Assembly (NCBI RefSeq): GCF_041146345.1
Contig: NW_027191413.1
Coordinates: forward strand, 868,001 to 932,000
DNA length: 64,000 bases
Source: Neodothiora populina
Lineage: Eukaryota
Direction of reading: 5' to 3'
Part shown: positions 1 through 64,000 of the stretch, piece by piece
How the letters are laid out: the number at the start of each line of letters is the position of its first letter
How positions within the stretch are numbered: position 1 is the first letter of the stretch
Position numbers and translations under genes: made by a program
The notes under the pieces: generated by a model
Databases searched by the model: none
What the model was told of the DNA's origin: nothing
The model's input: the letters and a program-made list of their open reading frames with translations, nothing else

Positions 1-510
1 CGCGCAGCCGAAGCAGAAGAACAACAACACCAGACCCAAGAAACCCAGAACAGACAAAGCACCACCACCACCACCACCACCACCACCGGCGGCTTCGACT
101 TCGGCTTCCCCTCCACACCAACCGAGTTCCAGAAGAACCTCATGCGCTTCGCCTTCCTCCCCGCCACGGTCAAGTCGTCTTCTCGCGCCGGCGGCTGGAG
201 CACAGAGTACGGAAGACCCGACATACCGTACATGCTGCGCTGCATGAACCGGGACGAGTGGGGCAGTAGTAGTCGCAATCCGCCTCACGCCAACAACACC
301 AGCAGCGGCAGCAGCAGCAGCAGCGACGACAAGACGTCGTCGTCGTCGCCGAAACCCAAGCAGAGCAAAAGAGTGTGCGTCTTCGTGTGCGGACCAAGCG
401 GCATGCGAGTCGATGTGAGTAATGGCGTCGCGGCGCTGCAGAGACAGGTGTGGGACGGGGACGGCGGGATCGATGAGGTTTTCTTGCATGCTGAGAATTA
501 CGCTATATGA
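1..510 (+). CDS. Ferric reductase-like (FRE/NOX family) protein, C-terminal NAD(P)H-binding part; 5' end outside window
   Basis: Frame is open from base 1 (RAAEAEEQQ...TTTTTTTTTGGFDFGFPSTPTEFQKNLMRF). It ends in VFVCGPSGMRVDV...EVFLHAENYAI*, the CGP and terminal H-x-E-x-Y motifs of ferric reductase NAD-binding domains. Confidence 0.65.
   Translation, partial: RAAEAEEQQHQTQETQNRQSTTTTTTTTTGGFDFGFPSTPTEFQKNLMRFAFLPATVKSSSRAGGWSTEYGRPDIPYMLRCMNRDEWGSSSRNPPHANNTSSGSSSSSDDKTSSSSPKPKQSKRVCVFVCGPSGMRVDVSNGVAALQRQVWDGDGGIDEVFLHAENYAI
61..87 (+). repeat. (ACC)9 microsatellite encoding poly-Thr in the ferric reductase-like CDS
   Basis: accaccacc... read directly. Confidence 0.9.
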
Positions 511-1300
511 TGATTTGACAATGATATGTTTTCTTCTCATTCTCTACCTTCCTTGTTCGTCTTGTTTCGGCTTCTTTTTTCTTTCTCCTTTCGCATCTTT
601 CGTTGCTGATTCAGTCGAGACTGATGTATCGGTGTATATCTTTCGTTCCGGATTTTCTTCTTCAGATGCAGGACCTGTGTCAAATAGTGCTATAGAGACC
701 ATGGGATCGTCGGCATTTCTTCAAGGGTCGAAAAAATGGCACTCAAGCATCAAAGTACCATATCTGTTGCAATTTCTAAAGTCTGTTCTTACTTCTAATT
801 CACACGACTCTAGCGATGCATTTGCTCGCTATCTTCGCCGTCAGATTGACTCGTCCCATATCGTCCGAGTGAACAAATTACTTCGCATTGATCCATCTCA
901 ACGGCTTTCGTGTTCACAAAGGCTCCTTTTCCTTCATAACTGCGTGGTAAAAATCTCATGTCTTCCGGTCGTGACTAATTTTCAATCTGTCCTTCTACCC
1001 CTTGCCAATCCAAGCGGCAGGCGTAGCTGTATAGTAGCCACTCACCATATCCTAGCATACCAACACCGATCATACCCAATCTTGACCGAACCCATTTCCC
1101 AAATGTCTCTAGAGTTGCAAGTCTGTGCATCAGCTTCTCACAGCTCAGAAAGTACGAGTAGTAATAAAACATAATAAACTGAAAATAAGGAGAAATCCCT
1201 CGTAAAGCTGCTGGGGAGGACGTCCCGCTCAGGTCAAGTACGCAAATTACGGCGATAGTTGCATGCGCACAGGGAGCGAGCCCATGACGTCGTCAGGATC

Positions 1301-3176
1301 CTACTCCGACGGTCTGATGACAACATCGCGACACAGCACCACTACGCGCTTGAACAGACGTCTCCATTCGAGAGGATCACCCTTTGCCTTTGTGAATCGC
1401 ACTTCCACGAGCCCCTCGTCACTGATCTTGTCAACAAACGCATTGCCGCTGAGGCCCTGCTTGCGACCATCGAGGAGCTGGATGCGGATGGTGGCGCTTC
1501 TGCTTTTGTCTTCGCCGGGCGCGGCAGGCGAGATGGGTATGTTGAGGGTGTGCAGAGCGCTGCGCAGCACGCCTGTGACTTGAGCCATTGGCTGTGCGGA
1601 GTAGAATCTTGCCAGAGAGTTTTGTGGTAAAATGTCTTTGAAGTCCCGAGCTTGCTGCGTGAGGCTGATGGGCACGGCGTGTGATTGACTGAATTGCGTC
1701 ATGTGCGGTTCTTGTGACAGAAGCGAGCAGACCTGGTCGTGAGTGATGACGGCTCGGTTGCGGTCGCCAGCTGTTGTGGGCTGTGAAGCGTTGAAGTTGG
1801 TCATTCCTGCGAGACGAGGTGGCGCCTCCCAGACGAAAGGCTGGTTGAGGATGGGTGTCTCGGGTTGAGTCGAGGCAAAAGCTGCTGTCCAGGCCGGAGG
1901 GGGCTGCTGAGGTTGCGAGTGGACGTCTGGCTTATTCGCCTGCTGAGAGTCGACATTTGGTGCGTCGAAATCAATATGGAGACGCTCGATCATGTTCGTC
2001 GCAAGCGTCACAGAGTCGGCAGCCTTGCCATCCTTGTTCATATAAGTGTTCTTGCGGGTGAACCAGGAGTGGATACGGATATCGTCCAGGGTAAAACGAT
2101 GTTCGGAATCGACTCTGAGCATGCCCCTCAGCAAGCTGATGGCATCTAGTGGTATACGGGTCCAGAGCTCATCGTCCGGTTTGCCTGCGGTCGCACAGAA
2201 GTTATAGAACTCGTCGCTCTGGTTGACATCTGGCAAGTCCCATGGTGTATTACCCACGAGCAACACAAAAAGCACAATTGCACAACTCCAGATGTCTGCA
2301 TCGTCAGCCTTGTAGCCGAACTTGTCCTCGCCGTGCCTACGCTTCTTGTTCTCTTCGCCAACTCGTACTATCTCTGGCGCGATGTATGGTGGGCTACCGC
2401 ACACCATCCCATGCATTTTGCGCTCTCCCGTCTGTGGGTTCAAGAACTGTGTGGCGAGTCCAAAGTCGGCCAATTTCAAATCTCCGCGGTCAGACAACAG
2501 CATGTTCTCTGGCTTTATGTCACGATGTGCGATGCCTTTGCCGTGGCACCACGTCACAGCGCTGATCAACTGCTTGAAGTAAAAATGTGCAATCTCCTCT
2601 CCTACACCTTCGTCGGCTTCGATTTTGTCGAACAAATCGCCTCCGCCGGCAAGCTCCATCGCAATCCATACCCAAGATGCATCGGACCCACTACCTAGGT
2701 TTCTGATGACATTTGGATGGCCACTTGCCCGGCCATGGAGAGCAACTTCCAGCTCCACTTGCCTTGGCTTGAGTCGGCCGACACGGAAGGCATGTTCCTT
2801 GTTGATGAATTTGACGGCTATGATTGGTTTTGAAGCGCTGAGGGGAACCGCTTTGCGGATGCTGTAAGATGTCAGATGGTTAGCATAGTGTGACTTGCCC
2901 TTTTTAGCTGTGAGAGGACGCGGTCTCAACAATCGGCCCAAGGCTGGAGGTAGCGGCTAATGATCTTATAATCGAGCTGGGAAGACCATGTGCAGAAGGA
3001 GGGTACGAACGAGGCATATGCGCCACTGCCGATGGTCTTTGATACAAGACGGAAAGGCAGATCCTTTGGCAAGGGAGCCACTTGGGACTTTGATTACTCA
3101 TAAATCATGTTAGCAATTATTGCACGTCAAGCTTCATGGTAGGTGCTTTTTCACATACACCAGGTGGAGCACCCAT
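1301..3176 (-). CDS. chk1: Checkpoint Ser/Thr kinase Chk1; exons 3176-3159, 3087-3011, 2861-1301
   Basis: Spliced N-terminus MGAPPG-SQVAPLPKDLPFRLVSKTIGSGAYAS-IRKA, with GTATGT and GTTCGT donors and GCTAAC branch sites. Kinase motifs AVK, HRDIKPEN, DFG, GSPPYIAPE. C-terminal KGDPLEWRRLFKR is typical of Chk1. Confidence 0.92.
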
Positions 3177-3397
3177 TATCGTCGTGCGACAAGCTGCATA
3201 TACAGTGTCGACGATGCTAGTAGTATAGCTGCTGATCGAGACGAGGTCGAGGGCTTGAGAAAGAAGGTGATCAATAAATTCAGACACAAAATCGTCGCTA
3301 CGAATGATGACCTGTCACTCAAAGACGAGTTTCTCAAGCTCCATCAAGGTGGAGGGCAAACGCACAAACATCGACCCAGCTTATCCAGTCATGGATC

Positions 3398-3422
3398 ACG
3401 CGTTCCTGGCGTGTTTACGCGA
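3398..3422. promoter_or_regulatory. Two MCB-like elements (ACGCGT, ACGCGA) upstream of chk1
   Basis: ACGCGT at 3398-3403 and ACGCGA at 3417-3422, about 220-245 bp upstream of the ATG. Confidence 0.4.
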
Positions 3423-4546
3423 TTGACGTGTTGCCAATTTACAGTGGCTTCCACAGTTCTTCTTCCGCTTGCTTCTAGCGCCTACCCGCACAAGAGACTT
3501 CACAGATGTACAGTACAGTATTATCATATCTTATCAGTCCATCGACTTTGCGGGCACGGTGATGATCACAGGCCATGTGACCTTTGCACTTAGTTCGTAT
3601 AAATCTCGGAGCGAGGCCCGTATCCTAGGATTGGATAAAAGCGGCTCGTCTACCACCACCTTCCAGTTGCTACACTTCTTCCGAGACGCGCTAACGCTAA
3701 GCCCGAAAAGGTACGAGGTGTCCTCATCCTGGGCTTCTTTTTTCGCCGACGGCGCGCGGCCAATTCATGCAAGGTACCAAAATCGGCAATTCGTAACATT
3801 ATGGATATGCATTCAGTACAGTACAAGATGAGAACTATTGTGCCATCTTGACGTGCTCAAGCTAGCTAAGTGTGTGCGCGGTCATGTGGTCATAACCCAT
3901 CTTCAAATCTCCTAATGCATACCCTGCTGGGGCCGCCAATCGTGCTTCCGCAGACCCGTGATATGCTGGACCTTCACCGGACAAAGACTCAGTGATGTCG
4001 ATTCCAGAATGTGGCGGATGGTGTACTTAGGAATACATGCCACCGCTCGCCGATGACCGTCCGAGGATAATGTGGAAGAAAAGATGTATGAAAAGTGAAA
4101 AGTGATAAGAAAAAAAAGGAAATGGTAGTGAGGATGTGGACATGATTATCCAGGGTCCAGAGTCGCTCCTATTATGGTGTGGTCGAATACAAAACGCCGC
4201 GCTATATGCATTTATCAGGAGGCCTTTGACATCAGACGGTCCTGGAATCGAGTACACATGCTGCAGCCTGCACTTTCGTCGAGTGCAACATGTGCGAATT
4301 GCTAATCTGACAGGATGAAACTTTCGAAATTCGTGTCCCATTTCCCCAAGTCCGACGCGGATTGTCCATCAATCGTTATGTCGGGCTTCGCTTTGGGGCG
4401 GGTCATGTGCCGCTGGCTTCCGGAAATTTGATGTAACATCCGTATCTGCCTGTCCCGCGGTCCAGGCCGCAAAGGCCGGTGTTGGTTTGGGTTGGAGCAA
4501 AGGTAAGTATTTATAAAGGTTTTACGAATACTTTGTGGACCGCTCC

Positions 4547-6368
4547 CTATGAGATTGAGGAAGTGGCAAAGGCGGTACTAAGAATACTCTCGTAGTTGCG
4601 GTTCTCAATCACTTTGGCATACTTTGGATCGCGGCAGAATTTGGGCACAGAGTCCTGGTACTTGTTAGTCGAGCTAATCAGTCAAGGGAGAGCAGATAGA
4701 CTTACGCTTGCCATGAGCTTGAAGACGCTGGTTTGAGCCTGATCGAAAAGCACAGCGACCTCGTCAAGGCTCGTAATCATCTCTGCGTCTTCGCCAACAG
4801 CACGGGTCATGCGACCAGCCAAAGCATTGCGAAGGTTGTGGTCGATGTTTAACTCGCAAGGGGAGCCTGGCGCAAGGAAAGCGTTATATAGACCTATTGC
4901 AGTTAGCAAATGTGTGTGACGATGATTGTCCAATTTTTGCAACTCACTGTATGCCGAGGCGAGAGTTTCACGGATGAGATCCAGACGCGGTGCAGGGACC
5001 GCACGTTTGGCAACTCCATAGTCTAGTAGGAAGCCTCTAACTTCCAAGAAAAACGTCAAGTTCTCCTCGCAATGTGTCTCCTGTAGGAACTCTCTGAAAA
5101 GCAGTCGAAGAGCGGGATCGTGGATGATTGCTGACATCCTGCTAGTGTTAGAATCGCGGGCGATACCTGGCGGTAGCTTGGCGGCGTTGGTTGCTTCGCC
5201 ATTTACAGATCCGTTAGAACTCCTGACCCAGCCAGCTATCTTCATGCCCTTATCCGTGACGCCATATTGAGCGTTCTTGGTAGGCTGAAATCGTTGTAGA
5301 GCGTTGCGGTCTTCGCTGACAGGAACGATGAAGCCATGCACCAAGAATTGTTGTGCAAGCTCGAAGGCTTCTTTTCGGTTGACAACCATGCAACAGTCCA
5401 TCAGCCAATCGACGGCCGACTTGCCAGTGAAGATGTAGGGAGTGTCCTTCTCGATCACCTTCCTAGCTCGAATCATACGAACTCCAATCAAACCAGTCGC
5501 ATACTCATGCACCGAATCGGAGTCAGCTGTGGATGTGCTCTTGAGGTTGGGTCCTGCTTCGCCAACAAATCTGCGGAAGATGACCTCGATGGTACCCCGA
5601 TCGAAGTTGGGGTTGTCGGTGTCAGCCTCGCGCTCCAGGATGACGAGCTGCATCATGTTCCTTGGCGAGTCGAGCAGTTCGTTGACGTGGCGCTGGTGAA
5701 TACCGTTTCGCTGACAGAAACGAGTCAACACCCGCATGCCCTTTGGTGTAAGTTGCCAGACGGAACTTCTAGAACCAAAATCTTGCTTTCCATCCAAAGA
5801 CTCGACAAATCTTGCCTCCACGAATCGATTGCAAACGGTGCGGGCCATTTCTTTCGCCATTGAAAAGGTGGTTGTCGTTGTTGTGGTCACGATGCGGGAG
5901 GGGTCTTTCGGGTCAGGCATGCGATTGGATTGTGAGAATTTGAGAGAGCCAAGGTTCGTCAGAGCTTCTTCCGTAGTGAAAGTGTGCTCGACTTTTGTGA
6001 AACGGACACGGTGCGGTGTGAGGGGAAGGGAGACCATGAGCGTGGAAAAGAGATCCTTGAGATCCTGTACACAGAGTGTCAGCAACGTTATTGCAATTCA
6101 CCTTTACACTAGCCACGAGTGTGCATGAATCGTGTGAAAGAATCGATAGCCGCCGAGTCCTCAATTACCACCATGGTGTTGAAGGCCGCTGGCAGGAACG
6201 ACGGATCAGGTCGACACCTCTTGTGTTGCCGATATGCAGCGATTTTTGGCAGTAAACTTCGAGCAAAATCCAACCCAGAGGCAGAACAAGATGTACAACG
6301 AGACTTACCCTTGTGAATGGCCGATCATCGTCAGTTTGGCGTAATAATCTCGAAGAAGTCTGATGCAT
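4547..6368 (-). CDS. flbA: Regulator of G-protein signalling, FlbA/Sst2 type (two DEP domains plus RGS); exons 6368-6309, 6064-4948, 4893-4706, 4654-4547
   Basis: MHQTSSRLLRQTDDDRPFTR/DLKDLFSTL; SQSNRMPDPKDPSRIVTTTTTTTFSMAKEMAR; FTGKSAVDWLMDC; RGS box LFREFLQETHCEENLTF...YNAFLAPGSPCELNIDH...FKLMAS/DSVPKF. All introns are GT-AG and in phase. Confidence 0.93.
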
Positions 6369-9300
6369 CGTGGGATTGTGGACGGTTGCGTCTTTCTTTC
6401 GGGACCGGGAAGGCAGATGGCCTGCAGTTATCGCGATGTAGCCTCTTGGTGTCGCAAGAGGGTTAATATATGCTGGAAGTGTCTCTATAGGTTGGAAGAC
6501 GTCAAATTGAGCCGACGCCTACAATGGCGACTGATTCCGGGGAAGGACAATTGGACGGAGGAGGGGCCGCACAGAGGTCAGGAAGCAAGAGCAAATATAT
6601 AGTAGTAGTCAAAGGGATGACGAGCGTCAAGAATGGACATGCAAGACGCTTAGAAGGGTCTCGTGCAGTCTTGGGATAACACTGTCGCACTGTAGACAAG
6701 TTCTTCGTGAGACTGCGACCGCCAAGCAAGAGAGATGATGCTCTGGAAAGTGGTGCAAGAGTGGAAAAGAAATGGATGATTTGCTAGAAATGCCCGGTGG
6801 GTGATGTATCGAATAGAAAGGGCGGCTGCGCACAGAAGTCGGCTGAAATATTCGTTCGTCGTTGCAGATTTTAAGGGTAAGGGCAGCCGCTACCAGGTTG
6901 GGGCGAATGCGAGATAGTGTGTAGGTTGGAGGGCACGCAGCGGTAACGTCAGTCGCATATGCTTCGTTACAATGGGAGAGAGAATGATTGCCAATAGAAC
7001 GGCAAAACACCTGAGAGATGGGGAGAAGAGGAGGGAGAACAGCTGAGCGGGGAGGAAGAGAGAGAGAGAGAGGGTCGAACAGAGTGGACTGGACGAGAGG
7101 ATTACGCGGGCACGGAAGAAGAAGGGTTAATAGTAGTAAGTAGGAGTATGTAAAGTCAGATGAGGCATCTGTACGAGTAGAGCGAGCCTCTACCATCTGC
7201 GAAACAGGAGAGTGGAGCCGCTAAGTCGAGTTTTGACCAGCGTCCACGCTATGACCTAGCCCGCATCAAAACCTCGTGGGAACCGACAGGGGGGGTGTGC
7301 CATGGTGGCTTGCTCGAGCTTGCCTGGCTGCCACGCGCTTGTGGCTGCATGCACTTTAATCTATGACTATTATCTCACGCTTGGCCTTCACTTATGTCCG
7401 AGCCCGTAATGATGACTTAGGTGCAGCTGGCAGTCTTGCCTGAGTCAGTTTCTCACTTGGGTGTTTTCGCTCGTCTCGCTGCGTGCATCTGCCCTCGTCT
7501 CGCGAATTGCAGCTGCGCACTTTGTGCCATGCTGCTGCTGCTTTGAAGATTGGGAACCCCGTGTCTGGGCCTCACTCGGTCTTCCTCGTGCTGCTCCACA
7601 TACAGCAGGGCCTCTCCTTCGGCATTTCCTCTGCATTACTCTTAGTCGTCGCTATAGAATCCCTTCTCCGTGTGGCTCGCGTGAAGTAAGCATACTCCTC
7701 GCACGTGTCGCATGCGAGTCGCACGCGGCAGATCATGTCACGGACTTACCGAATCTGGCCTGCGACTAACACACGCCGCCCACCGCACAGCTCGGGTTTG
7801 CGATCTTGCAACGAAGGCTCACAGACTTCACGTTTCTGCTCCTCGGCTGAGCTTTTGTATTTTCCGACCCTCTTGACGCCTGTGCAAATGGCTCATGGCC
7901 AGAGCTCCTATACTGCATATTGTCCTCGAAGCTCAGTGCTGGAGCTGCGCTGTCGTTTCCACTGTAGAAGCATGGCACCGTACAGTACATCAGATGCAGG
8001 CGTCTGTACACAGTAATTTCATCCACATGACCGCCGCTCAATATCGGGACGATCTCTGATCCCAGCGGGCATAAGCCAACAGGTGCCAGAGACTTCGTTA
8101 AGCCCGCTTTTTCGGGTGGTCGCCAATCAGCAAGCTACTATAAAGCACGGTATATACTCTATAGAGCGACCTAATATTGTTCTTTTTGTCTTGCATCACT
8201 TTATACATGTCCCTTTCGCCGCCCTTTACAAGAGAGGTTCCAACCACAGATGTGTCTACCTCGGACGGCTTTATGCCATACGGCTCTAGCGGGAATCTCG
8301 ATTTGATTTTCCCATGATATACAGTATATGCTAGACTCGTTGTGGCGGGCACCGAAGCAGCCTTATCGCGTCAGGCAAGCAGCCCTCCACACCGCCTCGA
8401 CGATCGTACATAGGGTCGTTGACGGGCATGGGTCTCGTTGCTTGACGCCATTTGTCGATATGCCGAGGCTTCAGGTATAAGTTGGTCAAAGCCTCGTTTG
8501 CTCACACGATAAATTCACATCATTGACGTGTCCGTAGAAGTGTAGCATCATCTTGGTAGATAATCCACATGACAAACGGAATCCAGCCCGCCCGTTGGCT
8601 GCTTTTACCCCCTCGAAGCTTTGCGGCTAGTGTACGTTGGAAGACGCATTCTATCCGCCTACCCAATAATTCAGTTGTAACGGATAGCGAGTACAGCGTC
8701 GATTGCAAAAATCCCACGCCCGACGATGCACTGTATTTGCTTTTGGCCCAGCAGGGCGTTTCTGATCTTCTTAAAGTTTGGAGAAACGATCCATACAGCC
8801 GGGTCAATCTGACGAAGGCTTCCCTTTTGAGAGGCGAACACGATGGCGGACGATACAACTCTACATTGCAGACACTAGGGCGGGCAGGATATTGTTGCAT
8901 GTGATGTTTGTCCCAACAGTCACAAGAGTCACAAGAGTCAAGTTCTCCTACAGTGGTCAGTTCTCGTGAATTGGGGTAGGAATCGCCTAATTGCAATGGG
9001 GCTTGGTAATCGCTCGCAATTTGTTTGCGACGCCGTCCATTGTCAATCACTCCTGTGCGCCGCGTATCGTCTGCTTCTGGTGATAAAGCGTAGCTTCGAA
9101 GACACCCATGTGCCACGCCCGATTGGCTCTTCGTCTATCGTCCACAATACAGTGTTGAGGAGGGATGCATCATAGTTTCCGAGATTGACAGCGGAGATCT
9201 GCATTGCAACTCGGCTCTGAAATATGGATCTGCTCTCCACCTTGATAACACAAATCGTGAAACGAGTCCGGAGGTCTTCGGCAATAGAGCCCTTTTCTCG

Positions 9301-9745
9301 AAGACAAGCTGCTGACCTTTTTCACGTCACTGACACGTGGGCATGACTACGCGCTTTACCATCTTCGTCGACACTACTGCTGTTGCTTGCCTCTATCTTG
9401 ATTCATTGTATGGGATCTTCATCTTCGCCTTACGTTCGCGTCAATAATGGGTGTTCGTCGCATCGCCCAGCTGTGTTCCGCGAGTCGCTAGCATAAAGCC
9501 TAGGACACGCCAGCCAAGGCAGGGACCAAGTGATACTGCAGACCTTCGGTGCGCGCGCGTGCGGTGCCGTGCAGCCTTACCAAAACTGCGGGCGGAGAGG
9601 AAAGCTCTAGATCGTCCATGGCCTGTGATATCACACCACTGTCTGACGTCTAAGTAATAAGACTGGACTCAGATATAGGGGAGGGGTGCTTGCAGTTGCC
9701 ACCACAACCGCCTAGCCATTTTTTACGAAGAGGGGCACTCCGTGA

Positions 9746-9767
9746 GTGTGTGTGTGTGTGTGTGTGT
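9746..9767 (+). repeat. (GT)n microsatellite
   Basis: gtgtgtgtgtgtgtgtgtgtgt in intergenic DNA. Confidence 0.9.
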
Positions 9768-12354
9768 TCTTTCTGGGAGCTGGATCGATGGGCATCCACC
9801 AGCTCTTTTTCAAGGGGCGAGAGAATCCTTGAATTCCGGTCGTACGGATATGCTTAGGTAGCCGTCGGACCGGCTCTTCGCAGTAGTGTGGGCTTCCGCA
9901 CCATTAGGCAAGCATCATGGCTGGCGGTATCGCATACTTGATCCACTTTCGAAATCCACCGCATCTTGACCATGTGCTTACTCTCGGCTAAAACCACGTG
10001 GCATGCAGGGCATGCTCATGACGGACAACGTGTCCGACCGGATAGCCGGCATGGGTCCTGCTTAGTGTCTCTCGCCCTCGTTGACCAATCAAGTAATGTG
10101 TGGACTGCGGCTATGTAGCAGTGATCATGGAACAGACGTTTGAGTAATGTAATTCACATGGCCTCGGAGAAGCAAGTTTCTGCTGCACGCTACTGCACTG
10201 TTATGCAAGGCTGCTGCATCTGCACGAACGCACACTCAATATTGCGAACATGATAACGTGCCAGCAAAGGGAAAAGCTCAGTACTGTACTTGTACCTTAC
10301 ATAGGGCTAAGACTATTCCTGGTCCGCCATGCACAATCCTGAAACGGGGGGGCTTGGCTTTGCGCTGCAAACTTGACACTACTGTGAGGTGGCCTTGGAC
10401 CTCGCTCGCCCTTCTTCTGCCACAAGCTGTTGGCATGACCAGGTTTGAGACAAATCGCATGGCATGTTTGTTCGATCCATGTGGGTAAACCTATCTAAAA
10501 ACTCATCTCAAATCAGACATGTCTCTGGAAAATCAAGTCTGCGCTGAGGATAAAGTGTGGTGTCAGAAAAAAACAAGTGGAATGTGTCAGGGACTACGAT
10601 CGATTGAAGCCTTATATCGTCTTAGGTTTGCATAGAGTGCCATTAGACATGTGGTGGCATTTTTATACAAATGCCTATCCACATCAGGCAATCAATGCGA
10701 AACCTTTCAGCGGCCTTCTCGCATCTTTCTAGAAGCAATTGAAGCGATTACCTCCACATACCTTAATGAGAAACGAGTGACGCCTCATCCGACACCTTCA
10801 CGTCCCCTCGCGTGGCTAAAAATACGGACCACCTGAGGTAATGGAAAAAGCTTCCACGTTCCACACACGTAAGTTGATCGAAGCTGAACACAAAGAAGGG
10901 TCCTGTCTCGTCGACACCGCCTCAATATGTTTCTCGCCCTTCTGCGATCGGGACTGATTCAAGAGTGACCGAGCTTCTCCTCCCAATTGTCCATGCATCT
11001 CTCTGTCTCGCGCTCACCATCTACCGTATCGCAACAAGGATACAGTGGTGATTTGCAGCTAGCCTTCTGCACCTGCTGAAAATCCGTGAACATTCCATCT
11101 ATCTTCTGGCGTCCAGCTGATGCACTCCATCTACGGTACGCAGTGGCCATTTTCAATAAAGCGCCATCACGGACACTACCCATTACATGTGAATCTCGGG
11201 AAAGGGAACGTGGTTCTCTTGCAAGCAAAGGCACAAGGAACCACTGATGTCCCGAGAGCCGCCGACATCAGTGCCGTACGCTAGCAAGGCCAAGTTCATG
11301 ATGAGAACAGAGAAAAAAAAACCCCCAATGTTTCTTCTTCGAAAGGCCAAGGCTTTCCGCCGTGACCATTTCCCAGCCGTCCCAACAACCTTGAGGAGAA
11401 CAGTGTTTGATCAGCCTACCCGACGGAGCTTCACCGCCGTCGGGTTTTCGCCGGAACAGGCGTCTCCGCACCGTGGTAGCCCAGTCCCGGAGGTTTGATG
11501 ACCATCAAGGTTGGATTGGACTATCAGACAAGTCTCGCATTGACGGACTTTGGTGCAGGCGGTGTCGCGCAATGGATCTTTTTGATTGTTTGGTCGTATG
11601 AGTGAGGGGTTGATGGGCAGAGTGGACATGTAAGGTTCGAGGGACGCGGCATTTTGAGCACATAGCCTTTTTTTTGCCTTTATAGCATACTGTACAGTAC
11701 AATCTAAAGCGGTGAAAAATGGTGTACGTTACTCCGGGAGAGGGCCTGTCAGCCTGCGACAGAGCAAAATGACCTGATGAGCGTGGGCATTTGGAGACCA
11801 GTGTAGAGTAAGTCAAATGTACCACTGTCCGTGGTAGCAAACATTTAACATGGAAAAATGCCTTTTAGCTCGTATCAGTGGCTGCTCGCATAAATTTTCA
11901 AGGATGTAATGGCGCCTGTGCTTGAACCTTCTCTCACGACACTGGTGTGATGCTCAGAATTCGTTTTGCTGGACATGATAGGATCTACCTGTCCATGGAC
12001 AAGGATTTGATATCATTCGAACCACAGCGTCTGAGGTTTTACGCACGAGCACTTGCTCGCAAATGCGAAGGATGACAAACACATCTAAGACTGTGCCACT
12101 TGATCTTTTACAATACAGTACAGTATCTGATATCAATGCGACATGGCGAGCGACTAGGCGCACGCACTGCTGCACACCCCCAGCTCCAGGATGTCATGAG
12201 GCTCAAGGTTGATAATAGATCAGAGTAAGAAAATGTATGAGAAAGTGGCGATGCTCGGCCTTCTCCAGGCTGCGATGCGATTTGAAGACAGGAAGGCTAC
12301 ACGGTTTAGGAAACAAAACAGAAAAGGTACGCATGAGAAGTCATGGCCGGAGCG

Positions 12355-13346
12355 TCAACCAAGGACAGCAGCCAAGATGACGACTGTAAGAACAATGGCC
12401 AGAATTAGAAGTAGGCAGCAGGCCTTGTTCCTTGCATTTCGCTGATGGCGGCTCGCGGTGCGCAGGTTCTGGTCAGCACCTCTTGTATCGTCTCTTGTGT
12501 TGACGACGTTGTCCGAGATGATGTCGAGTGATTGACCCTGTTCGTGCACCATATGTGCGACATCTCGAAATAATTCATTAAGCTCACCGACAGATTGCTC
12601 GATGTTCCGGATCTCGGACTCGCGCTCAACGATCAAAGACTCTTGAAAATCAACCTCGGACTGGTCTGCAAGGCGCAATTGTTCCTGCTCCTGTTGTTGC
12701 AGCTGTTGATCTCCTCCTTGTGGGCCGGAGAACCCTTGACCGCCCTCCTCCAGAGCAGTCCGTGCAGCAGTGGCCGACGCCCGCTGTTTGTCGAGGGCTT
12801 GTCGTTGAAGCGTCTGAAATTCGGTCAAGGAGGCTTTAAATTCTTGGTTGAGTTTGCCTTGGGTGTATTTCTGCGAAGGCTGTGATGTGACAAACAGTCA
12901 GCAAGACGGCCCTGCAATTACTGCAATTCATCACTGTGTGTCACGGCAGCACTCACCCCAAGGTCATGCCATGCTTGGACCTTCTTCAAGCCTTCGCCGA
13001 TGTCTTTGAAGCCATCCGACGTCTCCTCTAACAAGTCTTGTACTCGCTCTCGCACACGATCTGTCTCGCGCTTTGTCCCGAGTAATGCGACCTGGTTCGA
13101 TAAGCGAGAGATGTTCGAAGTCAACGAGAAGAGTTTGTCGGAGAGATCTGTAGTAAACTCCTGAAACTCGGGATCGTCGGCGTATTGCGGGTCGTCCTCT
13201 CGCCTCCAGGTGGTGGGCTGGGCTGGGGAGTGGTCAGCAAGGCAAATGCATCCTTCCCACGCGAGCGGTCTGCCTGGTGTATGGTGTATGGTGTATGGTG
13301 TATGGTGTCACAAACCTTCAAGCGCATTGGAATCACTATAAGACAT
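12355..13346 (-). CDS. pep12: Endosomal/vacuolar syntaxin (Pep12/Vam3-like t-SNARE), 3 exons
   Basis: MSYSDSNALE/AQPTTWRREDDPQYADDPEF; Habc region; SNARE motif IVERESEIRNIEQSVGELNELFRDVAHMVHEQG; C-terminal TM ACCLLLILAIVLTVVILAAVLG*. Confidence 0.88.
13275..13308 (+). repeat. (TGGTGTA)~5 tandem repeat within syntaxin intron 1
   Basis: tggtgtatggtgtatggtgtatggtgtatggtgt. Confidence 0.85.
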
Positions 13347-14021
13347 ATCTGCAGTTGTGGCAAGTGGCAGGAATACAGAGCCGGTGGTGGTGTAGTGGGA
13401 GAGGGCAAAGTGTGCGTGACAAATGTGGAATGTACAGTAGAAGGGATGGGTACTCAGTAGAATGCGTAGAATTGGCAAGGATTATGTGCAAGACTAATGT
13501 CGCAATGAGATGGGCGACTGAACACGGTATAACACAGACGCCTATCAAGGTAACCTGGAGGGCAAGGTAGACAAGATAAGGTAAGGTCAGGCACAGGATA
13601 AAAGTACCTGCACTGCCCTGTACAGTCGGTAAGGCACAACTCGATAAGGTACTTGTAGATGCGGAGTTACTGTGTGATGGCCATGACGACGTCAATCCAT
13701 GGCAACCAGTGTTTGCTCCTGTTTGCATTGTGGATTTACCTCTCAAAACAACATACACGTCTGTGGAATATTGTACACGCGCGCGCAAAGTGAGAAAGTC
13801 ACTTGGACGAGGACTATACATCCAAGACTTGTACACGGAGGCGTCGAGCTGGGATAGTCATGTTGAAGGGCTCTGTTTGAATGACGTAGCGACTCGAGCG
13901 CATTCTTCATCGACGGAAAAACTTTCGATAATTACTTTACACAAGGAAAGAGCTGAGCTGGTCAAGAGAGAAGGAGCTTTGCTACGAGGCCGAAGCAATA
14001 TCACTTCATTCCACATACACA

Positions 14022-16008
14022 ATGGGAGCGACGACACCCATGTCCGCAGCGCGGCCTTATCGGGACTTCCTCACTCCTGCTCTGCATCGAAGCTTCACAA
14101 ATGCTGCTCTGGTCGGCTTATTTTTGTGCTGGATTGAGGCTGCCCTCATGGCCGAACTTAGCTGTGAGTCAGAGCAATACATACCTCCTTCAAGCTGACG
14201 CTGACCTTCCGGCAAGTCTTCTGGTCCTGGTTTCCACTGGGAATGACTGGTATCCGCACTTTACTGCTCTTCGTGAGCCCGCTTAGTGTTTTCATTTTAC
14301 GAGTCGCCCAACTCCACTTCGGCAAGAGGACCACCACTTACTCATTCGAGACATTCTGGCAATACGGTCTCAGCCGCAATGCTTTGCATACTTGCTTCTG
14401 GTATGCCGTCTCGGCATTCTTGTTTGGCGAGGTCTACATCTGGAGCACCGCACAAACAGCCAACCTTTCTTTGGTTGATCCTGGCAGGTATGTATATCGC
14501 AGATTCTGATACCATCAGGATGACTGATCCATGCTAGATCTTATGAGCGTCCTCGAGTGAATCAACGACCCGTACTGTTACGTAGTCTGTTTTTCATCCT
14601 TGCTCTCTTTCAGTCTGCGGTCCACCTATATCGCGATTATGACTTGGTACCGCTCGATACAAATGCAGACGTGACAGGAACGAAAGGCACTGTCAGGTCA
14701 TGTCTACGACAACTGCAGCAGCTGACGCCGAAAGCCTTGCAAAGATCGCTGACCATTGTCATTGTAACGACTCTGACCGGACCATTCCTGTATCTCCTCA
14801 ACTTCTTATGGATCCGCACATGTTCATGGAAAATTGCTATCAGCCTGGCCCGCCTGTCTTTTACTCTGTCCAAGCAACCAAGGCCTGCTGGACTCACAGA
14901 TGTGACAACCTTGTTGGCTCGTTTTGCCTGGTCTGCTTTACTCCTTGTCGTCCTGTGGGAGATATCAAATCATGCCTTCACCATCTACACCGCTCAGGAG
15001 CCTCTCAGAAAGGGGTCGCCTCTGACTACTGACTCTAGAGATCCCAATGGTAGCTTGATTGCCGGCCTGAAAGCCAAGAAGGAAATACCCAAAACAGTCG
15101 CATTTTGGGAGCTAAGCACCATCGTTGCCAAATTTCCCGAGAGAAGGGAAACTCTGTACGCTGATCTAGATCGCGCCGGAGGCTCGACATGGTCTCAAAT
15201 CTCCAATATCTGTCTTTCTGAGATACAATCCGTCAGCCAGCGTATCCAGGACTGCCAACGGCCTATGGAAGCACCCGTTGGAAACCCCGCGGAGCAACAA
15301 AACACGAAGTCATTGCCGAGAATTTCACAGCCAATTCACAACGACAACATCCTCAATGCACCAGCCCCTGCTACGTCCGGTATGGAGGTGGTCCAGAACG
15401 GTATAGGTGCGGTGGCCAAACATTATGGGTCTTCGGCCGGAGCCAGTCCTATCAACGCGACAACTAAATTATTAGGCTACAATGGCAACCATGTGCCTAT
15501 CGGGGTGCCAAAGCAATTGCAACCGGCTCTGCAGAGTGCAAAAAAGAACGCCAAGGTCGGAGATCTTCGAAGCCTGTTCGGCAAGCTCTTCCGCCGTCCG
15601 TTCGGCAGGCAGGTCAATGCAGTTGTCTTCGGAGTCCCGTACAGCAACGCCAGCCGCATCGCAAACGCGATTCAGTCCATCTCCAACCTGGTGGTGTTCA
15701 GTCTAAAGGAGGACAGGCTGGGTCAAGTGCAGAAAGATATCGCCCTGGTTGTTCGCACACTTATGAAGATGATCGAGGATGTCCAGCAGCTATTGCAAAC
15801 CCTGCCGCCGCATTGGACAGACGTTGGATTTGATGGCACGAGACAGTCACCAGATATCAGTGAGCTACTGTCCATTACACAGACAGGTCTAGAGAAAATC
15901 CTGCTCGTGTTTGGAGAATACTCGGACGAGCTAGGTCTCAGTAAGGGTGAAATCAGGAAGGCGAAGCAGCTCATCGGACGCCCTCGGGAGATGGAAATGA
16001 AGAAATGA
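14022..16008 (+). CDS. NDC1: Nuclear pore / spindle pole body membrane protein Ndc1 (Cut11), 3 exons
   Basis: ATG at 14022 gives MGATTPMSAARPYRDFLTPALHRSF. Multiple TM segments; EPLRKGSPLTTDSRDPNGSLIAGLKAKK, AFWEL and SLKEDRLGQVQKDI motifs; introns near 14164-14215 and 14488-14537. Confidence 0.88.
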
Positions 16009-16356
16009 AGACGAACGTCATTCATCTACCTCGCTCTAGACATCCGTGAATGTGTATGATGAATAAATAAATAAATAAAAAGCCTTTGACTTATAGACAC
16101 ATACCCATAACCATGACACACTCTCATTGTACTCAGATCTTCCTCAGCATATGACACGTACGATTGAACTCCCTCCATAGGTGCGTCTTGCACAACAAAA
16201 CTTCTAGTAGATGTTTATTATGTCATGCCCGTGCCTTTCCTTCATATAGCGAACCCGGTTGAGTTATCTGACCTATGAAGTTCTTTCAAGGTCGATTGAA
16301 GGCCAAAAATTGCATCGTGAATACACCATGGCAAGCATGACAGAAGCAAAAGATAA

Positions 16357-16461
16357 TGAACAGAGTGGGATTCGAACCCACGCCATTTCTGACTAGCGTA
16401 TGTAAGTCTTCGTAAGAAGACCACCTTAAGCTAGCGCCTTAGACCGCTCGGCCATCTGTCC
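16357..16461 (-). tRNA. tRNA-Leu (anticodon AAG) with ~25-nt intron
   Basis: Minus strand GGACAGA-TGGCCGAGCGGTCTAAGGCG-CTAGC TT AAG G [intron] C GCTAG-long variable arm-GTGGG TTCGAAT CCCAC-TCTGTTC A. Acceptor, D, anticodon and T stems all pair. Confidence 0.95.
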
Positions 16462-17201
16462 GATGAAGGAGCAGGAGTTGTTACACGTATATATTGTTCA
16501 GTCACAACTGCTAAATTTTTCGTAAGAACAATACTGCGTAAACCGGGTGAGCATCGAGGACACAAGGACAGAGAACCAGAGTTCCTCTACAAAGGATCGA
16601 GACCTGCCTGGCCTCCTGCAAGGATCTAAACTTTTTGAAATGTCTTCTAACATATCTGCTCAGGCAGTAAAATGGTCGTTTGGCGAAAACCCACATCGTC
16701 ACCAGGAACTAAGCATCGAGGCAAATATCTCGCACTACCGCAACCTCGGCGAATCTAGAGCTACCTGACCGAGTCGAGCTGACTCTGGCTTACTGGACTA
16801 ATGTATCTTATAAAAGGGACTCTAATCCATCGTCTTCGACATCATGTTTGGCGGGAGTTAGTGAAGCAGTCCTCGAGGTCATGTTTCGTCGGAGATAGTG
16901 AAGCTTTGCATTTGGAGCGAATGGAGCGAACGAACGCGAAGCCAACGGAGCAATCAGCGAAACTCAATATGGCGTCGTTGTACTGTATGTTCTGCCAAGC
17001 AGGTCTACTAGACAGCTATATAATACATCTATTCCCAAGGATTGTTACTGGACCTACCAGAGTCAGTGACAGATATACAAGGTGTCGGATTTCCCCTCCT
17101 ACCCCACGAAGCTTACTTGTATTAATTCCTCACAAGGAAAGGGGGTCAGACAGTTCATATCCTTTCCTCGCACGTCTAAAGACATAACTATATTCTTAAA
17201 T

Positions 17202-18215
17202 ATGTTTGGTCTTTTTGGTGGCGAAACCTTCAAGCCAGAGCAGGACATACCAGCTCTGGCTGGCAAGGTCATACTTGTCACTGGTGGTAAGCAAGACACG
17301 ACGATAAGACAGCAGCATGCACGGAACACATGTGTCTGAAGGCGACGGCTAACATTCTGTCAAGGTAACACTGGTCTGGGCTATGAATCAGTACTCCAAC
17401 TCGCCAAGCACGAGCCAAAGGAGATCTATCTCGCAGCGCGTACAGAGTCAAAGGCGCTGAAAGCGATAGAGGAGATCAAGGCAGCCGTTCCCAACGCAGC
17501 CATAACCTTCCTGAAGCTTGACCTGACGGATTTCAAATCCGTTGAGAGCGCAGCCAAGGAGTTCACGTCCAAGAGCGACCGTCTAGACATCCTGCTGAAC
17601 AATGCCGGAGTCATGGCCCTGCCGTACTCCAAGACGGCGCAGGGCTACGAGATCCAGTTCGGGACAAACCACATGGGTCACGCACTGCTGACCAAGCTGC
17701 TTCTCCCCACCTTGGTCAAGACGGCAGCCGAAGCGCCCGACTCGGACGTGAGAATCATCAACTTGAGCAGCGCAGGCCATCAGCTGGCCCCTTCGGGAGG
17801 CATTGTTTTCAACCAGGACGCGCTCGAGACGTATGGGACGTGGGCTCGTTACGGTGCCACCAAACTCGCCAACATCCTCCACGCTCGCGTTCTCAGCGCC
17901 AAGTATCCGCAAATCACTTGTGCCGCAGTCCACCCAGGCGTCATCCTCACTGATCTCTACGCCAGCAGCCAGCAGTCCAGTTTCATCGTGAGATGGGGTT
18001 TGAAAACCGTCGGCAGCTTGGCCATGCGTGATGTGCACTATGGTGCTTTAAACCAGTTGTGGGCAAGCACTGTATCAAAGGAAAAGGTCAGGCAGAGTAT
18101 CTACTGGGTTCCTGTCGGCAGTGCAAGTGCAGGATCTGCATACGCGAGAGATGAGAAGCTCGCTCAGAAGCTCTGGGATTACACCGAAGAAGAGTTGAAG
18201 AAGCACGGCTACTGA
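17202..18215 (+). CDS. Short-chain dehydrogenase/reductase (retinol dehydrogenase/WWOX-like); intron 17287-17364
   Basis: MFGLFGGETFKPEQDIPALAGKVILVTG/GNTGLG (TGxxxGxG), LNNAGVM, QFGTNHMGH, YGATK (YxxxK), VHPGVI. Confidence 0.9.
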
Positions 18216-18768
18216 TGGCTGCATACTTTTTTAAGGCCCCATGATGTCTGCTCGTATTTGTCTTGAATCTAATGGTGCTCTTTTTCTGTTTATTCACTAG
18301 TCTTGGGACTGACAACCAGCTATTGCGCTTCTTATCGTCTACTAAACACAAGCTGTCCAAGGGACATCTCCAAGCTCACGCCGAACAAAGCGTCTTGATC
18401 TCCGGAACCTTGTAACTGACATGCATAAGGTATTCAAGCCGTACCCTTGTGCCCCACTGGTAGAAATTCGGTCGTCTTTCGGGAACATGGTATCGGGAAA
18501 CTCTTGCTCCGCACCATGCCGTGAATTTGTAACCTAAGGTAGGGCGGAATACGCACCCCGCACCACGTCATGTTATCGATCTTGACGTTTTAAAGACCTA
18601 CCGTACCTTACGCTACAGCAGCAACACATTTGCAGAAACAATCTTATGATAGACATTGTCTGTTCTGCATACTGACACTAAATCGATCGTGTCGAGACTC
18701 CGGTAATTAATCAAGGAAAGGAACCCGTAGAAAGACATCTGTCGTCTTTCGCATCCTACATACTCAAA

Positions 18769-20198
18769 ATGATGAAAGCAGTTCACTATGAAGGGCCGTT
18801 CAAAGTGTCGGTCAGGGAGGTGGAAATGCCCAAGATCGAGCATCCCGACGACATAATCATCAAGGTCACCACGGCTGCCATTTGCGGCTCGGATCTACAC
18901 ATGTATCAGGGCCGTACGGCGGCTGAGCCCGGGCTGGTCTTTGGTCATGAGAATATGGGTATAGTCGAGGAGATTGGCCCGGGTATCACCCTGCTCAAGA
19001 AAGGAGACCGAGTTGTGATGCCTTTCAATGTCGCGGACGGAAGATGTAGGAACTGCGAAGAGGGGAAGACTGCGTTCTGCACTGGTGAGACTCTACGGCA
19101 TTCACGTTGGCTGTGTTCACAATACTAAATGATGTGATTAAAGGTGTCAATCCTGGATTTGCTGGTGGCGCATATGGGTGAGATCGAGCATTATCCAATT
19201 GAAAGACTAGATCAGAACCATTGACACAAAGTAGATATGTTGCCATGGGCCCTTACCAGGGAGGCCAGGGCCAGTACCTTCGAGTCCCATTCGCAGACTT
19301 CAACGCTTTAAAGCTTCCTCCAGGAAGGGAGCATGAAGCCGACTTTGCCATGCTGGCTGATATCTTCCCTACAGGGTGGCACGGTTTAGAGCTCGCAGGT
19401 TTCCAGGCTGGTGAAAGCGTGGCTGTCTTCGGAGCTGGACCAGTGAGCAACCTGCATGATTCCAACAGGCATGTGAAGTGGTACTGATGATCATTTTTCA
19501 GGTCGGTCTGATGGCGGCTTACTCTGGCATCCTTCGCGGCGCCAGTAGAGTGTTTGTAGTCGATCAAGTCAAAGAGAGACTGGATGCAGCAAAGAAGATT
19601 GGCTGCATCCCCATCAACTTCAGGGATGGCGATCCTGTTGAAGCCATCATCAAGCAGAACGACGGTATGGTAGACCGTGCTGTCGATGCTGTAGGCTACC
19701 AGGCGGTGGACACGAGCGGCAAGCAGGAGCAGCCGAATGTCATCCTCGACCAATTGATCATGGTCACACGTCCCACAGGCGGCCTGGGTATACCAGGACT
19801 CTATGTGCCCTCGGTAGGTCATCTCAAAAGACAAGGGAGTCTCGGACGTCATTGACAAGTCGCAGGATCCTGGCGCGCCAGATTCGCAAAGCGCCAAAGG
19901 GCAAATTCTGATTTCATTCGGCAAGCTGTTCGAAAAGGTACGATACAACCAGACGAAACTCATGTTGTAGTCACCTCTAATTCCTCGCCTGCATCAGGGA
20001 CTGCACCTCGGAACAGGCCAGTGCAACGTGAAGGCATACAATCGTTACCTGCGTGACCTCATCATATCCGGACGGGCTAAGCCGAGCTTCGTTGTATCCC
20101 ACGAAGTTGGGCTTGAGGAAGCGGTCGAGGCATACGAAAAGTTCGACAAGAGAATCGACGGATATACCAAGGTTCTCTTGCACCCTAATGGCTGGTAA
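18769..20198 (+). CDS. Zn-dependent medium-chain dehydrogenase, glutathione-independent formaldehyde dehydrogenase-like; about 5 introns
   Basis: AICGSDLHMY, GHENMG, GRCRNCEEGKTAFC, GGQGQYLRVPFADFN, LADIFPTGWH, GAGP/VG, AVDAVGYQA, GTGQCNVKAYNRYLRDLI; stop TAA at 20196-20198. Confidence 0.88.
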
Positions 20199-20425
20199 AT
20201 GTACTCTTGGGTGGCTGGGTATGGCAGATGTGGTTCTCAGTCAGTTTTTAAGGCGCCTTTAATCCTCATGAAAAGGCAGTCCAGTATTCACTGTGGGAAA
20301 CCACGGTGGAGAGCTGTAGAAGCTCCTGCCCTGTATGATCCTCGCAATGGCCGTGTTCGGTGCCTCCAGCCAATTCCAGACACGCGGAGAACTTCGTGAT
20401 TCGTAGACGTCCTCACTATTGTGAT

Positions 20426-20992
20426 CTACACCTCTTCATCCCCCTCCAGTACTCGCGCGCTTATTATCTTCACTTCCTCAACCGGTCTGTCTTCCTTGTC
20501 CGTCTTGATAAGACCCATACGTTGAACAATCCTCATGCCATTCTTGACGCGCCCGAAGATAGTGTGTTTGCCATCCAACCACGGGGTAGGCGCAAGAGTG
20601 ATGAAGAACTGCGAGCCATTCGTATTCGGCCCTGCGTTGGCCATTGACAGGATTCCCGCGCCAGTGTGTCGCAGAGAGGGACTGATCTCGTCCTCGAACT
20701 TCTCGCCATAGATGCTTGCGCCGCCCCGACCGGTGCCTGTTGGGTCCTATATTGAGGAAATGTCAGACTATAGACGCGCGTGGACTTTCTCTTGCATACG
20801 GCAGAGACGGGGAGATTGACGTACTCCTCCTTGGATCATGAATGATGGGATGATGCGATGGAAGACGGTGCCGTTGTAGTAGTTCCTGCTGGCCAGCGTG
20901 GTGAAGTTTGCGCATGTCTTGGGTGCATGGTCTCCGTATAGCTCGACCACTATCGAGCCCATGCTTGTCTCTAGCAGTACGTTTTGTGACAT
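20426..20992 (-). CDS. Cyclophilin-type peptidyl-prolyl isomerase (PPIL1/Cyp1-like), 2 exons
   Basis: [76 protein letters not shown]. Confidence 0.93.
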
Positions 20993-23900
20993 CGTTCCTG
21001 GTTCGTTGGTTGGTTTGGCTTTGATTCGTGTAAGTTTTGTTCGTAGTGGTGGTGCGTTGCGTTCTAGATTTTGTTAGTTACTCCATGTAGGGTATAACTC
21101 CACGACTCGTAAATCGGCCTTGGCATGCTGTATAGAACTACCAGTGGGGGAACCCTGGCCAATATACCAGAAATGATGTTGCACTTACGGTATGGATGGC
21201 TTTTCCTTTGGGAAATAAATATAGTCGCCCATGTGTAACACACTTTTTCTTTTGATGTTCATGTCGTCTGTTATCTACTCAGTCCAATGAACGTTGAATT
21301 GGCTCATTGTTCATTGCATACTTCGTGACATAGGCCTAGACCGTCACAAGTACTGTTCTCCATGCACATTTCACAGCGTAGGACCTATACACAGTACCTT
21401 ATCCTCTTCTGGGTCATTCTCTTGATCTGTAGCATAATGACAGCACGCACACTATCATCCATATAACGTGCAGTGTTTCGCTACACAGATCCCAATCATA
21501 TTGACCACTAGTAGAGAGATATGTCCTCTATGCACACGCTACATAGGGTATCATACCCTTGGCGCCATAACCACCTACTGTACTTGTTTCCACCTGAGTC
21601 AGGATGCTATAGTTAATAGATGCATTATACAATAAAGTGATCACGCACGAACTATGCTGTAGGTGTTACGCTCTCCAAGACCTAACATCGATCTCGTCTG
21701 TGCACGACCGACATCTCTGGTTCGACAACTACTAGCCACCGGGCGGCTGTAATACTCCTTACACCAACCCTTGTACAACTGCCCAGTGCAGGAGAAAGTG
21801 AGCATCCTGGCAGAGGTGTCAAGGACGAGCGTACGCTGATGACACCCCGCCACGCTCCTCTGAACGATGTTTCTGCGCTACCTGAGCCTGTACAAGTACT
21901 GCACCATCATGGACCAGCGAGCTCGTATCGAGGGATTCTTGAGTCATGGAAGCCAAGCACATGCGATATGACATGCAGGATCGACGGCTCAGAGCAGAGC
22001 CAGAACGAATGTCTCACTTTTTGATGCCATGATGCCATGAGATATGATCAACACGCACAGATGGATCTGTAAGGATTGCGAGGAGAGCGTCAGCGGGTAC
22101 AGCTCCACCAATGGCGCGCAACCTTTGTAATGGAGGAGTGTAGAGCTGTCACAAGAGCGGTGAGTGGGTAGTGCGGAGGGTTCCTGTTTCATGCTAAGAA
22201 TCTTGCTCTTCAAGGGACATTGCCATGTGACAAGTCTACAGTAGCAGGAGCCTCCCCACCTCCCCACCCAGTTCTGGTCAATGACCATAGGGTGGAAGCG
22301 AGATTAATGAGCGTACTCATGATCGCTGATTTTATGATGTAGCTCAAGACTGGTGAACACATCGTGCTGGAACGTTGCATCAATGGTCTGGTAGGCCGGT
22401 CGTAAAACTTCCTCCGAGCCAACAGCACCAGACAACGTGGAGCATAGCACATCCAATCTTTAGCCGTTACACTTACTGAATATGAATATCATCAACACAG
22501 TTTGAACCAATTGCCGCCGACTCATGGGCGTTTTGCCGGCGTCGTAACAGCCACGTCTTCATCGAGAGAACGCTATGCGCTGAACGACATTCGCTGGCAC
22601 GATTTACTGTCCAAAAAAACGCAACAAGCCCAGGCTTCCGAAGTGGACTCATGTTGGGCTTAGTGCGTAAAGCCTTGGCCTGGGAGACCCTTTCGCTGAA
22701 TTGGGGGACTGTGGCGTCGTAGAGTACCAGTACGGTACGGAGTACATACTGTAGAAGTGGTAGAGAGTACTTTTACAAGTACCCTGGGTCACTTGCTCGA
22801 TGCGTACAGGAACGCATTGGCTGTCATCGAAAGTGAAACGAACGACAATCTGGCCTAAACCCCCAGCCGTTCGCTTCCAGCACTACTGCGTGGCATTGCT
22901 CTTCAACGTTATTGGACACAGATGAATATGTGGCCAGTGTCTTTCGAGGGACAGTGTAGTCGATGTGGGAACTGCAATCTTGAGTTGCGCGTCCATTGTC
23001 CAACACCTTGATTGGGTGGATGGGTGGATCAACCAAGAAAATCATGTTTTGGCAAGCGCAACCGGTCTGAATGCTTTCGCGCACAGAATCGTCTCATGCG
23101 GTTCATATCCAAGGCGAATTCACCGGCTTCACCGAGCTGGAATAATGCTCTATATTCAAACAAGATTCAGAGCCTAGAACGATGGATGACGGCGTAAGGA
23201 GCAGGACTGTGAAGGAAGGAGAGATGTGCGGGCTTCATTGGTAAATGAAGATCCAACTCGGGCAGGCCGAGATCAGAGAATCAGAGAATCTGATACGCAG
23301 CGGTCCACGCCGCACGCCGCCCTGTCCCTGAACCCGCAATTGAACCCGCAAACTGTAGGTCGTGCAACGCCGGCATGTACTGTACTCGTAAGACGGCAAA
23401 ATGCACAGGCGTGCATCCGAGGATCATTGCGTCTTATTTCGGCGTATCCTGCGGTAGTACTCGATGGTCTTGGGGCCCCCAGTGCCATGGTGACTGGCCC
23501 TCCCCAACAAAGATCACAGATGCGTGTGCACAACCGGCGTGTGTCAAGATGAAGAATGCCTTAGTGCCTTAAAGTGTCGATACGAGCTCAAAATGCTTGG
23601 CTGAGCTGGACATGAACTCAATTTGCCATGTGCGCGGGATACCTCGGTTCGATCTAAATAATAAGTAGAGAGTGACCACATTGTGTTACATGCTCAAAGT
23701 TTTCCTCGAGCAATCCATTACCGGTGACTTGCAGCAGCATTGATGCATGCTGTCACTGCCTGCGAGCTAGACCGCATGGTTGTGACACCGCATAAACTCA
23801 AAAAGTTTGTTAGTTATTGCTAAGGCGCGAGGTGGCTAAGGTATGTAGCTACGGAGTACACACCAATACCTGTACGAATCTTGTGGGATACCAGGCACAG

Positions 23901-25027
23901 TAGTTCTAGCTTGTACTTCCGGTACCTGCAGCACCGCGTCGGCATTTGACGCAATCGCAACGGGAACTATCGGTATTCAATCGAGACCGGAGTAATTTGC
24001 CCTAGACATGTGTACAAACTCTACAGCTCGACGTCGAGCGTTTGCAAACATTCGGGAATGTACTGGTATGATCCTACAGATAGGCGTCTTAATAGCGGCA
24101 AAGCGCGAGACGCCTATAGTCGAAGGATCACCGACTGTATGGTACAGTGTACGCACGTAACTTTTGAAGATACCTACCATCTCGTGCCTAGCCACTCGGC
24201 GGGCACGTCACAACCAAAGAGACTGTCAAATGATGAAGCTAAAGGTACAGTGATATGGAAAGGATCAGTCCAGCGGAAAGGGTTATCGGCGCGAGAGGTG
24301 ACGCCGTAACTTGAAGTACGTGCTACGGTATGATCTTCTCCAATTCTTGGCTGGGGGCTAAGTTCCTCTCACGACGAATAATTAAGGTGACCATGATGCA
24401 GGACTTGGCAATGGAAGCTTGGTGCTTCGGTGGCAGGTAGTATCTCCTTGTACCAACCATGTTTAAGGAGCTTTAGTGCGCCGGATAATCTCGCACTCAG
24501 ACTGATTGTACTCCTGACCGCCTCTGATGTGGGGCTGCAATCCCCAAGTCAATCACTTTAATGAGCACGAGATGTCAACAGCCTCGTGTGAGGTGGCTGC
24601 TTGGGACATGACTAATTTGTGTCTGGTTCAGTACATGATCATGCATGTAGAGCATGAGAGCAACTATCGAACCACTGCTACATAGCAGCTTGCACATGCC
24701 AGTGGTACGCGCTACATGCGTACACAAATTTTAGAAGTAGGAAAACAAAAAAAGTTATACTCTTTGCGGTCGTGCCGCTAGTTCATCTAATCGTTGAGAG
24801 GGAGTAAGGCTGGCTCCCATATTGTGTCTGTAGCAGCACATTGTTCTGTCGTAATTTTATCCATAGTAACTTTTTCCCACATCTGGTATATGAGTAATAC
24901 CCCCCCTGTGATCTCGACCGAGTGATGCGCCTCGCATCATTCATGATCGTTCGACGCGCTCTGTGATTCGTCTCATGGCTCCGAAGAGTCCAGTCAATAC
25001 AGATGTTGCTCGAACTTATGTTCCCGT

Positions 25028-27592
25028 CTACAAGCCAAAGTTGACAATGGCTATACCTTTTGACTTGGCGAGTGTGATCCAATCCACTTCTTCTGCCTGA
25101 GCGCCTGCCATGGCGCACATTTCCTGCTCTTCGCAAACCGACACAAGAAGCTCACGAGATCTCGTCACGTTTCGAGAGATTCCGGTGCCCTCCATCGCAT
25201 TGAGAAGGTTGATTGCGTGTACTTTGACTTCCGCCTTTTCTGTCGCAAAGCCAGCCATAAAGATAGGAAAAACGATGTGGTGCTGATCGTAGTCCTGTGC
25301 CTCTACAACCGAGGTAGTCATCGCTATTATAGTGGTGCAACGTCGTGAGACGTCTTCTCGGACTTCCAAGGTATTGTGAAGTCGTTGTCCAGGATACATG
25401 GATGTATCAAGATAAAGCATTTGAGTGTACAGCTGTAGATATGACTGCGGATTATTTGTTAGTGGATATCTTCTAGCGTTCTTGAGACCGAGGAAGACTC
25501 ACGAATTGAAAGATGATACGAGCGAGCGCTGGTAATTGTATTGTAGCTTGCGCGGGGTCAGCTGACAGAAAGCTGGGATACCCTCGAGCCCAGTAAGAAT
25601 GATACTCGGCACGAAGCTGCGCTATAGTATGTTGCCAGTTCGCAATTGTAGCCGGGTCAATGGCGCGTCCGACGTAAGATGTGACCTCTGCTCTAATTCG
25701 CTGAGAGACTACGGCCAGTTTAGCATTGAGAATGCATGCGCCATGACTGAAATTGTAAATGGCAACAAAAGCAGCAACTTCATCGTACTGTTGTACTGGC
25801 TGAGTTCGGAGACCTCTAGCAGAGCCTTTGATGTCTCTCCAATCTGGTAAGAATATCTCGCCGTCGAGAAAAGCTCGCGCGAAATCACCTGAGCCATTTC
25901 CACCAAGGTGTGCGTGGGTGTCCAAATATAGGATATACCAGAGGAGATAGTCCTGGAGCTCTCCGCTTGCTTTTCCTTTCCTGTTCTTGGCAATTCGAAT
26001 TAGATGGTGCATATGTTGTGACCACATATTCATGTTGAATCCATCATAGGGGTTGTTGGACGCTTGGGTTGCGTAGCAGATATCGTAGATTAGGAGTAGG
26101 AAGTGCAGGTAAAGGAGACGATCTGAGCTGAGATCGGAGGCCGTGGTCAAAGAAGACGAGATAGCTTGATGGTAATGTTGGAAAGCTTCTGGGAGAAGTT
26201 GCTGCTGCCCTTTGAGAGCCAGACTAAGCAAGGAGACGGCACATATTGCGTGATACAACTATTGGCCAATGTTAGATAGGAGGAAGCTTCACTTTCGCAG
26301 GATTGACATACCGGCAAGAACGTCCTGGCTTCCAATACGATCGGATCCTCTTGTCCAGCACCATGATCAAGATAGAAATGTTTCCCCAGTGGCATAATCC
26401 TCTTAGCAATGAAGCCTCGGTAGTGAACCATAAGTCTCTCATTTCTTTCGTTGATACCTGTCGCGTGATTCCGAGAAGGTAGGCTTGAGCCGCGAGGATT
26501 CAACGTGATCTCAAGATGTTGCATCGTCTCCGGAAGGCTCGTCCTTCGGTCTGTAGAGAATGAAAGACTGGCAGGTGTCGTTACAGATACATCCTCGAAG
26601 AAGGGCAACACGACGATGTCAGGATCTTCCACATCTGATCCAGGCTGACCTCTACTACCTCCCGGGGATACCGATGCCGACGGGCTTGTCAGACCGTCTC
26701 GTCCGCTGTGGATTGAATGTGAAGAGTGAGTGCGAGGGCGTGAAGGGTCGTGCACGCCGTATTCCGGGAGGCTTGCGAAACTTCGAGGGTTCACTATAAC
26801 GTTATATGTACCTGGAGCTCGTGATCCAGCCTTTCGTTCGCGGTCTTGATCATTGGTCAGGTTTGCGAAAGATGGTAGACCATCATAACTCAAAGATGGC
26901 GAGCTACTAGAACTCGTAGTTTGTATAGGCGCGTGAGCTAAGAAGTCAAAGTCAGCAAACGAAGATGGCTCGACGCAATGTCTTGAGCGATTGAATTGCG
27001 AAGATTGATCGGGGAAGGGTGCATTCAGCTAAGCGCAGTCATGGAAGCGCCAGCCATGGGCTGCGGAAAGAGTCTACTTACGATCCCATACTGAATTTCC
27101 TGCCGTTGAGACATTGGTGTATTTGTTTTGAGTATTTGTAGTCACATCGTCGAACTTCCAACGGAACTCCCAATCGCAGTCCTTGTTCAATCGCACGCAA
27201 GGCTGCACCGCTCGTTAATGTATGAGTCAGCGTCAGGAAAGTTTTTGACTTACGCCGCATTTTGGATGAACCTCATCACATTTGACCTGCACAAGGCGTC
27301 AATTTGGATCACTCATGCATTGATGCTGAAGGAAGCATTCTTGAGATTCTACCTTTCGTTTTCGGCAGGTCCTTGTGGCAGCTTAGCAAACCGCTTGTAG
27401 AGCGAGAAGGAACGTCATGACTTACCAGCAACCAGCTCTTGAACGATGAGACAACCTCGGTCGAGCAGCTCTTGGGCTGGAGACTGTCCTCGTATTGGCA
27501 TGATTTAGAACCGGGGAAGTTTGTGAGCCGCGAGGTGCTAGGGGAGGAAGCTGATCTCTGGTGTTGGATGCATCCGAGCGGCGGTGATGCAT
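25028..27592 (-). CDS. Zn(II)2Cys6 transcription factor with C-terminal fungal-specific TF domain, multi-exon
   Basis: Spliced [34 protein letters not shown] from exons 27592-27426, 27371-27353, 27286-27254, 27202-27082. Downstream exons contain YHAICAVSLLSL, AFQHYHQAI and VFPIFMAG, ending VDWITLAKSKGIAIVNFGL*. Confidence 0.88.
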
Positions 27593-29876
27593 CGAGGCCA
27601 GGGATACATAAATGGTCGCCGTTTTGACCCTTTGAAAAAGCAGAAGTTGCCTTTATGAAATTGGGCAGGCAGGATTATGGAGAAGCGCAAAGTAACGAGA
27701 CCGGCGAGCCGACCCACAAAAGCCAATAGGAAGTCAAGGTCCAGCTGTACAGTGCGCTCTGATATGAAATAGATAGCCTCTGATCTGCTCTACCGTGTCA
27801 ATGTAACTAATTGCAATAAATGTCTTCGGTAAGGACTGAGGAGAGTGTGAGCGAGATCGACATGAACGGTAGGACTGGACGAATAGTGATATAAGAGCGA
27901 GAGCACAACCCCATGTAGCGCTTTGATAACAAAAGTGAAATAGGTGCAACTCACTCGGTTAGCGAGTCAAGCATACTAGCTTGTGAGCTGGCCTGGCGTA
28001 TGACATGTGGAGGGAAGGCCCAAACGGAATAATAGCCGCTACCAGGAGGGTTACCAAGAAGGCTTGCCCGTTCATGGCGACAACGTTTAATGGGTCTTGG
28101 AAAATGGTCGGCGGCAGAGAAGGCGCAGGCGCAGGCGCAGGCCGTGCCTTCGCAAGTCCAACCACTGCTAGGATTAGGCCGGTCAATTAGGCTTTGCGCC
28201 GCTTCAGAAGACTGCGCTAGAAACACACTAGAAAGTGTGGCTGCCACGCGAGGGGACAAAATCAAAGTCCCCACACAGTGAAGGGAAGGCTCTGCCTGGG
28301 TTGTCCAGCCCCTCGTCGTCCCTTGAGGTACCGGACCATGAACGTCGGGGTTGCTTGATTCCATTGTTGCTCAGGTACCTCATCAAACGGGGTTTCTCCA
28401 TTTGATCTTAAAACGAAGTGTTTTGCCTGAACCTTCTCCAGGGGGTTTTCCCAGTTGCCCGAGAACTTCAATATGCGCTGGCCAGCCGTTGGTGATGGGA
28501 GCTGCCTCCGGGGAGCTGCCTCCGACATTTACCTTCTATTACCTCTCCATTTCTGGAGCAAGGTCCAAAAGAGTCCAGCACAGGCTTGGCATGGTGTGCA
28601 CTAGGACGGTGCTTGTATGCTGCAAAGGCTGTTTTCAAAGAACATTACTGCCGGATCAGGTTACGGGATTGTCCGACGCCACCCTATACCTTACACTTGG
28701 GCCAAAGGAACCTTGATCGAATCAGAGATCACAGAAACCGTCATGACCGCCACGGAGCTCTTGTGTGCGCTAAAGGACCCGGTGATGTATTGAATTTATC
28801 TTGAACGCGAGGAAAGGAGTCCACCACCACGTGAGCCGCTAGATCTCTGCGTGTCAAGACGTATGATAGTTACGGGACGGGAGGGAAACCACGCCGCTGG
28901 GAAAACGCCATAGCCCAACAATGGAAATTCGCATTCGCGGTTTCCCCCCTTCTTCTTCGAGATGTTTGAATTCAGTGGCGCTGACGGTGACGACCTATCA
29001 TGTATGCAGCAGAAATCAGACAGCCGCGGCAATTTAGCACGTTTCGTCCCACAAGCCAAGATACCCTGGGAAGGAGGCCACATACTGAGATTTGTGGTCG
29101 TCATACTCACTTTAGTGTATACCGGGGAAGGGTGCGATATAGCTCTACCTAGATACTCTATCCGCTAGTAACGGATTCCGACTGAGATCGTGTAGATCTG
29201 CTGTACACCACAGTACTGCATCTGGAAGTGTTATTCCAATTCTAGAAATCGTCTCTCGCGTGACCTTGCATACAAGTGAATTTTCTGTATGCATGGATTA
29301 GTGGTTGTCTCGGCACTTAATTTGACGCGTTCATTACTGTATATTGCAGCAGCCGCGAGTCGCTGCACGGCATCAGCATCATCGCGCTATCCAAGACCCT
29401 GTTCTGATCCCGCGCCCGTGTCAACAACTACGTCGTAAGAATCGCGGCCGAGTTCGACATGTTGCTTAGAATATCAAGGCCCAGACGACTTGGAGGTGCC
29501 GGAGTATCACTCGGACAATCCTAGCATCATGCGATGCCCAGAACTGCTCTATACAAATAGGCTAAACAGTAGCGTTTTCGTAGAGTCTCAAATCGACCTC
29601 TATGGCGTACTTTCAACAGCTACACCTGCTCCCGGCAGTTCGGTCTTCCACACCTTCCGCACCAGCCAACCTTGGCAAAGCCTCGGGCTAGGCCGAACCC
29701 TTGCTCTAGGCACGTGGTCAAGACCCATGCACGACCAAAATCTCATTTCATGACCCTGCACATGCATTGTAAGGGCACAACAAAGTTTTTGAAGCGCGAA
29801 GGCACTTCTCCCCTGGATGTCTGCTTCCTATTAGTGCTTGGCTGGCTGGCTATTTGTGGTCATATTTCCACCATCT

Positions 29877-32800
29877 CTATTGTAGTTGTTCCATCAAGCT
29901 ACTTTGCCGCTTGATTTGCTCGGCGTCGCCTTTGTAGCCATTGCTCTTCACATCCTCCGATATTGCCGAGACGGCTTCGTGCACTGCAGTATTGACAGGC
30001 CGTGACTGGTTTCGAAGTGGTCTGAGAGACACTAAGATTTCCAAGACCTGCAACAGCGCAGCACCCATGTTTGCATCAGACATCCGAGGTAAGTTGCCTA
30101 AGTGCAAGGACTTCCACAAAGCTTCTACACCGCAAATGATGGTTTCCTCCCGCCTGTGATCCAATGATTGCGTCAGCTTAGGTACGGTACTTTAGGGCAG
30201 CCGGGTTCCGACAACGGTTCGCGCCGAAGACTAGCGCTGCAAATCTCGACCCGGAGACACCCTCATGAAGAAGGTGATCGGTAATTGGCGGGCCGCACTT
30301 GAGACGAAACATCACAACACAACCGAAAGTCATGCCATGCACAGCCGCAAATGACGCACGCACCAAGATCACTATGCCAGAGAGAGCCGGTTGAGCTGAG
30401 ATCTGTAAGCGAGGTGGTCAGACTTACCTCTTCTTTTGGGCATGTTCGTCGTTGCCGCGATCGATGTCCATCTTATCGACGTCTTCTTCTGCCACCAAAT
30501 CGACCAGAACCGGTGATACGATCTCGATCACCGCCGAAGACATGTGTGTGTCATTTCTTGCGGACGCGATGCGACCTAGACATTTGAACGCATAGGGTCT
30601 GTAATTGGTGTTTTGTCGCTTTGCTTCCCTGATGGCAATCTACGCGCACGATCTGTTGTCAGCGAGGTCCTGGTATCCGTGTCCGCAGACGCTCAGCAAC
30701 AAGGATGAAAACCGAATTTACCTTCTCGATGGCTTGCGCGACGTCTTGATGAGCTGACCAGTAGCTCTTGCTGGTTTCGACGAATTGAGCAAAGGCATCT
30801 AAGACCACCTCCTTGCCTTCCCATGTCTTGCCTCCCAGAGCCTTTTCTAGTATAGGCCACAATCTCGTCGCGTTGGAGAGCTCCATCTCGCTGCTCATTG
30901 TGGAGATTGCCACTGTTGCAGCGGCAATCGATCTTGCAGCTGTATGTTTAACGTCCCACTGAGCAGAGTCTAGATTATCGTTGGCCATTGTCAATATCTC
31001 TTGCAGATATAGTGCAACTGCGCGAGGACCGCCAATGTTATCATTCCAAATTTCCTGGAAAGGGTTCTTGACTTGTTCGTGAGCATCATGCTTGGCAATG
31101 AAGACGAAAGGAATGATATCGGCCGCAAGAGAATTGAATCGGTCATTGGCATGCTTCGAGATCGCATGTAAGATTTCTGCCGCGGCGATGCTATTTTCGT
31201 GTCAGCTACAACCGCATCCCTTGTTACAAGCACATGTGGTGTGACGTATTGTTTGTGAAACTTACCTCCTTCTTGGGACCGCTTGAGCTCGGTCGTCCTT
31301 ACTCTCGAAGTACAGACCCTTTGCGAAAGATACCACACGTAGGATCTCTTCGTCTGACGCCCCTCGCGCTACGTAGCCTGCAGCCACAGCATATGAGCTT
31401 GACACCGTCTCGTTCCGATCGAGGACATATCTCTGAACCAAGCGTAAGAACTTGTCCGAGTACGGTCTGAAGACGGCGTTGTGACGTGTACTGAGTGTCA
31501 CTAACACTCTACTACAACCTACCTTCGAAGGTAGACCAACGGCACTCTTCATTGCGCTTTCCAGGCGTGGCTGAAGTTGTTGCATCGTGGTGTCGTCTAG
31601 CAAATCCAAACAACGCTCGATTGCTTCCATGAGGGGTCCACTGCGAATACTCGCAAGTCTCATGTCGTCGATTTTCTGCTCGGTAAGATTGTAGTTCTTG
31701 GCATTGAGGTGTAGGTAATTCACCATTGCCGGTTCGAGTGAGCTCAATAAGCCCAAGAGGCGTTCGACTAGATCTGGAATGAAGGGTCGAAGAATCTTGC
31801 CACTGCTATGTTTGATGATGCTGAGCAAAGTCTGCAAGGAGAAAGTCTGGACTTCTTCGGCGCTTGATTCGATACCAGAGGTGGACAGCAGGAACGGAAG
31901 AACATGTTTGAGCATTGCTGAGGCATTGCTGGAAGCTGTACTTGCGGCTTCCAGGGCTCTGATCAGCACGCCTGTCATGACTCGTGCCAGGGATGCTGCA
32001 GCCTTTCTCACAGAGTCCTTAATGTCGTCTAACACCTTGAAGCAAGCTGTCCAGACCTGCTCCAAGTACTTTTCATACTTGTCGAAAGGACGACTTGAAA
32101 TGAGGTCCGCAAGTGCTGCACAGCATGCTTGTCTGACTCTCCACTCTTTGCCTAGAATGTTATGCAGCAAGTCCTCCACAATTGCATCGAAATTTGCATC
32201 AATGGTCGCGGTGGTATCCTTGATCAGCGCGTTCCAGATGTCGTTCATGGACCTTTGAACATTGGTGTTGGGGTCGAATCTATAACGGAAGAGTTTAGGA
32301 TACAACTTTGGGTTCGTTGCCAGATAACCATCAACACTAGAGTCAGACAGCACATCGCTAAGTCCAAAGCGTCCAAAGGCAGCCCGGCTGGACCAAATTG
32401 CGTTGCTTGATGCAAGCGACATGAACTTATAGACCAGTGTTGAATCGCCAACCTCAGATGCCAGATTCATGATGTCTTTGTACGTGGTGATGGATCCATC
32501 ACCAGTAGGCAGTGCGCCAGGTTCGAAAAGTTGTGTTTCAGAAGTGACGTTACCTGAAAGCTGCGCTTTGCTATCGGAAAAGGAGCCGATGAGGTCTCTG
32601 ACTAGGTCGTCTTTCAGTCTTCGGTCACCCTTCTCGTAGACAAGACCTAGACCCCTTGACCCAGTTTCCTGGACCAAATCATCACGATCACTTAAGCAGC
32701 GTTTGAAGGCAGTCTGGAAAGCCGGTAATTGACTTTGAACTTCTTCAAGGTGGCCACAGAATTGTACAAAGCACAATAACCAGAGTGCAGATGCCTTTCG

Positions 32801-35773
32801 CAGTGAAGGCTTGGTGTTTTGAGAGTCGAGTAGGACTTTTGCCACGAGTCGACTAAGAAAGCCACGACGGTTCCGTCTTTTCGGAGTCATACCTGCAACA
32901 TCCTTCCTTGTTGCAAGAACTTTGGAGTCCCATCCTGCTGCCATATAGGTCATGGCTTCTCCAACCGAGAACTGCGCCTCAGCTTGGCGAACCTCGTGGA
33001 GTCGGTGAAGTCGATCTTCCACATGTAGAAGCAGTGAGCCGGATTGAGAGGCTTCCGGAGTGGGCTCGTCTAAGATCATTGCGATTTGGCCCAGAGCCAA
33101 GGCTGCACCGTCATTGCCGCTCTTTGCAAGCTCGGCTGTGCCATCAATAACGACCTTCAGCTCATCTCCAGCACCAAAGTCGGACGGACGGACGACCTGG
33201 AACATGCAAAGCTCACCAATAGCCACAAAACTTGCTATCTTCAGAAAAGCATCGGTAGTTGTACTCAGGATCTTGGTGATGGTTGCAATATACTTTGCAA
33301 GAATCGGACTTGTACTTTCTTTGCCTCTGCCAACGATTCTGCTGAAGTAGTAACTTAGAGCAGTAATAGCACCATGGACGCGATTGAGTGCCGCTCCGAT
33401 AGCGTCTTGCCACGTGGTTATGGTATTGTAGAGCTGGTCGGTGACATTGGACAATGTTTGACGGTCTTGTTCCTGGACGACAGGATGCGAGGCTAGTAGG
33501 CCGAATGCGTGCGCAGCGGCACGTCTCTTGGCAGGTTTGTTCGAATAAATTGATGGTAGGAGGTTTCCGTACATTGGTGCCACCACGCCGACTAAACCAT
33601 CAGGACTCAAAGCACAAAGCTCTATGAAGAGGTTATCAATGTCCGTGTCAATAACCTTGTCTTCTTCTTGAGCCATCATATGTGTAGAAAAGGCGACCAG
33701 GAGAAGCTCAAGAGCAGCCGTCTGGGGCGACCTGTCCGTCGCGAGCTCACCAATTCTTCCCTGAATCGACGCTCTCATTCCTTCGTCGTTTGCAATGGCG
33801 GTGTCGAATTTTAGCTGCCAGTCGACATCAGGCACTATCTTCACAAATTCACTAAGGAATACTTGACGGCAGTACTTTAATGCGTGAGGAAAGACACGAG
33901 GATGCTTCTGGCGAAGGGCTTCGACTACAGCTTGTGGTTCTCTGCGTCGAGAGGCTGCTGAGGACCCAGAGGTCTGGTGGAAGATGTAATCTACCAACTC
34001 AGTAAAGGCTGGAAACGATATCTCTGAATCTTCAGGTTTACGATCATTGAAACCGTTGAGAAGCCGATACCAATAAGGACTGAGGCCTTTCGAGCCTTCT
34101 TCACTGACTTCTTGTCTGTCATCTTTACCTGCAGCCATAGCTAGTAGATCGATCCATCGAGCCTTGACAGATTGATAAGATAAGCAGCGGTTGGCATACC
34201 GTACAGCTGCGTAACGAGTACTTCGTCGAGATTGCGTTTGCTCTTGGTCGAGCGCCATAGACTGCTCCATTTGGTCCAAGAGGAGTAATTCTAGGCTATC
34301 TGCAGTCTTGTCATCGATGCCGCCCGAGAAGATATTGATGATAGAGGAAAGTGCCTCCTCAACGCTGACATTGATTGAGTTTGCCGCAGTCTCGAAGGCC
34401 AGAGAATCAAAGAGCCAACGTAGTATGTCGAGATTCGGCTCTACCACCATTCCTGGTGGGCCAGCTTTTGCAAGGAGGCCGATCACCTCATAAGCTAGAC
34501 CGCGAGAGACTAGGTCTTCGTTGTTGCTTGGTCGCGGCCAGCCTTGACCTTCGATATAGTCTCTCAGCCTACCAACGACTCGAGGCGCGATAATAGCAAG
34601 GCTTTTGCGATCTCCATGACGCGCCGCAAAGTTAATGTACTGGAAGACTGCAGTGCGTAACCTTGTTGCCTCTCTTCCGACGGAAACTGTACTTGTGTAA
34701 TAAGGCCGTATCGAAGAATCGCTGTCGTTGGCGGCGTAGGTGATGCCATCATTGGCCACTCTTGTGACCTCTTCGGAGTACGTAGTGCTTATTGCAGACT
34801 TCTCTAACAATCCTAATATCTTTAGTCTAAGAGGAACTCGTACTCGAACGAGCCCATTGACAGCTTCATCTCCAAAGTAGTAGCGAAACAGTGTGCCGAT
34901 GAGTTCCGCATCTTCAAGGGAAGTGTTTGGTCTTGCTCGCTTTAGAATATCATCACCGACATCTGATATCGAACTTGCTGCATCGGCAGAAGCAAAGAGG
35001 GCCGGTAGAAAGCGCTCGGAGTCGTTGAACAATCCACTAGCAAGCAGCTTGGCCGCTCGAATTTTGACTTCTAATAGATTTAGACCTTGTGGTGAAGATG
35101 GCACCCATGTATCTTCTTTGTTCAGCGTGAAGAACGCATACTCATCAGGCGTCAACCCTGGGCTTGCCACACCAGATGCGAGAGTACTATTGTTAGTACC
35201 TTTCACGGGTGAAAAGAGAATCAGCTTTCCAAACCATGATGCTAAAAAACTCGCGTCTTTGTCCGTAAGCTTGACGCTGGCTCGCAACTGGTCATCCTCT
35301 TCACTTCCTCGAGGTGGAAGTGGGAAGTAAGCAATGACTTGCAATAGGAAATTGAACATTTGAGCACCCTGCGCGGGCGAGTTCTCGAACGTTGATGCAA
35401 TCCCCTGTAGGATACTAGGGAACAACACTGCACTTTCCGAAGCCGAAAGCCGTCTGATTCCATTTTGGATATAGATAAGGTCGAAATGACGGATGAGGGG
35501 TGTATGCGGATTGGCCTTGAACTGCTCCATAAGTGCTGCTACCGGTAGCTTGATGGACTCTGGTTTGATCCGCGTGTTGATGTGCTGACAAATGCTGATG
35601 ACTTTGTTCCTCACTGCCACATGTTCAGAGGCAAGTTTCAAGAGAAGCGGAGGGAGAAAGGTCCCCAGTATAGTCTGTAGTTTCAGGTCATTATCGGCCA
35701 GTGCTATCCTCATCTCTACCTTGCCGACGAGAGAGAGCTCTCTCGCCTCAGGCGAGGGACTGGGCGCTGTCAT
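29877..35773 (-). CDS. ECM29: Proteasome adaptor Ecm29 (HEAT-repeat protein), several 3' introns
   Basis: N-terminus RELSLVGKVEMRIALA...LPPLLLKLAS; LVYKFMSLAS...WSSRAAFGRFG, YPKLFRYRFDPN and KEWRVRQA; 3' exons include LEKALGGKTWEGKE. Confidence 0.92.
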
Positions 35774-35914
35774 GGTTCGGTGTTATGTCTTGCAGTGTTG
35801 TGCCTGCAGTGTATCTCGATTTCGTTACGTCAACATCCCTAGCAGAAGCAGATGAGAGAAGAACAGAAGTACGAGTATTTCCAGAAATTATGTGTCTTGC
35901 TCAAGTCACGAGTG

Positions 35915-35923
35915 TTTGCCACG
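35915..35923 (-). promoter_or_regulatory. PACE-like element (CGTGGCAAA) upstream of ECM29
   Basis: One mismatch to the Rpn4 site GGTGGCAAA, about 140 bp upstream of the ECM29 ATG. Confidence 0.4.
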
Positions 35924-36207
35924 ATATTACGACGTCTATGACTGCCTGGATCTACCTTACTCATACCTTCAAGATATACAGAGATACGTGAGTCGTAGTT
36001 CATACCCCAAAGCTGCCGCGGGGTCTTGGCACCAAATTCGACCTGAAGCGTCATCCGGAACATAGAGAATATTCAGGCACAAGTTAAGATTATCTCTCCC
36101 TACGAAAATCATTTTGGCAGAAGTGGTATACAATCAATCTTGATTTTTGACTAGTTCGTGGGGTTTCGTACAGAGCTATATTCTCCAAGACACAACATTC
36201 TTGCAAA

Positions 36208-36903
36208 ATGTCTACAGGTAGCACTGACAATGCTTCCCCAATCCGACTGACGGTGCTCATCTCCGGGTCTGGATCCAACCTCCAAGCACTCATTGATCAA
36301 TGTGGACAACCGGCTCTACCAGATGCGAGCATAATCCGTGTCATCTCGAATCGGAAGGACGCATTTGGCCTCAAGCGTGCTGAAACTGCTCACATTCCCA
36401 CCGCATACCATAACCTTGTCAAGTACAAGAAGCAGTACCCAGACACCAATGTGCCTCCGACATTTGAGATGGCGCGCAGCGAGTACGACAAGGATCTGGC
36501 TGCTATGGTGCTAGCCGATAAGCCAGACATCGTTGTATGCGCTGGGTGGATGCACATCCTCATGCCCACGTTCCTTGATCCGTTGAGTCAAGCAGGTGTA
36601 CCTGTGATCAATCTCCATCCAGCCCTGCCTGGCAGGTACAATGGTGCACATGCCATTGAGCGAGCATATAACGACTTCACCCAAGGCAAGACTGACCACA
36701 CGGGCATCATGATTCACTACGTTATTTCCGAGGTCGACATGGGACAGCCCATAACAACCCGTAGGATCGACATGAAGAAAGACGAGAGCCTCGACCAACT
36801 GGAACAGCGAGTGCACGAGAATGAATGGGAATTGATTGTCTTGGGCACCAAAATGGCCATTGATGACTTGCAAGCAAAGCGTCGCTCTGGTGGACAGCCT
36901 TGA
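36208..36903 (+). CDS. ADE8: Phosphoribosylglycinamide formyltransferase (GAR transformylase)
   Basis: VLISGSGSNLQALID, VVCAGWMHIL, INLHPALPG, TGIMIHYVISEVDMG. Confidence 0.95.
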   Translation: MSTGSTDNASPIRLTVLISGSGSNLQALIDQCGQPALPDASIIRVISNRKDAFGLKRAETAHIPTAYHNLVKYKKQYPDTNVPPTFEMARSEYDKDLAAMVLADKPDIVVCAGWMHILMPTFLDPLSQAGVPVINLHPALPGRYNGAHAIERAYNDFTQGKTDHTGIMIHYVISEVDMGQPITTRRIDMKKDESLDQLEQRVHENEWELIVLGTKMAIDDLQAKRRSGGQP

Positions 36904-37009
36904 TACAATAAAGGATGAGAGTCACATTTGGCACAGATGAGATGAATTTCGAAATGTTCACATCTATGTGCGCGCGTATGCGCTGTCAAGAAAATAATCC
37001 GAGGACCAT

Positions 37010-38518
37010 CTAGTCCTCATCAATCTTGGGACCAAAGTCCCCGAGCAGGATATCATCCACTGGTGGGCTACGATCATTGCGTACTAGCGAGCTGTCAGTG
37101 TTGGATTCACGCTGAAGAAGCTGAGAGAACATACCCCATTCGGTCTCAACGCGAAGGAAGATCCATATCCAACGTCTGAAGACCTCCAACAACTCCATGA
37201 GGAAGATACCTCCTTCCAGATCATTGAAATGATCCAAGTGCGGGCTCAGCTTGAAGCTCCATGTGCATCGCAGCATCAAGTCCATGACAATGACGCCATA
37301 GTATATTTCCTTTGTATGGAAATAGCGATGGCGACGCAATCCCCATGGGTGCTCTGGATTGTTACGCTCTCTGGAAGACGAGAATAGAGAAAGATCCCAA
37401 TCTTTGGCGACATCCCAGTAGAAAGAATAGAAAGAATTGACAAAGACGAAGAAAAGCCTGTTTCATATTCAGTATAGACTGCCAGGACAGCGACGCAAAA
37501 TGCAGCAGCAAAACTCACCAGAGTCGGAACAGACCAGCTTCGCTCATGCCAATCTTTGTAGGATCGTAGCCTCTTTGCAGCGCACTGAGTATGATGACCG
37601 GGAATGCGCTCGAATACTTGAGAGCGTTGGCCAGATGCTGTCCTCCCCAACCGTGTGACCCAATCCCTCCAGACTTTGCATTTCTCTTTCTCACTCTTCG
37701 ATACTCGATTAAGCATTGACGAAGCCGAATCAAACTCGGAATGGCGATTATCAGCGGTACCATATACTGCCCTCCACAGGATCGGTCCGGTTTAGCTGTC
37801 GAGCTCTTCCCTGGTGAGAAGAACATACAGAGTGCGACGAAGAGGTCGCCCAGAACTTTAGCATAGCTGGTCAAGACATCCGCCATGAGGATGTCGCCGA
37901 ACTTGCCATCGTGGGCTTCTGCAATGCCTCCGATGCTGATACGCTTGAGGATGGCAAGGGTGCGATAACGACCACCGCGCGAGACGCGCTTGATGGGGAC
38001 GAAGAAGGCGATGACCAGAACCAGAAGATAGATGTTGGGCAGGATCTCCCAGCGCAGGACGGCCGAGGCATCTCCGTGTGTGACGAGCCAGAAGAACAGC
38101 AGCGATAGCGCGAGAGGGAAGGTGAGCAGAGTCGCGAGCCGGTATGTTGAGAGATGATGGGGCGCTTCAGTATGAGAGTTACGCGAAGGATAGCGAATCA
38201 GTGCGGGAACATCCTAGCAGCAATGAAGAATAAATATCTCCTCTGATACATGAACTCGCGCAAACCATATTGTAGACGAAGAGGGAGGAAGGGAGAATGA
38301 CATACAATCTTCACAAGGTGCAAGTAATGTAAATTAAGCCCCCAAGCCCAGACGCCTGGCATGCCATTGTTAATCCCTGCGATCCCATTCTTGTTTGCGA
38401 ATACTCATGCGCCTGGGAGAGACATACCCAGAACAATAATCAAGGCAACACGATAAGGCAAAGGGAGCACCAAACTGAACGAGTCCAGCTCTGGCTCTAC
38501 AGCCGGATCACCATCCAT
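37010..38518 (-). CDS. ERD1: EXS-family membrane protein Erd1 (ER protein retention), multi-exon
   Basis: MDGDPAVEPELDSFSLVLPLPYR start; GKFGDILMADVLTSYAK, HLANALKYSSAFPVI, YSFYWDVAKDWDL, LEVFRRWIWIFLRVETEW. Confidence 0.9.
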
Positions 38519-39517
38519 TCTCTTCTCCGCCGTACTGCAAGCTCACGAGGAACCAGTCAAGAGAAATAGATTGCCCACGCCTCGCGCATTGATAGAGGGT
38601 GGTGTGGTGTGGTTTGCGCGAGTGGCTATAAAAAGGAGTAAATTACTTTCTAGCGGAGGGTGGAGAGCGTGCCGCAAAACAACAGCTGTTTGGGGGATGT
38701 GTTTCAGCCCTACACTCGTTCAGGACAAAGTACCTACAGCATGTTGCTGTACTTGTAATCTTCAGGCTTCAAAACATAACACAGGAAATCCGTCAACGCA
38801 GGCCGCTGGCGTGTGAAGGGATGGAAACAGACCTCACAAGCCCTAAGAAGATCTTTGCAGTTATGATTCGGTAGCCTGACCGAGCGAGCCCTACCGCATT
38901 CCAGACAGATCGTGGGCGCGCTTCCAATTCCCCGAGATCGCCAAGGGATCATCGAGAGATCGTTCAAACTCCATGGTTCACATCTGTCTCCCTTCGACTC
39001 GCATGCGTCGTGATGGTCGTCCATAGTCAATGATGTCAGGACAGTCCCTGGTTCAGGTCAATTGGACCCAGTGCACCGCGGCGTGTCCATCGACGAAAAG
39101 CCTAAGGTATGATGGGATTCTGTGTGCATTAATCAAGGGTTCAGTGGGGGTATGGCAAGGTGAGGTACCGTACACTGTACCTTGAACCCTGCGGGAGACC
39201 TTGATCCGTACCAAAGTAAGGTAGGTAGTGGGTGATGGTTGGGTGATGATGATTTGAGTAACGATGATGATGATGATGCAGCTCCTGCGTCTTGCCCATC
39301 CAATCACATCCCAATTGTATTTTTCTTCCTATCGGTCGTTTCTCTTCTGATAACTTCACCTTTATTTGCATCTAAACACTACTTGCCTGTCTTTCAGATT
39401 CGAAACGACATTTACATTCACATCTACCAGTATCTTGACCTACCTTTCCATCAATTGAAACCTCACAACCTCCCTCTCGACCTGTAAAGATAACAGGAAA
39501 CAAAAGACTACCCAATC

Positions 39518-40240
39518 ATGTCTTTCTGGTCTCGTCCCCGTAACCTCGCCCTTATCGGCGGTGGTCTATTGGCATTGGCCTTTGTTCCAAACCCAATTAA
39601 CACATCCAAGTATGCTTTTGATCCCTAATTTTCTTTCCAAAGCCACAATCCTTCTTCAATCGAATGTAATCAGAAGAGAACCAATAAGAGAAGCTGATCA
39701 ATTATGGTCATAGCAACCCCTTTCAGACACAAGCGACGCAAAATGTGACGAACAGGTTCTCGAGCGGAGGAGGCAGTGACGTGCACACACCTGGTGTCGC
39801 GACCAAGAGAGGTGAGTCTTAGTAGATCCCAAAAAAGAAGAGCAGCTCTGGTACACAGAGCTTGACACGTGAGAAGCAAAAGCTCACTCCCTCGTTCTAA
39901 AAAAGAACTGTATATACCTGTGTTGTACATACAAGCATACTGACATCAAAAGGAACAGGCGACGCATCAGTCACCACCAATGACCAAATAAACCCTAAAG
40001 GTATATCCTTCTCCTATCCCTCTTTTTCCTCTATCATTCTACACTATCCAATTGCCTCCATCCTTTGAAAAACGAAATAAAGAAGAGAATGAGCAAAGAC
40101 CCACAAAACTGACAACCACCAAAAAAGGCATGAACACAGAGCACTACAAAGAGCTGCAAGCAGACCAGCGCCCCGGCAAACCCGGTCCGTTCGACAAGGC
40201 GTTCAACAAGTCCAACTACGGACACGAGCAGGGAAAGTAA
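39518..40240 (+). CDS. Small uncharacterised protein (114 aa); exons 39518-39609, 39714-39811, 39959-40000, 40128-40240
   Basis: Three GT-AG introns with CTGAY-type branch sites join in phase to 345 nt. Product: MSFWSRPRNLALIGGGLLALAFVPNPINTSNNPFQTQATQNVTNRFSSGGGSDVHTPGVATKRGDASVTTNDQINPKGMNTEHYKELQADQRPGKPGPFDKAFNKSNYGHEQGK*. Confidence 0.8.
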
Positions 40241-40495
40241 ACCAAAGTAAAGCGCAAAGCAACAAAAGATATGGCATCGGGAGGAATTTCAGCTATTACA
40301 TGCATGCGGAATCGAAGAGGATTGATGATGTGATGAGAATCATGGGTGGTGTTGTGGTAGGGATGGAGGATGACGGCTGACTTGCATTACTGTCCATAGG
40401 CGTTTCTTCTCTCTTAGTGATAGCACATATCGAATGTCAATAGTGTCAGTTTTGACTTCATCTCAGCCTGTGTACAACATTATTATCATATCCAT

Positions 40496-40537
<42 letters not shown>

Positions 40538-40547
40538 CACCACTACC
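40496..40547 (+). repeat. Compound (TAC)n(CAC)n microsatellite between convergent 3' ends
   Basis: tactactac...caccaccac read directly. Confidence 0.9.
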
Positions 40548-40899
40548 ATCACCATAGTTATTGCTCATTCTGCTACAACAAGACCATCATATAACCATGA
40601 GGCGCAGTCGCAGTGAACGTGTAGTAGAGCGTGAGTGAGAAGTACAGAACATATCAACAATTACTCTGAAATTTATAATATCAAAAAAATAAAACGCTAA
40701 GAATCTACGGTGGTGTATGATACCAGTGTTGCTACTTCCACCTACACCTTGCGTCGTCTGGAACGATGTCATCTCGCGGGAAGAGGCTAGGAATGTAGCC
40801 CCATACAAAACTACTGAAAGACAAGAAAAAACAAGGCTTTTATGTACAACTGTGAACACTCATGCATGCTTGCATATAAGAACAAAGTCACATGACGAC

Positions 40900-42294
40900 T
40901 CAGTAGCCCAGCAGAGCAGAGGCACCAGGCTCCGAGGAAATGTACACAGTGTCGTGGCGGTCGGTGAAGCCGTTGAACTTGGTGGCAGAGCACTTGGTGT
41001 AAGCGCCCATCTCCTCAAAGTACAGCCAGTCGCCGACGTCGACCGTCTGCGAGCAGGCCCACTCGGCCGCGATGCAATCGATCCCGTCGCAGGTCGGGCC
41101 CCAGATGGAGTACTGGATCGCGGGGCGGTTGCCGTCGTAAGCGTCCATGCCGTCGCGACCAAAGTACTGCGTCTTGGCGGCGCTCTTGAGCACGCGCGGG
41201 ATCGGATGCTGGTGATCGAACATGATGGAGCTGAAGTTGCCGTAGACACCGTCGTTCATGTATAGCATGTAGCTCTTGACACCCAGTTCCTTGTCCTCGA
41301 CGGTGCGACGGGCTATGACGTTGCAAGCAATGGTGAAAGCGCTGCTGACATAGTAACGACCGGGCTCACCGATGACGCGGACGGTGGACGGAAAGTAATC
41401 ATCCAGGGCGGCAGAGAGCACGGCCGCCATCTCATCAAAAGTCTCGGAAACGAAACCGCCGCCGACATCGAGAGTGGTGAGGTCGTAGCCCAGAGCGTTG
41501 GCCTGGTCGAAGACAAATCGCGCGTCGCGGACAGCCTTGAGGAAAGCCTCGGGATCGGAAGCGCCGGAGCCGACGTGGAAAGCGACACCAGTGACATTCA
41601 GGTCGAGCTGCTTGGCCAAGGCCAGCAGATCACCGGTGGTGTCCAGCCCTGCGCCGAACTTCAGACTCAGGCGACAGAGAGATGCCGAGTCGTCGGTCAG
41701 AATGCGCAGAAACAACTCGGCCTCGGGGAAAAGCTCCTTGATCTTGTACAGCTCGTCGGCATTGTCAAAAGTCATCTGCTTGACGTTTTCCTTGGCAGCG
41801 TAGCGAATGTACGACTTGGTCTTGCAGGGTTGAGCGTAGATGATGCGCGAGGGGTCGACACCGTGGCGCAGCACCATTTCAATCTCAGACTTGGAGGCAC
41901 AGTCGAAGCCGGTGCCGAGCTCGGCCAAGAGACGCAGGACCTGGGGATCAGGGTTGCACTTGACGGCATAGTGCGGCTTGACACGCTTGAGGTTCTTCTT
42001 CCAGCGCAGATGCTGGCGGTAGACCTCGCCCATGTCGGCGACGAAAAAGGCATCCTCGTCGCCGGCCTCGCAGGTGTTCTCGTCAATGTTCTCGACGCGT
42101 TTCTGCAGAGCGTGACCGATCATCTGTCTGGCGATAGACTGCCCGTGGCCGCCGTGGGTGGCGGCCTTGGTGGCAGCTAGGCCATCGTGATGATGCTGGA
42201 TGGTGCTGAAGGAGGGATAGTCTGGAGTCGTCTTCAGAGACAGTGTTCCATATTCCTCGAGGGTAGTAGTGATGGCGGAAGGTGCCATAACCAT
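40900..42294 (-). CDS. SPE1: Ornithine decarboxylase (PLP-dependent)
   Basis: PHYAVKCN (PLP lysine), GFDCAS, FHVGSG, LDVGGGF, EPGRYYV, NDGVYGNF, WGPTCDGID, MGAYT. Confidence 0.97.
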   Translation of the reverse strand: MVMAPSAITTTLEEYGTLSLKTTPDYPSFSTIQHHHDGLAATKAATHGGHGQSIARQMIGHALQKRVENIDENTCEAGDEDAFFVADMGEVYRQHLRWKKNLKRVKPHYAVKCNPDPQVLRLLAELGTGFDCASKSEIEMVLRHGVDPSRIIYAQPCKTKSYIRYAAKENVKQMTFDNADELYKIKELFPEAELFLRILTDDSASLCRLSLKFGAGLDTTGDLLALAKQLDLNVTGVAFHVGSGASDPEAFLKAVRDARFVFDQANALGYDLTTLDVGGGFVSETFDEMAAVLSAALDDYFPSTVRVIGEPGRYYVSSAFTIACNVIARRTVEDKELGVKSYMLYMNDGVYGNFSSIMFDHQHPIPRVLKSAAKTQYFGRDGMDAYDGNRPAIQYSIWGPTCDGIDCIAAEWACSQTVDVGDWLYFEEMGAYTKCSATKFNGFTDRHDTVYISSEPGASALLGY

Positions 42295-42382
42295 GCAGCA
42301 GCTGGACAGAGATAGCGGGTTCGAAGGGGCTCTATAAAGAGTCTTGATGTTCGAGTGGCAATTCTAAGGCGCGAGGTTGGTC

Positions 42383-42568
42383 TTATGGGGGCTTGAACGG
42401 GGTGAAGCCGAGACTGAGTTTGCTGGCGAGCGGCCTCCTCGAGTCTTCCTCCTGGAGAGGAAGAGCTCCAAAGTGGTCCTTATGCGGCAGCTGAGGTATT
42501 TCTGGAGTAAAGGGTGGAGTCTCTAACGGACTAAAAAACAGACGTTCGAGCTCGCTGAGTGAAGCCAC
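42383..42568 (-). promoter_or_regulatory. Candidate non-AUG uORF in the ODC 5' leader, ending ...FTPFKPP*
   Basis: Frame is open 42613-42386 with no ATG; GTG at 42568; TAA at 42385-42383, 88 nt upstream of the ODC ATG and out of frame with it. Confidence 0.6.
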
Positions 42569-43722
42569 TAGAGAAGATTTGGAGAATAACCCTCGGACGG
42601 GCCTTGGTTCAGTTCATTCGATGGCCGTGTGGATAACGGATGGAGATTGTCGCAATTGCGAGATGGATGTTGTTGATGGAAAGAAGCAAAGGAAGAAAGG
42701 GAAGGAGAGAAACAAGAGGGGAAGGAGGCAGTATCCAACACCACACTGGGAATGGGAAGTCGTGGAAATAAATTCGCGCTTTCGAAGTAAGGCTGTGCGT
42801 CATTAATGGGCCAAGGCCCGCTTTGGTCAGCCCTTTCTAGTGAGTGGAAATGTCACCGATCGCTCTCTTTCTAGCTACCCAACCTTTTTTTCTTACTGCT
42901 ACTGTACTGTACTACTAAACTGTACTTGCGCTGTTGCTCCACGGAGTTTGTGTTTATTCTTCCAAAATACATATACAAGAGGGGAGAAAGATAGGCACAA
43001 GGTTCGCCTCCGAGGCATTAATCAATGTTACCGTATTCGCCTCAACATCCTAGTCTTCACTGCACACCTGTGAGCAGCAGCGAAACAGCGCATTACGCGA
43101 TCGCTAGTCGTGAGGCGCAAGCTGCAGGTCACTACTGTAACATTCGCAGCGGGTAAAGAATCCCCCAGCACAGAAACGTGGAAGTATATTGGAGTCGAGA
43201 TCGAAGATTCAGCTGTGGAGTACAGTAATCCATGCACAGCTTTGCCTTGGTAAAATCCACACTTATGTGACTACTGTAATTATTACCCGCCCGCTTGCAA
43301 TCGAGGTTCGAGCTCAACAAACAGCAAGCACTGCTTACACCGCTGCCTTGGTCGTCGAAATGTCGTTCAGCCACCGTTCGGGATGGGCCACCGAAGCATA
43401 TGTACAGCTAATTATTTCAGTAGTAATGTTTTTCTTTTCTTGCTCGTCGGTTTGTCGTCGTCTACAGCGCAATATTGGTCGTAAGTGTGTATGTGTGCCT
43501 AATCTATCATCCTAGACGATTCTCTGCATGTTTTCCCTCGCTTCTGAACATGTATCAATGTTTTTAGCTGTGTACATGTTGCGTGCCTGCCTGCGTCCAA
43601 CCGTGAAAACGCCATGCTAAAAAAAAACACAACCCCCCAATGAGATAACCACTAGCCATTTTCCCATCCCAACAGGAAGTTATTGTAGTACTTTATTACT
43701 TCTATTCTATAGCGATCGGCGA

Positions 43723-46642
43723 TCAATAGCGTACACCTCTGACCAATAGCCAGAGAGCAATGGGCACGACCACGTTGTCGTTTGCGCCCGTAAGCACAGC
43801 TTCCATCAGACTCGCTCCGCACCCGCACAATAGTGCTTTGCCAGCTTGTAGTATCCAATAAGTGGCAAAGGGTGTGTCTTCGGCGCGGATCTTGGCCTGT
43901 TGTTCTGTCCATCCACCTATGTGAAGCCAGATTTTTGCCGTCATTAATCCAATCATGACCGCGATTGAGAATGCTGTGCTCCCCTCGAGCGACTTTCCGC
44001 CAAGCCATGGCCACTTGCGGCGGCCATATCTTCGTCCCATCAGTGAGGCGGCAGCATCGCCCATACCCACGCAGACGACACCGGCGACCATGGCGACATC
44101 TCTGGTGTCGGGTCGCAGTTCCCAGCCTAGCCACCTTCCCTCGACGTCTCTGTCCGACCCGGCGAGCGAGAGCCACAATGGGATCGCGCATCCGATCAAC
44201 AAGAACACATGACTTACGACCATCGGACCTCTCAGGTCTCTGCCGTCGACGTACGGAGCGACGAATCTCCCAATGGCCGCGCCAAGCGGAGGTATTTGAC
44301 CAGCCCGAATGACCTCGAGCAGCAAGAAAATGGCAAGTACTAGACCCAATGCCAGACCGCAGAAGCAAGGATCCACAAATGTGGTGGGCAGGAGCATGGT
44401 GACTATTGTAGCGTGGAATATCTTTCTCCGCGTGTCTACCTCGATCCTTGGGGCCATGATGGTCACCGTGGCAATGCCCAGCGCCACCACTACCACCCAA
44501 TATACAGCCACGAGTATGCGAGTGTTGGCCGGTCCTGTGGCCAGGCGTAAAGATGGCATAGAGAGCCCGGTCTCGTAGAGCTGGACGCCCACGACATGTC
44601 GCACGTCGTCGACCCAAGTAGCAATGGCTTCCTTGAGTGTATATTCTGAAGAATAGAACCATGTCATATCCCCGAATATGTAGTCGAGGGCCCACAGTAC
44701 CGGCTCGGCACCGTTCAAGGCGTGATGGGCTATCGCCATGCGCACTGGGACCAGGATAATGCCTATGATGACTGCGTATACCCAACATGAGTACAACCAA
44801 GTCCTCAAATTGGCACCTTCTAGTGTCAGCTCAAGGTACCAAGCACGACCCCGGCGTTTTCTGCCCGAGTCGATGTGACCTGGTCGAGTCTTGCTTTGAG
44901 AAGTATGGTCGCCCACTGTGGGCATAGTGTGGCGTCGCTTCGATGCGGATGCCGTGACGTTGGCTATGTAGGTGAGTGTATCGACTGATGTTGCCATCAG
45001 ATCGGACTCCGGACCTGTAGTTCCAGCACGACTCAGCGATGAGTTCTGAATGGCCCGAGGCGGCGAGAATTTGGAATCTCGCCGACTCACTTCGTGGTCA
45101 TCTTCGTCCGCATCGCTGTGATCCTGTTTAGTGGTAGGCGAGGTAGATATAAGTTCTCGTAACGTTGAGGTAAACTCTTCAAATGCGCTTCCCTTTTGCG
45201 CAAAGGTTCTCCTGAACTTCCATCGTGGCACTCGGGCGAGAGTTACGTTCCACTGTAGCACACTCGTACAAGTGACCAGCACCCAAACACCTCCCACCCA
45301 AAGCAGTGCTCTGAGGATGCATGCCTGTGGCGAGATGGCGAAGCAGAGCAGATTCACCAGACCTGCAGCCAGCATATGCTTCTCAACCGGTAACAAGCTT
45401 GTGGTGGTGAGGTAGTTCAGCGGTGCTAGTAGAGCCTGGTGTAAGGGGTACAGCAGCACCAGCAGCTCGGGATGCAGAAATGGTGGACCCTGGGCCTTTA
45501 GACTATACGGGAGAGGCAGGAATCGCTGCGGCGGCAGCGCCGTGTTTTCAGATGCGATGAGTGGCACTATGGCAGTCATCCACCCAAGAGTATTAATGGG
45601 AGCAAATCGCGATATCTCCGGGAAGAGTCGTGGCGGAAGGGAAGCGAGGCCCAAGATCAGATTTGGTAGCAAGAGCGCGGGATATTGGGGAAGTAGAGAC
45701 AAAGCCACCAGTACAGGCACAAATGTAGGATAGAGAATTGAAGCGGGGTCGAATGAGGCAGGGACTCGGAAGCGGCGAAAGATGTTGACTTTATTTGCGG
45801 CCAGAGTACGATAAAGCTCCTCGCGCGTCACAACGCGGAGTGGATAGATGGCGATGATGAAGAGGACGGTCGATATTTGGCTGATTATCTCTGTGAAGCA
45901 AATGTAAGTAATTAGACCGAGACTGGGCTGGAAGGCACAATCTTGATGGTTCCTCACCTCGATGCCAGTTTCTCGATTCGGTCCATACTGCATGGCCACA
46001 TAGCACGACAAGGCCAATCGCGGCGAGAAGAGCGCTCTCAGCAATTCGTCTTATCCTTTCGGCCCTCTTCCTCTTCATGAACAGCTCTCTGGCAGCCAAC
46101 GCTTCCTCTTCCTTGGACGACTGATCCTTCTCTCGCGCGCCCTTTCCTTCCCTTGCGCTGTGGAAGTAGCCTTGGGAGATAGTCCTGTCGTCTCGATCAA
46201 GTTGCGCCGGCGTCAGCAGCGGCGAGACATGGCCGTCAGAGCCTGCCTCCCCTATCAATCCCTTCCGGGGACGTGTCGCCGGCGGAGGCAAGGCCTTGAG
46301 GAACTGCGGCCCTTTGCCGAGTTCATCATCAGCTTCTGTTCCGCTATCACTGCTGGCAGCATGTGACGCCGTCGCTGAAGCCAAAGCCGAAGCCGATACT
46401 GAAGCAGCCACGGATCTCATATGTGAGGCGTCGTCGGCGGCGACATGTGTCTGTGTCGTCATCGGTGTGTCGTATCCAGTGGCAGTATGGACCCCATCTT
46501 CCGTCTGATGTGCTGCGGGCAGGAGATTCTCCCGTTCATTACGGCGCACAAGGCTTCCCTTTCGTGCATATGGATGGGGAGATCGATCTCTGTAGATGGG
46601 TGTGGTTTCCTGTAATGAGGCAGGATCCAGCGCCGGTGGCAT
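43723..46642 (-). CDS. SEC59: Dolichol kinase; intron 45957-45891
   Basis: DTRRKIFH, DGRDLRGPMVVSHVFLLIGCAIPLW, GMGDAAASLMGRRYGRRKW, KSLEGS, EAVLTGANDNVVVP. The intron joins ORFs 45791-46642 and 43723-46044 in phase (R-E-IIS). Confidence 0.92.
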
Positions 46643-47364
46643 GATATTTCTCTCTTGCCTACGGTTAAGCGCGCATGTCTGTCGTTGAGATTCTCTTCAC
46701 AAACACGAGACCGAAGGAGTAGATGTGCTTTGCTGTCAAGCGCGGGTCGACAAACTGATTATTGCAGCATTGGTGGAGTGTGAATCGTAAGATCTGAGGT
46801 ACTTCCTTATTCAGTGCTCGTTCTTATTATCATTCCGGAAATTCAAGTACACGTTGCAGACAAAGACAAGATGACTGAAGTTGTCATATGTCAAAGTAGC
46901 CCGTATAGTAGGGTGAGGTAATGTGAATATGACATCTGTGCGTCTGACATGTGCAAATGTTGGGGTGATCTCCGTGGACAAGGCAAGGTAAGGTATAAAA
47001 GAATAGGACATAACAACAGCTGCGCGGCGATACGTCACCCCAACCCTGTTCTCTCCCGCTCTCCCGTACTCCACAAACAGCCAATTCAATGGCAATGCAC
47101 CTGACCTAACTACCATATACCCTATGAATGCTAGTGACATGAAACATGTTTCAGTACTTGAAGCACTGCCCAAAATACCTTACGCTTCAATGCTCCGAGT
47201 AGACAACGCTACGCTTTTGTACATGATTCGCAGCCATGTCAGATAGAATAGAGAGCCCAAAATTGGTTCTTTGTTTTGCATGAGTCATGACCCTGCATAT
47301 GATTCAAGAGGTGCAACACCCCCTCATTCGGGAGCGACATATGCGAGCGAATCCCACATCTTAT

Positions 47365-50334
47365 CTACAGGTATCTGTTCGCCTTCAACCACGCCTTGAC
47401 GTCCTCGCTGTCTCTCTTGATCCATCCCTCCTTGGCACGGATCGCGTCGAAACTTTGCGCCAGACTCTGGTCGAATCCCTTGGTGCTTCTTGTGCTGAAG
47501 AAGTTTTCGATATCCTTGATGTGCTCCGACGAGGAGAAGCTGCTGGTGCAAATGGTGACAACACTGCCGAGCATGCTGAGTCCAGGGGGCAGTCTCTTCT
47601 CGATCGTCTCCCAGTTCTCCTTGAGCCACTCCCAGAGAGCAACGACACCCTCCTTGTGCGTCCGCAGGCCTCCGAGGGGCAGGTAGATATCCTGCTCCTT
47701 GACTTCCTTGCTCAGCGGCAGGGTGAGTGTACGCTTGATGAGATCGGGCTTTCTGGCACGACCGATGGAACGCAATGCCGTGTTGCGCTCGTCACTGTTC
47801 TTGGCAGTGCGGAACTCGTTGAGGATCGCCTCGTACTCGGCCTCGCCGCCATACTGAAGGACAACAGCGTACACTCCGGCGCGCAGGTTGGGGTGTAGTG
47901 CTGATCTGTCGCCCTTGGTGAACTTCTCAAACATGTCGAAGGCAGCCTTCTTGGTCTTTTCATCGCCCGCAATGGCGGCGCTGCTGAACAGCATCGACTT
48001 GAACTGCTGCTCGATGTGACCGTCGCTCTCCTCGAACTCCCAGCCAAGCTTGTGTGACTTGGCAGCGACGAGGTCGCGCTGGAAAGCCTTGAGTGCCTGC
48101 TGGACCTTGTCATCCTCGAAGGTCCATGCAGCGCGGACAGATGCAATTCTTGCAGTGACTTCGTCCCAGACGACAAACTCAGGCTCCGTGTCGAAGCCTT
48201 GAAGAAGAGACAGGACGCCCGACGTCTTCTGGTATCCCGAAGCTGCAAGCGCACCGGCATCGGCGATCATGCCAGCGCGGTCCTCCACACTCAGCAGACC
48301 CTTCTTCGCGGCCTCACCAAGCTTCTGCAGGCGCTCAGCAGAGTATGATGTGCGGTAGATACCAGAGTGGTCGGCGTTGATTTTGAAGAAGTCGAGATCC
48401 TTGACAGGGAAGCTTCGCTCTCGGCTGCTCAGGGTCAGCTCTTCGTCAATGCCATCCTTGGTCCTCAGTCCGAGGAATACTGGGAAAAGAGTCTTGTCCT
48501 CCTCGGGCTTGACGTCAGCTGTTCGCAGGAAGCGGTTCTGCTTGACGTGCACCGAGCCGTTCTTCTCGTCCTCGGTCACTGTAACAACGGGGTAGCCGAC
48601 GTTCTTGGTCCAGATGTCCATGACCTTCTCGACATCCTTGCCACTGGCATCGCTGAGAGCGGCCCACAAATCGCCAGTCTGGGTGTTGCCGTATGCGTGC
48701 TTCTTGAGATAACGGCGAATTCCCTCCATGAAGGTCTCCTCGCCGAGGTACTTGGAGATCATGCGAAGAACGCAGGAGCCCTTGGAGTACGAGATGGCGT
48801 CAAAGATCTGGTTGATCTCGTCGGCGCGCTTGACGGGAACCTCGATGGGGTGAGAGCTTCGGAGCGAGTCCAGGGAAAGTGCGCTCTGAAGATTGTCCGT
48901 CACGTATCCTTGCCACACCTTCCATTCGGGATAGAATTCGTTGCAGGAGTACCAAGACATCCAGGTTGCGAAACCCTCGTTCAGCCACAAACCATCCCAG
49001 AAGTCCATGGTCACAAGGTTGCCGAACCACTGATGGGCAAGCTCGTGTTGCACGACCTCGGCGACTCTCTGCTTGGTCGAGGCACCGCTGGTCTTCTCGT
49101 CAAAGAGCAGATCGACGACTCGGTAGGTAACCAGACCCCAGTTCTCCATGGCGCCTGCGCTGAAGTCGGGAATGGCAACCATGTCCATCTTGGGCAGAGG
49201 GAAGGGGCTGTTGAACTTCTTCTCGTAGAAATCGAGCGTCCTTGCCGCGAGCTCGAGAGAGAAGCGACCGTGCTCGATGTCCTTGTCAGGAGTAGCAAAG
49301 ACTCTGACGGGGACTCTGAAGTTGTTGGTCTCGATGACCTTGAGCTCGCCGACAATGAAGGCCAGGAGGTATGTGGACATGAGAGGGGTCTTGTTGAAAG
49401 TGACGGCGGTCTTCTTGGCGCCCGACATGTTCGAGTCAATCTCTTTCTCGGACTTGACGTCCATGTTGGACAAGCAGGTCAGGCCCTTGTCTGCGACGAG
49501 GGTGATGGTGAACTCGGCCTTGAGAGCTGGCTCGTCGAAGCAGGGGAAGGCACGTCTGGCGTCGGTGGGCTCCATCTGAGTGGTGGCGATGTACTTGTCG
49601 CTGCCGTCTTCGCCCTTGTAGCTGGATCGGTAGAAGCCAGCCATGTTGTCGTTGAGGGTGCCCTTGAAGGTCTGGACGAGCCGGGCCTTTTGGCCAGCAG
49701 GGATGGTCTCATTGAAAGAGACGGTGGTGGTCTGGGTGTCTTTGTTGTAAGAGACGGTGGGGGAAGAGGTGATGAGCTTCGAGGCAGCGTGAACCTCGGT
49801 CGAGTGAATGTCAATGTCAATGGTATTGAGAGAGATGGAGGTCGTGTCTTCGACGACGTCGAGATCTATGATGACTTTGCCCTCGTACACGAAAGTGTCA
49901 AAGTTGGGCTCGAGGGTCAGGTCGTAGTGGACAGGCTTGACATTTTTGGGAAGGACCTCGCGACCCTTGGCGATGTCAAGAGCGCTCTGGTCCATTTCGA
50001 GTTCGCGACGGCACATTCTTTGATGGGAACAGTGTCTGACCCAGTTGTAGCGTGGACGACTGAGATGCTTCGGACGAGATGGTCGAAGCAGGTGGGATTG
50101 TGAGGGAGTGGGAGAAGAAGTAGTGAGGGGTGGAGGTGAGGGGCGGTTGTAAGCTAGAGAGCGGGACCCTGAAGGACGAGATGATGCAAGGCCAAGTGCA
50201 GGTGATGAAGCCCGGTGGAGGATGTGGCCGACGGAGGATGCGGACGACGCAGCAGCAGTAGAAGCAGTAAATGCGAACGGCGGCAGGCGGTTGACAGATC
50301 GTGACCCAGCGAGTGACAGGCGCTGGAGGGTCAT
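47365..50334 (-). CDS. APE2: M1-family (puromycin-sensitive-like) aminopeptidase Ape2
   Basis: TQMEPTDARRAFPCFDEP, GAMENWGL, HELAHQWFGN...WLNEGFA (HEXXH-X18-E), FDAISYSKG. First ATG at 50334 (the track start at 50382 is TTG); downstream ATGs at 50016 and 49995. Confidence 0.95.
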   Translation of the reverse strand: MTLQRLSLAGSRSVNRLPPFAFTASTAAASSASSVGHILHRASSPALGLASSRPSGSRSLAYNRPSPPPLTTSSPTPSQSHLLRPSRPKHLSRPRYNWVRHCSHQRMCRRELEMDQSALDIAKGREVLPKNVKPVHYDLTLEPNFDTFVYEGKVIIDLDVVEDTTSISLNTIDIDIHSTEVHAASKLITSSPTVSYNKDTQTTTVSFNETIPAGQKARLVQTFKGTLNDNMAGFYRSSYKGEDGSDKYIATTQMEPTDARRAFPCFDEPALKAEFTITLVADKGLTCLSNMDVKSEKEIDSNMSGAKKTAVTFNKTPLMSTYLLAFIVGELKVIETNNFRVPVRVFATPDKDIEHGRFSLELAARTLDFYEKKFNSPFPLPKMDMVAIPDFSAGAMENWGLVTYRVVDLLFDEKTSGASTKQRVAEVVQHELAHQWFGNLVTMDFWDGLWLNEGFATWMSWYSCNEFYPEWKVWQGYVTDNLQSALSLDSLRSSHPIEVPVKRADEINQIFDAISYSKGSCVLRMISKYLGEETFMEGIRRYLKKHAYGNTQTGDLWAALSDASGKDVEKVMDIWTKNVGYPVVTVTEDEKNGSVHVKQNRFLRTADVKPEEDKTLFPVFLGLRTKDGIDEELTLSSRERSFPVKDLDFFKINADHSGIYRTSYSAERLQKLGEAAKKGLLSVEDRAGMIADAGALAASGYQKTSGVLSLLQGFDTEPEFVVWDEVTARIASVRAAWTFEDDKVQQALKAFQRDLVAAKSHKLGWEFEESDGHIEQQFKSMLFSSAAIAGDEKTKKAAFDMFEKFTKGDRSALHPNLRAGVYAVVLQYGGEAEYEAILNEFRTAKNSDERNTALRSIGRARKPDLIKRTLTLPLSKEVKEQDIYLPLGGLRTHKEGVVALWEWLKENWETIEKRLPPGLSMLGSVVTICTSSFSSSEHIKDIENFFSTRSTKGFDQSLAQSFDAIRAKEGWIKRDSEDVKAWLKANRYL

Positions 50335-51063
50335 CAGGAATAGGGATTGACTCGAGAGTGTATACAGGTTATTTTTATCCAATGCAAGCAGGACAGTACT
50401 GTAGCACAGTATACGGAAGGAAAGGTAGGGCTGAGAAAAGCAGCGCAGCAGCGAGTGCTACAGGAAAGTTTACTGGTAGATCGGAGGTGACACGGCAGTA
50501 AATGGAACACGATATCCAATGTACTGCCCTTGTAATACACTGTAGCGTTCCACGGAATCGTGTCCCTTGCAGCAAGCGCGCAGTGCTTGAATCATTCCAC
50601 TCGTTCAACTCAAGCCACAAAGACCTTGTCCAGCCTGCACCGACATCTCGAGAGCGTCCTGGAGCTTCTTACCGCCTGCCTGTTCCGGATATGCACACAT
50701 CTCCGCTCCGCACCAATGGCCGCCGGGGGCAGCAGGAGCAGCAAGAACAGCAGCCGCACCTTCCCCCACATGCCACTTGCCACGTTAAGGTAATGTCTTA
50801 GCGGCTCATTATTGCTTGGTTGCTTGACGGATTGATTGATTAGTCGATTGCTTCATTCATTGAATGATTGATTATACCTCTATACAGCGCCCTGTGATGC
50901 ACGCGCAATCGTCACAAGCATACAAACAATACTAACCATCCCACGACTCACCTTGCGCATTACGCATAACAAGACTTCCCCTACCTCGGCTCGCCCATGA
51001 ATACTCGACCAACATAATTCCCCCAAAACACCACAACAGCAAACATCACCAACAACCAAAACG

Positions 51064-51906
51064 ATGTGGATCCTCCCTCTAGTGGGCTACCTAGGCCTAC
51101 TCCTAGGCTTCTGCTTCCTGACGCTCGCCATCGCCTCTGGGCTCTACTATCTATCAGAGCTCGTGGAAGAGCACTCGGTCTTCACCAAGAAACTGCTCAC
51201 CTACCTCATCTACGGCGTCGTCGTGATCCAGACGCTGTTGGCCCTGTTCGACAAGTTCCCCTGGGGTCTCTCGGCGCTCAGCGTCTTCAGTCATGTCGTG
51301 TATGCGCAGAACCTGCGGAGGTTCCCCGTGGTCAAACTCACTGATCCCGTGTTTCTCTCGTCGTGCGGTATGTAACCCTAGGCCCCTTTCTCATCATTGG
51401 CCCCGTCTCTCTTCATGCACAGAACCACTGACTGACACACACCCCCCTCCCCACCAGTCCTCGTCCTCCTGAACCACTGGCTCTGGTTCCGCCACTTCTC
51501 TGCTCCCCCGCCCATCAGGAGCTACGACTACTACTCGCCCTCGACCGAGAACCTGCCCAGCTTCACCGAGATAGCCGCGTTTTTCGGTCTGCAGGTGTGG
51601 ATGGTGCCTTTCGCTCTGTTCGTGTCTTTGTCCGCTGGCGAGAATGTCTTGCCCAGCATGGGGAGCGAGTACGCCACGGGAGCCGGCAGCAGCTTCATCA
51701 GTCCTGGAAAGTTGCCCGAGGGTGGTGGTGCCGGTGGTGAGGCCATGGCTTATCCTTCGTCTTCGTCGCAACAAGGCAGGAGGAAACGCTCGGGCACAAA
51801 TGCTGGCATGGCGAAGGCTGCTGTCAATGGCGTGCGGGAATGGATAGGCGAGACGGGAGAGCTGATGGGTCTCTGGAAAGGGGAAAAGACCAGGGCCTAT
51901 CTATAG
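51064..51906 (+). CDS. SVP26: Svp26/TEX261-family ER-Golgi cargo adaptor, 2 exons
   Basis: FLTLAIASGLYYLSELVEEHS, LNHWLWFRHF, FFGLQVWMVPFALFVSLSAGENVLPS. Confidence 0.92.
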
Positions 51907-52176
51907 CAGGTAGCTCGCATGGGTAATTTACATTGCATCTACAATAGCAAAAGAAAACGTTTCTCCTTCTTCACTCTACGCAAGAACTCACAAGGGCGGT
52001 GCGAGGTTAATAGTGCACTCATCTTTGTCTTTTGTACTTTCGATATGGAATTTTGAATCTTTTTGCTTGCTAAAGTATACAACTTGCTGTACAGGTGTGC
52101 AATGCAAACAATCCGTACGGCGCACCTGCCCCGCGCTCTCCTTCCTCCTCAACATTCGTTACGTTGCTTTCTCTCT

Positions 52177-53620
52177 CTACTGCTTCTCCATCGACTCGAG
52201 GATGGCACGGGTGAACTCGTGGGTGGTCGAGTTGCCGCCCATGTCACGGGTTCTGGTCTTGCCCTCGGCAATGACGTCGTAGACAGCCTTGGAGATTCTG
52301 TTGGCGTGGTCGTCGAGCCCGATGTGGCGGAGGAGCATGCTGCCGGAAAGGATGAGAGCGGTAGGGTTGGCCTGGTCCTTGCCCTTGATGTCGAGACCGA
52401 CGTGTCTGCAGCCGGGCTCGAAGACGGCGACATCGCGACCCATGTTGCATCCGGGAACGATTCCGGGACCACCGACAAGACCGGCACCGATGTTGGACAG
52501 GATACCACCGTAAAGGTTGGGCATGACCATGACGTCGAATTGTTGCGGGCGGCTGACACATTGCATGGAGGCGTTGTCGACAATCATGTCGTTGGTCTCG
52601 ATGGTGGGGTACTCCTCACCGACCTTCTTGATGGTGTTTCTGAAAAGACCATCGGCGAGCTTCATGATGTTGGCCTTGTGGATGCAGGTGACCTTCTTGC
52701 GGTTGTTGGCAAGAGCAAAGGAGAAGGCGAACTTGGCGATGCGCTCAGACTTGGCGCGGGTGATGATCTTGAGGGACTCGACGACGCCGTTGACCGACTG
52801 GTGCTCGAGGCCAGAGTATTCGCCCTCGGTGTTCTCACGGATGATGCAGAAGTCGACGTTCTTGTGGCGGGTCTCGTAGCCGGGGATGTTCTTGATGAGG
52901 ACAATCGAGGCGTAGATGTCGAGCTCCTGACGGAGAGCGACGTTGAAAGACTGGTGGCCAGAGCGCTCGACGGGGGTGTGGAGGATACCTAGAAGAAACG
53001 AATGCTTTGCTCAGCGAGACAGATACTCGACTCTTGCATCAAGAAGAGATGACCAACCCTTGAGACCGAGCTTGTTGCGCTTGAGGGAAGCAATTGACTC
53101 CCTGAAAAGCTCCTCGGAGTGCTTGTTGCCAGTCTCCATACCGGAGACATCGACCTGCTCCCACTCGATGGGCACGTTGTCGGCCTTGAAGATCTCCTTG
53201 ACTGACTCGGACACTTCCGCACCGACACCATCACCTAAGACTCGATCAGACTGTGCTCGTTTCGTTGGAGAGCTCTGCGCTGCGCAGGGCTGGCGTACCT
53301 GGGATGAGGGTGACTGTGTACTTCCCGCCGAACTTGGTGGGCTTGAAGATGTCCTGACCGACGGTCGCCATGGCTGTGGGGTTGATTTTGTCTCAGTACT
53401 CTTGCTCTTTCTGTCGGTTTGTATTTTTTTTTCTGAGCATGGAATGCCCGCGAGGGTTTACTGACACCTGGAGGTCATCGAGGGACCGCATCTCGAGGCG
53501 GGCTTTGCGCTGCGCAGAAGCGTCTGTTTCGGAGGGAGTGGTTAGTCGACCGCCTTGCCAGACTGAAGATAGGTGGGCATTGGGTACCTGCGCAGTCCTT
53601 TGTGGTGCCTTGGAGAACAT
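52177..53620 (-). CDS. IDH1: Mitochondrial NAD-dependent isocitrate dehydrogenase, subunit 1 (regulatory), multi-exon
   Basis: Presequence MFSKAPQRTAQ; GGKYTVTLIPG/DGVGAEV, SFNVALRQELDIYAS, RENTEGEYSG, HKANIMKLADG, MIVDNASMQCVSRPQQFDV, VFEPGCRHVG. Confidence 0.93.
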
Positions 53621-54502
53621 GGCGGGAGATGGATGAGAGGTTAATGGAGAAGGGAGGGAGAAAGTAGAGGTGAAAGACCAAAGGAGAAAGAGCGGAGAGT
53701 GGAGAGGATTGGATGCAAGCAATTGCTGGAAGGTGCAAGTTCAAGTCCGCGGTGAAACAGAAGAAAGTACGGACAGTACCTTCCCTCACCCGTCTTTCCT
53801 CGAAGTCTGTTGGCGCAGACCAGCGCGGGCGGACAGGGCAGGCAGGGCGATTCCGGAGGAGTCTTGGCTGTCCTCGTTCTCACATGCGGGAGGAACGGAT
53901 GGAGCATGCGGCAACAATTCTCGCGCCAAACCTTTATCAGATCGATCTGCCACCCAGCCAGTGCAGCCACCACGCAGCATGCACCATGGCAACACGTACA
54001 CTGTATAGATATGGACATATTGTATTCTACTACTACGTTCTCTACTCGCATCTGGCTCAGGGAATATTCCCCAACTCTTGCCACCTGCTTCTATGCAGAA
54101 TTGACATGGTGTATGGCCTCCGTACCTCACCTAAGGTACTTTAGCCTTGGCTTTTTGTCCACTACCCGACACCATCTCACAGATTATTGCCGCTGCTCCC
54201 TCCCCCGGCTTCTCCACGTCTACCCATCTGCAGATTACAGATACAGTAATAGGCAACGGACACGACCATAACATGTACTTCTTCCATGTCAGATCCAAAC
54301 AAGCATGCTGCACAGCTGTCGGTAATGTATAACTTGCATATAACAGTCCACGTTCTTTCCTTTCCAACGATCGTTGTGCTTCTTCGCCTGCCTGCTGCGG
54401 TGAGCAACTCCGCCAAGCCCAGACAACGAAGCGTCGTCCCTACGACATGACGCTACCATGTGCCTTTTCTTATTGTACACCACTTTGGGCGGGTTTTTTT
54501 TG

Positions 54503-55061
54503 TTATTGAGCACTGCTTCAGGATAAGAAATGAGCGCCACGCCTCTGGTCATGGTCCTGTGTTTCTTTCATCATGTTCTTTTGACTCGCAATATTCTTCG
54601 AACCAATCTGTCATGCTTGATAGTTTCGAGTCTGTTGTGTGCGATGGCTCTTCAGTATGTCTTTGGTCACCATGTCCACCTCAGCTGTCCACCCAATCCT
54701 TCCACAAGGTCAGTCCTCCAAGTACATACTTGACGGAGCTTGCACTCGAGTCTTGTTTCACAAGCGGCATTGTGTAGGTACTCATCCCGACTTTGTTCTG
54801 CTCTTATGGCATAGCGTAGCGACACATGCTGGAAGTTGTCCTCGCAAAGGCCAGGTTCACAAAGACCACCTCGTGCGCGACTCGATGACCATAGCATCTT
54901 ATTGATACCCGTTTTGGTTTCTCACCCTGCTTGCTGGTAGGTTATTGACAGACGATCCAATTTTCTTATTCACGGTTCTTTTGTTTATTCAGTCATGACA
55001 AGGAGAAAGCCAGAAGTGTTGCGTTCTCTTTATACCACATGCCCTTATTGACACCCATTTT
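54503..55061 (+). promoter_or_regulatory. Array of TTATTGA motifs (candidate MAT1-1-1/alpha1 sites) upstream of the pheromone precursor
   Basis: TTATTGA at 54503, 54899, 54942 and 55045. Two copies lie in CTTATTGA(T/C)ACCC(G/A)TTTT. Confidence 0.6.
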
Positions 55062-55087
55062 CACACATATGATATTTCCCTCGGGTC

Positions 55088-55095
55088 TATAAAAA
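55088..55095 (+). promoter_or_regulatory. TATA box of the repeat-peptide precursor gene
   Basis: TATAAAAA 180 bp upstream of the ATG, followed by a pyrimidine tract and an A/C-rich leader (acaacATG). Confidence 0.65.
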
Positions 55096-55267
55096 GTGGC
55101 CTTGACCATGTAACTTTTCTCTCACTCACCTACAAGTCATTCCTTACGAGATTACACGGGGTTCATATCACAGATTTCTTCGAGATCCATTCGAACGCCT
55201 TTATCACCATCATCATCACAAAAACACCCAAGAAACCAAACCTAAAAATCAACCAAAAGACGACAAC

Positions 55268-55975
55268 ATGAAGTTCAACGCCGTAGTCTTCGGTACCGCC
55301 CTCCTGGCCTCTTCCGTCATGGCCATCCCGGCTGCATCTGCAGAGCCTGGCCTCGTCCGTGCCGGCAAGTTCGGCAACTGGTGTGTTGCACCCGGCCAGA
55401 TGTGCTACAAGACCAAGCGTGACCTCGACGACGCGAAGACCATCATCGCCGCCGGCTTCGAGGCACCGAACCAGCAAGAGATCGAGAAGCGTGGCCTCGT
55501 CCGCGCCGGTCGTTTCGGCAACTGGTGTGTCGCCCCTGGCCAGATGTGTTACAAGAGCAAGCGCGACTACGACGAAGCCATCACCGACATCGCCGCTGGC
55601 TACGATGCTCCCCACCCCGACGAGATCGAGAAGCGTTCTGCTTCCCCCGAACCTAAGAAGGGTGGCCTCGTGCGCGCCGGCCGCTTCGGCAACTGGTGTG
55701 TCGCCCCAGGCCAAATGTGCTACAAGAGCAAGCGCGACCTCGACGAAGTCACCGACGCCATACTCGCCGGCTTCGAGGCTCCCACCCCAGACGAGATCGA
55801 GAAGCGCTCTGCTTCCCCTGAGCCCAAGAAGGGTGGCCTTGTCCGCGCCGGCAAGTTCGGCAACTGGTGCGTCGCTCCCGGCCAAATGTGCTACAAGAGC
55901 AAGCGTGACCTCGAAGTCGCCAAGAGCCATGTTGCGGTTGGCGACTACGCCCCTCTTCCCGAGGACTTTGAGTAG
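55268..55975 (+). CDS. ppg1: Secreted Kex2-processed repeat protein; alpha-factor-type pheromone precursor with 4 peptide copies
   Basis: Signal peptide MKFNAVVFGTALLASSVMA. Four copies of GLVRAG(K/R)FGNWCVAPGQMCYK(T/S)KR start at 55349, 55493, 55664 and 55835. KR Kex2 sites and X-A/X-P dipeptide runs are present. WCxxxGQxC matches filamentous-ascomycete alpha-pheromones. Confidence 0.85.
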   Translation: MKFNAVVFGTALLASSVMAIPAASAEPGLVRAGKFGNWCVAPGQMCYKTKRDLDDAKTIIAAGFEAPNQQEIEKRGLVRAGRFGNWCVAPGQMCYKSKRDYDEAITDIAAGYDAPHPDEIEKRSASPEPKKGGLVRAGRFGNWCVAPGQMCYKSKRDLDEVTDAILAGFEAPTPDEIEKRSASPEPKKGGLVRAGKFGNWCVAPGQMCYKSKRDLEVAKSHVAVGDYAPLPEDFE

Positions 55976-56811
55976 AGACTCGGCCCTACTGTTTCCGTCA
56001 TCGCTTTCGTCTACTTGGACATTTCCCCCCTTTGCATTGCCACCTCCTTTTTGCTATTGAGGTTGGCAGCCACTTGCTCCTTCTACTCGTCAACAGACGA
56101 ACACCGAGGGTTCTTTCATGAAGGCACCCTTTCCCCTCTGCGTGTACCACAATTTGGGATACACAGCTTCTGATTTGGAAAGTGTCCAAAAATTGGCAGT
56201 GGCGAGTCAGGATTCGGCAACGAGCTGGCTAGAAGTGGTTTGGTCTTTTTTTCCCGCATTTTGACTGGACGTGTCTCATGTCCATTTGTTTTTGGTTTTA
56301 TCATTACCTCCTCAAAGGGGGGTTTCTGCATACATTGCGTGTGTTTTCGTGCAGTGTTTCATTCATATATATCAAATATACATATTGCCAATGGTCTAGG
56401 GGCGGCCTCCTGGAACCATGGTACTGTTCCATGCTCTCATAGTCTGTCTGTCCGTGAAGTGTCCTTGATTCCAGTTTTCGATGTAAGAGCAAGCCTTCCG
56501 TAACATGGTGGCTCGAGAGGGGACGTATTTGAAATTGGATTTGTTAAATTTCGGAAATAACAAATGCAACACTAATTCTAGTTACTCGAATCAGGGATTC
56601 TGTATTCCTGGGATAATTCGCGAACAGCAAAGTAAGCTGCAGATACGAGTATGCAGCAGCGAGACTTTCCACAACGCCATGGCTATGCTATTTCCCGCCG
56701 AGAGAGTCGAACTGCCGAGTGAACGACGTTGCTCTCAGATGACAATGCCCTGGAAGACCAAAAGAACCATTCATAAAGTCGTAACACAAGCAGCAGGAAA
56801 ACCCAGTCCAT

Positions 56812-57480
56812 CTACTTCTCGGGCGCATCAGGCAATCTCTCGATGACATATTTGCCCTTTCCAACACTGATGATCGGCACACCAGGAATCTTACGAATCC
56901 TTCTCTTGAGATCCCTATCGTTGGTCGCAACAATATAAACCCGATGCTTCAGGACCCTGTCGACGATACAGTCGTCTGCGTACGTGCCCTTGTGGTCGCA
57001 CGGCAGCCGCTCCCAGCGCTCGTCGCGGGCGATGCGCAGCGCGATGCGGTACTTCTGACCTAGTTTTTCGAGCTCGGCCATGACGCAGGTGGTGATCATG
57101 GGGCGGCAGGTGGCGTACAGGCAGTCCATCATGGCGGGGAGCATTTCGAGTTTGTGGTGGACTGTCAGGGAGAGGAAGTTTGTGTCGACGAGGATGGAAT
57201 ACGGTGGTTGCAGCGCCGTGTTGTGCTGGAAGAACATGGACGAGGGGGCTTGGGGGCTGTAGAGGGTCGGCTGTTAGTTTTCCGATGCTTACTGATGGTG
57301 GTGGAGATGGTGATGGAACAAGGTGACATGCATTTCTCGCACGAGCTCGTCGTCCTTCTTTTTCTTCTTGCCTGCTGCGTCGTCGTCGCCTGTGACTTGA
57401 TTTTTCTTGAGGCGGGCATCGCGCTGGCCTATGACTCGCTTGACTGTGGCGAACTTGCGCGTCTTTTTCTGGACACCCAT
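56812..57480 (-). CDS. FCF1: rRNA-processing PIN-domain protein Fcf1/Utp24, 2 exons
   Basis: MGVQKKTRKFATVKRVIGQRDARLK; FFQHNTALQPPYSILVDTNF, CVMAELEKLG, CDHKGTYADDCIV, VATNDRDLKRRIRKIPGVPI. Confidence 0.95.
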
Positions 57481-58177
57481 TCTTGGATTTTCTTTTCTCT
57501 GATTATATGGGCAGTTGGGCAGGGAGAGGGAGAGAGTGGCGATGGAGCGCGAAAGGTCAAGTGTTGATCAGATGGTATATCATTTTATGAGATGCCAGTG
57601 GAACTTTGACTCTGCGGATTTGTCTCGTGCTTATCGATAAGGTCTGACTCTGATTATCCGTGCAAGCAATCAATTCTTATCCGACATGACACAATACCCT
57701 GCAGAGCTTGGCAGTGTTTTCCGTCCTGCGTGAAGACGGTCCAAATTTAGAAATAGTCCACGCTCCTCGGGCAACAGGCATCTCCGCCCGCATCCCGCAC
57801 CTGCGTGTGCTGCTTTCTTTGGACATTGTATAGAACCAGGTCATTATCGATGAACATTTTCTACAATCAACATCGGATTGACTTGCTGTCTCTCAGACAT
57901 TCAACAAGTCAGATTGCTTGCGGACTTTGCGAAAGAGTGTACACGTGTGTAGAATTACTTCAAGAAGACCGTTTGTCAACAGACGACGACTGCGCCAAGT
58001 CAGGGGACACGAGGCCGAGGGTCCTTCCTATTCTTTGCGCGCGACAACAGGGCAGGACCTCTTGTAATTCCAATTCTCTATTCTTCAACTTATCCAGCGA
58101 TACGCACAACTTCGTCACGGCGCATGATCCCTCACATTGAGCGGCAGACAAGGCCCACTAGGCACCTCTCTGGCAAC

Positions 58178-59446
58178 ATGAAGGCTTCCATCCTTCTCTT
58201 GTCCCTCGCCGCTTCTGTGGCGCTTGCCGCAGAAGCCACTCCGACAGTCTCGGTCGAGGCCAGACAACTCTCGGATTTGCCCGATCTCAGCACGGCGACG
58301 AGAAAAACATCGAGCGCCGCTGCCTCAAGTACCGGATCCAGCGACTCTGCATCTGCCACCGACTCTGCATCTGCCACCGACTCTGCCTCGAGCAGCGACT
58401 CCGATTCTGCCTCGAGTACAGGCTCTGCTACCACAGCATCCGATGCCTCGAAAACCGCCTCAGATGCCTCGTCCACGACGGATGCCAATTCTTCCAAGTC
58501 GTCGGCAGCATCCAACTCAGCAACTTCTGTTGCGCATCTGTCCAACCTGCCCACCATCGCCGGTGCTTCCATTCCTACCGTCGTCGTTCCTTTCACCGCA
58601 AGCGCGCCCTACATGCAGAAATCCACATACCCCGAAGGAACCGTCTTCATCTGCATCGGCGCCGTTCTGGGCTTCCTGGGTCTGTGTGTGTTGGCATGGC
58701 GCGCCATCATCGCCTACACAATCAACAAGTCTGTCAAGCGTGCCGCCCTCGCCTCCATCATGGCCTCAGACGCCAAGACCCCCGCATGGCTGGCCGCTGG
58801 AATGTCTATGAAGAAGGGCCCTGGAGGCAAGATGTACAAGCAACCCACCGATGCCTCGGAACTCTCTCTCGAAGCCTTGACTGCCAACGGCAAGAAGGTC
58901 GGCTCTCACCGTCTGAGCGCCCTCCCGACGCGCAAGGAGCAGAAGCGCGATCCTTCCGGTCTCTTCTTCTCGCCCACCGCTGCTCCACCAATGTCAGGCC
59001 TCAGCGGCGGCGCAAACAACAGAGCATCCACCTACTTGCCCGCGGGCTACTACGCCTCGCCTTCGGCCCACCCCGCAGGCGGCGCATCAACGACCACTCT
59101 CGGAGCAGGGCTCAACACCCGTCCTTACTCACGCGTGTCACCACCAGAGTCACCCAACGCCCGTCCTCACAGCTCCTACAACCGCAACTCGGCCGCAAGG
59201 GACGAATCAAGGAACAGAGGGTCTTTCGTCGGCAACACGAATGCAAACCGCATGTCGGCGCCCCTGCTCACCCCGACCTACGGCCACGGCGCATCACAGC
59301 CGTTGTACAGCCAGCCCAGCACCAGCAGTCTCGCCGTCGGCTTCGGCGCCGGCGAGGAGAGCGACCTTCCGGGCCAAAGGGCTCCGAGCGCCTATTTCGA
59401 CGAGGTCCTGGACAACCATGGTCATGGTCCGAGGGAGCGCTACTGA
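58178..59446 (+). CDS. Type I membrane protein with Ser/Thr/Asp-rich ectodomain (Csi2-like)
   Basis: Signal peptide MKASILLLSLAASVALA; S/T/A/D-rich stalk with DSASAT repeats; PYMQKSTYPEGTVFICIGAVLGFLGLCVLAWR TM; cytoplasmic SGLFFSPT and RAPSAYFDE motifs. Confidence 0.7.
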   Translation: MKASILLLSLAASVALAAEATPTVSVEARQLSDLPDLSTATRKTSSAAASSTGSSDSASATDSASATDSASSSDSDSASSTGSATTASDASKTASDASSTTDANSSKSSAASNSATSVAHLSNLPTIAGASIPTVVVPFTASAPYMQKSTYPEGTVFICIGAVLGFLGLCVLAWRAIIAYTINKSVKRAALASIMASDAKTPAWLAAGMSMKKGPGGKMYKQPTDASELSLEALTANGKKVGSHRLSALPTRKEQKRDPSGLFFSPTAAPPMSGLSGGANNRASTYLPAGYYASPSAHPAGGASTTTLGAGLNTRPYSRVSPPESPNARPHSSYNRNSAARDESRNRGSFVGNTNANRMSAPLLTPTYGHGASQPLYSQPSTSSLAVGFGAGEESDLPGQRAPSAYFDEVLDNHGHGPRERY

Positions 59447-59950
59447 GGAGCGCCTTTCTTTGGAATATTCCTGTGGTCGTCTGAGGATTTAATGCATGAG
59501 GGGAGAAGAACTGGAGTTATTCATTGCCCATGATGATGGGAAGAGAGAGGGACAGACTGCATTTGCATGTGCCGAAGAGAGGTGTTGTTTTTCGGCACGC
59601 TACCTTGCCTTTACTCTTTGCATGTATGTATGTATGTATGTATTTAGCCTTCTTTCCTGCGATGATCTGTACATAGATTTTGAAAAGAACAATCTTGTTC
59701 TTTTTCTTACGCTTCTTCCGATCATGTCCTTGTTGCACGTGAATCGTCTCTTATTCCCCCCTGAGTGATACAGGCACTGCACAAGTAAATCCGAGCAAAC
59801 AGCGAAGAAGTCCATTGCATTGTTCCTTCTTTCCATCTTTCGAACTGTCTATATACATGTACTTTTTGATTTCTCATTCCACCCCCTCCCCATCTCCCTC
59901 CCCTTTCCCAAAAGCAAGCAGCAAACCGGAACAAAGGAAGAACTCGTCCC

Positions 59951-62766
59951 CTAGTTCAACCCCAACCGCACCCTCGCAACCCCTTCCCACCCCTCACGCG
60001 CACTCGCCTCAGCGCGCTCCGCGAACGCCCTCAGCCCCTTGTCCAGACTCTCGCTTTCACACAGCACGTCGCCCACAGACCCGTTGTTGCGCAGCGCCTG
60101 CACGATATCTTGCGCGTCGATGCATTTCTTGGCTGCGGCTGCGCTGGCGAGCAGGGCTGAGTGGGCGGATTTGATGGTGGATTTCAGAGCGGGGAGGGAT
60201 TTGGGGGGGAGGGGCAGTTGGTGATGCGTGCTGGTGTTGTTTGTGGGGCTGCGTTTTTTGGTTCCGGTGGAGATGAAGAGGGCGCAAGACCGCAAGAGGT
60301 CGACGAGGAGGAAGTGGGACTGGAGGTGCGCTGTTGTGGGCGGTAGACCGGGATGGGGCTTGTAGGCCGTTAGTGACGAGAGAGGGAGGGTGGTCAGGGT
60401 GGTTTGGAGGCTCTCGACGCGGGATTGGAGGTTTGCGGCGGCGTCTTTGGGCGCGGTCTCTACCGAGGGGAAAAGAGCTTGGGTTGCGAGGAGGAGTGCA
60501 TTCCAGGGTGCTATGAGGGCTGATTCCATAGTTGTGAGTTCGGCGGCTCCGGAGGTCGCTTCTGAGTCTGTTATGGGTGTGCTGGGCGCGGTGCAGACGG
60601 TGTCGCGGTTGGAGAGCAGAGACCACACGTCTTCGGCTAGGATGGCTGTCTTGAGCCATACGCTGTTCGGGATCTTGCCGCCTGCTTGGAGTCGACGTTC
60701 GGGGTAGGAGTCCTTGGTCACGCTGTCGTAGTTGAATGTCTCGGCATAGTCTCTGCTGTCCTTGAGGTCTTTTGTCCAATGATCCAAAACGCGAGGTCGT
60801 ACCTCGTAGACCCGAGGCTCCTGCACGTCGTCTGTCAGGCGTGAGATACGAGCCTGCTCGAGAATCATCATGCGCCTGGTCAGACTGTGAGCGAGCGTGT
60901 TGCGAAGGTCTTGGAGCTCGAAAATGAGATCGCATTTGCCCTGCTCAAACAGCTTCATCTGCGCGTTTGCTAGCTTTTGGTCCGACGATAGGAATACATC
61001 GAGGCCTTCGTCGATTATGCGCGTCGGGTCGATGCTCTCTTGACGCTTCTGCTCGAATGCGAATGGGTGACTGATCGACACTCGGCTCAGAAACATGTGA
61101 GCCATGGTTTCGTACTGGATTTCGCGCACTCTGAGCGTCTTGTACTGCTGCATGGCGAGCGAGTGCAGACCAATCTCTGACTCTAGATACACCAGCATCA
61201 CCCTGCCTGGGTGTGCATCTTCCGGTGCAGGTCCACTTTCAAGCAAGTACGCTGCCTGGAAGAGGTAGGTAACATCTTGTTCGGCTTCATATAGTCGGAT
61301 CAGAGCAGCGGCTGCAAGATATGTAGCGTCGGCGGTGCTCAACTTGTTACGATGACAGACTTCGACCAAACGAATGGCCTTGCAGGCGAAATCGCGAATC
61401 TTTTCTGGCTTTCCATCTGCTTTGACACCGACTTCAAGCAAGTAATCGAATTTGAGGGCGTTGATTTCCGCAGTCAGGCATTCTGCGCGTTTCTTGAAGT
61501 CAATGTCTGTCTCACCGGCCGGATCGATCTTTGAGAGCTTGAGCGGTGAGTCTGCCATGTGCTTCTGGACTTCGACCTGTGCAGTCAGAGGTAGTCGTGC
61601 CACCGTATCCTTGATGTCATCGTAGCAAAATGGGTGGCCTTGCCATGCAGTGAAATACTCCTTGGCAACCTGCACTGTTTGCATATAAGAGGTTCCGTTC
61701 ACATCGCCATCCTTGGTGCTTTTCTGTGCCAATAACAAGGTCACCCACAGTGTGACAATCATTCGCTGACGCTTTTCTTTCCAAGCTGCTGCGGACTCAG
61801 GCTTGTATTCGAGACACTTGCTCAACTCTCCAAGCTTATCGCAAGCGTGCACTAGTCCGCTCCACACTTTCCAATCGTCTTTGACTATGAGATCCTCCTT
61901 CTTCGAGTCACCGTTCGTCGAGTCCGGTTGATCGGTGCCTAGTAAAGAGCTACACAAGTCCCGAAGTTCGTCCCATCTGCCCTCTGTAATGCAAATCTCG
62001 ATCCTTTGTCGAGCGAATTGCCAGTCAGCGAACGCCTGCTTTGACACAGCAGTATCCTTATCCTTGAGAGAGGTGAAACAATCTAGTACTTCACCTGCTT
62101 GACCCTGCCTGAGATACAGCTGGGTCAAGAAGCGGAGATCACCTGCGGTGTCGATACTGGTCTGCTTCATGATCCGGAATGCAAGCATGCGGTTCATGTC
62201 AGCCACCCTCGAATCAGCCTCTGCTTCTGCCAGCATCTGCTGTACAGCAATATGAGCCAGCTTCCAGCCTCTATTGTTTGGGTCCCCTTTCTTCAATGCT
62301 ACCAGGGCCTAGTCATTCCGTTAATATTCAAGACCTCTCAATACAATAGGTCTATACTCACTGTGCCGGCGTCCGACCACCTCTGTTCGATAACTGCGGA
62401 CAAGAACCTCTGGTGACTGATAGACATGGCCGCCTTCTTCCCAGCAAAACCCGTGGCATTGGTCCATAGTTTTGCCGCCCTAGGTCCATTACTCAGCGGT
62501 CGTGGATACACGTCTGAAGACACAGACGTGGCAAGCTCATCCAGGTTCTTCAGTAGGTTCAGATCAGTAATAGGAGGGCTTTTCTGGGCAAGCTGATCCA
62601 AGATTTTGTTCGCCTCGTCGGGTTGTCCCAGGCCAATGAGGAAACTGGCTTTGAAGTAGAGCAAGCGGGCATCTGAAGGTGATTTTTTCAAGGACTTGTT
62701 ACATCGGTCCAGACCGATTTTGTATCTCCCTGACTGTAAGAAGTCTAGCAGTTCTATAGATGCCAT
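59951..62766 (-). CDS. MDM20: NatB N-terminal acetyltransferase auxiliary subunit (Mdm20/Naa25-like), 2 exons
   Basis: TPR-like N-terminus (GLDRCNKSLKKSPSD...LYFKASFL); long helical protein with CYDDIK, LYEAE...LFQAAYLLE and GLHSLAMQQYKTLRVREIQYETMAH segments; intron near 62361-62309. Confidence 0.75.
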
Positions 62767-63337
62767 TTTTGGGGGGTGCAGATGGCGAAACCGGGTGTCC
62801 AGTGGACCCAATGAAAATCTATCCCCTGGTATAAAGCCGCCACTAATCCTTGGATATTCCGTACAAGTGGCCGTAATAACAGACTCGTCTTGCTATCGCT
62901 AAGAGAAGTGCACCGTTCCACACGTGATGTTCGCGACAGTAGTAGACTATATTGTTGCGCCCGAATAAATATATTGAATTGACGCAGAATGTCGGAGTTG
63001 TCCAATCAGATCATGGCAGCGCGTTTGTGAAAGTCGGCTGGCCTGTCGAGCGCGGGCCGAAATCCCGGACAACGCTAGTTCCTACCACCTGCATCCCTCT
63101 CAATCTACTATCCTACCAAGAGTATACAACTATGCAAATGGTACTCGGTCGTGCCCTTCGTTGCATCCGTATCGAGCGATCCGAAAGATGGCACAGACGT
63201 GATAGCGTATACACAGAAAACATCCGCCTATAATAAGTCAAGATCGAGAATGCAGTAGTTATACCGTAGATGTATAGGCTGAACGGAGCGGACGACCATT
63301 GCAGCTTCACGGCAGCTGCCTGGACAAGTATCACTAT

Positions 63338-64000
63338 CTAGAGCATGGACCTGCCCCATCCCGGCCTACTCAGCCACCGAGAGACTTCGTCAATTCCAGA
63401 CTGGATATCGCTAACCGTAAGACCTGGTGCGTTCGGTGGCCCAGGATTGTTGTGCAAAGGCACCTTCCTCCGGTGATTCTTGCCCACCTCCAAGATTGTT
63501 CCTCCAGGCAAATCCTCATCCACGATGCATGCGAGCATTGCCTCTGCAACTTCCTCTGGCGTGGCCCACTCATCTTGAGAATCATCGAACAATTTGCTCT
63601 TCTCGGGATGGTCGGTCCACAGAGGAGTTTTGATAATCCCCGGTGCCACTCCGTTCACTCTGATGCCCAACCTTTCCTCTAAAGACGCAAGCGAGTAGAC
63701 AAACCCACTGATTGCATGCTTGCTCGCGTAGTACAAGGGAGTAGGTAAGCCGGCGTTCTGACCCGCAATGCTGCTAACATGGACGATCCACTTTGGGTGC
63801 GTACGGGTGACCTTGGCTCCCCTAGACGGGGACAGAAAGTACGCAATAGCCATCTGCGTTGTGCGGATCGGGTGCGTAATATTGATGTCTAGCAAAGCAT
63901 AGCGACTCTCGCTTGTCTGATCCCTCGACGCTTCGCTGCCCGGCGGGTGCCAGAAATTGCTCCAGTGAGGCTCGAAGATACCTGCTCCGGGGCAAACGAT
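63338..64000 (-). CDS. Short-chain dehydrogenase/reductase (15-hydroxyprostaglandin dehydrogenase-like); 5' end outside window
   Basis: IVCPGAGIFEPHWSNFWHPPGS, LDINITHPIRTTQMAI, HVSSIAG, YYASK (YxxxK), VNGVAPGIIKTPLW. Confidence 0.85.
   Translation of the reverse strand: MVCPGAGIFEPHWSNFWHPPGSEASRDQTSESRYALLDINITHPIRTTQMAIAYFLSPSRGAKVTRTHPKWIVHVSSIAGQNAGLPTPLYYASKHAISGFVYSLASLEERLGIRVNGVAPGIIKTPLWTDHPEKSKLFDDSQDEWATPEEVAEAMLACIVDEDLPGGTILEVGKNHRRKVPLHNNPGPPNAPGLTVSDIQSGIDEVSRWLSRPGWGRSML

Follow-up and report, generated by a model that had tools for sequence, protein, structure and literature searches.

The window analysed here, a 64,000-nt stretch of contig NW_027191413.1 from Neodothiora populina (positions 868,001 to 932,000), contains a gene that almost certainly encodes an ascomycete α-type pheromone precursor (Ppg1/PpgA), whose repeats carry a conserved basic arm ahead of the standard core. 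It is a long, basic-armed form of an ordinary precursor of this type, so its novelty is modest; in the article texts and the few supplements searched, no description of a GLVRAG-type peptide family was found.

Anatomy of the precursor

The gene is a genuine intronless ORF of 235 aa on the forward strand (55268-55975), assigned as a ppg1/ppgA orthologue by sequence and homology and flanked by two minus-strand genes, an isocitrate-dehydrogenase-family gene and FCF1. Its product begins with a putative signal peptide (aa 1-19; 55268-55324, +), recognized by inspection from its basic-hydrophobic-VxA make-up and aligning with the N-termini of the homologues. There follow four copies of the pattern GLVRAG[KR]FGNWCVAPGQMCYK[ST], starting at 55349, 55493, 55664 and 55835, with KR after every one of them (4/4), so that the four KR-followed repeats of the initial annotation were recovered in full by a pattern scan of the ORF; TRF scores the repeat array at 376 and 620. 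Copy 1 (55349-55414, +), a 22-mer predicted from the pattern and the cut rules, stands behind the Ste13-type run IP-AA-SA-EP (55325-55348, +; rule-based parse, as all runs here), and copy 2 (55493-55558, +), also a predicted 22-mer, abuts a KR directly and is the only one of the four without an X-A/X-P run ahead of it, both starts having been placed correctly by that annotation. Upstream of copies 3 and 4, in turn, stands KR-SA-SP-EP-KKG: by the cut rules, the runs SA-SP-EP (55637-55654 and 55808-55825, +) would leave a KKG leader on each peptide, yielding predicted 25-mers (55655-55729 and 55826-55900, +).

Whether the gene makes one product or two depends on the dibasic sites admitted. Bader et al. 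2008 published a Kex2 matrix that accepts only Arg at P1 and only Lys or Arg at P2 (PMC2515848); applied to this precursor, it passes seven KR sites and fails KK and single Arg residues. The products by this strict rule are two 22-mers (three K/R and no D/E each, net +3) and two 25-mers (net +5). The single product of about 22 aa with three basic and no acidic residues proposed initially therefore describes copies 1 and 2 and not copies 3 and 4, since the latter carry KKG and KK is uncut by the matrix. Two annotation papers do count KK among the KEX1/2 sites and, if such a cut were allowed, copies 3 and 4 would yield 23-mers instead of 25-mers.

The copies are separated by acidic spacers of 22 residues (net -3 to -6), each followed by KR (55421-55486, 55565-55630 and 55736-55801, +; sequence and homologue alignment), and the C-terminal acidic piece (55907-55972, +) is homologous to them by the same alignment. 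In the seven homologues the spacers keep D-L-x-x-A-x3-[IV]-x-x-G-x-x-A-x-x-P, and cuts at the KR sites would excise them cleanly; going by the sequence, the gene might thus secrete the spacers as a further product. Elsewhere in the neighbourhood, an ORF at 58181-59446 (+) encodes a Ser/Thr-rich single-pass membrane protein with a signal peptide and no Pfam match, and holds an 18-nt repeat at 58338-58386.

Identity of the gene

A direct homologue search returned seven proteins, the query included, out of 7216 candidates, and a profile built from the seven close sequences extended this to 77 representatives, mostly WCxxxGQxC two-Cys repeat precursors. Among the profile matches are proteins already named as pheromones, namely the Fusarium 'pheromone precursor 1' (P0013) and a 'Clock-controlled pheromone ccg-4' (P0014). 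When searched back against the genome, the Fusarium protein matches the ppg1 locus only (E 7.7e-14), and for the Meristemomyces precursor (P0082) the same locus is the sole match, a weak one (E 0.4). Genome-wide, the pattern W-C-x3-G-x2-C has 96 matches (control: 74), and these cluster only in the 235-aa ORF once simple repeats and a single pair on contig C15 are set aside; that pair lies opposite a 247-aa ORF and its own frame has no open stretch of 80 aa, on which grounds it was discarded. A looser core-plus-KR pattern was uninformative (283 matches, 273 for the control). The back-searches and the core-pattern scan hence revealed no other recognisable ppg1-like gene, a check that the initial annotation had advised. 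ESM Atlas provides leads only: two feature matches (0.87 and 0.86, one cluster being auto-named 'Pheromone 1') below the 0.9 bar, and structure matches with TM of at most 0.33. As a side observation, one clear pheromone-type repeat precursor (P0043/P0088) is labelled 'ABC-type molybdate transport system substrate-binding protein', likely a misannotation.

Of the partners that such a gene needs, the genome has one Ste2, one Kex2-type gene and one DPPIV-type (Ste13-type) peptidase gene. The first exon of the Ste2 is 100% identical to a protein named as that of Neodothiora populina, which, together with the Delphinella strobiligena homologue of the precursor, puts the gene in a Dothideales fungus. 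It also has MAT1-1-1 near APN2, about 8 kb apart on contig C15 (L006 7267-8619 and L007 4689-6892), and no MAT1-2 HMG gene was seen in the 20 kb around MAT1-1-1, a combination that fits a heterothallic MAT1-1 strain.

Upstream region

In Aspergillus and Penicillium the MAT1-1-1 site is described as (T/C)(T/C)ATTGA(G/T/C), and ppgA has TTATTGAG at -315 (PMC8022922). Four sites of the form TTATTGA[GTC] lie within 1 kb upstream of the ORF, all found as forward-strand motif matches: TTATTGAG at -765 (54503-54510), the same octamer as in ppgA (PMC8022922); TTATTGAT at -369 (54899-54906) and TTATTGAC at -326 (54942-54949), which form a close tandem pair; and a proximal one at -223 (55045-55052). The last lies inside a 22-nt footprint (55043-55064, +) that is identical at 21 of 22 positions in the alignment with a homologous locus on a 1524-nt contig (L004). 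The same alignment pairs a TATA-like element (55088-55093, +) with a TATAA of L004, and a further conserved block (55117-55150, +; 31 of 35 columns; score 46, against a maximum of 30 in 1000 shuffles) probably lies near the transcript start.

With YTATTGAB, a tighter pattern picked once the sites had been seen, 54 of the 63 1-kb bins of the window have no site, eight have one, and the bin upstream of ppg1 has four. Four sites appeared in 1/5000 shuffles for this pattern and in 8/5000 for the published looser consensus; the L004 promoter, in turn, has three sites in 556 nt (0/5000 shuffles). Close tandem pairs of the motif number three genome-wide, against two for the reversed control, with no mating gene evident beside the other two pairs. 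This cluster of MAT1-1-1-type sites points to a promoter under mating-type control, with the qualification that the consensus comes from Eurotiales and that binding in this Dothideales host is a prediction.

The N-terminal arm and the mature peptide

In all 23 copies from the seven close sequences the Trp is preceded by at least eight residues, counted from the last predicted cut, and the predicted products, with signal cleavage placed by eye after residue 19, measure 20-26 aa, ten of them being 22-mers. The arm positions L, R, A, G, F and G are 86-100% conserved in these sequences, and the Ste13 runs, varied as they are in sequence and length, end in phase where the arm or its basic leader starts. 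Among the four copies of the window, synonymous and non-synonymous codon differences are 13/4 in the arm, 23/0 in the core and 20/69 in the spacers, counts that overstate the sample size given that repeat copies are not independent; the tree of the 23 repeat units is mostly unresolved. Because the extension is conserved in 23 copies and the Ste13 runs stop at its start, it probably belongs to the secreted mature peptide, and we hold the long mature form to be quite likely from the sequence. The inclusion of the 10-aa extension in the mature product, as first annotated, is thereby favoured, with the reservation that a single-Arg cut within it is possible.

That reservation comes from copy 2 of the Delphinella-type precursor P0006, in which a true KR replaces LxR and the predicted product loses those residues, suggesting that the lone Arg of the other copies may conceal a cut site as well. 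The gene would then still be ppg1, but its active pheromone would be shorter: a cut after the conserved single Arg of LxR would release an 18-mer, or extracellular trimming would leave anything from a 15-mer down to the 10-12-residue core, and the removed part of the arm would be a pro-piece or a protease handle. Peptidomics of other KEPs has revealed cleavage after single Arg followed by further trimming (PMC9769878), canonical short peptides devoid of the K-x tail activate their receptors, and in an Aspergillus nidulans precursor the accepted core is preceded by FKINR (both PMC6265332). Nonetheless, VR and LR score 0 in the published Kex2 matrix (PMC2515848); three of the seven homologues have Asn at the second basic position, which leaves no conserved cut site there; the A, G, F and G/N between Arg and Trp are 86-100% conserved; and the Ste13 runs stop in phase where the arm begins. 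We consider the shorter form unlikely on this balance.

At the other end of the peptide, the proposal that Kex1 trimming would stop at S/T and leave a K-[ST] tail was weakened. Fusarium, Aspergillus and Trichoderma precursors also carry a K-x-KR tail, which the published peptides omit (PMC6265332), and a Cryphonectria precursor has some copies with the K-x tail and some without. Kex2 favours Lys at P4 (PMC2515848), a preference that may explain why the tail is there. Similarly, the peptide had been described as disulphide-looped, and the two Cys residues are in place, but the disulphide may not be the active form, given that the oxidised Fusarium oxysporum pheromone was reported to be inactive (PMC7289986).

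The receptor and other readings of the arm

Two further readings give the basic arm a function beyond the long ligand favoured above. In the first, the Dothideales would have a two-domain pheromone, its 22- or 25-residue forms using the basic arm as an 'address', with a Ste2 that gained a Cys pair in its second extracellular loop and with a Ste2-independent membrane activity. We regard this reading as improbable. The extracellular parts of the Ste2 have a net charge of -1, tied for the least acidic of the 35 aligned receptors (60 were found); they therefore do not complement the basic arm in charge, which speaks against the favoured scheme of a basic-armed ligand. The loop-2 Cys pair (C-x6/8-C) is an observation in its own right: it lies at residues 186-201 of the Ste2 (P0093; L002, C13:1225470-1229234) and occurs in 12 of the 35 aligned receptors, including those of its own clade and Aureobasidium, not in those of Elsinoe or the named non-Dothideales receptors. 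Judging from the sequence, it may form a lineage-specific disulphide. If the two-domain reading were true, Dothideomycetidae pheromones in general would have cationic arms, a feature so far undescribed and lost under the 9-15-residue annotation rule.

In the second, selection would have favoured the arm because it acts on the membranes of competitors or controls growth independently of Ste2, with the acidic spacers shielding it in transit. The charges agree with it, since the peptides have net +3 to +5 and the spacers -3 to -6, and Lys and Arg, a swap of 2-3 base changes, alternate while the position stays basic throughout the gene; moreover, the Fusarium pheromone, with its 10 residues, is reported to bind anionic vesicles and to inhibit growth in the absence of Ste2 (PMC7289986). 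However, that precedent needs no extension, the length of the basic leader varies freely between copies, the promoter points to mating-type control, and the hydrophobic moment of the arm does not exceed that of shuffles (p ~0.3 at 100 degrees and 0.8 at 160). The second, membrane-active role suggested initially thus found no backing in arm amphipathicity or in a more acidic outer face of the receptor, and it appears decidedly improbable.

It is extremely unlikely that the gene is a non-pheromone KEP (a dikaritin-type precursor, a knottin-like toxin or a carrier of the acidic spacer as the real product), because although Pfam Cys_Knot_tox (PF17486) reaches 31.2 over the whole protein (cut-off 27) and the spacer pattern DLxxAxxxIxxG[YF]xAP is kept in seven homologues, that score is a sum over repeats with two Cys per unit, no single stretch passing the cut-off, and a six-Cys knot is discarded with it, none of the eight UstYa/DUF3328 matches of the genome lies on the ppg1 contig C6, which likewise discards a dikaritin RiPP precursor, no other ppg1 candidate was found in the genome, and the upstream MAT1-1-1-type sites are conserved. 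Regarding those eight matches, one (C13:1246964-1247500) is about 20 kb from Ste2 and the other seven are on C4, suggesting dikaritin-type clusters.

Proposed mechanism and significance

From this anatomy we infer the processing, the mature ends, the receptor activation and the role of the arm, in a scheme that, taken as a whole, is moderately likely: a single ppg1/ppgA gene driven by MAT1-1-1 and releasing long, basic-armed Ste2 ligands. MAT1-1-1 would turn the gene on through the TTATTGA site cluster, and the precursor would enter the secretory path, where, if processing follows that of the yeast enzymes, Kex2 would cleave after the seven KR sites, Kex1 would strip the terminal KR, and Ste13 would strip X-A/X-P pairs until reaching a pair that it could not cut. 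Two 22-mers and two 25-mers would be released, each with LxRAG[KR]F[GN]N as its basic arm at the N-terminus, ahead of a standard WCxxPGQxCY turn core, and would activate the Ste2 of the opposite mating type. The arm, which would elaborate an aromatic-x-G/N-W/F-C extension common to Zymoseptoria- and Baudoinia-type pheromones, would most likely give species specificity and retain the peptide close to the cell surface, which is anionic.

The gene leaves the understanding of fungal mating unchanged. It does name an α-pheromone for a Dothideales lineage whose one named homologue is 'hypothetical', and supplies exact peptide masses and a cognate receptor as testable items. The monoisotopic masses calculated for the disulphide forms are 2383.14 and 2397.13 for the 22-mers, 2710.34 and 2682.34 for the 25-mers and 1154.44 for the 10-residue core, the reduced forms being heavier by 2.016. 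Furthermore, published annotation practice counts back 9-15 residues from the cut site (PMC10569646, PMC13037118) and would omit the conserved arm; should activity depend on the arm, synthetic pheromones made for this Dothideales group would have to carry it.

Comparison with known pheromones

Canonical Ppg1/PpgA/Ccg-4 precursors (Fusarium, Neurospora, Aspergillus) share with this one the WCxxxGQxC core with its PG/GQ turn, the KR and Ste13 sites, the K-x-KR tail and the MAT1-1-1-type promoter sites. They differ in that their peptides begin at or beside the Trp and measure 9-14 aa by convention, the annotation papers setting mature length at 9-14 or 9-15 residues (PMC10569646, PMC13037118), and in lacking the regular 22-aa acidic spacer units found here. 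With rule-based products of 22 and 25 aa, the peptide was not assigned to that short (9-14 aa) Pezizomycotina subtype. Length is nonetheless no criterion for α-type ligands, since three Schizosaccharomyces 23-mers activate their Ste2-type receptors (PMC6265332). The P-factor of that genus is alike in being a KEP-derived 23-mer that activates a Ste2-type receptor, and differs in its unrelated sequence, which has no Cys pair and is not strongly cationic.

Closer parallels come from the Dothideomycetes, in 13 of which Le Marquer et al. recorded two-Cys pheromones (PMC6339444). Zymoseptoria tritici (Mycosphaerella graminicola; P0163) has the same layout, in which a Ste13 run and then a basic cluster precede an extended two-Cys peptide followed by K-x-KR, with an aromatic residue four positions before the first Cys. 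Its basic cluster contains an RR and is cut off, resulting in 16-18 aa, whereas the arm here has no dibasic Arg site and the products have 22-25 aa; the core reads GAPC there and GQMC here. Billerbeck et al. 2018 list a 16-mer for Zymoseptoria and, for Baudoinia, a 13-mer active on its own Ste2 with a log EC50 of -6.7 (PMC6265332), the Zymoseptoria pair being missing from the dose-response table (PMC6265332). Baudoinia compniacensis is likewise a Dothideomycete with a two-Cys peptide extended ahead of the first Cys, by 5 residues vs 11-14 here. The only close homologue with a named source is the Delphinella strobiligena protein KAF1355069.1 (P0009), from the P0006 cluster, with 62% identity and the same core and tail; it differs in having two copies, with a predicted 24-mer and 20-mer, and in being annotated as a 'hypothetical protein'.

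Beyond these cases, 72 of 73 more distant precursors from the profile search could be parsed. Of these, 26 have a shortest stretch before the first Cys of just one residue, 13 of at least seven and nine of at least nine, lengths that are partly over-counted where a single Arg is a cut; the close family has 9-15. Some precursors of the Zymoseptoria/Baudoinia type (P0074, P0160, P0018 and P0153) bear His/Lys-rich tracts ahead of some copies. The view that the N. populina peptide is unusual for being about twice the usual length did not survive this comparison, as 23-mers and a 16-mer are published and other Zymoseptoria-type precursors give 20-22-mers by the same rules. Cationic predicted products of 20-24 residues recur in Meristemomyces, Phyllosticta, P0153, P0156 and P0159, so that the Dothideales family stands among the longest in a trend that extends well beyond it and is no isolated case.
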